40,610 nucleotides of DNA. Source: a virus. The stretch covers positions 1 through 40,610 of the IMG/VR virus record IMGVR_UViG_3300048578_000013; one strand, given 5' to 3'. The notes beneath the pieces were generated by a model. The model saw only the letters and a program-made list of their open reading frames with translations, was not told the DNA's origin and searched no databases. Positions within the stretch are counted from its first letter, which is position 1; every line of letters begins with the position of its first letter. A program made the translations under genes and the position numbers. Of this stretch, positions 1 to 40,610 are shown in pieces.

Positions 1-70
1 CCGGTATGCACAATACCGCCCCGGTATGCACAATACCGCCCCGGTATGCACAATACCGCCCCGGTATGCA
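1..70. repeat. Terminal tandem repeat: 3.5 copies of 20-bp unit CCGGTATGCACAATACCGCC
   Basis: Read directly. Each unit holds inverted half-sites CGGTAT-N5-ATACCG. The whole 70 nt recurs exactly at 40541-40610. Confidence 0.95.
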
Positions 71-328
71 GATACCGTGCCATAACATCTCATATACGTA
101 CATACACATACGCTAGCAACATCTATGCCACATTACCTAATACCGGCCGCTAGGCGGCCAATCCCGTAATACCGTCTGTGGTCCCGTCTAGCGCCCCCAT
201 TTCCGACCAATACCAAGGTAGCGGGTATGCCCCCGATCGCGTCACCTTGGGCTTCCTGTGAAGCCGCTTATCGTAAAGTGTCTACTCAACATATGTCCGG
301 CACGCTCTTTGCTAGTACCAGAAAATAG

Positions 329-357
329 TTGCTATTCCCGAATCTGCCTGTTACCCT
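329..357 (+). promoter_or_regulatory. Candidate promoter TTGCTA-17-TACCCT upstream of the first rightward gene
   Basis: Weak sigma70-like hexamers. The 16-mer CCGAATCTGCCTGTTA (338-353) recurs 14/16 at 4312-4327 in a second promoter-like site. Confidence 0.3.
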
Positions 358-401
358 TCCCGGTACCTAGTGATACCCACTAGCCTACAGAGGATTCGAT
401 C

Positions 402-1598
402 ATGTCTTACAGTTACAGAGTGTCGTCTGCCAGTCGGGGTTTTATTCGCTGGTATCTGGCAAACATCGTCAAAGAGGAGTCTGCGGAGAGCATTAACTTA
501 CTCCCAATCGACTCCCTGCAATCCCGCATCAATGCAAAAATCCTGGAAGGGGCATTCACGCGGGAAACTTCCAGCACGTATTACGAACAGTGGAGAGCGC
601 AGTTGAAAACCCGTAAACCCCGTTCAAGCGGCGCCCCAGATGTGCGGGTTCCGGAACAGGAGGCTACAGTTCCCGGAGAATTGTCGGATAACGATGATGC
701 CGCAACTATCGCTGCTCTACGTCGCTTGCTTGCCGGTTCCGGGTCCATTGATCCAGATACCGTTCGGGCAATCGTGGCCGAGGAACTTGCGGCGCACGAC
801 ATCCGACCCGCTTCGGTGCATATCACGGTCGGCACGATCACAACGGATACCGAGGAAGCGACGCACCAAGCATTGCCGGAGTGTTTGGCTATCATGGCCG
901 GGCGAGATGCTCGGGGCAAGGGCAACAATCTCATGCTCGTGGGCCCGGCCGGTTCCGGCAAAACCACGCTTTGCCAGCAAATCGCATCGGCGCTTGGGCT
1001 TGCTTTCTATTACACGGGCAGCGTGCTGTCCAAGTATGACCTGCTAGGCCACACCACGGCTACAGGCGGGATTGTCCGCACCCCATTCCGTGATGCCGTG
1101 GAACATGGCGGCTTGTTTTGCATGGATGACTTCGATGGGTCCGACCCGCGAGCACTAGTGCCATTCAACGCGGCTATCGAAAACGGTCTAGTCGCATTCC
1201 CGGATAGCACGGTCAAGGCGCACGCTAATTTCCGGATCGTGGCCACGGCTAATACGTGGGGAACTGGCGCAACATCGGAATATGTCGGTCGCAACAAGCT
1301 AGATGAAGCCACGCTGTCACGGTACGTCAAACTCATGGTCGATTACGATGAATCTCTCGAACGCTCTTTGGTCGGCAAGGAATATGCCGATTGGGCCAAG
1401 TTTGTTCAGGCAACGCGCGCAGCGACGCGGGAATTCGGGATAAAGAAGCTAATTACTCCGCGTATGACCTTGCAGGGAGCACGATGCCTTGCGGCGGGGC
1501 TGTCCGGGAGTCGCGTCGCGGATGTTGTGCTGTACGCGGGTATGGATTCCGGTACAGTCGCCAAGTTGCAGGGCAAAACCGGGGGGTTCACAAAATGA
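402..1598 (+). CDS. AAA+ ATPase (AAA_5 / MoxR-CbbQ-CobS-like)
   Basis: 398 aa with SD AGAGGA upstream. Walker A LVGPAGSGKTT, Walker B-like GGLFCMDDFDG, FRIVATANT sensor region. N-terminal ~150 aa unassigned. Confidence 0.8.
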   Translation: MSYSYRVSSASRGFIRWYLANIVKEESAESINLLPIDSLQSRINAKILEGAFTRETSSTYYEQWRAQLKTRKPRSSGAPDVRVPEQEATVPGELSDNDDAATIAALRRLLAGSGSIDPDTVRAIVAEELAAHDIRPASVHITVGTITTDTEEATHQALPECLAIMAGRDARGKGNNLMLVGPAGSGKTTLCQQIASALGLAFYYTGSVLSKYDLLGHTTATGGIVRTPFRDAVEHGGLFCMDDFDGSDPRALVPFNAAIENGLVAFPDSTVKAHANFRIVATANTWGTGATSEYVGRNKLDEATLSRYVKLMVDYDESLERSLVGKEYADWAKFVQATRAATREFGIKKLITPRMTLQGARCLAAGLSGSRVADVVLYAGMDSGTVAKLQGKTGGFTK

Positions 1599-1969
1599 GC
1601 ATTACAACAATATGGCGCATGGGGGAAGATCCGGAAGGGTTTTATATGACCATGCGCGGAATGGATTACGAGCCTGTAGGCTTTCTCATTCCGGGAAATT
1701 CCAAGCTAGTCCACTACTTCCCCGATAAAGAGGAGTTTCTGGCGCTAGTGCGGTCCCATTGCCGCTTAGAACCTGTCCCGGATGGGTCCGGGTATCTCCA
1801 GATGGTCCCGGCTCAAGCTTTGGGTCGGGCATTCACACCAGAGGAGATACAAGCGGGGAGCAGGCCCGCAGCTATGCCCCCCCGGCCTCCCGGTATACCC
1901 AAGTCAGATACTGTTATCGTTAGTCAGGCCGGGCCGCTTGACGCGGCCATGTTCACCATGGCAGACTAG
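1595..1969 (+). CDS. Hypothetical protein (124 aa)
   Basis: ATGA start/stop overlap with the AAA gene. The in-frame upstream part of track ORF 1391 overlaps the AAA gene and was trimmed. Confidence 0.55.
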   Translation: MSITTIWRMGEDPEGFYMTMRGMDYEPVGFLIPGNSKLVHYFPDKEEFLALVRSHCRLEPVPDGSGYLQMVPAQALGRAFTPEEIQAGSRPAAMPPRPPGIPKSDTVIVSQAGPLDAAMFTMAD

Positions 1970-1986
1970 CGTCCGGAGGATTCACC

Positions 1987-2856
1987 ATGTCAGAAGAGTT
2001 AGAACTAGTTCCGCCCGCTAATACCACGTATGCCGGGCTCGTGGATAATTTCATCGGGATTTACGAGGGCCGTATTCCCCGCGCGGCGGGCGCCAACAAT
2101 GCGAGTACACGAGAAGGAGAAGCAGGCGACGCATGGGCGGGGGGATCGTGTGAAAAGACTATTGCCCTCGCGCGCGCTGGATGGGGCGAGGGTACGGCAA
2201 TGCTCAGGCAACTAGATGCCGCGCCCGCTGGCATAGAGGCTGCCCCCACATGGGGATACGATGTCGCGGGAGTCTTTCCTGATATCGGCGCGTACATGTC
2301 TGGCGATCCTGAGTGCATGCTTAATCCCGTGTCCGGGGAAATTCCCCGCAAGCGTGTCAAGATAATCCTTCCGCTAGGGGTGCCCGCGAGCGTAGCGGCA
2401 CCTGTGGCCGGTCTGTATGCGATCGCAGCGGGTAGTATAATCCGGTCGCTTGAAGCGACAGGATTAGGAGTAGCGGTATCTGCAATCAATGCTTCCCGGC
2501 ATTCCGGCAAGTTGTACGCTAACGAGATTCTATTACGCGGTTACGGTGATGTCCTTGATATGGATCGCCTTGTTTTCGCGTGTGGCCATCCGGTATTCAA
2601 TCGCCGCATATGCTTTGCGTGGCAGGAAGCCCACGCGCAGTATGCGCCCGTTACCGTAGTAAGCTATGGGTACGCGGTAATAAATTGGCCGGATGATCGC
2701 GTAGCGGCGATCACTGGGGATACTCCGGGAGATTTCGTGACTTTGCCAGCGCAAGCTACCTTGACGGGAACCGGGAAAACCCTGACCGTAGACGCTATGG
2801 CTTCCGCCATGCAAATTGCGGTTAGGGAAAAACTGGGGGGTCCGGTATTGATTTAG
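1987..2856 (+). CDS. Hypothetical protein (289 aa), possible partner of the AAA+ ATPase
   Basis: SD GGAGG 7 nt upstream. No motif recognised and no DxSxS MIDAS seen. Confidence 0.6.
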   Translation: MSEELELVPPANTTYAGLVDNFIGIYEGRIPRAAGANNASTREGEAGDAWAGGSCEKTIALARAGWGEGTAMLRQLDAAPAGIEAAPTWGYDVAGVFPDIGAYMSGDPECMLNPVSGEIPRKRVKIILPLGVPASVAAPVAGLYAIAAGSIIRSLEATGLGVAVSAINASRHSGKLYANEILLRGYGDVLDMDRLVFACGHPVFNRRICFAWQEAHAQYAPVTVVSYGYAVINWPDDRVAAITGDTPGDFVTLPAQATLTGTGKTLTVDAMASAMQIAVREKLGGPVLI

Positions 2857-2925
2857 TGCCTGACAGGCGGTATTCTCCCTGCCGGGTTTTCGTTCGATTA
2901 TCATCACATAAGAGGATTAGCAGAC

Positions 2926-3327
2926 ATGGCGCATGTATTGGTAGAGGGCCAGATCGGGCTGGCTATCATCAAAGAGGGCGAGATGCTAGAGGCTTTTCGG
3001 AAACATTACGGGACCGGCATCAAGGCCGGGGATATTTTCCTCTCCGGCAGGATAGTCGGCTTGCCGGGCGAACCAAAAGACGGGAGCGGGCTGTCCGTGG
3101 GCATCGTAGGCCCATACGAGACGCTGGAGGAGGCCTCTGCACGGGGAGAGCCGATATTGCAGGGTCGAATCCGGGACGCGATGTACTTCGCGGGATTACT
3201 CTACGGGGGAAGGGTTGCGGAAGAACTAACTCCGGAACGATACGAGTCTCTCCGTAACTCTCATCCGGTTGGAGTAATAGTGGAGGATACCACGTCCACG
3301 GCCACTGGCGGGACCACGGTCCACTAA
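2926..3327 (+). CDS. Hypothetical protein (133 aa)
   Basis: SD AAGAGGA upstream. Balanced composition, unlike the overlapping Arg-rich frame 2856-3257. Confidence 0.55.
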   Translation: MAHVLVEGQIGLAIIKEGEMLEAFRKHYGTGIKAGDIFLSGRIVGLPGEPKDGSGLSVGIVGPYETLEEASARGEPILQGRIRDAMYFAGLLYGGRVAEELTPERYESLRNSHPVGVIVEDTTSTATGGTTVH

Positions 3328-3608
3328 TGCCGACAGGCTCCACAAGCCCTAGGGGGAGGGGGGGCCGCTACCTTGGTAGCGGTCCTCCCCATAACGGGCT
3401 GCCACGGGCTTCTAATGCGGTCAGGCACGCCCTTTTACCTGCTACACGGGGTCGTATACGAGCGGTAGCGGCATATTTGGTAAACCAGAAGAGGTACGGA
3501 CGCTATGATGCGGTCAAGACAGCGTGCGAACGGCTTGCGGACCAACTTGGGTACGCGGACCGGGCTGAGGAGATGCTTAGCCGGTCAATCCTTGACGGGC
3601 TTGTCTAA
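3327..3608 (+). CDS. Hypothetical protein (93 aa), start uncertain
   Basis: TAATG coupling to the upstream gene. N-terminus is Arg/Gly/Pro-rich and only the C-terminal half looks protein-like. Confidence 0.4.
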   Translation: MPTGSTSPRGRGGRYLGSGPPHNGLPRASNAVRHALLPATRGRIRAVAAYLVNQKRYGRYDAVKTACERLADQLGYADRAEEMLSRSILDGLV

Positions 3609-3705
3609 GCCCGGACGATGGGCGGTAGATATCAGGATGGTAGAGTCATGGGCCAAGATGGCCGAAATGTTCCGGGACCGTGGGAGACTATGACCGGACG
3701 GGTAC

Positions 3706-3734
3706 TTGACACAAGTACCGGACCGGGTTAGACT
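3706..3734 (+). promoter_or_regulatory. Sigma70-like promoter TTGACA-17-TAGACT with overlapping palindrome
   Basis: Consensus -35 lies inside the perfect inverted repeat GGTACTTG-ACA-CAAGTACC (3701-3719). 17-nt spacer, then TAGACT. Confidence 0.5.
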
Positions 3735-3768
3735 GGAAGGTACTGGAACGGGATGGGACTATTACTAA

Positions 3769-3782
3769 CAGTACCGGTACTG
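3769..3782. repeat. 14-bp perfect palindrome CAGTACCGGTACTG
   Basis: Self-complementary. Part of a GGTACC/ACCGGT-rich cluster spanning 3700-3841. Confidence 0.85.
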
Positions 3783-3805
3783 TAATACTAATACCATTAC
3801 AATAT

Positions 3806-3817
3806 ACCGGTACCGGT
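3806..3817. repeat. 12-bp perfect palindrome ACCGGTACCGGT
   Basis: Self-complementary. GGTACC at 3828-3833 and AGTACCGG at 3834-3841 follow. Confidence 0.85.
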
Positions 3818-3902
3818 TAAGAGTAATGGTACCAGTACCGGATAGGAATTTCTTAGGGTAACAGATAACTTGGAATCTGTCAACGGACATGAGGATAGGA
3901 CC

Positions 3903-4157
3903 ATGGGAAAGACATACGTAAGCCACAAAGAATATCTCCGGGCTCGCAGAGAGACCAGACTCAAGGCACGTGAAGCCAGAGAACGGTCCGGAGGAAGATG
4001 GCAGGATGGTAACTTCTGGACTGGGGATACTGAACGTTTGCAGTTCACGTCCCCGCCAGATGATGAAATCAGGATAGACCCCATTAGGCTAAATACACAG
4101 TACGACTGGGTTAACGCAGACTGGGCAGAATATGACCGGATAGCGGAGTACAATTAA
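3903..4157 (+). CDS. Hypothetical protein (84 aa)
   Basis: ATG with SD GAGGA 8 nt upstream. The track start 3870 is a TTG without SD. Confidence 0.5.
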   Translation: MGKTYVSHKEYLRARRETRLKAREARERSGGRWQDGNFWTGDTERLQFTSPPDDEIRIDPIRLNTQYDWVNADWAEYDRIAEYN

Positions 4158-4159
4158 CC

Positions 4160-4306
4160 GTGGCTAGGCTAATCTGTATAGTTGCATGTTTCGTAGTGGG
4201 GCTTATGGCTATTGGGCTGTCCTTCTGGACGGGAGACTTTACCAGCCTACCGTGGCAAATATCGACGGTAGGCATGGCCCTTACCGCATTCTTTGGCAGA
4301 ATTTGA
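4160..4306 (+). CDS. Possible small membrane protein (48 aa, GTG start); below the track cutoff
   Basis: My translation is VARLICIVACFVVGLMAIGLSFWTGDFTSLPWQISTVGMALTAFFGRI, with two hydrophobic segments. It fills an otherwise empty gap. Confidence 0.3.
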   Translation: MARLICIVACFVVGLMAIGLSFWTGDFTSLPWQISTVGMALTAFFGRI

Positions 4307-4331
4307 CAATACCGGATTTGCCTGTTAGGTT
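4303..4331 (+). promoter_or_regulatory. Candidate promoter TTGACA-17-TAGGTT
   Basis: Consensus -35 and a weak -10. Shares the CCGGATTTGCCTGTTA element with 338-353. Confidence 0.4.
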
Positions 4332-4343
4332 ATAGGACCTGCC

Positions 4344-4964
4344 ATGGGAGAACAAATGAAACTTGCATTACGCATTCTGGGTAGCCTACCCTTGTGGCTA
4401 GGGTACTGGGTTATGGCAATCCCGTTGTGGATCATCGGAGCCATTACCATCCCGATCATGGCCCGGTTTGCTTCTCGGACGGCCTATAGCCGCCCTAGCA
4501 GGGCCTATGCTGACGGACGGCCCGTGTACTCGTGGAAATGGGACTGGTACAATTACATCTTTGGGAACGAAGAGGACGGTATCTCTGGGGCAGTCTGGTA
4601 CCGCTACGAACATGGTGATTGGACATGGTACAAGCGGACGGTCATGTGGTCCGCGTTCCGGAACCCGACCAATAACATGCGTTTCTGGACATGGTGCAAT
4701 CCCCGCATTAGACCGGACGAAGTAAGGTTTATGGGAGAGCCCGCCCCGGAGGACGCTGGTATTGCTACGGGCAGGTACGTATGGACGTACGTATGGCAAG
4801 GGGCATTCTCCGGACTCAAGCTTGTGATACCGTTCCGTGGCAAGTTCTACCGATTCTGGATCGGCTGGAAGCTTAGACCGGAAGACCGTTATGGGGTTAG
4901 CCCGGACGATTACCGTTTCCCGCGATGCGGATTCGGGACACAATTCAAGAGGATACAAACATGA
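4344..4964 (+). CDS. Membrane protein, unknown function (206 aa)
   Basis: N-terminal TM segments (LPLWLGYWVMAIPLWIIGAITIPIMA) and a Trp/Tyr-rich C-terminal part. Alternative ATG at 4356 has a better SD (GGAG). Confidence 0.6.
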   Translation: MGEQMKLALRILGSLPLWLGYWVMAIPLWIIGAITIPIMARFASRTAYSRPSRAYADGRPVYSWKWDWYNYIFGNEEDGISGAVWYRYEHGDWTWYKRTVMWSAFRNPTNNMRFWTWCNPRIRPDEVRFMGEPAPEDAGIATGRYVWTYVWQGAFSGLKLVIPFRGKFYRFWIGWKLRPEDRYGVSPDDYRFPRCGFGTQFKRIQT

Positions 4965-5143
4965 CCACGCGCGAGGAAGCAGAAGCTGTTTGGCGCAAAG
5001 CGTATGTGCAGCGACTCATGGATGCACACAACTTCAATCTGGAAGATGCGACGGCGCTCGCCGATGCGGGCGATGTCGATCTAGCCATTAAACCAGAGGA
5101 TGCAGCCGATGACGAAATCAGCTACTGGGATGCTGATGAATAG
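4961..5143 (+). CDS. Hypothetical acidic protein (60 aa)
   Basis: ATGA overlap with the upstream stop. The track start 4925 was trimmed. Confidence 0.45.
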   Translation: MTTREEAEAVWRKAYVQRLMDAHNFNLEDATALADAGDVDLAIKPEDAADDEISYWDADE

Positions 5144-5450
5144 CTGGATACCTATATCAGAGCGCATGCCGACGCGCGAGGAGACGAACGGACACGACAA
5201 TGTGTGGGCAGTGGATGAGCGCGGCACGCATTGGATTTGGGACTACGTGATGATGCCTATTTCCCGGTTCGCTCGTCCGCCGATTGCGTGGCATGCGCAC
5301 CCCCGCTACACGCCGCCGAAGCCGAGTCCGACGGACAACGAATGTACTGAGTTGATCTATCGCATCACCAACGAGCGATGGGACGAGAGCGCAGTCAAAG
5401 GTTGGTTCGCCGACGTGACGGCGCGGATTGAGAAGGAGAAGGCACGGTGA
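5136..5450 (+). CDS. DUF551-like protein (104 aa)
   Basis: N-terminal WIPISERMPTREE...VWAVDERG resembles the DUF551 signature from memory. Start overlaps the upstream stop. Confidence 0.45.
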   Translation: MNSWIPISERMPTREETNGHDNVWAVDERGTHWIWDYVMMPISRFARPPIAWHAHPRYTPPKPSPTDNECTELIYRITNERWDESAVKGWFADVTARIEKEKAR

Positions 5451-5653
5451 GCGGACAATTCTGGGTAGTCTGGGCCGAAAATGGCGGCACGCCTGTCGTG
5501 CAGCACCCTACCGAAACATCGGCGACCCACGAGGCCGAGCGCCTTGCGCGCCTTAATCCTGATAAGCGCTTCTATGTGCTTGAAGCAATCGGGCTGCGCT
5601 GCGTCACTAACATGATGCGCGTCGATCTGCGTGGTAACGAGGTGCCGTTTTGA
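5447..5653 (+). CDS. Hypothetical protein (68 aa)
   Basis: GTGA overlap with the upstream gene. Lies in a GC-rich segment. Confidence 0.45.
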   Translation: MSGQFWVVWAENGGTPVVQHPTETSATHEAERLARLNPDKRFYVLEAIGLRCVTNMMRVDLRGNEVPF

Positions 5654-5871
5654 ACGTCTTCCGCGAGCCGACTATCGAACTGCCGCAGCCGTTCTACCTG
5701 TCGTCCGGTCGAATCATGCTGAGCACCGAGGAGCCTGTAGACCTACTCGTGCCCGACGCCGAAGCCCTGCTCGAAGTGCTGCTCGACATCTGCCCGAATG
5801 CGAAAGCGCTCGCGCATAACTGGCTACTGGAGGAACAGAAACGCGAATACATGGAGGGCGGGAAGCCGTGA
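5650..5871 (+). CDS. Hypothetical protein (73 aa)
   Basis: TTG start overlapping the upstream TGA. Coupled to the downstream primase gene. Confidence 0.4.
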   Translation: MNVFREPTIELPQPFYLSSGRIMLSTEEPVDLLVPDAEALLEVLLDICPNAKALAHNWLLEEQKREYMEGGKP

Positions 5872-6632
5872 GCAAGACCGATTACATGTTGGCTAACAGG
5901 GATATTGCCCTGTTCATGTCAGACAAGCCTGATAATGCTACTTATCAGACTCTGTGCCCTGTCTGTCTAGGCGGTAGGACCAAAGAAGAAAAGCTGTATG
6001 TTACCGGGAACCGGGACGGGTACGTATTCATTTGCTTCCGGGCTAACTGTGGATTCAAGGGGCGGAAAGGCCAGCAAGTGGAACCGGGATACGGGCATCG
6101 GGAATTCGTCCCTAGACCGTTCGAGCAAGAGACGGTTCAAGGGGAAACGGAATTTGAGCGGTTCGCCGGGATAACCCGTCTACGGAAGGATACTACTACG
6201 CGAGTATTCGAGTGCAGAGGACTGGACGGCGCTCTACGCGGCCACGTGACTAGGACAGCGGACAAGCAAATCAAGACATACAGGCTGTCCCCGTGTATTT
6301 ACTACACAAAAAGCAGGGATTCCAGAAATCCATTATGGATAATGGAAGACCCTGTTTCTGCGGCCAAGCTGAATTATTACAACCCGCTTATGGTTGGGCT
6401 GGCATTACTAGGAACCGACTTGTCTAATGCTGTGCGGGATGATATATGCAAATATTCGTCAGGGACTGCTTACGTTGCGCTCGACCCCGGTGCGGAGGAA
6501 GCAGCGGTATCCGTGATAAACAGCCTAACGGCCCGTGGTATAAATGCCGTGTTCGTGCCTTTACAGAAGGACATAAAGGATTTAGAATCGACGGAGATTA
6601 GAGAACTCGTCAAGACATATACGGGGATTTAA
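5868..6632 (+). CDS. DNA primase (zinc finger + TOPRIM-like)
   Basis: CPVCLGG...CFRANC zinc-binding motif and WIMEDPVSAAKL TOPRIM-like acidic motif. Sits immediately upstream of the helicase, as in a split T7 gp4. Confidence 0.75.
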   Translation: MSKTDYMLANRDIALFMSDKPDNATYQTLCPVCLGGRTKEEKLYVTGNRDGYVFICFRANCGFKGRKGQQVEPGYGHREFVPRPFEQETVQGETEFERFAGITRLRKDTTTRVFECRGLDGALRGHVTRTADKQIKTYRLSPCIYYTKSRDSRNPLWIMEDPVSAAKLNYYNPLMVGLALLGTDLSNAVRDDICKYSSGTAYVALDPGAEEAAVSVINSLTARGINAVFVPLQKDIKDLESTEIRELVKTYTGI

Positions 6633-7825
6633 TGACACCCAAAGCACTATTGTCGGCGGCTATCGCTGACCGGGACGCATTCGATTCGATTGCGGCCAGC
6701 GAGGAACCGGGATCATTCCCGGACGAACTTAAGCCTATCTGGGAGGGGGTGAAGAAATATTATGAGCTTTCTCCGGAAGCAGAATCTGCGGATATTGATA
6801 CTGTCGTGGCGTATTCGGTGGACGGTATGGCTAATCCGAAGCATCGAAAGGCGACGGAGGCGCTTGTACGGGAGACTGGACCTTCTGCGAGTCACGGAAA
6901 AAATCCTAAAGAGCTAGTCCGTCTGGCCGGACTATCCCGTGTCCGGAACGAACTGGCAGTAGCCCTCGGTAGTAGACAGAAGTACGAGGACGTAGAGCCC
7001 CTGTTGCTACAGTTCCAGTCCCTGTCTATACCGGAATCAGACGATCCGGAACTCGGCTGGAACGGGATTGTCCGTAAGCGGACGGACCGTAAAGGCCGGA
7101 TGCGGGTATCCCCCAAGGGGCTGAACGAAGCCCTTGGGGGCGGTCTGCTGCCCGGACATAATCTGACAATCTTCGGACTTACCGAGACGGGAAAATCCGC
7201 CCTCGCCCTGTCTATGGCGGTAGGCTTCGCCCGCCGTGGCCACAAGGTACTATATGTCATCAACGAGGATGCCGTGCAAGACCTGATGCTCCGGGCTATT
7301 TCGTGCATGACGGGCCGGACATATGACATTATGGAACAGGCCCCAGACGAAGCGGAAGCGGAGGCTATCCGACTGGGTATCGGTAATCTGGTTATGAGAG
7401 AGCTGGCCCCCGGCACTCTGGGAGAATTGGAGAAGCTGGTTAGACAGCACAAGCCCAAGGTACTCGTGGTTGACCAGCTACGGAACATTGACGGGAAGAA
7501 ATCCAGCAACAACACGGAGCGGCTGGACAAGGTAGCCCAAGGGGTGCGGGCTATAGGAAAACGGCACAAGCTGGTCACTATTTCCGTCACCCAAGGAGCC
7601 GACTCTGGACGGGATAAGGCTTATCTGGATACCGGGGATATTGACTCGTCTAACGTAGGCATCCCCGGTGCGGCGGACGTGCTCGTGGGGGTAGGCATGA
7701 ATGATGCCCTGTACCGCGCCGGTCAGCGGGTGCTATCCCTGTGCAAAAACAAGTTGACAGGCAAGCATGCCCATATTACGGTAAATATCCGGCCCGAGAT
7801 TAGTCGCTTCACTACAGGAGATTGA
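6632..7825 (+). CDS. DnaB-like replicative helicase
   Basis: Walker A FGLTETGKSALAL, Walker B VLVVDQLRN. TAATG coupling to the primase gene. Confidence 0.85.
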   Translation: MTPKALLSAAIADRDAFDSIAASEEPGSFPDELKPIWEGVKKYYELSPEAESADIDTVVAYSVDGMANPKHRKATEALVRETGPSASHGKNPKELVRLAGLSRVRNELAVALGSRQKYEDVEPLLLQFQSLSIPESDDPELGWNGIVRKRTDRKGRMRVSPKGLNEALGGGLLPGHNLTIFGLTETGKSALALSMAVGFARRGHKVLYVINEDAVQDLMLRAISCMTGRTYDIMEQAPDEAEAEAIRLGIGNLVMRELAPGTLGELEKLVRQHKPKVLVVDQLRNIDGKKSSNNTERLDKVAQGVRAIGKRHKLVTISVTQGADSGRDKAYLDTGDIDSSNVGIPGAADVLVGVGMNDALYRAGQRVLSLCKNKLTGKHAHITVNIRPEISRFTTGD

Positions 7826-7831
7826 ACGAAC

Positions 7832-8044
7832 ATGAATATTAGCTATGCGGACGCTCTTGACGGGGTACTCGGCAAGGATGATATTGACGGTGTTGTAGGA
7901 CTCATAGAGCAGACGAAGAACTGGGGTAACATTCGCGGGCGAGTACCCAGCTACTTGATTGTAGCCCTTGTAGATGAAATCAAGAAGCTGAAGGAACAGC
8001 AGCTTAATTTCTACAAAACCCACGGTATCAAGACGGGGGAGTAA
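7832..8044 (+). CDS. Hypothetical protein (70 aa)
   Basis: Fills the gap between helicase and polymerase. TAATG coupling downstream. Confidence 0.5.
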   Translation: MNISYADALDGVLGKDDIDGVVGLIEQTKNWGNIRGRVPSYLIVALVDEIKKLKEQQLNFYKTHGIKTGE

Positions 8045-9879
8045 TGGCCCTTCCGTTCTACCTGCAAGAGCCGGGACCGGATAACTATAGCCGGGATGAT
8101 GTCCCGTACCTGTTCGTAGACTTTGAGACGACTAACCTCGACAAGGGAGACCCCCGGAACCCGTCTAACGGGGTTGTCATGTGCGTGGTACGGGATGCCG
8201 TAAATGGGGTACACAAGGTAGACCAGCAGAAGTACCCATGGCCCAAGAAGTGTGTGCTGGTAGCCCACAACGCCAAGTTTGAGCTAGGATGGTTCCGTAG
8301 ACTGGGGGTAGACACTAAAAACTGGCTGGTATGGGATACCATGATCGCAGAGTATGTACTGGCTGGTAATCGCAAATGGGATTTGTCTCTAGACGGGACG
8401 TGCCGAAGACGGGGGATTCCCGGCAAGGCCGCCTTGGTGGACTCCATGATGTCTAGTGGGGTGTGCCCGTCCGAGATACCGGAACGGTTGCTGCTGGCCC
8501 GCTGCAAGCGGGACGTGGAGAGTTTGGCGACATTGCAACGGGAGCAGGAGCAGTTACTTAAAGCGGACGGGCTGATGCCCGTATTCTTTACCAGATGCAT
8601 TGTTACTCCCGTGTTGTCCGAGATTGAATCGCAGGGTATGGTGTTAGACGAGAAGAAAGTGGAGCAAGAATATGCCAAGCAAACGCAAGAAAAAGCCCGT
8701 ATCGAGCAGTCGCTCGCACAAATTTCCGGGGGGAGTAATCTTCGCTCAGGAAAACAACTTGGGGAATTGCTGTACGATAGACTTGGATTCCCCGAGCCGC
8801 GAGACAGGCGGGGAAACCCGGTCAGGACGCAAGCAGGTGCCCGTCCCACGGACTCGGACACAATCGCGGCCCTCACGGGCAAAACCCCGGAACAAAAAGA
8901 ATTCCTCAAGGCGTTCGGCGCGTACCGACATGCCGATAGTGCGCTGGCAAAGTCCCTTGAATTCTTCAAAGGAGTCTGCGAAGAAAAAAGAGGCGTCTTC
9001 TACGCCAACTTTAACCAGTGCGTTACAGCCACACATAGACTGTCTAGTTCGGGACAGCGGATATTGGTACGTGGGAGAACTCGCGGAGCCCAGTTCCAGA
9101 ACCTACCTAGAGAGTACAAGTCTCTTTTCTGGTCTGGGGACGAGGATTACGTTATGGTGGAAGCGGACGGTATGGGGCTGGAGTTTCGCGTGGCGGGTGA
9201 ACTGGGGAACGATCCGCAGGTATTGGCGGACATCGTTTCTGGGGAAGACGTACACCGATACACGGCTAGCATTATCTTTGGTGTGGTGCCTGATGATGTC
9301 ACGGGGAAGCAAAGAACAGCAGCCAAAGCCCATACATTCAAGCCCTTGTTTTCAGAAGGAAATTCAGGCACTCCCCGCGAACGGAAATACTACAAAGCGT
9401 TCAAGGAAAAGTACAAAGCCCTGACGGATGAGCAGGAGACATGGGTTGCCGGAGCAATGCGGCATGGGAGTATCCGTCTACCCTCCGGGCTAATAACGTA
9501 CCACACATTGAAGATGCTCCCCTCTGGATACGTGATGGGAGCTAATCAGGTACGGAATATCCCTATCCAGTCTTTTGCTACGGCCGATATCATCCCGGTA
9601 TCCCTCGTCTACACTTTCTGGGAAATGAAGGAGCAGGGGATAGACGGGGCATTGGTAAATACGGTCCACGATAGCATCGTGGGATATGTCAGGAAAACGG
9701 ATGTTGACAAGTTCCATAAGATAGTAGTAGACTGTTTCCTTGATCGTACTTACGAGTACGTTGATAAGGTTTATGGTAGAGCAATGACTGTGCCCCTAGG
9801 TGTCGGCTTCAAGGCCGGTAAGTATTGGGGGGAGGGTGAAGAAATCAAGACTTCTAGGAGGTACGTGAAACATGGCTAA
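8044..9879 (+). CDS. Family-A DNA polymerase with 3'-5' exonuclease domain (T7-like)
   Basis: Exo I FVDFETTN, Exo II VAHNAKFELGW, motif A EADGMGLEFRV, motif B RTAAKAHTFKPLF, motif C VHDSIV. Confidence 0.9.
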   Translation: MALPFYLQEPGPDNYSRDDVPYLFVDFETTNLDKGDPRNPSNGVVMCVVRDAVNGVHKVDQQKYPWPKKCVLVAHNAKFELGWFRRLGVDTKNWLVWDTMIAEYVLAGNRKWDLSLDGTCRRRGIPGKAALVDSMMSSGVCPSEIPERLLLARCKRDVESLATLQREQEQLLKADGLMPVFFTRCIVTPVLSEIESQGMVLDEKKVEQEYAKQTQEKARIEQSLAQISGGSNLRSGKQLGELLYDRLGFPEPRDRRGNPVRTQAGARPTDSDTIAALTGKTPEQKEFLKAFGAYRHADSALAKSLEFFKGVCEEKRGVFYANFNQCVTATHRLSSSGQRILVRGRTRGAQFQNLPREYKSLFWSGDEDYVMVEADGMGLEFRVAGELGNDPQVLADIVSGEDVHRYTASIIFGVVPDDVTGKQRTAAKAHTFKPLFSEGNSGTPRERKYYKAFKEKYKALTDEQETWVAGAMRHGSIRLPSGLITYHTLKMLPSGYVMGANQVRNIPIQSFATADIIPVSLVYTFWEMKEQGIDGALVNTVHDSIVGYVRKTDVDKFHKIVVDCFLDRTYEYVDKVYGRAMTVPLGVGFKAGKYWGEGEEIKTSRRYVKHG

Positions 9880-10408
9880 GGTTACTGGCAAGGTATACAA
9901 GGTTTACTGCAAGGCGTTCAACGGCAAGAATAGCTACTCCGTCAAGCTGGACGGAAACGACGTGTACTACCGGAATAACAACAAGAACCCCGGAGACATC
10001 GAGGGCAAGACCGTGGAATTCGAGGCCGGGGATGTGAACGATGCAGGCAATGCTGCTTACATCAATGGCAAAATCACTATCGTTGATACGTCTGGCCCGT
10101 CCAAACCAGCCGGTTCCAGCGGTGGGGGTAGCTGGGGAAGCAAGAACGAGCCCGCTATCCATTACCAGAATGCAGCGGGGCGGGCAATCCCGATGGTGGA
10201 CCTGCTGATTCGGAACGGGGCTATCAAGCTGCCCGCCAAGACAGCAGCTATTGCAGAGGTCATCGAGGCGGCTGTGGACCACTACACGGCCCAGTTCTTC
10301 GAGGATATCACCACGTTCGGGGCTGTGGGCCGGGCTAACGGTGAGGGAACGGCAGAAGCCTCAGAGAAGCCGGGCAAGCCTGCTGTAGACGAGGACGAGG
10401 ACGACTGA
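9872..10408 (+). CDS. Probable ssDNA-binding protein (178 aa)
   Basis: Beta-rich N-terminal half, Gly/Ser linker and acidic C-terminal tail AVDEDEDD. Positioned after the polymerase. Confidence 0.55.
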   Translation: MAKVTGKVYKVYCKAFNGKNSYSVKLDGNDVYYRNNNKNPGDIEGKTVEFEAGDVNDAGNAAYINGKITIVDTSGPSKPAGSSGGGSWGSKNEPAIHYQNAAGRAIPMVDLLIRNGAIKLPAKTAAIAEVIEAAVDHYTAQFFEDITTFGAVGRANGEGTAEASEKPGKPAVDEDEDD

Positions 10409-10555
10409 TACCAAAGAGAGGCGTAATCTCCGGTAGCGCCGGAGAGGCGGGAACTGCCTGAGTGCCCTATGCCGGGAGTGTGTAGTTATGCCGGACATCA
10501 GCGCCGGATAAGGCAGAAATGGAGGCTGCCAACTCTCCTTTTTATAGGAGGACTA

Positions 10556-11326
10556 ATGTCTAGAATAGCCCTGATAGATGCCGATGTGTACGCTTACTCT
10601 TGCGGGTTCGCTACACAGAAGACGTTGCATGGGGTTTTCGGGGACGAGCCCTACGTGGACGCAGAGCCGGTAGAGCACGCATTAGCACTGGTCAAGGGCT
10701 CTCTGGCTAAGCTGGAGAGAATATTAAAAGAAATTGGTTACGGAGAATCTCATTATTATTTGACAGGTAAAGATAATTTCAGGATAGCCGTTGCACAGGT
10801 AGCTCCGTATAAAGGCAATCGTGTGCAGGAGAAGCCGGTTCACTACCAAGCTATCCGGGACTACATTAAAAAGAAGTATGGGGCTAGTGTGGAAGACGGA
10901 TGGGAGGCGGATGATGCGATTGCATCCGTTTCCCATTCCCTAGGGCATGATCCGGCTAGCTGCCTTATCGTGTCCCAAGACAAGGATTTGCTTACAGTAC
11001 CGGGTATTTTGTATAACCCACGAAAAGATAAAATCTATTCCACTTCCCCGGCCATGGCTTTAATCAGAGAATACCGGCAAATACTTACCGGGGATACGGC
11101 GGATAATATTCCGGGATGCTACAAGATAGGCCCAGTGAAAGCAAAGAAGATTATCCCCAAGGGGTTGACAGAGAAAGAAGGCCGGGTTAGGCTAATCAAA
11201 GCGTTCAAAGACTCTATAAAACTTCCCGGATGCCCCTACGCCCACAGGCTACCGGAAGATGTGTTGGAGGAAATGGGGCAACTGGTTCATCTTAAACGAT
11301 TTCGGGAGGATGTATGGAAAATGTGA
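10556..11326 (+). CDS. 5'-3' exonuclease / flap endonuclease (T7 gp6-like)
   Basis: SD AGGAGG 6 nt upstream of ATG 10556. Motifs ALIDADV, YKGNR, WEADD, SQDKDL, LTGDTADNIPG. Confidence 0.8.
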   Translation: MSRIALIDADVYAYSCGFATQKTLHGVFGDEPYVDAEPVEHALALVKGSLAKLERILKEIGYGESHYYLTGKDNFRIAVAQVAPYKGNRVQEKPVHYQAIRDYIKKKYGASVEDGWEADDAIASVSHSLGHDPASCLIVSQDKDLLTVPGILYNPRKDKIYSTSPAMALIREYRQILTGDTADNIPGCYKIGPVKAKKIIPKGLTEKEGRVRLIKAFKDSIKLPGCPYAHRLPEDVLEEMGQLVHLKRFREDVWKM

Positions 11327-11649
11327 TTAAGGTCATTAGTGGGATTAAGGGCATGTGCGACAAGGCGAAGGAATGCGGCTTGCAGGATGCCGACTTTATC
11401 TCTATTTTGTGCGCGATGGCCTGCGTGGCGGCTTTAGAGGAGATGGAGGAACTCTCTAAGGGAAATGCTCCCACCGCGTCTATCGGGGCCTTCTACGAGG
11501 CCATCAGTGCTTCCTGTGATAATGATGTCAAGGCCCTGTATATCAGACAGGCAGAGGCGTTCATTCGTGAGGGCATCCCGTTCCAGCCCGCCATATCCCT
11601 TACTATGGCTAAGGTTACGGTAGAGAGGCTCCTCGCGGAGGCTGCATAA
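11314..11649 (+). CDS. Hypothetical protein (111 aa)
   Basis: ORF overlaps the exonuclease gene end. No motif recognised. Confidence 0.5.
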   Translation: MENVIKVISGIKGMCDKAKECGLQDADFISILCAMACVAALEEMEELSKGNAPTASIGAFYEAISASCDNDVKALYIRQAEAFIREGIPFQPAISLTMAKVTVERLLAEAA

Positions 11650-11847
11650 ATGCTCCCAGAGAGAAGCCGTTACGATGTCCCCAGTAAAGAGGAGTGCCCT
11701 GAATGCGCAGGGACAGGGGTATCGTTAGAGACAGAAGGAAACGGTTACTACGACAACAAACAGAAACGATACGTAACCGTTACCCGTGGATCGGGGTGCC
11801 CCTTGTGTCTGGGAATTGGGAGAGTCTCGTGGCCCGCAGTAAGGTAG
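11650..11847 (+). CDS. DnaJ-type zinc-finger mini-protein (65 aa)
   Basis: Two CxxCxGxG motifs: CPECAGTG and CPLCLGIG. Confidence 0.5.
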   Translation: MLPERSRYDVPSKEECPECAGTGVSLETEGNGYYDNKQKRYVTVTRGSGCPLCLGIGRVSWPAVR

Positions 11848-12275
11848 TCCGACGCGGGGGGAAGGTGTACTCCCGTTCCGGTCTGGAACGGTCTATCATG
11901 GCCGGGCTAGACCGGGACGGGGTACCGTATGAGTATGAGAAGGCTACGTTCCGTATTGGTCTACACGTAACCGGGCACTCTTGCGAGCGGTGCGGCCACA
12001 AGGGCATCATACAGTATACCCGCTATACCCCGGACTTTAGACCGTACCCCGGAACCAAGGGATTCTACGTTGAGGCCAAGGGAAGGTTCACAGGCCGGGA
12101 TCGCCGCAAAGCGCTAGCCATGAAAACGGACTGGCCAGCAGAAGAAGTACGGTACGTATTCATGCGGGATAACAAACTGTCCAAGAGCAGTAAGACCAAG
12201 TACTCCGACTGGTGTAAGGACAACGGATTCAAGTATCATGTGGGGAACGAAATCCCTAAGGGGTGGTTACGGTGA
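11829..12275 (+). CDS. Endonuclease I / Holliday-junction resolvase (T7 gp3 homolog)
   Basis: SRSGLERSIMAGLDRDGVPYEYEK, YTPDF and FYVEAKG align with my recollection of T7 gp3 (FRSGLEDKV...KFEYEE, YTPDF, FVETKG). The GTG at 11829 with GGGAG SD is my choice, and the start is uncertain. Confidence 0.8.
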   Translation: MARSKVVRRGGKVYSRSGLERSIMAGLDRDGVPYEYEKATFRIGLHVTGHSCERCGHKGIIQYTRYTPDFRPYPGTKGFYVEAKGRFTGRDRRKALAMKTDWPAEEVRYVFMRDNKLSKSSKTKYSDWCKDNGFKYHVGNEIPKGWLR

Positions 12276-12469
12276 GCAGGTTCTCCCACGAGTGCCCGAC
12301 ATGGGGCGGAATTACCATAGACGAACACGACAGCGCCTTTGCCGGTTGCTGGTGCTCGTTTGGTAAAGAAGACGCAGTGGCTACCAAGTTCAAGATAGCC
12401 CGGCTAAAGGATAGTCCGTTCGATGGGTATAACCCGGATGCAGACATTGATTTGGGGGAGGGAACATGA
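12263..12469 (+). CDS. Hypothetical Cys-containing protein (68 aa)
   Basis: GTG start overlapping the upstream gene. ATGA coupling downstream. Confidence 0.4.
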   Translation: MVTVSRFSHECPTWGGITIDEHDSAFAGCWCSFGKEDAVATKFKIARLKDSPFDGYNPDADIDLGEGT

Positions 12470-12990
12470 TCGTAGGACTTACCGGCAAAGCCGGTTCCGG
12501 TAAAGACACGATAGCTGACTACCTTGTACGGGATCACGGGTTCCTGAAGATGGGGCTAGCAGACCCTATCAAGGAAATTCTCAACGAGAGATTCGGGTGG
12601 GAGCCCTCCTATTGGGAAGACAGGGAATGGAAGGAAGCCCCACACGAGTGCAACGGGTACGATGGGAGGCGAGAATACTTCTCTCCTCGCTCGTGGGCAC
12701 AATGGCTAGGAACGGAAGTGGGCCGTAGGCTGGACCCGGATATCTGGGTCCGGGCTCTCTCCGTCCGGCTGGCCCAGTCGAGCGGAAACGTAGTAATCCC
12801 CGACATCCGTTTCGATAACGAAGCCGTACTGGCTGATCGGGTTATCTTGGTAGTGAGGGAAGCAGCACCCCCCGTATCCAAGCATTCCTCCGAGAACGGG
12901 GTATCGTCAAGATACGTAGATCATGTGGTGCACAATAACCAGAGCCGTGCCCGTCTCTATAGCATTATAGACGAGGTATTGGGCCTATGA
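12466..12990 (+). CDS. Deoxynucleoside monophosphate kinase-like P-loop kinase
   Basis: N-terminal MIVGLTGKAGSGKDT P-loop. Size and layout are typical of phage dNMP kinases. Confidence 0.65.
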   Translation: MIVGLTGKAGSGKDTIADYLVRDHGFLKMGLADPIKEILNERFGWEPSYWEDREWKEAPHECNGYDGRREYFSPRSWAQWLGTEVGRRLDPDIWVRALSVRLAQSSGNVVIPDIRFDNEAVLADRVILVVREAAPPVSKHSSENGVSSRYVDHVVHNNQSRARLYSIIDEVLGL

Positions 12991-13529
12991 TAATTGAAAC
13001 GCAAGCCGGGTACTTCGGCATTGATGATCCGTGCCCGCCCATAGACATCGTAGCGCACAGCCTCGGTAACTTGTGCCGTTTCACGGGCCATTCCAGCATG
13101 TTCTACTCCGTGGCAGACCATAGTGTGCTGGTATCCCGTCTGGCAGAGTGGCTAGGGGGAGACCCCATGGAGGGATTGCTGCATGACGCCCACGAATGCC
13201 TTATGGGGGATATGGCTAGCCCGTGGAAAGACTGCTTTCCCCGGTTCCGTGAGATAGAGAAGCACGTGGCGGCGGGACTTCTCCGGGGTTACGGAAAAGT
13301 GGCTGTCTTCGGGCAAGAGACCAAGAGAGCCGACATGATAGCCCTGTTCATGGAGACTGAGCATTTTCTGCCTAGCCGGGGATACACTTGGGCTGGCCGG
13401 GAGAAGTACGTAGATGACCTGTCCCACGCCAAGATGGCCGGAATCATTTTGCCAGACGATGTATTCCGTTACCCGCATGATGGAGCCGCCCGGTTCCTTG
13501 AAAGGTTCCAATGGCTAACCCGGCACTGA
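12987..13529 (+). CDS. HD-domain phosphohydrolase (5'-deoxynucleotidase-like)
   Basis: H...HD...D pattern: AHSLGNLCRFTGH, VADHS, LLHDAHECLMGD. Confidence 0.65.
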   Translation: MIIETQAGYFGIDDPCPPIDIVAHSLGNLCRFTGHSSMFYSVADHSVLVSRLAEWLGGDPMEGLLHDAHECLMGDMASPWKDCFPRFREIEKHVAAGLLRGYGKVAVFGQETKRADMIALFMETEHFLPSRGYTWAGREKYVDDLSHAKMAGIILPDDVFRYPHDGAARFLERFQWLTRH

Positions 13530-13693
13530 GCACAGAAGACCTAGAGAACATCCTAGAGGCCCTTAGAGGGGCTTACGAGGAATTAACTACCCTAGAGGCC
13601 GACAAGGAGTGGTACTGCACATCCGGCAATCTCATGGAGCAGCTGGAACAGGCAATCGAAACATTGGAAGGAATTATAGAATGCGGATTCTGA
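13511..13693 (+). CDS. Hypothetical acidic helical protein (60 aa)
   Basis: ORF overlaps both neighbouring genes. Confidence 0.4.
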   Translation: MANPALSTEDLENILEALRGAYEELTTLEADKEWYCTSGNLMEQLEQAIETLEGIIECGF

Positions 13694-14421
13694 TGTTGGA
13701 TATTGAAACTGCCCCCACTATCTCCGCCGTGTGGGGACTGTGGAACCAGAATATCGGTATTACCCAGATTCTTGAGCCGGGGTATACCTTATGCTGGTCT
13801 GCCAAGTGGTACGGGGAGAAGGGAGTAATGTTCGGCTCTATTCGAGGAGGTAAGGATAAAATGCTCCGCACTATCCACAGGCTCATGGAAGAGGCGGATG
13901 CTGTATGCCATTACAATGGGCTAAAGTTCGACTTGCCGACGATCAACAAGGAATTTGTACTGGCCGGAATGTCTCCTCCTAGCCCCGCCAAGCAAATAGA
14001 TTTGCTACGGGTAGTCAAAGGCCGGTTCCGGCTCGTGTCTAACAAGCTGGATTTCGTGGCTCAGGCCCTTGGGCTTGGCAAGAAGATCAAGACAAAAGGA
14101 ATGGAACTATGGTTCGGCTGCATGCATGGGGATCGAGCGGCATGGCGCTCCATGGAGCGTTACAACAAGCAGGACGTGGTGCTCTTGGAGAAGCTGTACA
14201 CCCGCCTCCGGCCGTGGATCAAGCATCATCCGATTCATACATTAACCGGCGACAGGCCGCTATGCCCCACATGTGGGAGCAAGGAAGTCAACGCTCGTGG
14301 GATTGCCCGCACCAAGGTAGCCGAGTATAGGCGCTTCCAGTGCAAGCCGTGCGGTAGTTGGTTCCGGGATAATGTGAATCTGGTGCCCCGGAATAGCAAG
14401 AAGTACGTGGGGGCCGCATGA
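13681..14421 (+). CDS. RNase H-fold 3'-5' exonuclease (DnaQ-like) with C-terminal zinc ribbon
   Basis: LMLDIETAP (Exo I), HYNGLKFDLP (Exo II), YNKQDV (Exo III), CPTCGS...CKPCGS. An alternative start exists at 13693. Confidence 0.65.
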   Translation: MRILMLDIETAPTISAVWGLWNQNIGITQILEPGYTLCWSAKWYGEKGVMFGSIRGGKDKMLRTIHRLMEEADAVCHYNGLKFDLPTINKEFVLAGMSPPSPAKQIDLLRVVKGRFRLVSNKLDFVAQALGLGKKIKTKGMELWFGCMHGDRAAWRSMERYNKQDVVLLEKLYTRLRPWIKHHPIHTLTGDRPLCPTCGSKEVNARGIARTKVAEYRRFQCKPCGSWFRDNVNLVPRNSKKYVGAA

Positions 14422-14759
14422 ACGAATACGAGAAGGTTCTGGTATGCGGAGGGAGGGACTATGGCGAAGCCGATAAAGTGGAGGAAGTTCTGTCTGCCTT
14501 AGACCCCTCTCTGATAATCGAGGGGGGAGCAAGAGGGGCAGACTCCCTAGCCCGCCTGTGGGCAACAAAGAACGGGGTACATGTCTGTACCGTAAATGCT
14601 CTATGGGATTTTTACGGTAAGCAGGCAGGCCACATCAGAAACTCTGTTATGCTGTCATTGAACCCAGATTTGGTCGTAGCCCTTCCGGGAGGCAGGGGGA
14701 CTGCTAACATGGTTGCGCAGGCCCGAGAGGCCGGTATAGAAGTATTGGAGGTGCAGTAA
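14418..14759 (+). CDS. DUF2493 / SLOG-family protein
   Basis: VLVCGGRDY...IIEGGARGADSLA...ALPGGRGTANM pattern, recalled as the YpsA-like SLOG/DUF2493 signature. Confidence 0.6.
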   Translation: MNEYEKVLVCGGRDYGEADKVEEVLSALDPSLIIEGGARGADSLARLWATKNGVHVCTVNALWDFYGKQAGHIRNSVMLSLNPDLVVALPGGRGTANMVAQAREAGIEVLEVQ

Positions 14760-15151
14760 TGTCTACCGAAGAGCCCCCAATCTGGGAGAAGATATTCCAA
14801 GAACGACTAAAGGCTTTCCGGGAAAGTGAGGCCCCCAAGACAACGGAATCCGCCCCGGAACTTGCTCCTGTAGCTGAAGTACCGGCTATCAAGTCGGTCC
14901 CTTCTAAGCTGGCAGCTAAGGCCATACATCCCCATACGCTCCGCCCGGAAATGATAATCCGGCAATTGCTGGGGGTAACGGATAAAATCGGGGAATTGGT
15001 GGTGGTAGCCAAGATTGAGGACCAAACGGTACTCATGGCCTCTAGCGAGACCTCCGGTACATTCCTGACTATTGCTGGGGCCATACTCGAACAAGCAGGA
15101 GTGAAGGCACTAACCGCCCCCAGCCCCGGTACAGGGGGGAAAAGAGCATGA
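14759..15151 (+). CDS. Hypothetical protein (130 aa)
   Basis: TAATG coupling upstream and ATGA coupling downstream. Confidence 0.5.
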   Translation: MSTEEPPIWEKIFQERLKAFRESEAPKTTESAPELAPVAEVPAIKSVPSKLAAKAIHPHTLRPEMIIRQLLGVTDKIGELVVVAKIEDQTVLMASSETSGTFLTIAGAILEQAGVKALTAPSPGTGGKRA

Positions 15152-15339
15152 CCTGCCCCAAGACGGTTGTCTATCAGTGGACTGTAGGGGATAGGGTTGT
15201 AGTAATCCCCTTAGAAGTAAACGGAAGCGTGGCTATGGTCCGATACGATGGGGTGGCTTGTGATTATTACGTTAGATATTGGTACGAGGGAAAGTTAGTA
15301 CAGGAATGGATACCGGAGATGTATTTGAGAACCTCGTAA
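15148..15339 (+). CDS. Hypothetical protein (63 aa); last rightward gene
   Basis: ORF with ATGA coupling to the upstream gene. Confidence 0.5.
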   Translation: MTCPKTVVYQWTVGDRVVVIPLEVNGSVAMVRYDGVACDYYVRYWYEGKLVQEWIPEMYLRTS

Positions 15340-15468
15340 AGAATTAGCCCCTTGGGCAAGGTGTAAGGCGACTAAGGGCACACGCCTGTAGTTAGCCCGC
15401 ATTTAAGCTATGGCCCGTAGTAAAGTCCTCTCTCCAGCTTGATCGACTGGGAGGGGCACTAAAATAAT

Positions 15469-15494
15469 AAAGCCCCTGTTTAGGGGCTTTTTTC
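15469..15494. terminator. Bidirectional intrinsic terminator at the convergence point
   Basis: Stem AAAGCCCCT / AGGGGCTTT with loop GTTT, an A-run before and a T-run after. The o-spanin stop codon lies in the loop. Confidence 0.7.
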
Positions 15495-15713
15495 GTTCTG
15501 GAGAGCCGCCGCCCGGCACTTGTAATACTGCCCGGCTACCTCTATCAGCTTTAGGGCCGTGGCCCCGAAAGTATCATTACTTAGCGGGGTCAGTTCCGGG
15601 CACGATGCTATCACCAGCGGGGAGGGGCCGGTTTTGGAGGGCAGCGTCAATGCTGCGCATCCCGTCAGGAGTATTGCGGCACTCACGATAGACAGGCTTT
15701 TCCACAATTTCAC
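15480..15713 (-). CDS. o-spanin (outer-membrane lipoprotein, Rz1-like)
   Basis: Signal peptide plus lipobox LLTGC. Starts inside the i-spanin gene and extends past its end (overlapped architecture). GTG start. Confidence 0.75.
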   Translation of the reverse strand: MKLWKSLSIVSAAILLTGCAALTLPSKTGPSPLVIASCPELTPLSNDTFGATALKLIEVAGQYYKCRAAALQNEKSP

Positions 15714-15933
15714 GTTCTAGTACCTGCTTTGTAGTTTTGTTGATAATCTCAATCTTGGCTATTTCTTTGGCGGCAGCAATTTGGGCTGCCTTCTCCGTAG
15801 CCGCGACACGGGCTTCTATCCGGGCCTGAGTAGCCGTCTCCATATCCCGGCCCGTCTTGAGCCCGAACAGAAAGCAACCTATCAGGGCCACTAGCACACC
15901 GATTGCAACATAAGGATTAATTAACTTAAGCAT
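15577..15933 (-). CDS. i-spanin (Rz-like)
   Basis: N-terminal TM helix VAIGVLVALIGCFLFGL, then an Ala/Glu/Lys-rich coiled-coil region. Located downstream of the endolysins. Confidence 0.75.
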   Translation of the reverse strand: MLKLINPYVAIGVLVALIGCFLFGLKTGRDMETATQARIEARVAATEKAAQIAAAKEIAKIEIINKTTKQVLEREIVEKPVYRECRNTPDGMRSIDAALQNRPLPAGDSIVPGTDPAK

Positions 15934-15976
15934 AATATAGTAATCTTATAGTAATCTTAAAACCTAGTTGTCTAGT

Positions 15977-16399
15977 CTAGCCCTTAGCCAATAATGATAT
16001 TCTTATTAACCGTCTAATCCATCCCCGCCCGAATACATTCCATTTCGCCATTCGCGAATAGAGAAGGGCTCGTTCCGTCTGGAAGTTAACCACAAAGTCG
16101 GGGCCGGGCTTTACAGAAGAAGCTAGGTTCAAGGAACGCCCTACGCCCATGTTAACGGCGCAATCGAACATGCACAGGGCTTGGCCCCAGTCCGTTATGC
16201 TATCTCCCCGCACCTTGTCCCAATAGTCCCTCTTGTACAGGGCCTTGGCCCGGTCTATGGTCAGGTTCGGTATATCCTCGTTCGGGTAAGCCCGTTTGGA
16301 AATACCATACTTGGTCTCCCCTCCGGGGTCTCGTGGGTCGTTGACATAGCCGCCTTCTTCCCCGACTACTATCTGGAAAGCCCGGTCAAAGAATCCCAT
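15977..16399 (-). CDS. GH108-family lysozyme (endolysin paralog 2, 140 aa)
   Basis: EEGGYVNDPRDPGGETKYGI signature and LCMFDCAVNMG. Start chosen at the TAATG overlap (16399) instead of track start 16429. Confidence 0.7.
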   Translation of the reverse strand: MGFFDRAFQIVVGEEGGYVNDPRDPGGETKYGISKRAYPNEDIPNLTIDRAKALYKRDYWDKVRGDSITDWGQALCMFDCAVNMGVGRSLNLASSVKPGPDFVVNFQTERALLYSRMAKWNVFGRGWIRRLIRISLLAKG

Positions 16400-16878
16400 T
16401 ACAGGAACTCCTTCATCCGGTTTTCCCATCCCTTTGCAAAGGCCCGCCCCCGGCTCGTCTGGGATAGCTTGTGTAGCTTACCCAGCCTGTCCATAAGCAC
16501 AGATTCATACAGGCTAGCCGGGTCTGCGGCTTGTACCGCCTCTTGTGTCTGGGGGCCTAGCCGTCCGTCGGGCTCTACCCCTGCGGCTTTCTGTAGCCAG
16601 CGGATAGCATCCTGTGGGCCGTGCTGAACGGATGCATCTACTAGGAGGGACTTTAGCCTGCTGTCCGGCAGGAACTGGAATGGAGCCGCGTACTGGGATT
16701 CTATTATTCGCTGCGCAGTGGCTTTATCCAGTTTGGCAACGTCAGAGGGAGTAGCCGGTTTCCCCAGCCAGTTAGATAGAGTTAGCTGGGTGATACCGTA
16801 CTTGGTTGGCCCGCCCTTGTCTTTGGGGTGGTGTACGTAGCCGCCTTCTCGTTTTATTACTGCTTGAGCCTCACTCAT
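16399..16878 (-). CDS. GH108-family lysozyme with PG_binding_3-like C-terminus (paralog 1, 159 aa)
   Basis: REGGYVHHPKDKGGPTKYGI signature. C-terminal GVEPDGRLGPQTQEAV matches the peptidoglycan-binding motif. Confidence 0.75.
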   Translation of the reverse strand: MSEAQAVIKREGGYVHHPKDKGGPTKYGITQLTLSNWLGKPATPSDVAKLDKATAQRIIESQYAAPFQFLPDSRLKSLLVDASVQHGPQDAIRWLQKAAGVEPDGRLGPQTQEAVQAADPASLYESVLMDRLGKLHKLSQTSRGRAFAKGWENRMKEFL

Positions 16879-16882
16879 TTCT

Positions 16883-19006
16883 TTATTCCTCTTCTGTGGC
16901 GCCAGAGGTCAGGGCGGTTAGATACCCCATAGCTTTAGCCGTAGCTGCCGTGGGCTTGCTTAGAGTGGCGGCCAGTATCTGTAGCTGCTTGAGTGATCCC
17001 GGATCGAATAGAATCTTCTCTAGGGCGTCGCCGCCGAAGAACTTGGCTACGGGCCGGGCAATGAATGCTGGAGAACGGGTAGCTAGGGCAGTTGCGGTTC
17101 CGGGAAGGTCTACACCACGGTTGAACTGCCCCGCCCGTTCTTGGATTAGGCGGATAGCCGCCAAGCTACGTTCTATGTGGTCTAGCTCCGGCTTGGTCCA
17201 CATATGAGCCGCAACTATCTTGTCTCCGTTGGTAAGGGCCTTGACAAATTCCTGCGGGTCTATTCCGGCGCTAGTAGAGCGGGCTCCGAGGTCTTTCATC
17301 CCACCTAGAACCTGCTGAATCTTCCATTGTTTGATATCCCGGATCAGGTTCGGGTCTACCCGGTTAGCTGTATTAATCATGCGTACTTGCTCTGCGGGAG
17401 TTGCCCGCATGATGGCATCAAATGCCTTAGCCGGGCTGCCCATACCGGCTGTCTCCCCGAACAGGATTCCCATGGCGGAATTACGGGTAGCCTCTTCGGC
17501 GTCCTTGAAGGCGCGGTATTGGGCGTTAGCAATCTCAAAGTTCTTCCACGAATCTTCCAGCTCGCTGGGGATGGTAGAGCCTGAGGCCCGGATATTCTCC
17601 CTAACCGTTTCAAATGCCTTTACGTCCGCGTCAACGGCATCTACCAATTCCTTGCCTCTGCGATATAGGGCCTCGTTCTGGGGGGTGTTACCTAGGCGAT
17701 ACAGGGCTGAGCGCATGGTAGCACCTACCCGTCTAAGGGTAATCATGTCCTCCATGCTGGTACGAATCTGCTGGAACCCAGCTTCTTCTGATAGCCCAGC
17801 AATGTTAGGTCCGGGAACATCGGTAAACCACTTCTCAAGAACCTGCCGATACTTTTGAGGAAGGTTAGGCAGAAGTTGCTCGATGTCGGCGCGGGCAAAC
17901 TTGCCGGAACGGCTGAACCAGTCGGCAGTCTCATTCATCTTAACCGGGAATGGGGTATCGCTTTTGCGGGCAAGTTCTAGGGCCTTGTCCAGCGATTTCC
18001 CATAAGCCGCCGATGCGGCCTTCTGGTTGGCTATACGTACTTTGTCTACTGCTCCGCGTAGCCGGTGAGCAAGCTCATAGTCACTGATGTCCTTGCCCGG
18101 TGTAATTCCACGGGTAATGTTCTTGTTCAAGGCGTCCAGTTGGTTAGCTGCGAACTGTCTAGCCCTCGTGGCCGCTACCTGCGCCTCTAGGTTCTGGATG
18201 CCTACACTTCCGGTACGCTGGCCCGCCGTGAGGGTGTTCAAGAACTCTTGCCATTCCGGGCTCTTGGCCAGCTTGGCTATATCCGCTTCCACACGCGCGT
18301 CTCGAGGAGCATTCAGAATACGCTTGATGCTGTTCACTATACCGGGCTTCAAAGACGGGAGCACGGCAAGAGCGGCCCCAAGGCCGCCGCCTAGGGCGGC
18401 ATTAACGGCTCTCCACTTAGGTCCCTCTGCGTCAGAGTCATAAGCCGCAGCGGCTCCTACTGCGCCTAGCCCCGCCCCTCCACGGATGGCACTACCAATA
18501 GTGGTACGCAATTTCCCCACAAAGGCCCCCGCCTTGGTGGGGCTAAGAGGTAGCCCCGTAAGAACCTCGGAAGCCTTGGTTACTACGCCCGTATCCGGGT
18601 CTTCCGGTCCGAATACTTCCCCCTCTAGGCTCTTGTAAGCCTGCGTAAAGTCTTGCTCGTTTGTGCCGGGGACTACGTTAGACATTAGTTGGCCCGGCCC
18701 GGCAATCAGGGCTCTGGGCACCCCACGGGCAAACGCTTTACCAGCACGGCCCATTCCCTCTAGCTGGGCCTGCTGCTCTTCTCTGGAGGTAGGAGGAGCC
18801 ATTCCAAACTCGGCCGGGAAAAGTACGCGCGGAGGCTCCGGCTGTTTATATCGCCCACGGGTAGTCGGGCCGCCCCCTACAGCCGCTGGGCGAGATGTCT
18901 TTAGCGTTTCAATGTAATCCATGACTTCATTGGCCGTAGCTTCGTCTCCCTCTCTAAGGGCCTGATCGGCTATGTCCATAAGCTCATTGATATCTTGATT
19001 AGCCAT
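16883..19006 (-). CDS. Large virion-associated protein (707 aa), probable internal/ejection protein
   Basis: Ala/Gly-rich and helical with no catalytic motif seen. Call rests on position between the tail genes and the lysis cassette. Confidence 0.45.
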   Translation of the reverse strand: MANQDINELMDIADQALREGDEATANEVMDYIETLKTSRPAAVGGGPTTRGRYKQPEPPRVLFPAEFGMAPPTSREEQQAQLEGMGRAGKAFARGVPRALIAGPGQLMSNVVPGTNEQDFTQAYKSLEGEVFGPEDPDTGVVTKASEVLTGLPLSPTKAGAFVGKLRTTIGSAIRGGAGLGAVGAAAAYDSDAEGPKWRAVNAALGGGLGAALAVLPSLKPGIVNSIKRILNAPRDARVEADIAKLAKSPEWQEFLNTLTAGQRTGSVGIQNLEAQVAATRARQFAANQLDALNKNITRGITPGKDISDYELAHRLRGAVDKVRIANQKAASAAYGKSLDKALELARKSDTPFPVKMNETADWFSRSGKFARADIEQLLPNLPQKYRQVLEKWFTDVPGPNIAGLSEEAGFQQIRTSMEDMITLRRVGATMRSALYRLGNTPQNEALYRRGKELVDAVDADVKAFETVRENIRASGSTIPSELEDSWKNFEIANAQYRAFKDAEEATRNSAMGILFGETAGMGSPAKAFDAIMRATPAEQVRMINTANRVDPNLIRDIKQWKIQQVLGGMKDLGARSTSAGIDPQEFVKALTNGDKIVAAHMWTKPELDHIERSLAAIRLIQERAGQFNRGVDLPGTATALATRSPAFIARPVAKFFGGDALEKILFDPGSLKQLQILAATLSKPTAATAKAMGYLTALTSGATEEE

Positions 19007-20286
19007 TAGCGGCTATTCTCCCTTTTGATACGTTCAAGCCGTTGGCGGGCGGTCTCCCCTTTAGCTGGGCCGCCCTGCGCTGGAGGAGATTGCGTTGGTA
19101 CTGCCTTTGTGGGGGCAGCTTGCGGCTGATACAGCCCAAGTTGCTCGGCTCTTTCAGAGCCTTCCCCCCACAGAGGTTCATCGGGGGTGTCCAGCTTGTT
19201 ACCCGTCCACAATCGGCGCACATCATTCCACGTTGTTTCCAAATCCTCGCGGAGTACGGAAGCCATCGCGTTAGCGTCCCCAGAGGCTCCTAGGGCCTTT
19301 AGGGATACCTTGAAGTCGTTGTCAGATAGCCGCCCGCCCGGATCGCGGATACGGGCACGAGAGTAGGCCATATCAATTACCAATGCTTCCAACTGAGAGT
19401 AGTTTACCCCGAGTCTGTTAGCTTCTGCCGCAATCTTCGGGCGGGCCGTGCTGAATGCTGCCCGTCCTTCTGGCCCCTGATCTTGGATGATCTGGGAAGA
19501 AGTAACCGGGGTAATTCCCAGCAATCCTTGAATTTCCTGTAGAACTGGGGCTACGGCCCCGGCCGTCTTGGTTCCCGTTCTAGGGGCACGGGCTAGGATG
19601 TCTATGGTCTTCTTGACTCGATCTGTGTATCCTAGCCACCCGGCCATCTGGTTGCGCAGATCGCCTACCGTCTTCTTGGTAAGCCCAGAGGCCCCCGAGG
19701 CCCCTGCCCCTCTTTCTTGGGGCATACGGCCGTAATATTCCGCCTTGGCCTCGTCTAGCTTGTTCTGGTAGAAAGAGCGTTCTTCAGCGGTGCTGGCCTT
19801 GCTTAGCGCAGCTTCCGCCGCTTGTAGCCTAGAGAGGGCCATTGCGTTAGTGTTGGCTGTCTTGGCTCCTGCGGTATATTCAATGTCCGTCTTTAGCTTT
19901 CTGCGTTCTAGCTGGGCGTCCCGGATTTGGCTAGCCTGCTTTAGTATAGTATCGGCTTCTTGGTAGTTACCGTTAGACAGAAACTCCCTCGCGGCATTCT
20001 CAAGAACCTGAGCACGGGCCTCGTCCGGGTCCATCCCATCCTTTACCATGCCAGCCGCAGACTGGGCCGCCTGTTGCAGGATACCCTGATTGTAGGCGGC
20101 CGTCTTGTCCCGTTCCGTTAGCCCGATCCCGTGCTTACGGAGGGCCTGCCGGAGGGTAGAGCCCGCCATATTGGCCTGCCGTACCCAGAAGTCCGGTTGA
20201 TCTTTATTAACCTGCGCAAGCTCTGCCTCACGGCGAGCCCGTAGAGTTTCCGGAGTCAGTAGGGCTTCAAATGCATTTGTTGACAT
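19006..20286 (-). CDS. Virion-associated protein (426 aa), probable internal protein
   Basis: Helical, Ala/Gln/Arg-rich. TAATG coupling to the downstream gene. Confidence 0.45.
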   Translation of the reverse strand: MSTNAFEALLTPETLRARREAELAQVNKDQPDFWVRQANMAGSTLRQALRKHGIGLTERDKTAAYNQGILQQAAQSAAGMVKDGMDPDEARAQVLENAAREFLSNGNYQEADTILKQASQIRDAQLERRKLKTDIEYTAGAKTANTNAMALSRLQAAEAALSKASTAEERSFYQNKLDEAKAEYYGRMPQERGAGASGASGLTKKTVGDLRNQMAGWLGYTDRVKKTIDILARAPRTGTKTAGAVAPVLQEIQGLLGITPVTSSQIIQDQGPEGRAAFSTARPKIAAEANRLGVNYSQLEALVIDMAYSRARIRDPGGRLSDNDFKVSLKALGASGDANAMASVLREDLETTWNDVRRLWTGNKLDTPDEPLWGEGSERAEQLGLYQPQAAPTKAVPTQSPPAQGGPAKGETARQRLERIKRENSR

Positions 20287-20292
20287 ATTAGA

Positions 20293-22173
20293 TTATCCCC
20301 AAAGAGTGTCGCGCATTCCGCTAGAAGTAATCGGGGCGGAAGTAAGCGGGGCTATAGAACCATAGTATGGCTGCCCGTTAACCATTGTATTAGTCAAGCC
20401 GCTAGAATATCCGGAAGAACGGCTCGTACCGCCCCCGCCAAAGCCCCCGCCAGAAGACTGGGCTACTGGTTGTGGTGAGGTAGGCATAGCAGATGGAAGG
20501 CCGTTGGATGGTAGCTGGCCTCCTTGGTTCCAGAATTGCATAGAATCCTGTAGTCTGCTCGATCTGGCCGCTGCGGCCTGATCTATGCGAGCCTTTTTAA
20601 CCGGGTCTTTTAGAACCTCTTGATATCTCAAATACTGGCTTTTTGTATCATCGTCCCATTGATCCCAATACCGCGTATCCCATCCGTCTGGGGCGGTCCA
20701 CGCGGTCGTTCCTTTAGGCATGTTTCCACCAAAGCCTAGGGCACTAAAGAGTTTAGGAATCCCGTACAGGGCTGTCCCTATAGCCGCCGCATAAGGGGCC
20801 GCTGCTGCTAGGCCACCACCAAGACTACCTGCTGCTCCCCCGAGAGAACCCAGAGCCCCGGCTCCGCTTCCCCCCATAGACCCTAGTCCGGATAGCAGGC
20901 TTAGGGGATTACCACCCCCGCCCACGAGGGAGCTAAGTCCGCCTAATGCGCTGGCAGCGCCCCCTGCTGAACCGCCAGCGCCACCACCCCCAAGAGCCCC
21001 TAGTATGCTCCCCAAGCTACCGAGGAATCCCCCGGCCTTGGAATCCCCGCCCATGGCCCCTCCGATAGAGCTAAGGATACCCCCGAGCCCTCCGGCCGCC
21101 TGTCCGTAGTTCTTGCTTCCTAGGCCGCTTAGGAGCCCGCTAAGGCCGCCTAGGCCCGCCCCTAGGTTGCCCCCGACATTCTGCCCAAAGCCTCCTGCAA
21201 GCTGTCCTAGGAGGTTTAGCGAGCTATTACCCCCTTGTTGCTGTCCCCCGCCGAAGATTCCGCCCAATCCGCCTAGAATGCCCCCTAGGCCGCCCTCTTC
21301 GTTACCCCCAAGGGCTCCGAGAATGGCCTGCATCTGGGCATCCCGCCCGGCCGCGCCCTGCGCGAGAAGCTCCCACGCGGGGGCTCTACCAGCCTGTACC
21401 CCAAGCTGGCCTAGGTTCAAGGCTTGCCCGAAGTTAATGCCTTGCTGGCCTTGGCCGGAACCAATAACCTGATTGGCCGCTCCAAATCTTTGGAGAGCGT
21501 TGTTACGTGCCCAATCTTGGGAAGCTAGGGTACGTTCTAGGTCCGCCTGTCCTTGAGCACGGGCTAGGGCCTCTTGCTGAACGGCTCCGCCCGTACCGCC
21601 TAGGCGTCCCTGAGAGAATAGCTGTTGCTGGAGCCCTTGCGTTGCGCGGGCTTCTTCTGGAGCAGCCAGTTGCCGGAGAAGACTTAGGCGGGTATCCGCT
21701 TCCCCTTGAATAGCTCCCTGATCGTTAAGCTGATTAAAGGCCCCGACAAGTTCCGGGCTGGCCCCGCCCCACGGTCCCGGCCCTTGTCCCGGAGTTAGTG
21801 TAATTCCAGTTGTAGGATCGTAGGTCAACCCACCAAACAGGGATTGGATATTGGTAGGCTTGGCTACGGAACGGTTAGCCGCCGCATCATATTGCCCGGC
21901 CCGGTTCTTGGCCCCGTACCACGCTCCGGCCGCATCAATAAGGCCGGGAAGAAGGTCTTGGAGAGTGCCTAAGAACCCACCCCCGGAATTACCCCCACCG
22001 CTCTGGGGCGGAAGTGGAGTAGGCCCCTCGTTGGGGTCTAGGGTTAGAGGTCCGAAGTCCCCAAAACCGGGGGTACTCATTCCGCCCATGACTGGCCGGG
22101 GGCCGCCGAAGGCGGTATTAGTCCCCCCGTAGATGCGGGCGGGCTCGTTTACGTTAAATCCAAGTGATGCCAT
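20293..22173 (-). CDS. Glycine-rich virion protein (626 aa) with long GxxxG/GGLGG low-complexity core
   Basis: About 230 residues of GGLGGILGGLGG / LGSLGG-type repeats, flanked by Gln-rich and Trp/Asp-rich regions. Confidence 0.55.
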   Translation of the reverse strand: MASLGFNVNEPARIYGGTNTAFGGPRPVMGGMSTPGFGDFGPLTLDPNEGPTPLPPQSGGGNSGGGFLGTLQDLLPGLIDAAGAWYGAKNRAGQYDAAANRSVAKPTNIQSLFGGLTYDPTTGITLTPGQGPGPWGGASPELVGAFNQLNDQGAIQGEADTRLSLLRQLAAPEEARATQGLQQQLFSQGRLGGTGGAVQQEALARAQGQADLERTLASQDWARNNALQRFGAANQVIGSGQGQQGINFGQALNLGQLGVQAGRAPAWELLAQGAAGRDAQMQAILGALGGNEEGGLGGILGGLGGIFGGGQQQGGNSSLNLLGQLAGGFGQNVGGNLGAGLGGLSGLLSGLGSKNYGQAAGGLGGILSSIGGAMGGDSKAGGFLGSLGSILGALGGGGAGGSAGGAASALGGLSSLVGGGGNPLSLLSGLGSMGGSGAGALGSLGGAAGSLGGGLAAAAPYAAAIGTALYGIPKLFSALGFGGNMPKGTTAWTAPDGWDTRYWDQWDDDTKSQYLRYQEVLKDPVKKARIDQAAAARSSRLQDSMQFWNQGGQLPSNGLPSAMPTSPQPVAQSSGGGFGGGGTSRSSGYSSGLTNTMVNGQPYYGSIAPLTSAPITSSGMRDTLWG

Positions 22174-22174
22174 A

Positions 22175-22390
22175 TTAGATTCCTAGTACCCCCCGCCCTT
22201 GTTGCAAGGCGGTTTGAAGTTTGCCCCCACCGTTACCCAGTCCCCCAACCCGTCCCATGAGCGTCTGCGTAGACACGGCCGGGCCGGGAGTACCCCTAGA
22301 ATGGGTCATCTGGCCCAAAGGGCCGAACGGGCTAGGAGGGATTCCCCACATAGCCCCCTTAGCCGCTATGTATTCATATATGTTATTCAT
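22175..22390 (-). CDS. Hypothetical protein (71 aa)
   Basis: ATG at 22390 overlaps the upstream stop by 8 nt. Gly/Pro-rich. Confidence 0.35.
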   Translation of the reverse strand: MNNIYEYIAAKGAMWGIPPSPFGPLGQMTHSRGTPGPAVSTQTLMGRVGGLGNGGGKLQTALQQGRGVLGI

Positions 22391-22667
22391 GTGCCCATCC
22401 CAGCTTCCGTAGAAGCACATCCCAGAACAGGGTCAGGAATGTGCCTACGGCGGAAGCGATCATTAGAACCCCGCCCATGAAGCCCTGATACTTTGTCAAC
22501 GATTTTTCCATCGTGGCTAGGCGTTCCTGAATACTCTCCAGCTTTTGATTGACTTCCTTGTGGCGGTCTTCTACCAAACCGTTCGCGTGAATAAGCCGTT
22601 CCTCGGCTCGCGTTACGCGCTCTAGGATGTCATCCAATTCAGTTTCTGTCCTTGTCTTGCGGGCCAT
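22383..22667 (-). CDS. Coiled-coil protein with C-terminal TM anchor (94 aa); holin-like candidate
   Basis: TAATG coupling to the fibre gene. C-terminal FMGGVLMIASAVGTFLTLFWDVLL. Confidence 0.45.
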   Translation of the reverse strand: MARKTRTETELDDILERVTRAEERLIHANGLVEDRHKEVNQKLESIQERLATMEKSLTKYQGFMGGVLMIASAVGTFLTLFWDVLLRKLGWAHE

Positions 22668-23506
22668 TAGGGTATAAACTCGATTGTTCTTGTAAGACCG
22701 CCCGTCATGGCGGGTATGCCGGGGAATAGTGTAGAAACGTCCCACGCCCACCGGCGCATGTTTCCATTAGTAGTAGTATTGAACCGGGATGCAAAAGTAG
22801 CAGTTCTTACTGTGCCACCGGAATCTGTAAATCTTAGGCTTGTATACAAGGCATCCACCGGAGATGAGGGGCCTTCTATAATGAGAGTCATGAAGCTGCC
22901 GTTATGTTCCCACATGCGGGTGGTCAGTCCAGTGCCTGAATTATCAGAAGTTTTACTGCCCCCTAGATAATTATAGAACCCAAAGCCTGTAGCATCTACA
23001 TCAGCATAGCCGTAATTGCTAATGGGGGAGCCGTTGGCTGTAAGCTGCCCAGTAACAATCGTGAAACCTATTACCGGGGTTGCCCAGAAAGGGCCTCCGG
23101 AAGATGTGCTGCCCGTGCTCCCCGCCTCCCACATGGATGTCAGGGCCGTACCGATGGCGTCTAGCTCGTCGGATATTACATCCCCGAGAATGGTAGTCTG
23201 GCCGTCAAAAGTAGTAATGCGGGTGTAGCTCCATCCCGGAACCCCTACAAAGGCGCCATAGATCGCATCAAATTCCGCATCCAACGTAGCCCCAATAACC
23301 TTCTTGTTGGCATTCCCGGTAGCCAGCAAGTCCTTGGCTGCAAAATTGGTTAGAGGGCCGTTATATGCATCGGTCATTGAGGCGATACTGGAATTAATCG
23401 CCTCAAATTCCCGTTGTAGCTCTGCCCCTACAATCAGTTTGTGGGGATTGCCGGGGGATAGGATATCTTTCGCCCGGAAGTTGGTTAGTGGTTTGTACCC
23501 GGCCAT
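22667..23506 (-). CDS. Tail fibre-like protein (279 aa) with duplicated N-terminal motif
   Basis: Two ~47-aa repeats: PLTNFRAKDILSPGNPHKLIVGAELQREFEAI and PLTNFAAKDLLATGNANKKVIGATLDAEFDAI. Confidence 0.55.
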   Translation of the reverse strand: MAGYKPLTNFRAKDILSPGNPHKLIVGAELQREFEAINSSIASMTDAYNGPLTNFAAKDLLATGNANKKVIGATLDAEFDAIYGAFVGVPGWSYTRITTFDGQTTILGDVISDELDAIGTALTSMWEAGSTGSTSSGGPFWATPVIGFTIVTGQLTANGSPISNYGYADVDATGFGFYNYLGGSKTSDNSGTGLTTRMWEHNGSFMTLIIEGPSSPVDALYTSLRFTDSGGTVRTATFASRFNTTTNGNMRRWAWDVSTLFPGIPAMTGGLTRTIEFIP

Positions 23507-25038
23507 TAGGCTAGCCTCCCCGGCATAATGTAGGCCGTGATGGATTGCACGGCAAACGGCTGGCCGTTAATCTCCGTCTCTACTCCTAGAAGCATAAACT
23601 GCCCGTCTCCAGAAGCCGGAACCTTGTCTATGCGCTGGCTTAGCCCGCCGCTGTACTCGGCGGTGCCGTAAGCCCCCGTGCCGTATTCGTCTGAGCCGTC
23701 CCCGGCGTAAGTCATCTGGTAGAACCCGAAGTCCCTCTTGAAATCGAAGAACCATTTAAGAGTTACAGTTACGCCCTTTGGGCTGAATGCAATCAGTTTG
23801 ACTTCTTTCAGAATCTTGAGCATCACGTTGCCTTGGCCGTCGTCTAGCCACCCGGAACGGAATACGAAGCGGTATGTGGCTGTTCCATCCAGATACCCGC
23901 CGTATTTACCTATCTGTCCAGCCCATCCAAATAGCAAGTCTCCGTTAACCCGTCGTAGAAGGCTATTCGGTTTAAACTCAGGCCAGTCCGTAATACGATA
24001 TGTCCCGTCTTGCAATGGGCGAGAGATGTCTACGCATACTGTGAGGCTATTGTCTGGGCTTGTTAGCAGGTATAGACCTTCTTCCGGGCTGAATGCTGAC
24101 CGCATTTTGGTTTTGTCTACGGAAGATTGACTAAATAGAGTGATGTAGTAAGAACGGTTGTTCCCGGTCAAATCATTGAGCGGGGTGGCTTTCTCTTGTA
24201 GAACCCTGCCCAGAGAACGAATACCATTCTGGGATAGGAACACAATGTCGCCCTCTCCGATGGCTTGGATAGAATCGCGAGCGAAGCACCCAACCCCCTC
24301 TATGGTGTCCCCTACGTACATGGTAGTTGGGTCTATGCCCCGGTCAGAGCCCCGGCCGTCCGTGAACAGGAAGATGTGGCGCTTGCCAAATACTATCAAG
24401 GTAGCCCCAAAGGCTGCGAGAGCTACACCCTCGTCCGTCCCTTTAGTCCAAAGATAGCCAAGGTCTTGTAGCCCGGCCCCGTCCGCACTAGCCCACTTGG
24501 TTTCGTCTAGCAGGGCCGAGTAGTACAGGGTAGTCTTGGTCAGTGCCCACAAGCGGCCGAAGGCCCCCATGATGGCCACAACCCCGGTAGGTATTGTTCC
24601 GGAAGTAGCCGTAATGGTTGCGAAGTTGCCCGTTGTCTTGGAGGCGAGGGTGCCATCCGGCAGCTTGGCTATAACCTTGTTATTGTAGTTGGTGAATTGC
24701 CAGTCAGTGCCGTTGGGGGTAAGGGCTCCCTTCACACTAGCCCATGTGGAGCCGTTGTTAGTAGACTCCCAAACGTCGGCGGAAGAACCGGCTATAAGGC
24801 TGGTTGTACTGTCCGTCTTTACGTACTCGTGCAGTTGGGTGAACGGAGGAGAGCCCGTAGCCGGGGTAGCCGTTTCATCCGTCCATCCCTTGCGGGCGGC
24901 CAGCCTACCGGCTCCGTCTATGACGGCATTCTGAGCCTCCGTGGCCCATTCTGGAGTCAGGATACCCTGCTCCTTCTCCTTGTTTAGCCCAAGGAATCCG
25001 GGGCTAGGGAATGTTACCGGCTGTACTGGTACTGGCAT
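23506..25038 (-). CDS. Tail structural protein (about 510 aa), nozzle/tubular-B-like by position
   Basis: Large beta-rich ORF after an adaptor-sized gene. ATG 25038 preferred over track TTG 25050. No motif-level support. Confidence 0.45.
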   Translation of the reverse strand: MPVPVQPVTFPSPGFLGLNKEKEQGILTPEWATEAQNAVIDGAGRLAARKGWTDETATPATGSPPFTQLHEYVKTDSTTSLIAGSSADVWESTNNGSTWASVKGALTPNGTDWQFTNYNNKVIAKLPDGTLASKTTGNFATITATSGTIPTGVVAIMGAFGRLWALTKTTLYYSALLDETKWASADGAGLQDLGYLWTKGTDEGVALAAFGATLIVFGKRHIFLFTDGRGSDRGIDPTTMYVGDTIEGVGCFARDSIQAIGEGDIVFLSQNGIRSLGRVLQEKATPLNDLTGNNRSYYITLFSQSSVDKTKMRSAFSPEEGLYLLTSPDNSLTVCVDISRPLQDGTYRITDWPEFKPNSLLRRVNGDLLFGWAGQIGKYGGYLDGTATYRFVFRSGWLDDGQGNVMLKILKEVKLIAFSPKGVTVTLKWFFDFKRDFGFYQMTYAGDGSDEYGTGAYGTAEYSGGLSQRIDKVPASGDGQFMLLGVETEINGQPFAVQSITAYIMPGRLA

Positions 25039-25039
25039 G

Positions 25040-25726
25040 TTAGCATTCAAACATGGTTTGTTCTACCGGCTCAGAGTCGAAGTTGATGGCGTCATTGAGA
25101 GCCCGGTCAGCCATGGCCTTGAGGGTTTCCCCCTCTGTGCCTTGCCCGCCACCGCGTTCGAGGGCAGCGTAAGCAGCAGCTAGAAGATAGACAGGCTTCT
25201 CCGGCACGATGAGTATGTCGGCCTTGTCGGTAAGTTCCGGCTGGGGGATAACGAACGTGGCTTGCATCGAATACACGGCGTCCGGTTTCGGGTACAGGCT
25301 AATAGTGATCCCAGAGGCTGCGCGCTTGATCGAGTACAGGCTAGGGATTGCATTGGAAGCCAGATTCCATGCAATATCAGCCCGCATCAGTTCCCGTGGC
25401 TGCATATGAACCCGGCCCAGAACAGATACCGTCTTGTTGAAGAAGGCAGGTCTACCGAACATATCCTTGACTAGATACGAGCGTTCGTTGGTAGTCCCGC
25501 CAGTACCCACCCCAGATGTACCGAGATTGTAATCTTGGGTACCAGCTACCGTAGAGAACGTAATGTCGGTACGTAGCGCGCTCCATGGATGGGAGGCTTC
25601 TACTTCTTCCTTAGCCTGATTAACTTTCTGCCCAACAAGACGAGCATAGTCGGAATCAATCTCCGTAATAATGGGCTTACGGAGTTCTGTCATTACCTTG
25701 TTAACCAAGCCTAGGTACGTTGCCAT
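25040..25726 (-). CDS. Tail/adaptor structural protein (228 aa) by position
   Basis: Size and gene order only. TAATG coupling to the upstream gene. Confidence 0.4.
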   Translation of the reverse strand: MATYLGLVNKVMTELRKPIITEIDSDYARLVGQKVNQAKEEVEASHPWSALRTDITFSTVAGTQDYNLGTSGVGTGGTTNERSYLVKDMFGRPAFFNKTVSVLGRVHMQPRELMRADIAWNLASNAIPSLYSIKRAASGITISLYPKPDAVYSMQATFVIPQPELTDKADILIVPEKPVYLLAAAYAALERGGGQGTEGETLKAMADRALNDAINFDSEPVEQTMFEC

Positions 25727-25878
25727 TATTCTTCCTTGGGGGCCTCAACTGCCGGAGGCGGGGTTAGCATCTCATTGAGTGTAGCTACAATGTTCATTAG
25801 AGCCGGGGCTTCTGAGCCCTTGAGGTCTACGCGGGCTAGGAACGATAGAGTAGCCTTGATCTGGTCTTTACTTAGCAT
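25726..25878 (-). CDS. Hypothetical protein (50 aa)
   Basis: Internal ATG of track ORF 25726-25911, chosen to reduce overlap with the adjacent small ORF. Confidence 0.35.
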   Translation of the reverse strand: MLSKDQIKATLSFLARVDLKGSEAPALMNIVATLNEMLTPPPAVEAPKEE

Positions 25879-26014
25879 TGGATTTCTTCCCCTTCTTTTC
25901 TTTGTAACCATGGGCGTAGGCCGCTGCGGCCTGTCTTTCTGCGCCCGCCTTATTGGGGTAAACCTTACCTTTTGTACCCCATTTATAACCGCCGTCTACC
26001 CTTTTAATGGGCAT
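25868..26014 (-). CDS. Possible small basic protein (48 aa); below the track cutoff
   Basis: My translation is MPIKRVDGGYKWGTKGKVYPNKAGAERQAAAAYAHGYKEKKGKKSNAK. The ATG follows the upstream stop by 1 nt. Confidence 0.3.
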   Translation of the reverse strand: MPIKRVDGGYKWGTKGKVYPNKAGAERQAAAAYAHGYKEKKGKKSNAK

Positions 26015-26015
26015 A

Positions 26016-26246
26016 TTACTTCTCCCCTCCGTTGCCGGGATTACCAAAGAATCCCTTCCACGCCATTAGTAAACCGTTGATGAGAATGAACCAGTCAGCT
26101 ACGGCTTTAGGGAGCCCTTGCCAGACAGCAAAGACACCGACCGTGATTTGCAAGAATCCAAGAGTCTTCTGCCCGTGGTCAGTCCACATAAAAGCCCAGA
26201 CTGTCTTAACGTGCTCCATAATGCTGTGCGTAAAAATACTCATCAT
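26016..26246 (-). CDS. Two-TM small membrane protein (76 aa); holin candidate
   Basis: SD GGAG upstream. Hydrophobic segments LGFLQITVGVFAVWQGL and WFILINGLLMAWKGFF. Confidence 0.45.
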   Translation of the reverse strand: MMSIFTHSIMEHVKTVWAFMWTDHGQKTLGFLQITVGVFAVWQGLPKAVADWFILINGLLMAWKGFFGNPGNGGEK

Positions 26247-26254
26247 AGCTCCTA

Positions 26255-26797
26255 CTACGTGTACTCAAATTTAATCTCGCCACGAGCCCCGGCTCCGGGA
26301 GTACCCGTATCGCACCCACCGCCGCCCCCACCGGGAGCCGTTCCGGGGCTCCCACCGGAAGCTCCCCCCGCTCCGCCCGGTCCTGTGCCGCCAGCCGAGT
26401 TACCGCCGTTTCCGCTGCCCCCAGATGCCCGGCTAACACCATTACCGCCTGTCAGGTTTACGGTTCCCCCCGAGGAAGACTGCGCGGATGACATGCTAAT
26501 CGCACCGCCTCCGGTAAGTGTTCCGGATACCGTAGAGGTACCTCCATTGGCGGCTCCAACAGCGTAAGACAGGGCGTCTCCTCCGGAGCAAGCCGCCGTT
26601 CTGGAACAGTAGCCACCGCCATAACCGCCTGCGCCATCGAAAAAACCTCCCGCCGCAGTCCCGTTCTTACCCGCCCCGTACACTTTCATGACAACCTGCG
26701 TTGCCCCTGCGGGAACAGTCTCCGTCCCGGAGCCGGAAGTGTAGGTAACGGTACGGGCAATGAATCGACCGCTTCGCGCGGCCTGCAAGATGCCCAT
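26255..26797 (-). CDS. Glycine-rich fibre-associated protein (180 aa)
   Basis: TAATG coupling to the fibre gene. GGxGG-rich C-terminal half. The track N-terminal extension (to 27109) overlaps the fibre gene and was trimmed. Confidence 0.5.
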   Translation of the reverse strand: MGILQAARSGRFIARTVTYTSGSGTETVPAGATQVVMKVYGAGKNGTAAGGFFDGAGGYGGGYCSRTAACSGGDALSYAVGAANGGTSTVSGTLTGGGAISMSSAQSSSGGTVNLTGGNGVSRASGGSGNGGNSAGGTGPGGAGGASGGSPGTAPGGGGGGCDTGTPGAGARGEIKFEYT

Positions 26798-28596
26798 TAC
26801 GTCACCCCGCTGATAACGGCTTCCGTTCCCGAGTTGCACCAAATGAAGGCCATTCCACGGGCGGCAAGTGTCCGGTTCCCTGTAGTGGCCGTGTCTACAA
26901 GCCGGAGTGTTACTCCTGAGCCTTGGGTAATGGTGATGGCGGAAGCCGAGTCGTTGTAAACCGTGAACGAATAGCCTGCTGCCATGTCGCTTGTGTTGAG
27001 TGTAACCCCGGCGCTTATGGCTAGGCATTCCCCCCGCGCGAATCCGCTTGTCCGGCGCGGGATGTCCCGGAAGCCGATGCGGTGGCCGGTGCCGTTCTCC
27101 GAAAACCATACTTGGCTCGTAGCGCCCCTGTAAATTCCGGTATTCGCTTGATTTAGAAAGGAGAACGTTGGGGTGCTAGCCGAACCGTCTCCGGCTCTTA
27201 CTTCTCCTGAACTAGTGAAATGTGCAAGCTCTGTAAAAGTAATCGCCGTTCCGGCGGTGCCGCTATTGGCTCGATGGAAGTGCCAGCCCGCGCCCCCATT
27301 GTCTAAAGTGATAAGCCCCGCCGTGTCCGTTACACCATAATCGTAAACGCCGTTACTGCTGGTAAACGCAACATTAATGCCGATCCCGGCATATCCACTA
27401 CCAGATGCACCAAGCTGTACGCCTGTAGAACCGGCAACGTGTGATGCCAAAGGACCTAATGAAGCATACCGATTGTTAATTCCGCCTCTCGCGCTGCCGC
27501 TGATATAGAATTCTATGATTGATGGATACGCAACAATGGAATTAGTGTTGTTAACACCAATGATAACAGGATCGCTTTCCTTGCTCCAGATATAAAACGA
27601 ATCATCAGACCCGCTTCCGTACCCGATGTACCCTTTCTGAGTAGACAGTGTGCCGCTCTCGTAGAACGACATGTACACATTGCCGGTCGATCCGGTTGAC
27701 ACCAACTGAAACACATTGCTGCCGTTTGAAAATGCTGCGCGAAGATTTCCGCCTACCGAAACGCCGATAGTATCGGCCGCATAATTGTACAAACCCGAAT
27801 CGTTGTCACCCAAGAACGAGTACGCGGGAGCACTTGCGCTACCGGATGGAGCAAGCAGCGGATTGCTCCATGTGTGAGTTCCGCTCCACGTCGGACTGAT
27901 AGCCTGATCCAGCGCAGGAGCCCCATCAGACCGCAGGAACGTGGTGGCGCTACCATTGACTGCTGACAGCCCAATCGTGGCACTTGGGTTCGCGCCCGTT
28001 GGCAAGCTAGCCGATGTGATGTAGCCCGCATCATTCGTGAATATGCTAAGCCCGTCTCCGGGTTGAGCAGATGAATCCGCCAATGCCAAGGAAGCCAAGG
28101 TGGTTGCACTCAGTGCCACATCGTCCGCATTAACCGTTATCCCTGTCCCGGCTCCCACCGTAAGAGTACGGCTAACGGATATATCCCCGCCCCCGGTAAG
28201 CCCGGCCCCAGCGGTCAGCACTACCCCGGTATGGGCTACATGCCTGTCGGCTACATAGTTCAGAAGGGAATTATGATCTACCCCGGCCGGAAGTACATCG
28301 GCGGAGAACTGGCCGGTACCGTCGTTGTAAGTCAGGTTAACACTAGCCGTGTCTAGGAGCATGGCTCCTAGGATGTCTTGCACGGCTTCTGTTATCCCGG
28401 TAAGGGAAGCTACCGGAACATTGACCCATTTCCCGGTAGTTGAGTCGTATTCGATCAAGTCCCCGTCAGCGGGGCTAGAAATAGAAAAGTCCTCAATATC
28501 GCCAAGCTCGTGAGTATGCTTTATGAGTGCAAAGCGTATCTGCATGGCGGTAGTGAGGACTCCGTTTAGAGGCTTAGCCTCTTTATTTGAATTCAA
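26797..28596 (-). CDS. Tail fibre / tailspike (599 aa)
   Basis: N-terminal KHTHELGDIEDF motif common in phage fibres and a Gly/Ser/Thr-rich beta body. TTG start, so the start is uncertain. Confidence 0.6.
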   Translation of the reverse strand: MNSNKEAKPLNGVLTTAMQIRFALIKHTHELGDIEDFSISSPADGDLIEYDSTTGKWVNVPVASLTGITEAVQDILGAMLLDTASVNLTYNDGTGQFSADVLPAGVDHNSLLNYVADRHVAHTGVVLTAGAGLTGGGDISVSRTLTVGAGTGITVNADDVALSATTLASLALADSSAQPGDGLSIFTNDAGYITSASLPTGANPSATIGLSAVNGSATTFLRSDGAPALDQAISPTWSGTHTWSNPLLAPSGSASAPAYSFLGDNDSGLYNYAADTIGVSVGGNLRAAFSNGSNVFQLVSTGSTGNVYMSFYESGTLSTQKGYIGYGSGSDDSFYIWSKESDPVIIGVNNTNSIVAYPSIIEFYISGSARGGINNRYASLGPLASHVAGSTGVQLGASGSGYAGIGINVAFTSSNGVYDYGVTDTAGLITLDNGGAGWHFHRANSGTAGTAITFTELAHFTSSGEVRAGDGSASTPTFSFLNQANTGIYRGATSQVWFSENGTGHRIGFRDIPRRTSGFARGECLAISAGVTLNTSDMAAGYSFTVYNDSASAITITQGSGVTLRLVDTATTGNRTLAARGMAFIWCNSGTEAVISGVT

Positions 28597-28601
28597 GGAA
28601 A

Positions 28602-28623
28602 CCCGCCCCGGTTAAGGGGCGGG
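28602..28623 (-). terminator. Hairpin after the major capsid gene (partial terminator candidate)
   Basis: On the minus strand: CCCGCCCC-TTAACC-GGGGCGGG followed by TTTCCTT. Confidence 0.45.
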
Positions 28624-28641
28624 AGAACCGTCAGGTTTTTG

Positions 28642-29589
28642 TTAGCCTAGGGTCGGAACCATGATTGCCCGGCAGCCTTCTGCGCGGAGCGTCTTTGTAC
28701 CGTAAACCCGGTCCGCCGTTATGAGCATGCCAAGGGCTTCCTGCTTGTACTGCGCCTGAGTACGAACGTCCTGCTGGGTAGCAAGAACGAGCGCGTCCTT
28801 CTGGAAGAACAGGCACGGGCGGTAGAACGTCGTAGTATCCGTAGCAGCCACCGAAGCGATTGCGCTAGACACGTAGATGCTCACTCCGTACACGTCGCCC
28901 ACGAAGCCGTTGCGGATGCTGTTGCTGGCTCCCGCTTCGCCCGTGAACGCCTGTTCAGTGAACCGAGAAACACCAAGAAGGCGCTTCTTTTCCACAGGAG
29001 GAATTACGAGCACACGGTCGCGCGCCGGAACGTCCCCATCGTCGAACGTCTGGATAACACGACGGATACCGGCATCGGTCAGAGCCGCGCCGTTACCAGC
29101 GTTGGCATTGGCTGTCGGGCTGTAAGCCGTTGAGCCGTCAGAGCCGATCACGGCCCCGCTGTATGCTGCGCCAGAGTTCCATGTAGCCGCAAGATCGCGG
29201 ATGTCCGCGTCTACCTGAATAGCCAGCGCATAGCCCGCGTCATCAGTGTAGAACTTGCGAACAGAAGGCATCGCCTGTAGGGCCACAATGTCTTCCACCA
29301 CGAATGAGTATTCGTAGTGCTTGTTCAGGAGAACCTGAACTTCGTTGGCAGCTGAGGTAACGAGCGTAACAACGTTGTTAGCCGCCTTGGCAGATGCTGC
29401 GCCACGAACCGGGGCCGGTAGGTGGATGGTGTCGCCCTTCTTACCCTTGTGGTTGATCGCGCTGACGAGGCCAGCAAGAACTAGGTTCTTCTTGTAAGCC
29501 GCAATCACGTCATCCGACCAAACTTCCGGGATGAAGTTAGCGGCGTCGGTCACGTCGATTGTATTAGTATATGCTAGTGAAGTAGCCAT
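28642..29589 (-). CDS. Major capsid protein
   Basis: 315 aa downstream of a scaffold-like gene. N-terminal ...FIPEVWSDDV... resembles podovirus coat proteins. Followed by a hairpin. Confidence 0.75.
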   Translation of the reverse strand: MATSLAYTNTIDVTDAANFIPEVWSDDVIAAYKKNLVLAGLVSAINHKGKKGDTIHLPAPVRGAASAKAANNVVTLVTSAANEVQVLLNKHYEYSFVVEDIVALQAMPSVRKFYTDDAGYALAIQVDADIRDLAATWNSGAAYSGAVIGSDGSTAYSPTANANAGNGAALTDAGIRRVIQTFDDGDVPARDRVLVIPPVEKKRLLGVSRFTEQAFTGEAGASNSIRNGFVGDVYGVSIYVSSAIASVAATDTTTFYRPCLFFQKDALVLATQQDVRTQAQYKQEALGMLITADRVYGTKTLRAEGCRAIMVPTLG

Positions 29590-29618
29590 TAAAAATTACC
29601 TTTAAAAAGAGGTTGGTA

Positions 29619-30404
29619 TTAGCGAACCCGCTTTTCACGATAGGCCGTTTGGAGGTCTTCCGTATGCCACAGTCTGTCAAATCCCTCCGGGTCGTTCATC
29701 CGCATTTTCACGAGTTCGTCGCGCTTGTAGATTTTCTTCCCATCGGAACTAGGAATTACACCTGATGTTGCAGAGCCGCCCGGCTTTGCCAAAGAGGCGC
29801 GTCTAGCGCCTTCGGTTCCGGATTGCGTCTTTCTTTCCGCCCCCCCGGCTTCCGCAGTACGCTCTTTAAACGTACCGAAAAGCTCATCCGCCGCGCCGTA
29901 ATCTCCTTGGCTGGCTGCTAGAGCCATCCGCTGACGATACGGGCTTGAGCGCACCCAGTCTTGGAAATCCGGGTTGGTTAGGATTTGCGGAGCATCAGGA
30001 TATTTAGCAGAAAACCGTGATTCGGCCAAGTCGGCTTCAATGCGGGCGGTTCTCTGGTTTTGGTCGGCCTCGCGGCGTTCTATTTCCTGTCTAACTGTGC
30101 TTAGGATTACCTCGTCCGGCTTCTCAAGAAGCGCGTCCGTTGTAATGGGGTCTCGCCTTGGTGGATTTTCCTTGGATCGGTTAAGCTCTTCGCGACGAAT
30201 CCCCAAAAACTCGTCACTAAGTCTACGCAGAGTACCTACCTCGTTTCTTGCCCTGCCAAGCTCGCTCTCAGCGTTCATGTGCATTTCGGCAATTTCTTTG
30301 GCGGTCTTCCCGCGATACTTTTCCGGCAACCCATCATCATTTGGCTTGTCCTCGACGGGGGCTACTTGATTGGCTGCTTCTGGGTCCATAATTAGCGATG
30401 TCAT
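29619..30404 (-). CDS. Scaffolding protein
   Basis: 261 aa, highly charged and helical, located between the portal and capsid genes. SD AGGGAG upstream. Confidence 0.6.
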   Translation of the reverse strand: MTSLIMDPEAANQVAPVEDKPNDDGLPEKYRGKTAKEIAEMHMNAESELGRARNEVGTLRRLSDEFLGIRREELNRSKENPPRRDPITTDALLEKPDEVILSTVRQEIERREADQNQRTARIEADLAESRFSAKYPDAPQILTNPDFQDWVRSSPYRQRMALAASQGDYGAADELFGTFKERTAEAGGAERKTQSGTEGARRASLAKPGGSATSGVIPSSDGKKIYKRDELVKMRMNDPEGFDRLWHTEDLQTAYREKRVR

Positions 30405-30479
30405 ATATCAATCTCCCTTTCATTTAGCCGGGCTGCAAAAGTGCAGTTAGCCGTTGGTAACTTTTAAGGGCACCGGAGG

Positions 30480-30713
30480 TTAGTCTGTGCTTGGCTTAAT
30501 GCGGTGCTTCTTAGCCCATCTATCCCCCATGGTTGGGAACCCTTCCGGGTCTAGCCCTAGTCTGGGATCAATCCGAGGGGCAGAAATCAGCCGCGTTACG
30601 TAGTCAGATTTACATTTAGGGCATTGGGCCGTGTCCGGCATGTCCGTGTAAATCAATTCTTCAAACTTGCTTCCGCAATCAAGGCATTCGTAATCGAATA
30701 GAATACGTGCCAT
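30480..30713 (-). CDS. FmdB-type zinc-ribbon protein (77 aa)
   Basis: YECLDCGSKFE...CPKCKS pattern (CxxC-N-CxxC). Confidence 0.55.
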   Translation of the reverse strand: MARILFDYECLDCGSKFEELIYTDMPDTAQCPKCKSDYVTRLISAPRIDPRLGLDPEGFPTMGDRWAKKHRIKPSTD

Positions 30714-30715
30714 GA

Positions 30716-30958
30716 TTATTCCTCCCCCGTAAACTCGTTGCTGGCTACGATCTTGTCGTAGTTGATGACTCTGTTCAGGATTTCATCTACGCCCTTGTAG
30801 TAGTACAGCTTGTTCTCGCTGTCTATCTGGGCTAGGGCGTTCTTGTTAAGAATTTCCCGGTCATTAGTCATTTCCCGGATAAACACCCTCCAGCCGTCCG
30901 TATCCATCATTGTCTTGAGGGCGGCAATCTCTTGTCGCTGATGTTCCGTAAGAGCCAT
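30716..30958 (-). CDS. Hypothetical protein (80 aa)
   Basis: ORF between the portal gene and the zinc-ribbon gene. Confidence 0.5.
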   Translation of the reverse strand: MALTEHQRQEIAALKTMMDTDGWRVFIREMTNDREILNKNALAQIDSENKLYYYKGVDEILNRVINYDKIVASNEFTGEE

Positions 30959-30971
30959 AATCCCCTCCCCG

Positions 30972-32933
30972 TTATTCCGTTAGCTTGCTGGCATCCGCCT
31001 TGATTTTTAGAATTTTGGCTTGCGCTTCCAGCGCCTTGATGGCCAATTCTACCGCCCGCAGCTTGATCGTCTGCTGAGACATCATGTTCTGGGCTTCAAA
31101 GGCTTCCACTTCTCGTAGATTGATGGCTTGGTCAATCTGCTCCGCCATCAAACCTTCATCAAGAAGGTCGGTTTCCTTAGCCGTCTTGGCAGCGCGCGCC
31201 TGCGCAAACTGGGCTTCGGCTGCTGCTTTGACGGCCTTAGCCCGCTGCTCTTGTAGTGCCGCTTGGGCCTGCTCGAATTGCATCTGCTGTAGCTGCTGCT
31301 GCATCTGCTGCGCTTGCGGGTCAGGCTCCGGATTGATCCATTCGTCAATAGCCTTTGATATGTCGGCCTTGTGAGGGCTAGAGCTATTATCGAATACAGC
31401 CTTGGCGATCATGAAGAACGGCTTGGATTCATTGGGAACCAGAGACAGAAGTTGTGTAAGCTGGTTCTGCTCCAGTTCACGCGCCATGATTCCCATGGTT
31501 CCCTTAACGCGAAACTCGTAGTCTTGCGGGAACTGGTTGGGATCGAATTGAACGTACCGCTTGAACATCTTGTTAATGAGCGGGCGGATTAGCCTGCGCT
31601 CAATATTCTGCATCGCCTTGCGGCTACGCTTGATGAAGGCGCTTGCGGCCATTCCGCGATCCGTAGCCCCGCTTGTGTTCATGTTCAAGCCGGGGTCCAT
31701 TGCGCCTGTGGCGGTCTGGAGCATCCTCTCTAGGTCAGCGGAATTCTCGAATAGGGCAGGGTTAACCTGTCCTAGATTGATACCTTGGAGAACGTCTCCG
31801 GGGGCTCCTACGGTAGCCCAGAACTTGCCGGGCCATACGCTAAGATTAAACCCCTTAGGAAGGCGCGTAACGTCTCCGCCCATCATGGGGTGGGCTACCA
31901 ACCCCTGTGCATCCATGCGGGTGCGGAGGGTGTGGTCTAGCGCCTTCTGCGCGTGATATGCCTTTTCTGGAATTCCCCGCCCCCAGAAGTATCCGGGAAC
32001 GGAGTCAAACTGGAACGACACAAAGCTGCGGTCTTCGTTCTTGAAGGGGTTTGGCTTGGCTCCGAGGATACTTCCCTTGTTAAGGATAGTTACGATAGCC
32101 TCCACGAGAGTATCGTCCTCGTCGTCAAACAGAATCTCATCAGCCTCTGTGCTCGGCATGTACTTGGCTAGGTATTTAGCCGGTACTTTTCCGTGCCATT
32201 CCGTAATCAGGCACGCATCCCCCATTGGGGTTTTGGCAGAAACCACAGACTGGTTGATCTGCTGCATTTCCGGGCCATCGTAGGCAGATACGTCCACATT
32301 CTGAAAATATACCCCATCCGCCTGCATCTGCTTAACAATGTGGATAGGCATGAGGGTTTCATGGGCGCACCCCAACATGTCGTCTATGATCTCGGTAGAC
32401 GGGTCTGGGATGAATTGGTGTGGTTCGATGGCGAAAGCCTCTACGCAAACCTCCTCTCTCTTGCCCTCACCATAATCAACCGCCTTTACGCGAGTATTGA
32501 TCTTCATAATCCCGGTACCAGTAATGGCACCAATCAAGAATGCATTAGACAGGTTAGCCGGTACGTCGTACTTCTCAAGAAGCTCACGGAAACGGTCTCT
32601 TGCCCGAGTTATTTCTTCCCGTTGTGCCGGGTCTTGGCTCTCGTCTAGGTCTTCGTCAACCTCGAACCACTGCTCACGACCAAAGATGGCTTCTTCAATT
32701 TCGGATACGGCGGAATCCACGGCAGACATAGTAGCCGGAGAGATAATCTTGGAACGCTCCGAGGCCCGTGTCTTGTCCTTGGAATCCCAGATTCCGCGCC
32801 AAATACGGTAATACTCGTCCCAGTTTTCCTTGTGTACGGAGTCCCTGTGAGTTCTCCACGGGTCCAACTTGCCGGTAATCCAGCTAAGCAATCCCTCTGC
32901 CGGTCTCTGTACAATATCTGGAGTGTCCGCCAA
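30972..32933 (-). CDS. Portal protein
   Basis: 653 aa directly downstream of TerL with a Gln/Ala-rich C-terminal coiled coil. TTG start 1 nt after the TerL stop. Confidence 0.75.
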   Translation of the reverse strand: MADTPDIVQRPAEGLLSWITGKLDPWRTHRDSVHKENWDEYYRIWRGIWDSKDKTRASERSKIISPATMSAVDSAVSEIEEAIFGREQWFEVDEDLDESQDPAQREEITRARDRFRELLEKYDVPANLSNAFLIGAITGTGIMKINTRVKAVDYGEGKREEVCVEAFAIEPHQFIPDPSTEIIDDMLGCAHETLMPIHIVKQMQADGVYFQNVDVSAYDGPEMQQINQSVVSAKTPMGDACLITEWHGKVPAKYLAKYMPSTEADEILFDDEDDTLVEAIVTILNKGSILGAKPNPFKNEDRSFVSFQFDSVPGYFWGRGIPEKAYHAQKALDHTLRTRMDAQGLVAHPMMGGDVTRLPKGFNLSVWPGKFWATVGAPGDVLQGINLGQVNPALFENSADLERMLQTATGAMDPGLNMNTSGATDRGMAASAFIKRSRKAMQNIERRLIRPLINKMFKRYVQFDPNQFPQDYEFRVKGTMGIMARELEQNQLTQLLSLVPNESKPFFMIAKAVFDNSSSPHKADISKAIDEWINPEPDPQAQQMQQQLQQMQFEQAQAALQEQRAKAVKAAAEAQFAQARAAKTAKETDLLDEGLMAEQIDQAINLREVEAFEAQNMMSQQTIKLRAVELAIKALEAQAKILKIKADASKLTE

Positions 32934-32934
32934 G

Positions 32935-34233
32935 TTAATACCCCGTCAAGTAATCAAGTGGAGGCGGCTCGCCGCCATCGAATGTATTGTAATAAACGGT
33001 AGTAGCCATTTGGTCTATGTAGGCTAGGGCGTCTATCAGATCGTCCGGGCTTCGCGGGTCGGGAAAGTCGCACGCTTCCTCAATGAATTTGGTATTCCAA
33101 GAGCCCTCGTTGAGGCGTATGCGGCCCTTCTCGGCGCGGCCTTGTAGAGCCCATTGGATACGGTCGGCCTTCTTCTGGTTTCCGTGAGATAGAGGGATTA
33201 TCTCCATCCATCGGTTATACTTGCGCATCAAGTCGGATAGGTACGGGAGTACGGCTTGGTAGGTAACTCCCTTTTCAATGCCTACCCTCTTGGTGCCTAC
33301 GGATTTGGCGGCCTGCATTATTTGCAATGCAGTTTCGTGAACAGTCCAGCGCCCGTACCGGATTTCCTTTACCCACCACCCGGCTTCGCTGACCTTGGCT
33401 ACAGCTATGGCGGAATTATCGCGCTTAGCCGGAGCACCCCGGCGTTCCCCCACCGGCTTCTCAAATCCGGCCAAGTCACAAGCGATAACCCATTCCCCGT
33501 CTTCTGGCTCATTTGGATCAATGATGAATTGATCGGCCTTGAAGAAGTTACCGCCTTGGGATATAAAGCTGGCTTCAATTTCCTGCGACACGAGGGCTAT
33601 GCTCATGTCTGCGGTCATGGAGGCTATTTCTTCTTTGTGGATAGCCGGGTTAGCCGCACTGGTAAAGGTAAATGAGGCCCAGTTCGGGTCTCCCTCTTCC
33701 ATCCGCTGTTCTGCCACCTTGAACAGGTGGTAGAAGTGGTTCTTGCCCTTTGGCGTTCCGATAAACAGGGCGGAGCCTCTAGCCACGGAAAGGGCGGGTC
33801 TAACAACCTCGGCCCATACCGTTTCTCCCATGTCTTTGTACTCGTCCAGCACTACCGCCGACCATGTAAACCCGCGAAGGGAGTCCGGGTTGTCCGCTCC
33901 AAATAGCCGGAGGCGTCTACCATTCGGGAATACGATCAATCCCGTATTCTCGTAGACTTGGCAGGAATCTATGATGGGCTCTAGAGCGGCCTTGAGGCGG
34001 GGCCATACGTTCTTTTTACCGGCCTCGAAGGTAGGGTAGATGTAGGCTACTTCAAAGCTGTTATCCAGCTTTACCCCGCCCCACGATTCATCGCTCAGGG
34101 CTGCCACAATGAGAGAAATCGACGCTAATGTCGTTTTCCCGCTTTGTCGGCCAGCAGCAACTACCTTGAATCTGGCAGGATGATTGAATACTTCACGTTG
34201 CCTTTCGTGAAGGTTGAAATTCAGTTCTGCCAA
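32935..34233 (-). CDS. terL: Terminase large subunit
   Basis: Walker A AAGRQSGKTT, Walker B VVLDEYKD, C-terminal nuclease-like acidic motifs. TTG start with strong SD AAGGGGGGA. Confidence 0.85.
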   Translation of the reverse strand: MAELNFNLHERQREVFNHPARFKVVAAGRQSGKTTLASISLIVAALSDESWGGVKLDNSFEVAYIYPTFEAGKKNVWPRLKAALEPIIDSCQVYENTGLIVFPNGRRLRLFGADNPDSLRGFTWSAVVLDEYKDMGETVWAEVVRPALSVARGSALFIGTPKGKNHFYHLFKVAEQRMEEGDPNWASFTFTSAANPAIHKEEIASMTADMSIALVSQEIEASFISQGGNFFKADQFIIDPNEPEDGEWVIACDLAGFEKPVGERRGAPAKRDNSAIAVAKVSEAGWWVKEIRYGRWTVHETALQIMQAAKSVGTKRVGIEKGVTYQAVLPYLSDLMRKYNRWMEIIPLSHGNQKKADRIQWALQGRAEKGRIRLNEGSWNTKFIEEACDFPDPRSPDDLIDALAYIDQMATTVYYNTFDGGEPPPLDYLTGY

Positions 34234-34242
34234 AATCCCCCC

Positions 34243-34533
34243 TTAAATAGCCTGAGATACGGGGATGAATCCCGCGTTATCCGTTCTCCATTTGTTAGAG
34301 TCGCCGTCTGCTACTTCAAACACTGGTACGTGGTCTACCCAACGAGTAGACCCGGCCTCGCTCCCAAGAGCCGTAACCCGAATATTTCCGTCGTCATCGT
34401 AGGAACGAATTCTTCCAGCCCCGATGGATTTAACAGGAATGTAATCCAGCCACCTAACTAGTCCAGTAACGCTGGCTAGGAAGAATACCTTTGGGTCTGC
34501 CCCCGAATCACTCGGGGGCGTAAATGGAATCAT
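34243..34533 (-). CDS. Hypothetical protein (96 aa)
   Basis: ORF lying between TerL and the TerS-like gene. Confidence 0.5.
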   Translation of the reverse strand: MIPFTPPSDSGADPKVFFLASVTGLVRWLDYIPVKSIGAGRIRSYDDDGNIRVTALGSEAGSTRWVDHVPVFEVADGDSNKWRTDNAGFIPVSQAI

Positions 34534-34536
34534 GGA

Positions 34537-34875
34537 TTAGATGCGGGCGTAGGCGCTGTTCAGGCGTAGCACAACCACGGTCAGATCAACTGAACCGAAG
34601 TCCAGAGTACCCGCTGTGTTGTTCAGAAGAACAACTTCTACCACGTTAGCCCCGGTAACCGTCCCGACCATGATTCCGTCCGTAAGGTCTAGGCTCTGGC
34701 CGATCATAACGATATCGCCGAAGGCTGCGCCCGGAACGGAGATAGCCCCAGAAGTAGCAAAGGTACCGCTGCCGGTAGCGGCAGAGGCAAAGTTGGCTAC
34801 ATTGAACTTACCAACCCCAACTACCTCGAAAATATCCTGAAACTGGGCTGCGCCCTTACCCTTCTGAATTGCCAT
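34537..34875 (-). CDS. Hypothetical beta-rich protein (112 aa)
   Basis: Gly/Ala/Val-rich and looks structural. Function not assignable. Confidence 0.5.
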   Translation of the reverse strand: MAIQKGKGAAQFQDIFEVVGVGKFNVANFASAATGSGTFATSGAISVPGAAFGDIVMIGQSLDLTDGIMVGTVTGANVVEVVLLNNTAGTLDFGSVDLTVVVLRLNSAYARI

Positions 34876-34887
34876 GTAGATTATTCC

Positions 34888-35055
34888 TTAGTAGTTGTTG
34901 GAGTCAGTTGATTGACGGTCTTTCTGGGCCTGCGAAGGCCCGTTAACCGCCTCGTCTACGATTTCTTCGTAGGTCTTTCGCTTGCCCGTTTTGGGATCTG
35001 GCCGAGTAGGCTGCTTGGGCTTATTCAAACCGAGAACGTTCTTGATGAGTTCCAT
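34888..35055 (-). CDS. Hypothetical basic protein (55 aa)
   Basis: Internal ATG (MELIKNV...) of track ORF 34888-35103. The longer start remains possible. Confidence 0.4.
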   Translation of the reverse strand: MELIKNVLGLNKPKQPTRPDPKTGKRKTYEEIVDEAVNGPSQAQKDRQSTDSNNY

Positions 35056-35059
35056 CGCG

Positions 35060-35212
35060 TTACTTCTTGCCGTCGTCGTTTTCAGTAACTGTCTGACGAG
35101 CATCCGCTTCGCCCTGACGCGGGTCTAGCGCGCTGGAAATGTACTCAATGCCACTAGACTTGCTGGTAACAGTAGTTTCCTGATCGTCTCGGGCTTGCTG
35201 GTTAGGCTTCAT
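35060..35212 (-). CDS. Possible small acidic protein (50 aa); below the track cutoff
   Basis: The ATG overlaps the end of the TerS-like gene, with GAGGTAG upstream. My translation is MKPNQQARDDQETTVTSKSSGIEYISSALDPRQGEADARQTVTENDDGKK. Confidence 0.3.
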   Translation of the reverse strand: MKPNQQARDDQETTVTSKSSGIEYISSALDPRQGEADARQTVTENDDGKK

Positions 35213-35666
35213 GTTTAGGTTCTACCTCTGTAGGATTATCACTAGTGATTCTTACGGTCGGTGTTTCGCTCTTAGCTAGTGAGCGCCCTTCCGTAAGATT
35301 TTGAATAACGACCTTGACTGAGTTATCGCGGGTGTCGGCCGGGTCATCGTGCTTAGGCGTGCTGAGTAGTTTATCTAGCAGTACCCGCATAACCTTCTCG
35401 TTACCGTCGAGGGCCATGTCTAGGGCCTTCTCGATCAGGGCCGGGGATTTCTTGGCGATAGCCACCCGTAGGCAGTCCTCAACCATCAGGCGCTCAAGGG
35501 TTATCTTGTTCCGAATTCCCTTGGTCCGGCCTTGAAGATTGCCGGAATAGCCCGCCCGGAATCGCCCGTCAGTGCCCCTAGCCTCCTCTGTGTAGGTCTT
35601 GAGGGTAGTGGGGTCTACTGGTAGTAGTTCTCCCTCTACCGGCTCTGTAACGTCTGTATCAGTCAT
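35202..35666 (-). CDS. Terminase small subunit-like protein (DUF5681-like motif)
   Basis: FRAGYSGNLQGRTKGIRNK resembles the GxSGNPxGRPKG motif. ATG 35666 with SD GGGGAG preferred over track start 35756. Confidence 0.5.
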   Translation of the reverse strand: MTDTDVTEPVEGELLPVDPTTLKTYTEEARGTDGRFRAGYSGNLQGRTKGIRNKITLERLMVEDCLRVAIAKKSPALIEKALDMALDGNEKVMRVLLDKLLSTPKHDDPADTRDNSVKVVIQNLTEGRSLAKSETPTVRITSDNPTEVEPKHEA

Positions 35667-35684
35667 GTTCTTCGGCTCCCCTAG

Positions 35685-35721
35685 AGAAAATAAGAGGGGG
35701 CCGGGAACATGCCCGGCCCCC
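35685..35721 (-). terminator. Intrinsic terminator at the 3' end of the tRNA array
   Basis: On the minus strand: GGGGGCCGGG-loop-CCCGGCCCCC (10 bp) followed by TCTTATTTTCTCT. Confidence 0.6.
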
Positions 35722-35817
35722 GGCCGCCCGGCGCAAGGGGAGGAGGAATGCGCCATCAGCGGCCAAACTAGCCCGTTGCCAAGTCCATTGACTTGCGGGT
35801 CTTCTTTCTCCCCGATA

Positions 35818-35894
35818 TGGCACCCCCGGTAGGAGTCGAACCCACGCGCTTGACGTTCGTGGCGTCAGCCCCGAAAAGCCATCGGGCCGGAGGC
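35818..35894 (-). tRNA. tRNA-Arg(ACG), atypical C33
   Basis: Acceptor GCCTCCG/CGGGGGT (2 GU), AC arm TGACG-CCACGAA-CGTCA, T arm GTGGG-TTCGACT-CCTAC, D-loop with GG, encoded CCA. Confidence 0.55.
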
Positions 35895-35900
35895 ATAGTC

Positions 35901-35979
35901 TGGTACGCCCTGTAGGATTTGAACCCACGTAAGGCCGGGTAGAAACCGGCTGCCTGAGTCCGGGCTAGGCTAAGGGCGC
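35901..35979 (-). tRNA. tRNA-Arg(TCT)
   Basis: AC arm GCCGG-TTTCTAC-CCGGC, D arm GCCT/AGGC with GG, T-loop TTCAAAT, G1-U72, encoded CCA. Confidence 0.8.
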
Positions 35980-35986
35980 ATAAGTT

Positions 35987-36064
35987 TGGAGCGGAATACG
36001 GGAATCGAACCCGTACCTTACGGTTTGGAAGACCGACGCGCTAGCCGTTGAACACCAATTCCGC
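35987..36064 (-). tRNA. tRNA-Gly(TCC)
   Basis: Perfect acceptor GCGGAAT, AC loop CTTCCAA, T arm ACGGG-TTCGATT-CCCGT, D-loop with GG, CCA. Confidence 0.8.
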
Positions 36065-36070
36065 TTTGTG

Positions 36071-36146
36071 TGGTACCTCGTGTAGGAATCGCACCCACAT
36101 CACTTCGCTTAAAAGGCGAGTCTCTGTCTTGCTGAGTTAACGAGGC
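36071..36146 (-). tRNA. tRNA-Lys(TTT), G55 class
   Basis: AC loop CTTTTAA, T arm GTGGG-TGCGATT-CCTAC, D-loop AGCAAGACA without GG, G1-U72, CCA. Confidence 0.6.
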
Positions 36147-36153
36147 ATTATCT

Positions 36154-36228
36154 TGGTGGGCTGCCTAGGGCTCGCGCCTAGCTCTGGAGGTTAAGAGCCA
36201 ACTGCATCGCTATCTATGCTTGCAGCCC
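36154..36228 (-). tRNA. tRNA-like, best anticodon CTT (Lys?), G55 class; possibly degenerate
   Basis: Perfect acceptor GGGCTGC, T arm CTAGG-CGCGAGC-CCTAG, D arm GCAT-AGATAGCG-ATGC. The AC stem has 2 mismatches. Confidence 0.4.
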
Positions 36229-36234
36229 GGAGTT

Positions 36235-36327
36235 TGGTTGCCCTGCGCGGACTCGCACCGCGACCGCGCTCTAATCTGGAGCTACAGGGCTTATAAGGCC
36301 CTCTGTGCTGCTTTACACCACAGGGCT
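36235..36327 (-). tRNA. Long-arm tRNA with anticodon TAT (93 nt), G55 class; identity ambiguous
   Basis: AC arm AGGGC-CTTATAA-GCCCT, ~23-nt variable arm (GCTC-CAGATTA-GAGC), T arm CGCGG-TGCGAGT-CCGCG, A73, A1-A72 mismatch, CCA. Confidence 0.45.
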
Positions 36328-36328
36328 A

Positions 36329-36404
36329 TGGTGCTGCCCCTCCGTTACGCTCGGAGCCATGGCGCTCTTCAGGCGCCCGCTTCCACTAGGTTAGCTTGGG
36401 CAGC
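36329..36404 (-). tRNA. tRNA-Phe(GAA), G55 class
   Basis: Perfect acceptor GCTGCCC, AC arm GGCGC-CTGAAGA-GCGCC, T arm CTCCG-AGCGTAA-CGGAG, CCA. Confidence 0.65.
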
Positions 36405-36413
36405 AATACTAGT

Positions 36414-36725
36414 CTACTCGAATTCTGCCGTATCGTGGAACTGCTTTAGCTGATGTCCGATAGAATCGACAAACTTCTCGTCCGTGTAACTTTTGTGGTT
36501 AGCCACCCAGAGGATTGCGTGGGCTACCTCGTGCCAGAACGCTTGCATGGCTACAGATCGCTTTAGCCTACGGGTTGGTGCCAGTACATAGATAGACAGG
36601 GTATCCGGGTGAAAATACCCGTATGCTTCCTGCCCCCCGGTCAGCTTTACCATTTCCTCAAGGGAAATCTTCTTGACCGTAAATGTATGGCTGCCTAGCT
36701 GGAAGCTAGACGGAATCCTCCGCAT
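36414..36725 (-). CDS. Small HExxH zinc-metallopeptidase-like protein (103 aa) embedded in the tRNA array
   Basis: FWHEVAHAILW motif with downstream Glu (TDEKF). SD GGGGGAG 9 nt upstream. Flanked by tRNA-Asn and tRNA-Phe. Confidence 0.6.
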   Translation of the reverse strand: MRRIPSSFQLGSHTFTVKKISLEEMVKLTGGQEAYGYFHPDTLSIYVLAPTRRLKRSVAMQAFWHEVAHAILWVANHKSYTDEKFVDSIGHQLKQFHDTAEFE

Positions 36726-36745
36726 GGCGTTTTGCTCCCCCTTGA

Positions 36746-36820
36746 TGGCTGTAGCTCTAGGAATCGAACCTAGCTCGCATCCGTTAACAGCGGAGCCGCA
36801 CGCCCTGTGCGTTAGCTACA
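36746..36820 (-). tRNA. tRNA-Asn(GTT)
   Basis: Perfect acceptor TGTAGCT (U1-A72 as in bacterial Asn), AC loop CTGTTAA, T arm CTAGG-TTCGATT-CCTAG, D arm CGCA-CAGGGCG-TGCG, CCA. Confidence 0.8.
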
Positions 36821-36826
36821 ATTGTC

Positions 36827-36900
36827 TGGATGGTCCTCTACGACTCGCACGTAGATTCACGGTTTCAAAGACCGCTGTCCTGCTGTTAGACGAAGGACCA
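36827..36900 (-). tRNA. tRNA-Gln(TTG), G55 class
   Basis: Perfect acceptor TGGTCCT (U1-A72), AC loop CTTTGAA, T arm CTACG-TGCGAGT-CGTAG, D-loop TAACAGCAG without GG, CCA. Confidence 0.65.
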
Positions 36901-36904
36901 GATT

Positions 36905-36979
36905 TGGCTGATTCCCTAGGTCTTGCACCTAGATTTTCCACTTTCAGAGAATGGAGTCCTACTGTTAGACGAGGAATCA
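36905..36979 (-). tRNA. tRNA-Gln(CTG), G55 class
   Basis: Perfect acceptor TGATTCC, AC arm CCATT-CTCTGAA-AGTGG, T arm CTAGG-TGCAAGA-CCTAG. The D arm is paralogous to that of Gln(TTG). Confidence 0.65.
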
Positions 36980-36986
36980 ACATATT

Positions 36987-37058
36987 TGGCAAAGCGACTA
37001 CGAGTTGCACGCAGCTTTCCAGTTTTGGAGACTGGTACCTCACTCCGAGGATCGCCTT
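36987..37058 (-). tRNA. tRNA-Trp(CCA), G55 class
   Basis: AC arm CCAGT-CTCCAAA-ACTGG, T-loop TGCAACT (stem has 1 mismatch), short D arm CCTC-GGAGT-GAGG, A1-U72, CCA. Confidence 0.6.
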
Positions 37059-37064
37059 GTAATA

Positions 37065-37152
37065 TGGTGCAGCATCTTGGAGTCGAACCAAGCAGGCCCG
37101 CTAAGACAACTGGTTTACAGCCAGTTCGGGGTCCGTCCCCGGCTAATGCTAC
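37065..37152 (-). tRNA. tRNA-Tyr(GTA), long variable arm
   Basis: AC arm ACTGG-CTGTAAA-CCAGT, 16-nt variable region, T arm CTTGG-TTCGACT-CCAAG, CCA. Confidence 0.75.
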
Positions 37153-37156
37153 AATC

Positions 37157-37228
37157 TGGGGTGACTAGAGGGTACTGCCCCCTCCGTGGCTCGGTCACAG
37201 CGGGCGTAGCGCCTTGCGCCTAATCACC
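37157..37228 (-). tRNA. tRNA-His(GTG) with encoded G-1, G55 class, mini D-arm
   Basis: AC loop CTGTGAC, extra 5' G opposite C73, T arm GAGGG-GGCAGTA-CCCTC, D arm reduced to GCGC-AAG-GCGC, CCA. Confidence 0.6.
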
Positions 37229-37233
37229 ATAAT

Positions 37234-37310
37234 TGGAGCCTCTGGCCTCGACTTGCACGGGCCGTCTCCTCTTTACAAGAGAGGTACATCGCTATCAATG
37301 TTTCAGAGGC
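37234..37310 (-). tRNA. tRNA-Thr(TGT), G55 class
   Basis: Perfect acceptor GCCTCTG, AC arm CCTCT-CTTGTAA-AGAGG, D arm ACAT-TGATAGCG-ATGT, T-loop TGCAAGT with a bulged stem, CCA. Confidence 0.6.
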
Positions 37311-37318
37311 ATTGATCT

Positions 37319-37393
37319 TGGAGTATCGGGCCAGAATTGCACTGGCATAGATGCGGGTTGCAGCCGATCGCCTAGCTATTCAGCCACCGATAC
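37319..37393 (-). tRNA. tRNA-Cys(GCA)-like, G55 class
   Basis: Perfect acceptor GTATCGG, T arm GCCAG-TGCAATT-CTGGC, AC loop CTGCAAC but only a 3-bp AC stem, reduced D arm. Confidence 0.5.
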
Positions 37394-37394
37394 G

Positions 37395-37471
37395 TGGTAC
37401 ACCTACAGGGTGCTGCCCCCTGTCCAACGGGTTGAAAGCCCGCTATCCTAGCTATCGTAGACGATAGGTGC
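37395..37471 (-). tRNA. tRNA-Glu(TTC), G55 class
   Basis: AC arm GCGGG-CTTTCAA-CCCGT, T arm CAGGG-GGCAGCA-CCCTG, D-loop ACGATAGCT without GG, G1-U72, CCA. Confidence 0.6.
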
Positions 37472-37482
37472 ATCTACTGAAA

Positions 37483-37557
37483 TGGTGGACCGTTTGGGAA
37501 TCGCACCCAACAGGCTAGAATCTTGCAAGGATTCTCCGGGTTCCTAGCCCACAGCCC
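37483..37557 (-). tRNA. tRNA-Ala(TGC) with G3-U70, G55 class
   Basis: Acceptor GGGCTGT/ACGGTCC gives G3-U70. AC arm GAATC-CTTGCAA-GATTC, T arm TTGGG-TGCGATT-CCCAA, short D region, CCA. Confidence 0.65.
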
Positions 37558-37562
37558 AAGTA

Positions 37563-37651
37563 TGGCGGAGAGTAGTGTACTCGAAACACACACGGCTTTA
37601 CCGTGCCCTCTGTTTAGCAAACAGGTCAAGCCCCTAGCTTGTTTGCTCTCC
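37563..37651 (-). tRNA. tRNA-Ser(GCT), long variable arm
   Basis: Acceptor GGAGAGC, AC loop TTGCTAA, variable hairpin CACGG-TAAAG-CCGTG, D arm CAAG-CTAGGGG-CTTG, T-loop TTCGAGT, CCA. Confidence 0.75.
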
Positions 37652-37652
37652 G

Positions 37653-37730
37653 TGGTACGCCCTCCCGGATTCGAGCCGGGAAACATTAGGGTTTGAGCCT
37701 AACAGGTATGCCTATTCCCGTCAAGGGCGC
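37653..37730 (-). tRNA. tRNA with anticodon CAA (Leu codon UUG) but a short variable loop
   Basis: AC arm TTAGG-CTCAAAC-CCTAA, 5-nt variable loop, T arm CCCGG-CTCGAAT-CCGGG. The acceptor is identical to that of Arg(TCT). A73, CCA. Confidence 0.55.
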
Positions 37731-37735
37731 ATTAC

Positions 37736-37807
37736 TGGTACCGTATTAGAGGATTGAACTCTAGCCAGCAGCTTTGTAAGAGCCACGTCCGGCCCACCGG
37801 CTACGGT
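37736..37807 (-). tRNA. tRNA-Val(TAC)
   Basis: AC arm TGGCT-CTTACAA-AGCTG (2 GU), T arm TAGAG-TTCAATC-CTCTA, compact D arm CCGG-TGGG-CCGG, CCA. Confidence 0.65.
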
Positions 37808-37813
37808 ATAATG

Positions 37814-37904
37814 TGGCGGAAGCTACAGGGGTCGAACCTGTACGGGGGTACTAGCCCCTTCCCTGTTTTCAAGACAGATGAGCACGCCAGCTTTGCGAGC
37901 TTCC
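37814..37904 (-). tRNA. tRNA-Ser(TGA), long variable arm
   Basis: Perfect acceptor GGAAGCT, AC loop CTTGAAA, long variable arm, T arm ACAGG-TTCGACC-CCTGT, CCA. Confidence 0.75.
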
Positions 37905-37910
37905 ATTATT

Positions 37911-37984
37911 TGGCGACCCTTACGGGAATCGAACCCGTCTCGCCGAATAGACAGTTCGGCAGCCTCACCAGATGCTTAAAGAGC
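37911..37984 (-). tRNA. tRNA-Asp(GTC), atypical U37
   Basis: AC arm CCGAA-CTGTCTA-TTCGG, T arm ACGGG-TTCGATT-CCCGT. The acceptor has 1 mismatch and 2 GU. CCA. Confidence 0.6.
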
Positions 37985-37986
37985 CG

Positions 37987-38062
37987 TGGTAGCCGTTCTG
38001 GGAATCGAACCCAGTACCGCAAGGTTATCAGCCCTGTGCTCATCCTTATGAGCTTTACGGCT
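37987..38062 (-). tRNA. tRNA-Ile(GAT)
   Basis: AC arm CAGGG-CTGATAA-CCTTG, D arm GCTC-ATAAGGAT-GAGC, T arm CTGGG-TTCGATT-CCCAG, CCA. Confidence 0.8.
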
Positions 38063-38066
38063 AAAT

Positions 38067-38140
38067 TGGTCTCCAGCCGAGGAATCGAACCCCGCTAGCT
38101 GCGCCCCAAACGCAGTGCCCAGCCACTAGGCCAGCCAGAG
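38067..38140 (-). tRNA. tRNA-Pro(TGG)
   Basis: C1-G72, AC arm CTGCG-TTTGGGG-CGCAG (G37), T arm CGGGG-TTCGATT-CCTCG, D-loop with GG, CCA. Confidence 0.8.
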
Positions 38141-38142
38141 AT

Positions 38143-38218
38143 TGGAAGCGGGAGTGGGATTTGCGCCCACGACCTCCGGGTTATGAGCCCGGCGAACTGC
38201 TAACTGTTCTATCCCGCT
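38143..38218 (-). tRNA. tRNA-Met(CAT) (initiator, elongator or Ile2 not distinguishable), G55 class
   Basis: Perfect acceptor AGCGGGA, AC arm CCGGG-CTCATAA-CCCGG, D arm GAAC-AGTTAGCA-GTTC, T arm GTGGG-CGCAAAT-CCCAC, CCA. Confidence 0.65.
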
Positions 38219-38225
38219 ATAAAGT

Positions 38226-38310
38226 TGGTACCCCGCACAGGCATCGAACCTGCATGCCCGAAGGCGCTACGTTCTAAGCGTAGTGTGTCTGCCAATTCCA
38301 CCAACGGGGC
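38226..38310 (-). tRNA. tRNA-Leu(TAG), long variable arm
   Basis: AC arm CTACG-CTTAGAA-CGTAG, variable hairpin GCC-TTCG-GGC, D-loop AATTGGCAGAC (E. coli Leu-like), T-loop TTCGATG, CCA. Confidence 0.8.
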
Positions 38311-38323
38311 ACAAACCCACGTA

Positions 38324-38725
38324 TCAGGTACTCTTGCACCCCGTCTTTAGCTCAATCTTCCGAAAGGGCGCGTTTGTGAGCTTTCCGTATTGAAGGGCCT
38401 CATAGGCGGCTACTGCCGTCTCGTCGATTCCGGGCATGATAACCTGAACGAAGAACCCCTTATCTCCAATCAGTTCTACCGCAATAGGATTCCCGCAGTA
38501 GGAGAACCCGATAACGGCCTTGATGTCTCCCAGAGTAGCCAATTCTCCCGTAGACGCTATCGCAAGAGGCCGGTAAGTGTCCGGTTCGATGATTATATCC
38601 CCCGATGGGGTGCTGCCAATCCGGCTTTTCTGGGTAGCTTCTACCGTGATCTTGGCTGCCAGCCACAAAGCCCCTAGGGATATGGCTAGGGATATGATAC
38701 CCAGAACTAGGGCTTTCTTAATCAT
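38324..38725 (-). CDS. Signal-anchored/secreted protein, unknown function (133 aa)
   Basis: N-terminal hydrophobic segment ALVLGIISLAISLGALWLAA. Lies immediately upstream (in transcription) of the tRNA array. Confidence 0.55.
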   Translation of the reverse strand: MIKKALVLGIISLAISLGALWLAAKITVEATQKSRIGSTPSGDIIIEPDTYRPLAIASTGELATLGDIKAVIGFSYCGNPIAVELIGDKGFFVQVIMPGIDETAVAAYEALQYGKLTNAPFRKIELKTGCKST

Positions 38726-38802
38726 ATTGTTCCCCCCTTATCATCTCCTCCGGAGAGAGCCAAAATGACTCCTACGATCAAAGCAATGCCAAACCATCCC
38801 AT
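38722..38802 (-). CDS. Possible 26-aa TM micro-protein; below the track cutoff
   Basis: My translation is MGWFGIALIVGVILALSGGDDKGGTI. SD GGGAGGA 6 nt upstream and ATGA coupling to the next gene. Confidence 0.4.
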   Translation of the reverse strand: MGWFGIALIVGVILALSGGDDKGGTI

Positions 38803-38803
38803 A

Positions 38804-39220
38804 CTATCCTCCCTTTTTACCCTTCTTGGGTTTTGCGGAGGTATTCAGGGTAGTAGAAGCGATATCCGGAGTCCCGGCTGTTTCTACTTCGGGCTGTTGG
38901 GCAGCCTCGGGGGGGCCTGAATCCTCGTTCGTCTTGGGCGGAACCCAGTTTCGGTTATTCCATGCCCGTGTAATGTCTTCCTTTAGCCGTTCGTGATACT
39001 CTTGCTGGGATTCTGTGTTCTTTCTGGCAAGTACCGGATACACGTAAAAGGGAGTCTCCTCCCCGTTCTGGTACACAGCCACTACCCTGTCCGGAGAATT
39101 CATGGTATTAGCCCCACAAATCTCAAACTTGTGGTTAGCCTTTAGAATATTACGGAATGTAGTAGTCAGAACCCCATTATCACAAGCAATCTCAAAGAAT
39201 GTGTACCGGCTGTAGATCAT
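38804..39220 (-). CDS. Hypothetical early protein (138 aa)
   Basis: ATG 39220 with SD GGGGAGGGG, preferred over track TTG 39244. Lys-rich C-terminal tail. Confidence 0.55.
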   Translation of the reverse strand: MIYSRYTFFEIACDNGVLTTTFRNILKANHKFEICGANTMNSPDRVVAVYQNGEETPFYVYPVLARKNTESQQEYHERLKEDITRAWNNRNWVPPKTNEDSGPPEAAQQPEVETAGTPDIASTTLNTSAKPKKGKKGG

Positions 39221-39265
39221 GGTCCCGTATCCCCTCCCCCACAAGAATATTTTACGTACAGTAGT

Positions 39266-39294
39266 ATTCTAACTTATCCGTTACACAATGTCAA
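39266..39294 (-). promoter_or_regulatory. Sigma70-like promoter TTGACA-17-TAGAAT (leftward, proximal)
   Basis: The minus strand reads TTGACA ttgtgtaacggataagt TAGAAT. It lies ~45 nt upstream of the 39220 start. Confidence 0.55.
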
Positions 39295-39385
39295 GAACTA
39301 TTACAGGATACGAGGCTCGCTAGAGCCGAGTCCCATGGAATGGTACTCGTCTCACTCGCCTCGTCCATAGTCCGGTCCCGTACTC

Positions 39386-39405
39386 GGCGGCCCCCCAAGG
39401 CCGCC
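39386..39405. repeat. GC hairpin GGCGGCC-CCCCAA-GGCCGCC; first of three CCCC(T)CAAGG(G) elements
   Basis: 7-bp stem. Related elements sit at 39437-39446 (CCCCCAAGGG) and 39498-39513 (GCCCCC-TCAA-GGGGGC). Confidence 0.7.
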
Positions 39406-39535
39406 TCGTCTTCCTACTTTATACTAGGCGGAGCGACCCCCAAGGGAGCGACGCATCTACCCCCATCCGCATCCGGGCCTGTGGCCCGTCTGCTCCCGCC
39501 CCCTCAAGGGGGCCTATTCTCTAGTAGTACCGTCA

Positions 39536-39564
39536 ATTCTAACTCCGTAGGAGAGACTTGTCAA
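39536..39564 (-). promoter_or_regulatory. Sigma70-like promoter TTGACA-17-TAGAAT (leftward, distal)
   Basis: The minus strand reads TTGACA agtctctcctacggagt TAGAAT. Hexamers and spacing are identical to the proximal promoter. Confidence 0.55.
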
Positions 39565-39573
39565 GTTATTTCC

Positions 39574-39606
39574 GACGAACGGTAGATATCCCGGTATGAA
39601 CGGTAG
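39574..39606. repeat. Iteron pair GACGAACGGTAG / TATGAACGGTAG, 21 bp apart
   Basis: GAACGGTAG occurs at 39577-39585 and 39598-39606 in the same orientation. Confidence 0.8.
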
Positions 39607-39737
39607 TTATCCACAGGTTATACATGGAAAGTGGTCATGCCTTAATGGGAATCATTCTCAGTATAGGGTCCCCTTTCCCCGATCCTTTTTTACTGTACTG
39701 GGATACCAGATTTAGACTTTTATGGCTCATAAATACT

Positions 39738-39809
39738 TTATGTGGCCCAAATTCCTATAACCCTTTGTTTTGTATACGGAAATGGATATTAGTGGCCGGT
39801 TATGTGGCC
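39738..39809. repeat. Two copies of TTATGTGGCC inside an AT-rich segment
   Basis: Exact 10-mers at 39738-39747 and 39800-39809. The surrounding 39620-39860 is visibly AT-rich relative to the rest of the genome. Confidence 0.7.
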
Positions 39810-39951
39810 AGTACCGGATTCCTGCAATCCTCCTGATAAGGGAATGCGGGTATTGATGTAATAATTAATGGCCCACGGGGCCTCCCGGCCTATTGCTGCC
39901 CGTCCCGGTCCCGTCTACCGCCCCCGGTCCGGATTATGACCGGTCCCAGCC

Positions 39952-39984
39952 GATGAACGGTAGCCATGGCACGACGAACGGTAT
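39952..39984. repeat. Iteron pair GATGAACGGTAG / GACGAACGGTAT, 21 bp apart
   Basis: GAACGGTAG at 39955-39963 and GAACGGTAT at 39976-39984. Same orientation and spacing as the 39577/39598 pair. Confidence 0.8.
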
Positions 39985-40013
39985 TGGTAACATCACAGTA
40001 CCGGAACCGGGGG

Positions 40014-40029
40014 CCTAGACCGGTCTAGG
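40014..40029. repeat. 16-bp perfect palindrome CCTAGACCGGTCTAGG
   Basis: Self-complementary and centred on ACCGGT, like the palindromes at 3769-3782 and 3806-3817. Confidence 0.85.
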
Positions 40030-40073
40030 GGATAGTGGGGATTGCCGGGGGGTGTCCTCGGTCTGGCCCGTGG

Positions 40074-40110
40074 GGGCGGGGGAGTCGGACCGGCCACGCG
40101 GCCCCCGCCC
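40074..40110. repeat. GC-rich inverted repeat GGGCGGGGG ... CCCCCGCCC (9-bp arms, 19-nt loop)
   Basis: Arms at 40074-40082 and 40102-40110 are perfectly complementary. Confidence 0.7.
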
Positions 40111-40151
40111 GGAACCGCTAGACCTGTATTACTCGGCCAGCATAGGTCGAT

Positions 40152-40313
40152 TCATTCGGCCAGTATCGTAGCAAACAGGATCATGTCCCGATACGATCCC
40201 CTGCCGATGATCCGGTCAATACCGGCGCACAGAACGTCATACAATCCGGGGTGCCCCGCCGTCTCGACAACGGCATAGTCCCCGACCAGATAGACCGCCT
40301 CTTCCGTGTTCAT
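40152..40313 (-). CDS. Hypothetical early protein (53 aa)
   Basis: ATGA coupling to the upstream small gene. The track start 40394 was trimmed. Confidence 0.4.
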   Translation of the reverse strand: MNTEEAVYLVGDYAVVETAGHPGLYDVLCAGIDRIIGRGSYRDMILFATILAE

Positions 40314-40450
40314 GGTACAACGCCTCCCGCACTCTTGTCGGCGGCGAAGATACGGATCATGCCCCATTCTATATCCCCGATCACTTGTTCGCACCCGGCA
40401 TCGTCCTCGGCCAGCAAGTTTGCAAACTGTTTGTAATCCTTGCGAGTCAT
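40310..40450 (-). CDS. Hypothetical early acidic protein (46 aa); first leftward gene
   Basis: ATG 40450 with SD GGAGG 8-9 nt upstream. The track start 40591 runs into the terminal repeats. Confidence 0.4.
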   Translation of the reverse strand: MTRKDYKQFANLLAEDDAGCEQVIGDIEWGMIRIFAADKSAGGVVP

Positions 40451-40540
40451 TTCACTAACCTCCGATTGATAACGAACCTTCTCGGTTCCTTTATACCAGC
40501 CCCCCCTACCCTCCGTATATAGGTATATATGCCTACATCT

Positions 40541-40610
40541 CCGGTATGCACAATACCGCCCCGGTATGCACAATACCGCCCCGGTATGCACAATACCGCC
40601 CCGGTATGCA
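40541..40610. repeat. Terminal tandem repeat, identical to 1-70
   Basis: Same 3.5 copies of CCGGTATGCACAATACCGCC. Confidence 0.95.

Follow-up and report, generated by a model that had tools for sequence, protein, structure and literature searches.

The window analysed, a stretch of 40,610 nucleotides, comes from a 40.5-kb tailed phage of wastewater metagenomes and carries a tightly packed operon of 26 tRNA genes. These units are genuine bacterial-type tRNA genes, and the purifying selection on them is strong. As a phage tRNA gene cluster (or mobile tRNA array), they belong to a known kind of feature; the genome that carries them is unusually small. Most likely (with a probability of about 0.75), the array is a working polycistronic tRNA operon that frees phage translation from the host tRNA pool and has grown by lineage accretion.

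The 26 units tile positions 38310 to 35818 of the minus strand without overlap, within 2.5 kb (Table 1). They have 26 different anticodons, provide isotypes for all 20 amino acids and all end in an encoded N-CCA. Spacers between units are 1–11 nt long and the array is broken once, by an ORF of 103 codons' worth of protein (103 aa), with 19 tRNAs before it and seven after. A sequence-only reading had proposed this layout, including the consecutive genes on one strand, the spacers, the encoded CCA, the interrupting ORF and the representation of all 20 amino acids; each of these points holds and all its anticodon calls are correct. Its estimate that about 6 percent of the genome is tRNA does not stand, as tRNA sequence amounts to 2031 nt (5.0%) and 6.1% is the span of the array. 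The density is 10.4 tRNAs per kb.

Table 1. Features of the tRNA operon and its signals, 5' to 3' on the minus strand.
Feature	Position	Strand	Detection or score
sigma-70-like promoter TTGACA-17-TAGAAT (distal)	39536..39564	-	11/12 consensus matches
sigma-70-like promoter TTGACA-17-TAGAAT (proximal)	39266..39294	-	11/12 consensus matches
putative promoter-like site TTGGCA-16-TATAAT, inside ORF just upstream of array	38592..38619	-	11/12 matches
tRNA-Leu(UAG), class II, A73, CCA	38226..38310	-	ARAGORN default; Rfam 41.4 bits
tRNA-Met(CAU), initiator-like	38143..38218	-	ARAGORN default; Rfam 60.4 bits
tRNA-Pro(UGG), C1:G72, A73	38067..38140	-	ARAGORN default
tRNA-Ile(GAU)	37987..38062	-	ARAGORN default; Rfam 46.5 bits
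tRNA-Asp(GUC), G73, unusual U37	37911..37985	-	ARAGORN default; Rfam 42.3 bits
tRNA-Ser(UGA), class II, G73	37814..37904	-	ARAGORN default
tRNA-Val(UAC), A73	37736..37808	-	ARAGORN default
tRNA(CAA), 78 nt, class I tRNA-Leu, A73	37653..37730	-	ARAGORN default; Rfam 40.1 bits
tRNA-Ser(GCU), class II, G73	37563..37651	-	ARAGORN relaxed
tRNA-Ala(UGC), G3:U70, A73	37483..37557	-	ARAGORN default
tRNA-Glu(UUC), non-canonical T arm CAGGG-GGCAGCA-CCCUG	37395..37471	-	ARAGORN -mt
tRNA-Cys(GCA), U73	37319..37393	-	ARAGORN relaxed; Rfam 36.8 bits
tRNA-Thr(UGU), bulged A in T stem	37234..37310	-	ARAGORN -mt
tRNA-His(GUG), G-1:C73, 3-nt D loop, T loop GGCAGUA	37157..37228	-	hand parse
tRNA-Tyr(GUA), class II (bacterial type), A73	37065..37152	-	ARAGORN default
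tRNA-Trp(CCA), G73	36987..37058	-	ARAGORN relaxed
tRNA-Gln(CUG), U1:A72, G73	36905..36979	-	ARAGORN default
tRNA-Gln(UUG), ancestral tRNA of locus	36827..36900	-	ARAGORN default; Rfam 48.6 bits
tRNA-Asn(GUU), G73	36746..36820	-	ARAGORN default
103-aa ORF, minimal HExxH...E zincin-like protein	36414..36725	-	
tRNA-Phe(GAA), A73, T loop AGCGUAA	36329..36404	-	ARAGORN relaxed
tRNA(UAU), 93 nt, A1.A72 mismatch, A73	36235..36327	-	ARAGORN default
tRNA-Lys(CUU), weak anticodon stem, 3/5 pairs	36154..36228	-	ARAGORN -mt
tRNA-Lys(UUU)	36071..36146	-	ARAGORN relaxed; Rfam 40.6 bits
tRNA-Gly(UCC), U73	35987..36064	-	ARAGORN default; Rfam 36.6 bits
tRNA-Arg(UCU)	35901..35979	-	ARAGORN default; Rfam 50.9 bits
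tRNA-Arg(ACG), C33 in anticodon loop	35818..35894	-	ARAGORN -ps80
intrinsic terminator, 10 G-C pairs then T run, closes tRNA unit	35696..35721	-	

Standard tRNA finders miss about half of the tRNAs, whose shapes are unusual, and detection by software supports the array in part. ARAGORN called 16 units by default and nine more under relaxed or organellar settings (Lys-UUU, Phe, Trp, Cys, Ser-GCU and Arg-ACG with -ps90/-ps80; Lys-CUU, Thr-UGU and Glu-UUC with -mt). On the other hand, only seven units reached the gathering score of Rfam RF00005 when the whole window was scanned, and 10 when the scan was local, so that this general covariance model rejects 16 of the 26. A 501-nt scan relaxed to E<=10 still left Trp, His, Thr and Glu without an Rfam match, and Ser-UGA gave a sub-threshold match to the Sec model. 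tRNA-His was called by no tool; parsed by hand, it has a 7-bp acceptor stem and the anticodon loop CUGUGAC, and ends in CCA. In related phage DNA, relaxed ARAGORN yields 3–9 scattered matches on both strands per 21 kb. Chance is thus excluded as the source of 26 non-overlapping units on one strand.

The weakest units are His, Thr, Glu, Lys-CUU and Arg-ACG. Cys and Lys-CUU had been named as the poorest folds, which is true of Lys-CUU but not of Cys, given its Rfam score. U33 is present in 25 of the 26 units, as is a purine at position 37. Some defective units (Thr, Lys-CUU, Arg-ACG and Asp with its U37) could be poor or non-functional decoders; three of the 26 units of an Anabaena array were judged pseudogenes (PMC8421152).

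Identity elements agree with the anticodons. These are G3:U70 in Ala, G-1:C73 in His, U73 in Cys and Gly, C1:G72 in Pro, U1:A72 in both Gln, and G73 in Asp, both Ser, Asn, Trp and Gln-CUG. Long variable arms are found in Leu-UAG, both Ser and Tyr. The single tRNA-Met(CAU) resembles an initiator (GGG:CCC in the anticodon stem, A11:U24, A1:U72, U73) and its elbow is remodelled, with D loop AGUUAGCA and T loop CGCAAAU. About half of the tRNAs lack the universal G18G19 / U54-U55-C56 elbow, which speaks against a working operon; this remodelling of D and T loops is new. The T arm of tRNA-Glu recurs in nine other viral contigs. Also new is a tRNA-Leu(CAA) that lacks a long variable arm. It has a Leu-type D arm and A73, and its assignment is supported by UUG codons, which align with Leu in orthologues. 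A third novelty is the tRNA(UAU) with its long variable arm (GCUC-CAGAUUA-GAGC). The family has nine members with covarying stems; the variable-arm hairpin is identical in all nine and recurs in arrays of other phages and Acidobacteriota.

Among 10 variant contigs, the tRNA genes diverge by 0.0–1.4% (0.2–1.4% in the nine showing any difference) and the spacers by 2–9%, while the flanking genes differ by 1.2–3.5% at codon positions 1+2 and by 12–22% at four-fold sites. The tRNA divergence is 10–50 times below that of four-fold sites and also below that of codon positions 1+2. The oddest units (His, Glu, Cys and Lys-UUU) are invariant. Changes in stems are compensatory at 30:42 of Tyr, at 29:43 of Phe and in the T stem of tRNA(UAU) (67:81). 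In tRNA-Thr, both partners of four anticodon-stem pairs differ in L019, L008 and L020; two G-U wobble pairs of the Asp acceptor stem become Watson-Crick pairs in L006; and the tRNA-Glu copy in L003, 94.6% identical, has compensatory 1:72 and 3:70 changes. Arg-ACG is the most variable unit and is cleanly deleted in natural variant L018. Thus, the full set is not essential. Variants of the embedded ORF differ almost only at third codon positions; its normal synonymous divergence and identical protein speak against a recent sweep through the entire block.

The eight four-codon boxes have one U34 tRNA apiece (A34 for CGN), and 18 tRNAs serve the split boxes. UUA, the rarest Leu codon (4%), has no reader in the array. 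The one CAU tRNA resembles an initiator, so the set may lack an elongator tRNA-Met. The sequence-only reading had described the U34 layout, the unread UUA and the single CAU tRNA correctly. Four-way reading by U34 ("superwobble") and A34-to-I34 editing would both depend on modification. Given wobble by U34 and I34 of the kind seen in minimal decoding systems, UUA would be the only sense codon left unread. The proposal that the phage carries its own full decoding capacity is borne out as far as conserved genes for 20 amino acids, a promoter-to-terminator unit and a codon shift are concerned; UUA and the doubtful elongator Met limit it, and complete decoding is therefore something that we infer.

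The phage has shifted its codon usage in favour of exact matches to the U34 tRNAs of the array, as use in translation predicts. The reference is L009, the closest array-less relative (terminase 89% identical, one tRNA). CUA accounts for 0.30 of Leu codons versus 0.05 in L009 (p=3.5e-18) and UCA for 0.16 versus 0.03 (p=3e-5); the corresponding values are 0.19 and 0.08 for CCA, 0.19 and 0.11 for ACA, and 0.39 and 0.27 for GUA. GC3 is 0.58 in the phage and 0.61 in L009. The array need not account for all of the shift, part of which could reflect a new host or an altered mutational bias. The shift is the only direct evidence on benefit, and bears on codon matching, not on defence evasion. In orthologues, the residues opposite AUA, UUG and CUA codons are those expected. 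AUA stands opposite Ile, Val and Leu in just the same way as AUC and AUU; thus, AUA still encodes Ile.

Both TTGACA-17-TAGAAT promoters and the terminator named by the sequence-only reading are present. The proximal promoter lies upstream of ORFs 38804–39244 and 38324–38725, which the array follows. Gene structure, conservation, covariation, codon shift and lineage distribution are observed directly; for transcription, processing, charging, wobble range and selective benefit, we infer the following course. Host sigma-70 RNA polymerase would start at the promoters (~39.3–39.6 kb), transcribe two small ORFs, 19 tRNAs, the small zincin-like ORF and seven tRNAs, and stop at the 35.7-kb terminator. 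The short A/T-rich spacers would be cut by host RNases. No CCA addition should be needed, since the ends are already encoded, and host synthetases would charge the tRNAs because bacterial identity elements are present. Phage translation would then be independent of the host tRNA pool and continue when host tRNAs run short, and the phage would be free to use CUA, UCA, CCA, ACA, GUA and AUA, codons avoided by array-less relatives.

The array is lineage-specific. Relatives with terminases 81–89% identical have one or two tRNAs; more distant relatives mostly have none, among them four lineages at 56–68%. L161 (42.4 kb, terminase 66%) has an array of ~22 tRNAs at the same locus, which is independent of the one described here, and at least 30 tRNAs are encoded on a 50.9-kb contig unrelated to this phage. 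The array had been called very unusual for a small podovirus, which is true against the published survey; these two contigs show that it is not unique in metagenomes. The tRNA-Gln(UUG) of array-less relatives L009–L011 is 97–98.6% identical, and the 103-aa ORF belongs to the ancestral surroundings of the locus and is not confined to tRNA arrays. Growth of the array seems to have involved at least three insertion points. Accretion would have taken place around this tRNA-Gln(UUG) and ORF in one lineage of a 40–44-kb SU10-like podophage family, from a pool of mobile "array tRNAs" common to other phages and some bacterial arrays. Arrays of Acidobacteriota MAGs also contain tRNA(UAU) and part of the gene order (UAU, Lys-CUU, Lys-UUU ... 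Arg-ACG); no donor array of high nucleotide identity was found.

The array might instead be a selfish, hitch-hiking mobile element of the L-array type, decaying and with many pseudogenes useless to the phage. Patchy distribution among relatives, motifs common to arrays of unrelated phages and Acidobacteriota MAGs, poor scores with standard models and the loss of one unit in a natural variant would fit, but the low tRNA divergence largely refutes this explanation. The invariant oddest units, compensatory changes, 26 distinct anticodons and co-shifted codon usage also oppose it, and no homing endonuclease or transposase is present in the array or adjoining it. It is therefore very improbable. 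Just as improbable are tRNA-like RNAs with a role outside translation, as decoys or sponges for host tRNA-binding proteins, replication primers or attachment sites. Non-canonical elbows might impair interactions with the ribosome or RNase P, and the T-arm and variable-arm motifs invariant across phages resemble protein-binding sites. However, complete non-redundant anticodons with matching synthetase identity elements would be purposeless in a decoy, AUA, UUG and CUA align as expected with orthologues, and the window has no integrase.

A counter-defence spare pool deserves more weight, though it is still the less probable reason for selection, in which alone it differs from the working operon with which it is compatible. 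The array would replace tRNAs depleted or cleaved by the host or its defences, and altered loops or elbows would escape nucleases (candidates are PrrC, VapC, colicin-like tRNases, PARIS, retron or Septu effectors and Schlafen-like nucleases). Every isotype without redundancy is expected if any host tRNA may go, and the remodelled elbows, the unusual loops of several units and the conservation of odd forms across unrelated phages point the same way. The hypothesis has been published for phage tRNAs generally (PMC10264068), and tRNA array units are termed putative anti-defence systems in a further report (PMC12803027). The published argument rests on anticodon-loop changes, whereas the anticodon loops here are mostly standard (U33 and a 7-nt loop in 25/26). 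Furthermore, the codon shift is predicted by codon decoupling and unneeded for a pure spare pool.

Like known viral tRNA gene clusters, the array is a dense one-strand run of at least 15 tRNA genes in a tailed phage, and some such clusters span 20 isotypes. In the survey of Morgado and Vicente 2019, clusters occur only in genomes of 72–617 kb (e.g. T5-like, cluster C/M mycobacteriophage, Caulobacter and Cellulophaga phages), with at most 23 tRNAs in Podoviridae (PMC6409571); here, 26 genes are found in 40.5 kb. Reported densities are ~2–10 per kb, slightly below that of this phage. Unlike in the surveyed clusters, no anticodon occurs twice in the array and many of its structures are non-canonical. 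Bacterial tRNA array units or "L-arrays" (Tran 2016, PMC4758250; Santamaria-Gomez 2021, PMC8421152), such as the 26-gene trn operon of Anabaena PCC 7120, are likewise long, non-periodic, patchy and horizontally spread, with 20–43 tRNA genes, and occur in plasmids, conjugative elements and phages (PMC4758250, PMC8421152). They are spare copies in a cell with a full set, whereas the phage array is its carrier's only set. The Anabaena array is silent until translation stress; the phage array lies behind constitutive-looking promoters.

The array resembles the minimal sets of Mollicutes, plastids and mitochondria in having a lone U34 tRNA for every four-codon box, A34 in the case of CGN, just one tRNA-Met and a total of 26 anticodons. 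Minimal sets arose by genome reduction and unmodified U34 reads all four codons there. The phage set, in contrast, was built up by gain and keeps C34 tRNAs for Gln and Lys beside the U34 ones. The phage tRNA(UAU) resembles nematode nev-tRNAs (Hamashima 2012, PMC3333845) as a class II tRNA with the Ile anticodon UAU. nev-tRNA-Ile is charged with Leu in vitro (PMC3333845), whereas AUA still means Ile in this phage by orthologue alignment, and the phage family, unlike nev-tRNAs, has its own invariant variable-arm hairpin.

The array is an unbroken series of units of 72–93 nt, separated by A/T-rich spacers of 1–11 nt and interrupted only by the 103-aa ORF. With 26 genes in 2493 nt its density is 10.4 per kb, and it takes up 5–6% of the 40.5-kb genome. 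In default mode ARAGORN finds 16 tRNAs, all of them on the minus strand within the array and none elsewhere in the window. Six more (Lys-UUU, Phe, Trp, Cys, Ser-GCU and Arg-ACG) appear at a lowered score threshold, and a further three (Lys-CUU, Thr-UGU and Glu-UUC) in the organellar mode. The 26 tRNA genes claimed in the sequence-only reading are thus recovered, 25 of them as cloverleaves in one or another ARAGORN mode (default, relaxed, organellar) and tRNA-His by hand. In the cloverleaves the acceptor stem has 7 bp and the anticodon loop 7 nt, and CCA comes after the discriminator base. tRNA-His is called by no program (ARAGORN modes, Rfam); its hand parse gives the acceptor stem GUGAUUA/UAGUCAC, the anticodon loop CUGUGAC and a discriminator followed by CCA.

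The general covariance model of Rfam (RF00005, gathering threshold 29 bits) accepts seven units in a scan of the whole window and 10 of the 26 in a local scan. Ser-UGA, Tyr and Pro match the Sec model only, below threshold. In a 501-nt scan over Trp, Tyr, His, Thr, Cys and Glu, Cys alone passes, and Trp, His, Thr and Glu have no Rfam match at E≤10. Recognition of only a handful of loci by covariance models had been named as an argument against the tRNA genes; with 10 of 26 the outcome is intermediate, and the case must therefore rest on other evidence. Folding of single units by thermodynamics is uninformative for tRNAs; it gives cloverleaf-like structures in just two cases, Thr and Glu, where the z-scores are weak.

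All 26 units end in N-CCA and all anticodons are distinct. U33 is present in 25 units (Arg-ACG has C33), as is a purine at position 37 (Asp has U37). Relaxed ARAGORN searches of related phage DNA return 3–9 matches per 21 kb, scattered over both strands, and thus 25 abutting matches on one strand within 2.5 kb are not background. Default detection misses 10–16 of the 26 genes. Since the missed genes are of structural types that recur in other viral and bacterial arrays, the viral tRNA content of databases is probably underestimated.

Positions of the features discussed, in the window unless another contig is named
Feature	Contig	Position	Strand	Remark
tRNA array	window	38310-35818	minus	26 units
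103-aa ORF	window	36725-36414	minus	sole break in the tRNA run
tRNA-His	window	37228-37157	minus	hand parse: bacterial type, G-1 paired to C73
tRNA-Glu	window	37395-37471	minus	shared T arm
tRNA(UAU)	window	36235-36327	minus	long variable region
Arg-ACG unit and spacer	window	35817-35900		equivalent of the segment deleted in L018
Terminal repeats	window	1-70, 40541-40610		identical
G+C-rich region	window	39300-40150	minus	upstream of the promoter-like sites
Hairpins in that region	window	~40120-40070, 39510-39495	minus	examples
~22-tRNA array	L161	6794-8637		same locus, other order
LAGLIDADG-like ORF	L004	14817-15257		just upstream of the capsid gene
tRNA array	L028	~6280-10000		about 3.7 kb

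At least a dozen metagenome contigs carry the array. They come from several projects, among which are Copenhagen sewage (ERZ22666009) and two JGI samples (3300048574 and 3300048579), and include the source contig, L014. Nine variants differ from the window, which served as reference for the following ranges, and a tenth (L015) is near-identical with 1 difference in 2581 nt. Divergence is 12–22% at four-fold degenerate sites of the flanking genes, 2–9% in the array spacers, 1.2–3.5% at codon positions 1 and 2 of the flanking genes and 0.2–1.4% in the tRNA genes. Eleven units are invariant across the variants, including the oddest ones (His, Glu and Cys). A recent sweep of the whole block is an unlikely cause of the low tRNA divergence because the synonymous divergence of the embedded ORF is normal: it has about 25 variable sites, nearly all at third codon positions, and encodes an identical protein. 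The low divergence of the tRNA genes thus argues for selection.

Furthermore, stems are maintained where they change. In the anticodon stem of Thr, four consecutive pairs are exchanged on both sides in three contigs, and changes on both sides are found at Tyr 30:42, Phe 29:43 and 67:81 of the UAU T stem. In the Asp acceptor, two G-U pairs are replaced by Watson-Crick pairs. A relative whose terminase is 81% identical carries a 94.6% identical copy of the Glu unit, with the same odd T loop and compensatory changes at 1:72 and 3:70. Judged from the sequences, on tiling, loop signatures, identity elements, conservation and compensatory changes, the units are real tRNA genes. Purifying selection and the codon shift described below lend indirect support to their expression, processing and aminoacylation.

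The bacterial identity elements readable in the genes are consistent with the amino acid implied by the anticodon, with the exceptions of Met (U73), Glu (A73) and Thr (U73). Ala has G3:U70, His has G-1:C73, both Gln have U1:A72 and Pro has C1:G72. U73 is present in Cys and Gly and G73 in Asp, both Ser, Asn, Trp and Gln-CUG. Leu-UAG, both Ser and Tyr are of class II, with a long variable arm. The proposed layout of one U34 tRNA per four-codon box holds (UAG, UAC, UGA, UGG, UGU, UGC and UCC, with ACG for CGN), and so do the lack of a UUA reader and the single CAU tRNA in the array. The set spans all 20 amino acids; the proposed complete decoding would fall short for UUA and possibly for elongator Met. 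The sole CAU tRNA is initiator-like (GGG:CCC anticodon stem, A11:U24, close to tRNA-fMet), so that an elongator tRNA-Met may be missing from the array. Decoding of every sense codon by the array alone would depend on four-way reading by U34 and on editing of A34.

Codon usage of the window is fairly even, at a GC3 of about 0.59. The array offers a plausible reader for every sense codon but UUA, and among the Leu codons this one is used least (37 codons, 4% of Leu). In the structural genes, A-ending codons that pair exactly with U34 tRNAs of the array are enriched compared with L009, the closest array-less relative. CUA accounts for 0.30 of the Leu codons in the window and 0.05 in L009 (p=3.5e-18), UCA for 0.16 and 0.03 of UCN Ser (p=3e-5), CCA for 0.19 and 0.08 of Pro (p=0.003), ACA for 0.19 and 0.11 of Thr (p=0.009) and GUA for 0.39 and 0.27 of Val (p=0.005). 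AUA follows the same trend (0.22 versus 0.16), which is not significant. The second array-bearing contig examined, L006, has the same values as the window. Such a shift is expected if the array lifted a constraint that the tRNA pool of the host had imposed. It speaks for codon decoupling but is a correlation, to which a switch of host could contribute. Gain of the array thus coincides with a release from codon constraint, with CUA going up from 5% to 30% of the Leu codons, and no other evidence here speaks to the kind of benefit that the array gives.

Metagenomes contain many relatives of the phage, with more than 100 terminase clusters in the family, and tRNA content varies widely among them. 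The full array is found where the terminase is at least 98% identical (L006–L008 and L013–L021), except that L018 lacks Arg-ACG. At 89% (L009–L012) tRNA-Gln(UUG) is the only tRNA, 97–99% identical to the window copy and adjoining an 81-aa homologue of the embedded ORF. At 81–83% (L003–L005) either Glu and Gln or a lone Thr-CGU is present, and at 56–68% (L022–L026) the locus has no tRNA. The exception to this patchy pattern of 0–2 tRNAs at 56–89% is L161 (ENA ERZ27251177 k141_739903; 42,374 bp, GC 0.60), whose terminase is 66% identical and which has an array of about 22 tRNAs. Few of its units are clearly related to those of the window (Glu 87%, Leu-CAA 80%, and Pro). No UAU tRNA was seen in the L161 array, and AUA use is near zero in this type, as measured on the near-identical contig L031. 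The occurrence of 0, 1, 2, about 22 and 26 tRNAs among relatives indicates that arrays are gained, lost and rebuilt inside the family, and the relatives form a natural series in which the reasons for tRNA carriage by phages can be tested. That units are gained and lost one at a time is shown by L018 (ENA ERZ27249457 k141_194761), in which a clean deletion of 84 nt removes exactly the Arg-ACG unit and its spacer. Beside these differences in tRNA content, L004 (terminase 83% identical) has a LAGLIDADG homing-endonuclease-like ORF that the window lacks.

The units of the array flank the ancestral Gln and the ORF, and in the window lineage they were inserted at three or more points, which fits accretion. 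As to duplication within the array, the sole clearly related pair is Gln-CUG/Gln-UUG with 71% identity, the median pairwise identity is 54%, and Leu-CAA and Arg-UCU have a common acceptor stem. Duplication is therefore unsupported. For acquisition as a block, a donor array of high nucleotide identity was sought and none was found in the phage, plasmid, IMG/VR and genome collections. When the array was compared by blastn with 50,697 phage records and 72,556 plasmids, only single-tRNA matches (72–84%) came up, and motif scans returned related arrays only. In a 15-mer scan of genomes, 4 of the 120 loci returned lie in tRNA contexts and the rest are mostly chance matches, as expected when 596 Gb are searched. 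On these sequence comparisons the array was apparently built by accretion.

The embedded ORF encodes a minimal zincin-like protein with an HExxH...E motif, in which H65, E66 and H69 are invariant and E83 is nearly so. Its structure is predicted with a pLDDT of 97. There are weak sequence or fold matches to zincin metallopeptidases (anthrax lethal factor, IrrE/PprI, minigluzincins, Wss1/SprT), and the protein belongs to phrog_1233 and a large family of HExxH phage proteins of about 100 aa. A role as an array-associated factor was considered and ruled out: a homologue adjoins the lone tRNA-Gln in the array-less L009, and none is present in the other arrays examined. As the ORF thus predates the array at this locus, it is treated as a neighbour of the array and not as a component.

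The elbow of many units is altered. Only 12 of the 26 have the full canonical elbow with GG in the D loop (G18G19) and a UUC T loop. tRNA(CAA) combines D-loop GG with a CUC T loop, and the remaining 13 have NGC or other divergent T loops, mostly without GG. About half of the units thus depart from the universal elbow (G18G19, U54-U55-C56). The non-canonical T loops are of the NGC type (UGCGA, UGCAA, CGCAA, CGCGA) or GGCAGYA, and AGC replaces GG in the D loops. Both loops co-vary. In the window, GG is present in 12/12 units with a UUC loop versus 2/9 with an NGC loop (p=3e-4), and in nine other arrays the corresponding numbers are 143/153 and 1/17 (p=8e-15). A switch of the elbow is seen in Gln, where the L003 copy has AAUUGGCA and UUCGAGU in the D and T loops while the window and L009 copies have AACAGCA and UGCGAGU. 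A literature search returned nothing relevant on tRNAs with such elbows.

The 17-nt T arm of Glu, CAGGGGGCAGCACCCUG, recurs in tRNA-like units of nine of the ten other IMG/VR contigs that match it (GC 33–60%). As CAGGGGGCAGCACCCTG it is exact in Glu and in nine unrelated viral contigs (L027–L032 and L034–L036); the tenth match, L033, has no tRNA context. Elsewhere this arm, CAGGG-GGCAGCA-CCCUG, belongs to Lys-CUU, Glu, Thr, Pro and UAU tRNAs, mostly in large arrays. ARAGORN in default mode skips the units that share it and calls their arrays only in part. In L028 the GGCAGCA loop is also placed on a different T stem, that of a Gly-GCC unit. This contig (IMGVR_UViG_3300050821_002264, 50,876 bp) is unrelated to the window and has 30 ARAGORN tRNAs and several uncalled non-canonical ones.

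Two further unusual forms recur. tRNA(CAA) has a Leu-type D arm and A73 and lacks a long variable arm, and UUG codons align with Leu in orthologues. Short tRNA-Leu genes of this kind are common across the compared arrays; in L028 all four are short (75–76 nt, without the long variable arm). tRNA(UAU), on the other hand, has a variable region of 23 nt with the hairpin GCUC-CAGAUUA-GAGC. The hairpin, GCTCCAGATTAGAGC, occurs in four other viral contigs and four contigs of Acidobacteriota MAGs, always with the anticodon UAU (L030, L038, L039, L040, L074, L113, L142 and L149); its identity in all nine members is partly an effect of the search by exact match. The Acidobacteriota copies (Bryobacteraceae, Pyrinomonadaceae) each lie inside an array of 16–26 genes, and the gene order UAU, Lys-CUU, Lys-UUU is common to the window and the UAU-family arrays. 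The acceptor, anticodon and T stems of the family vary, each position showing 2–4 types of pair, and 95% or more of the pairing is canonical. Because class II tRNAs with UAU are leucylated in nematodes (PMC3333845), recoding of AUA to Leu was checked in the window phage and ruled out: 194 aligned AUA codons correspond to Ile in 48%, Val in 21% and Leu in 12%, the same orthologue profile as for AUC and AUU.

The array might have been put together from 'array tRNAs' of a distinct, mobile lineage, which is common to unrelated phages and Acidobacteriota arrays and follows altered structural rules. These would be a remodelled elbow (either a D loop of the AGC type together with an NGC T loop, or the invariant CAGGG-GGCAGCA-CCCUG T arm in Glu, Lys, Thr, Pro, Gly and UAU tRNAs), a short tRNA-Leu and a long-armed tRNA(UAU), and they would be adaptations to evade host defences that target tRNAs or to serve a dedicated partner protein. 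This reading, rules and lineage taken together, is tentative and is given about one chance in four. If it is true, current finders systematically undercount viral tRNAs. Structural and enzymological work has concrete targets in the altered elbow, the short tRNA-Leu and the long-armed tRNA(UAU).

The carrier genome encodes PolA, a DnaB-like helicase, terminase, portal, capsid and an SU10-type adaptor. The first and last 70 nt of the window are identical, each with 3.5 copies of the 20-nt CCGGTATGCACAATACCGCC, which indicates a complete genome of ~40,540 bp that is closed or terminally redundant. As the repeats are located in the divergent non-coding region between both gene blocks, they may be origin iterons or a packaging site. 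Upstream of the array are three promoter-like sites (two TTGACA-17-TAGAAT and one TTGGCA-16-TATAAT), and immediately 3' of it is a hairpin of 10 G-C pairs with a T run behind it. Farther upstream, a long G+C-rich region without an ORF of at least 80 aa on the gene strand contains several strong hairpins. No close relative is present among 50,697 deposited phage genomes, and a terminase-based search of IMG/VR for the host gave only two distant fragments without tRNAs.

Viral tRNA gene clusters and tRNA array units are defined by at least 15–20 tRNA genes at two or more per kb (PMC6409571, PMC4758250), and the array is one by either definition. It has the patchy, horizontally mobile character of the bacterial L-arrays and, like them, a non-periodic order of units (PMC4758250, PMC8421152, PMC6409571). 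With minimal (superwobble) decoding sets it shares one U34 tRNA per four-codon box and A34/I34 for CGN. The main value of the system lies in the natural series of array sizes, the codon shift and the tRNA types that recur and escape standard tools. The surveyed viral clusters were found only in genomes of 72–617 kb (PMC6409571). Compared with these and with L-arrays, the carrier is small (40.5 kb), each anticodon occurs once, the layout is a minimal one (a single tRNA for each family box), the array was apparently accreted and a large share of its tRNAs is non-canonical. Phage tRNA clusters are well known; a 40.5-kb carrier with a non-redundant set for 20 amino acids is unusual in comparison with the survey.

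Follow-up and report, generated by a model that had tools for sequence, protein, structure and literature searches.

A putative A18-G55 elbow among the tRNA genes of a dense phage array

The elbow of a canonical tRNA is held together by a supposedly universal contact between G18 in the D-loop and U55 (pseudouridine in cells) in the T-loop, alongside G19-C56 and T54-A58. How, then, might an elbow form in the tRNAs of an environmental phage in which about half of the genes encode G at position 55? We addressed this question in a viral sequence of 40,610 nt (IMGVR_UViG_3300048578_000013:1-40610; hereafter the window, meaning the whole stretch of DNA analysed), for which an initial annotation had described thirteen such tRNAs among 26 and proposed that the change at position 55 covaries with loss of the D-loop GG dinucleotide.

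Two classes of tRNA in one array

A relaxed cloverleaf scan combined with reading by eye delineated 25 tRNA genes, all on the minus strand (35901-38310) and all terminated by an encoded CCA, compared with 16 recovered by ARAGORN and about ten by the Rfam tRNA model. The array has no space for a 26th gene, and the classes number 13 (G55) and 12 (U55) rather than 13 each. Spacers measure 1–11 nt, with the exception of one of 341 nt, which houses a minus-strand ORF (36414..36725) encoding a 103-aa protein of unknown function with a HEVAH motif; this protein is identical across 24 contigs, had no match in a Pfam search and matched only phrog_1233, also of unknown function.

The U55 class, on the minus strand throughout, comprises tRNA-Leu(UAG) (38226..38310; T-loop TTCGATG, D-loop GAATTGGCAGA; found by ARAGORN and the cloverleaf scan), an anticodon-CAA tRNA of class I with a Leu-like D-arm (37653..37730; T-loop CTCGAAT, D-loop ..AATAGGCATA) and ten further tRNAs with canonical elbows: Pro(UGG) (38067..38140; TTCGATT), Ile(GAU) (37987..38062; TTCGATT, D-loop ATAAGGAT), Asp(GUC) (37911..37985), type II Ser(UGA) (37814..37904; TTCGACC), Val(UAC) (37736..37807, with an ARAGORN start of 37814; TTCAATC), type II Ser(GCU) (37563..37651; TTCGAGT; read by eye, missed by ARAGORN and Rfam), type II Tyr(GUA) (37065..37152), Asn(GUU) (36746..36820), Gly(UCC) (35987..36064) and Arg(UCU) (35901..35979; TTCAAAT). 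All twelve keep GG in the D-loop.

The G55 class, also on the minus strand, consists of an initiator-type tRNA-Met(CAU) (38143..38218, G55 at 38164; T-loop CGCAAAT, D-loop AGTTAGCA with A18 and G19; Rfam 60.4 bits), Ala(UGC) (37483..37557, G55 at 37504; TGCGATT, D-loop CTAGGAA), Glu(UUC) with G54 and G58 (37395..37471, G55 at 37416; GGCAGCA), Cys(GCA) (37319..37393, G55 at 37340; TGCAATT, D-loop GAATAGCTA; Rfam 36.8 bits), Thr(UGU) with A8 and U14 (37234..37310, G55 at 37256; TGCAAGT, D-loop TGATAGCG), His(GUG) (37157..37228, G55 at 37178; GGCAGTA, D-arm GCGC-AAG-GCGC), Trp(CCA) (36987..37058, G55 at 37008; TGCAACT, short D-loop GGAGT), Gln(CUG) (36905..36979, G55 at 36926; TGCAAGA, D-loop AACAGTA), Gln(UUG) (36827..36900, G55 at 36848; TGCGAGT, D-loop AACAGCA; Rfam 48.6 bits), Phe(GAA) with A54 and U58 (36329..36404, G55 at 36350; AGCGTAA), a type-II-like anticodon-UAU tRNA (36235..36327, G55 at 36256; TGCGAGT, D-loop AAAGCA), a CUU-anticodon tRNA whose anticodon stem is weak, read by eye (36154..36228, G55 at 36175; CGCGAGC, D-loop AGATAGCG) and Lys(UUU) (36071..36146, G55 at 36092; TGCGATT, D-loop AGCAAGACA; Rfam 40.6 bits).

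All thirteen NGCRNNN T-loops read exactly as first listed, and we found no alternative alignment that restores TTC. The 5-bp T-stems and the bulged A of Thr were likewise reproduced; the mismatch reported in Trp was not, Trp and Lys each having a G-U pair. The identity marks noted earlier are present: G-1:C73 in His, G3:U70 in Ala and U1-A72 in Gln. As claimed, most G55 tRNAs (10 of 13) lack GG in the D-loop, Ala, Phe and Trp having it, and every one of the thirteen has A-G there. The reading of these D-loops as having lost their contact needs correcting: Rfam model alignment of the four genes above threshold (initiator Met, Gln-UUG, Lys and Cys) places A at G18, G at G19, G at U55 and C at C56. 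As inferred from this alignment, the variant is a specific swap, G18 to A18 together with U55 to G55, with G19 and C56 kept.

The D-loops of Ala, Phe and Trp hold both GG and A-G, and residue 18 is uncertain for these three.

RNase P, the ribosomal L1 stalk and T-boxes all use the G19:C56 stacking platform. The initial annotation raised the possibility of altered recognition by these factors, but G19 is kept, and the platform would therefore be retained. It also predicted removal of the target nucleotides of TruB and TrmA; U55, the TruB target, is always lost, but U54 is present in eight of the thirteen.

Joint switching of D-loop and T-loop

Across 465 unique tRNAs from the window and other loci, GG was absent from the D-loop in 310 of 344 G55 tRNAs (299 with A-G) and present in 96 of 102 U55 tRNAs (absent in 6), an association with a Fisher p of 5e-60, uncorrected for phylogeny. 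Among initiator-type tRNAs, GG was absent in 103 of 114 with G55 versus 1 of 98 U55 controls, again without correction for shared ancestry. The roughly 10% of G55 tRNAs that have GG mostly read A-G-G, and some stem from faulty parsing. The pairing rule does have exceptions, since an ordinary GG accompanies G55 in a few tRNAs (in L134, L136, L155, L183 and L199).

Related phages supply the switches themselves. Same-anticodon pairs between the window and L068 differ in class in 10 of 19 cases. Three L068 orthologs of window G55 tRNAs—Lys (84% identical; AGCGGGACA / TTCGATT), Ala (78% identical; CAGGGCA / TTCGAGT) and initiator Met—are canonical, as L068 Cys is also classed (GAATGGCTA / TCCGACC), whereas L068 has G55 forms of Leu-UAG (GAACAGCAGA / TGCAACT), the CAA tRNA (..AATAGCAGA / TGCAACT) and Ile-GAU (AAGTAGAA / GGCAGTT), whose window copies are canonical or, for CAA, U55. 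Gln-UUG, of G55 type in the window, L016 and L068, is canonical in L018 (AATTGGCA / TTCGAGT), and Arg-UCG of L108 compared with Streptomyces phage Moab gives another joint elbow switch. D-loop and T-loop always change together, and in either direction. The near-exclusive division of amino acids between classes, remarked on earlier, carries no meaning, because L068 allots the classes differently. The core of the initial reading—a rewiring of D-loop and T-loop in which position 55 covaries—is borne out by the alignments, the ortholog switches and the large-sample association.

Might the D-loop simply form a Watson-Crick mini-helix, its G-C antiparallel to G55-C56 (G19:C56 plus C20:G55), with no A18-G55 contact? 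Many window D-loops do read A-G-C (AGTTAGCA, AACAGCA, TGATAGCG), and 5'-GC-3' is self-complementary. However, A-G is followed by C in 136 of the G55 tRNAs, by A in 79 and by U in 75, and this base (position 20) is polymorphic for C and T among strains in the initiator tRNA of the window phage population; what G55 tracks is the adenine preceding G. We regard such a mini-helix as highly improbable.

The initial annotation had allowed that evidence of decay would overturn it, the G55 genes then being tRNA remnants drifting under relaxed selection. ARAGORN misses nine of the 25 genes and Rfam about 15, the D-arms of His, Glu and Ala are odd, and the anticodon stem of the CUU-like gene has only three of five pairs; that gene may indeed be decaying. 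Its position 54 is C/T polymorphic among strains, and its L068 counterpart is well formed. The class as a whole does not behave in this way. Position 55 is always G, never A or C, while C56, R57 and the 54:58 covariation are preserved; identity elements and CCA are intact; the same genes persist in phages with only 47% identity in the terminase; and the pattern recurs in hundreds of independent tRNAs. Strains 97.7–100% identical differ by compensatory double changes in stems: four in the Thr anticodon stem, one at 29:41 of Phe and one in the T-stem of the UAU tRNA (36261/36247). The Glu T-loop GGCAGCA occurs also in L018, with compensatory changes in the acceptor stem, the Thr T-arm is conserved in L068 and L100-L103, bulged A included, and the UAU tRNA is conserved in L068 and L108. 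Because the stems show compensatory changes, we do not consider the G55 genes pseudogenes, a possibility we find scarcely credible; at the level of sequence, purifying selection on these tRNA genes is demonstrated.

A proposed elbow and its precedents

Our preferred reading, to which we assign a probability of about three in four, is that the thirteen genes encode working tRNAs whose elbow rests on a different tertiary contact, A18-G55. The pattern, its covariation and its distribution are established from sequence alone; that the tRNAs adopt the corresponding three-dimensional geometry, are charged and serve in translation is inference. A18 would replace G18 as the D-loop purine inserted between T-loop positions 57 and 58, and G55 would replace U55 as the partner of residue 18 at the T-loop turn, with the outer Watson-Crick pair G19:C56, purine 57 and the 54:58 pair retained. 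The T-loop would thereby convert from the tRNA-specific UUCRA to the generic YGNRA or GGNAG, and since it takes a generic motif, the L-shape and the flat G19:C56 face should persist. The two elbow states would be alternative permitted versions of a single tertiary pair, interconverting in evolution only by double change.

The window T-loops (UGCRA, CGCRA and GGCAG) fit the generic T-loop motif known from riboswitches and rRNA. Outside tRNA, the T-loop consensus is YGNRA; a near-invariant adenosine intercalates there, contacting the position-2 G at its sugar edge through two hydrogen bonds, and rRNA has a GGAAG T-loop (bioRxiv 10.1101/2022.12.26.521914); the intercalating base in tRNA is residue 18 (PMC4810234). 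Generic T-loops of FMN and cobalamin riboswitches, rRNA and RNase P share with the variant the U/C-G-N-R-A or G-G-N-A-G sequence and an adenine inserted from a partner loop, but the window motif sits in a tRNA and its position 3 is predicted still to pair Watson-Crick with G19. In yeast SUP4oc, no single change of G18-U55 was tolerated, and G18A was reportedly rescued by U20G only (PMC4117946); the A18/G55 double change may therefore not be functional in every tRNA or organism.

The variant shares with canonical bacterial and phage tRNAs the cloverleaf, 5-bp T-stem, 7-nt T-loop, G19:C56, R57, 54:58, identity elements and CCA. It differs in that A18 and G55 preclude Gm18 and Psi55—the substrates of the methylase TrmH and the synthase TruB would vanish—and in that its genes score low or are missed in standard tRNA finders. 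Mitochondrial type II tRNAs and tRNA-Pyl also lack G18G19 and T-Psi-C; contact between their D-loop and T-loop has disappeared or is idiosyncratic (PMC7609411), whereas the window variant appears to be a defined, conserved and covarying replacement.

Distribution and possible roles

The initial annotation considered the variant undescribed in phage or bacterial tRNAs. We likewise found no published description of an A18/G55 elbow in the literature, but the variant is widespread in sequence databases. Most occurrences are in tightly packed tRNA arrays with encoded CCA, on phage genomes and bacterial chromosomes. The variant is present in environmental phages besides this one and in cultured phages of Campylobacter, in 20 of 21 tRNAs of the L108 array and in up to 13 of 13 tRNAs of long Verrucomicrobiaceae arrays (by ARAGORN). 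Some chromosomal initiator-type tRNAs of Patescibacteria and Muribaculaceae carry it too, in chromosomal contexts in Muribaculaceae and in a complete Paceibacterota chromosome. Published long tRNA arrays resemble these in packing more than 20 supernumerary genes densely on the same strand, in being horizontally spread and in sometimes being interrupted by small ORFs; the elbow variant goes unmentioned there (PMC4758250, PMC8421152), whereas here arrays are its chief carriers.

In Verrucomicrobiaceae the G55 arrays adjoin Ro60/TROVE and RlaP RNA-repair genes, and bacterial Y RNAs beside Ro60 genes mimic tRNA (PMC4201824), which might suggest that G55 molecules are nuclease decoys, partners of Ro60-type proteins or primers rather than adaptors. 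Against this stand full cloverleaves, 7-nt anticodon loops with U33, identity elements (G-1 in His, G3:U70 in Ala) and encoded CCA; between them the two window classes serve the amino acids, with few served by both, and chromosomal, non-phage initiator-type tRNAs share the elbow. We consider a non-translational role very unlikely.

A tentative proposal, which we think possible and no more, is that A18-G55 was selected in mobile tRNA sets for being invisible to enzymes that read the canonical T-loop or D-loop (T-loop-cleaving toxins, defence nucleases, TruB, TrmA, TrmH) or for folding stably without Psi55, m5U54 and Gm18. Phage or spare tRNAs would then function while host tRNAs are attacked or modification enzymes are limiting. 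The concentration of the variant in phage and long bacterial arrays speaks for this, as does the proximity of the bacterial arrays to Ro60/TROVE and RlaP genes, RlaP working in damaged-tRNA repair (PMC12776372); long tRNA arrays of Anabaena are induced by translational stress (PMC8421152). Phage tRNAs are known to escape anticodon nucleases by mutations in their loops (PMC10264068), a similarly systematic departure from host-like sequence, in phage-encoded tRNAs, at a site that matters for function; there the change is in the anticodon loop, here in the elbow with no nuclease linked to it. However, we identified no nuclease or enzyme that discriminates between the elbows, and none directed at tRNA is encoded in the window; only half of the window tRNAs carry the variant; chromosomal initiator tRNAs outside phage and array contexts have it too; and ortholog flips in both directions between related phages are what near-neutral compensatory change would produce. 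The proposal speaks to the reason for the variant's existence and does not conflict with the structural explanation.

A dense tRNA array in a phage genome

The window, which a JGI metagenome contig (L006; 40,667 bases) matches with full identity, represents an essentially complete phage genome of some 40.6 kb. Its genes cover replication and nucleotide metabolism (family-A DNA polymerase, DnaB-type helicase, T7-type endonuclease I, 5′-3′ exonuclease and dNMP kinase), structure and packaging (large terminase, SU10-type portal and adaptor, capsid protein) and lysis (GH108 lysozymes); a search of the window for genes encoding tRNA-modifying, tRNA-processing or other tRNA-directed enzymes found none.

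Twenty-five tRNA genes, all ending in an encoded CCA, lie on the minus strand at 35901-38310, as counted by a relaxed cloverleaf scan and reading by eye. The 26 genes proposed in the initial annotation could not be sustained: the spacers (1–11 nt, with the sole exception of a 341-nt gap) are too small for another and none was found elsewhere in the window. ARAGORN called 16 of these genes and missed nine, while the Rfam tRNA model placed about ten above threshold and missed about 15, so tRNA counts in phages and arrays are probably underestimated. With 25 genes in 2,410 bases on a single strand, the array satisfies the definition of a tRNA array unit (at least 20 tRNA genes, at least two per kb; PMC4758250). 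The 341-nt gap holds an open reading frame of 103 amino acids (36414-36725, minus strand) with a HEVAH (HExxH-like) motif; the same protein occurs unchanged in 24 contigs, has no Pfam hit and no PDB sequence match, and is matched only by phrog_1233, a family of unknown function.

Homologs of the terminase form a graded family. Contigs with terminases 81–89% identical to that of the window (L016, L017 and L018) carry one or two tRNAs at the equivalent place, as against 25 in the window, and the tRNAs shared with a more distant phage contig, L068, are 75–88% identical, as against only 47% for the terminase; this suggests an array that is mobilised or enlarged as one module. No close relative of the array was found among cultured phages; the tRNAs read there, from Stenotrophomonas phage QDWS359 (fMet), the huge phage LR745206 and Moab, a Streptomyces phage, are canonical, and further hits fell in S-PM2 and Xanthomonas phages. 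A scan with the 16-mer TGGTGTAAAGCAGCAC returned mostly chance matches, with real ones only in L108 (an unrelated, AT-rich phage contig of 64.6 kb) and the L068 group, and a search of a plasmid collection returned nothing relevant.

The elbow of the G55 tRNAs

Thirteen of the 25 tRNAs have T-loops reading N-G-C-R, with sequences precisely as first reported and T-stems that delimit the loops unambiguously (UGCRA in eight, CGCRA in two, GGCAG in two, AGCGU in one). The other 12 have U55, one of them with the T-loop CTCGAAT. A matching split in the D-loop had also been reported, and it largely holds: GG is present in all 12 U55 tRNAs (not 13) and absent from ten of the 13 G55 tRNAs. Its reading as loss of the D-loop partners does not hold. 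The Rfam tRNA covariance model (RF00005), which scores sequence and structure jointly and was built without these genes, places four G55 tRNAs above its gathering threshold of 29 bits (60.4, 48.6, 40.6 and 36.8 bits) and aligns them fully, with A at G18, G at G19, G at U55 and C at C56. The D-loop change is thus a specific replacement of G18 by A18, with G19 retained. The remaining nine G55 genes fall below the threshold, as do several canonical genes of the array, and have an A-G dinucleotide in every D-loop. An alternative alignment with a canonical TTC does not exist, being ruled out by the framing of the T-stems and by the Rfam placement of G at U55.

The G55 genes accordingly lack the full standard set of G18, G19, U54, U55 and C56: every one of the 13 carries G55, and A takes position 18 in the alignment. 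The class retains G19 and C56, and eight of the 13 retain U54. Nor do they fit the criterion for elbow-less type II mitochondrial tRNAs, since G19 and C56 are kept and position 18 covaries with 55. All 13 genes pass a cloverleaf test, with a 7-bp acceptor stem, a D-arm, a 5-bp anticodon stem with a 7-nt loop and U33, a 5-bp T-stem with a 7-nt T-loop, a discriminator and CCA; the Thr T-stem departs from this by a bulged A, and the anticodon stems of Cys and the CUU-like tRNA are bulged and weak, respectively.

Two of these genes show further peculiarities. In tRNA-Thr (37234-37310, minus strand) the usual U8:A14 is reversed, with A8 facing U14, and the T-stem bulge is conserved in L068 and in the related contigs L100-L103. 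In the CUU-anticodon tRNA (36154-36228, minus strand) only three of the five anticodon-stem positions pair, and the predicted minimum-energy fold forms a different stem, of 5 bp, that closes a loop of 8 nt (GCTCT TAACCTCC AGAGC).

Decay into pseudogenes would leave such genes free to drift. The array recurs, 97.7–100% identical, in nine more contigs obtained from sewage and elsewhere, and among these strains there are compensatory double changes at four pairs of the Thr anticodon stem, at 29:41 in Phe (G-C to U-A) and in the T-stem of the UAU tRNA (G-C to A-U). These, together with conservation in distant relatives, contradict the pseudogene explanation. Within this phage population positions 18 and 55 are invariant, and C/T polymorphism occurs at position 20 in the initiator tRNA and at 54 in the CUU-like one.

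The association extends to 465 unique CCA-ending tRNAs drawn from the window, its relatives' loci and further loci. The D-loop lacks GG in 310 of 344 G55 tRNAs (299 with A-G), the 34 with GG being mostly A-G-G or mis-parsed stems; among U55 tRNAs GG is lacking in six of 102 and present in 96 (Fisher's exact test, 5e-60, uncorrected for shared ancestry). Position 57 is a purine in all 344 G55 tRNAs, and positions 54 and 58 covary (UA 182, GG 63, AU 46, CA 25). A Watson-Crick pair between C20 and G55 was ruled out because the base following A-G is unconstrained (C 136, A 79, U 75).

Residue 18 of a tRNA lies intercalated between 57 and 58 of the T-loop, in contact with 55, and the exposed face of the elbow is G19 paired with C56 (PMC4810234; PMC7912444). 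T-loops of other RNAs follow the consensus YGNRA, from which tRNA departs by having U at position 2; their inserted base is almost always an adenosine, hydrogen-bonded twice to the sugar edge of G at position 2, and a GGAAG T-loop is known in rRNA (bioRxiv 10.1101/2022.12.26.521914). The G55 T-loops of the window satisfy the generic criterion from the same work (five nucleotides, of which 1 and 5 pair non-canonically, 2 is U or G and 4 is a purine). As the G55 tRNAs read UGCRA, CGCRA or GGCAG with A at 18, we infer, in the absence of three-dimensional data, that they use the general T-loop solution and retain the tRNA-specific G19:C56 pair. The covariation of A18 with G55 fits an adenosine intercalating between T-loop positions 4 and 5: A18 would be the inserted base, bonding to G55, with G19:C56 unchanged.

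Such an elbow would offer no substrate to TruB and no G18 to TrmH. The proposal that the targets of both TruB and TrmA are removed is right for U55, absent from all 13, and only partly so for U54, still present in eight; altered recognition was also proposed for RNase P, the ribosomal L1 stalk and T-boxes, and the stacking face for all three is retained.

Joint switching among relatives and wider distribution

Positions 18 and 55 change together between related phages. L016 (89% terminase identity) has a single tRNA, a G55-type Gln-UUG. L018 (81%) has a G55-type Glu (GGCAGCA) with compensated acceptor-stem changes; its Gln-UUG, a clear ortholog of the window gene, is canonical (D-loop AATTGGCA, T-loop TTCGAGT, as against AACAGCA and TGCGAGT in the window). 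In the group of L068 and L099-L101 (terminase 47% identical) the array comprises about 27 tRNAs, and many of them are recognisable as those of the window. Lys-UUU, Ala, initiator Met, Gln-CUG, Trp and Glu are G55 in the window and U55 in L068, Cys is G55 in the window and C55 in L068, and Leu-UAG, the class-I CAA tRNA and Ile-GAU are U55 in the window and G55 in L068. In every case of a class switch the D-loop changes between G-G and A-G with position 55, as in Lys (AGCGGGACA to AGCAAGACA, in tRNAs 84% identical), Cys (GAATGGCTA to GAATAGCTA) and Leu-UAG (ATTGGCA to ACAGCA). Since L068 assigns the classes differently, the near-complete division of amino acids between them noted initially carries no meaning. 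In the unrelated L108, 20 of 21 tRNAs are G55, with D-loops such as AATAGTA, and the sole U55 tRNA has GG; its Arg-UCG has a canonical homolog in phage Moab (D-loop CAG vs TGG).

Switching in both directions between related phages, and arrays that mix both classes, fit a near-neutral account, which remains viable: 18:55 would change by compensatory double substitution like any other pair, with G-U fixed in most cellular tRNAs by the enzymes that read 18:55 and freer to vary in phage or supernumerary tRNAs. Single changes at G18-U55 abolish function of yeast SUP4oc (PMC4117946), so intermediates are probably deleterious, and repeated joint switches are therefore notable whether the variant is neutral or adaptive.

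We scanned one genome per species for 185,579 species of bacteria and archaea, together with IMG/VR, for an initiator-type anticodon arm followed by a G55 T-loop, and found 92 and 76 stretches, respectively. Among 114 unique foldable sequences, 103 lacked GG and 101 had A-G; the corresponding U55 control scan yielded at least 120 matches, and among the matches listed 97 of 98 had GG. In a handful of sequences G55 occurs alongside a normal GG, which is what one-step intermediates or errors would produce. Many Patescibacteria have the variant in initiator-type tRNAs on the chromosome (further initiator copies are not excluded); on a complete 644-kb Paceibacterota chromosome the gene adjoins a GatA-like amidase gene and other tRNAs. 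In Muribaculaceae, Prevotella and other Bacteroidales it lies by genes for an RluA-type synthase, RmuC and a patatin-like protein. Annotated tRNA-Met genes of the cultured Campylobacter phages CP8, CPX and CP81 are also of the A18/G55 type.

In about 35 species (Verrucomicrobiaceae, Prosthecobacter, Akkermansia) the gene sits in dense arrays. These have up to 23 CCA-encoding tRNAs, almost all G55; tRNA-Glu-UUC is usually canonical and is G55 in two arrays (L188, L220). Long, horizontally spread arrays of supernumerary tRNAs are known from Verrucomicrobia and other phyla, in a report that does not mention the elbow (PMC8421152). In many species genes for Ro60/TROVE and RlaP, a nucleotidyltransferase linked to tRNA-damage repair (PMC12776372), adjoin the array: in L154, from Prosthecobacter fluviatilis KACC 12649, the G55 array (3105-5500) is followed by both, and the same order recurs in the Verrucomicrobiaceae loci L215, L176, L206, L196, L179, L186, L159, L190, L145 and L164. 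From this adjacency, G55 arrays may be backup tRNAs for RNA damage. Two viral contigs, L255 and L238, also have TROVE-like genes near tRNA arrays.

Concentration of the variant in mobile arrays, the nearly pure G55 arrays of L108 and Verrucomicrobiaceae and the association with RNA-repair genes suggest an adaptive account, in which the elbow might free tRNAs from reliance on T-loop modification or protect them from elbow-directed nucleases, one candidate being Burkholderia CdiA-CT E479, which cuts between 54 and 55. In its full form, A18-G55 tRNAs would make up a separate stock of spare tRNAs that circulates horizontally, with an elbow selected to escape readers of the canonical T-loop and D-loop such as T-loop tRNases, TruB, TrmA and TrmH, sustaining translation in tRNA-targeting conflicts of phages and of Ro60/RlaP-linked bacterial arrays; we hold this only tentatively, at a probability of roughly 0.3. 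The data decide for neither the adaptive nor the near-neutral account.

Novelty, significance and other unusual tRNAs

Reviews of the elbow, T-loop modification and non-canonical tRNAs treat G18-Ψ55 as conserved or universal and include no A18/G55 class (PMC4810234; PMC7609411; PMC7912444). The literature searched describes none; most subscription journals lay outside its coverage and an earlier mention is possible. We interpret the G55 tRNAs as functionally ordinary tRNAs with a defined alternative tertiary contact, widespread but unremarked, both function and contact being inferred. The variant spans phages, mobile bacterial tRNA arrays and chromosomal initiator tRNAs of Patescibacteria and Muribaculaceae. 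It challenges the universality of U55 (pseudouridine) and G18 and, with a geometry deduced from sequence, would be a second, defined elbow solution in nature, the one used by other structured RNAs. It provides a natural test case for the roles of Ψ55, m5U54 and Gm18 and for which factors truly read the elbow, and suggests a compact design for engineered tRNAs independent of T-loop modification.

Other departures occur in the same arrays. A tRNA-Arg(UCU) of L068 (2065-2140) has the T-loop TTTGAAT and the D-loop AGAGAACA, which looks like a putative A19:U56 pair in place of G19:C56, and about a dozen tRNAs of Verrucomicrobiaceae arrays have G55 A56 T-loops (e.g. CGAAACT) with D-loops such as AATGTATA. 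A type-II-like UAU tRNA (window 36235-36327, minus strand; L068 2387-2479; L108 4932-5024, reverse strand) has a 23-nt variable arm, A73 and a Leu-like D-arm (TGGTGTAAAGCAGCACAG) identical across two unrelated phage groups; it could insert a residue other than Ile at AUA. Allo-tRNA(UAU) genes are reportedly abundant in soil metagenomes (PMC7609411). Class-I tRNAs with Leu anticodons lie at 37653-37730 (minus strand) in the window, 3046-3122 in L068 and 1749-1825 in the further locus L062, and in Verrucomicrobiaceae arrays (e.g. L178). These tRNAs (CAA, UAG and CAG) combine Leu-like D-arms with the short 5-nt variable loop of class I; the class II form is universal among bacterial Leu tRNAs.
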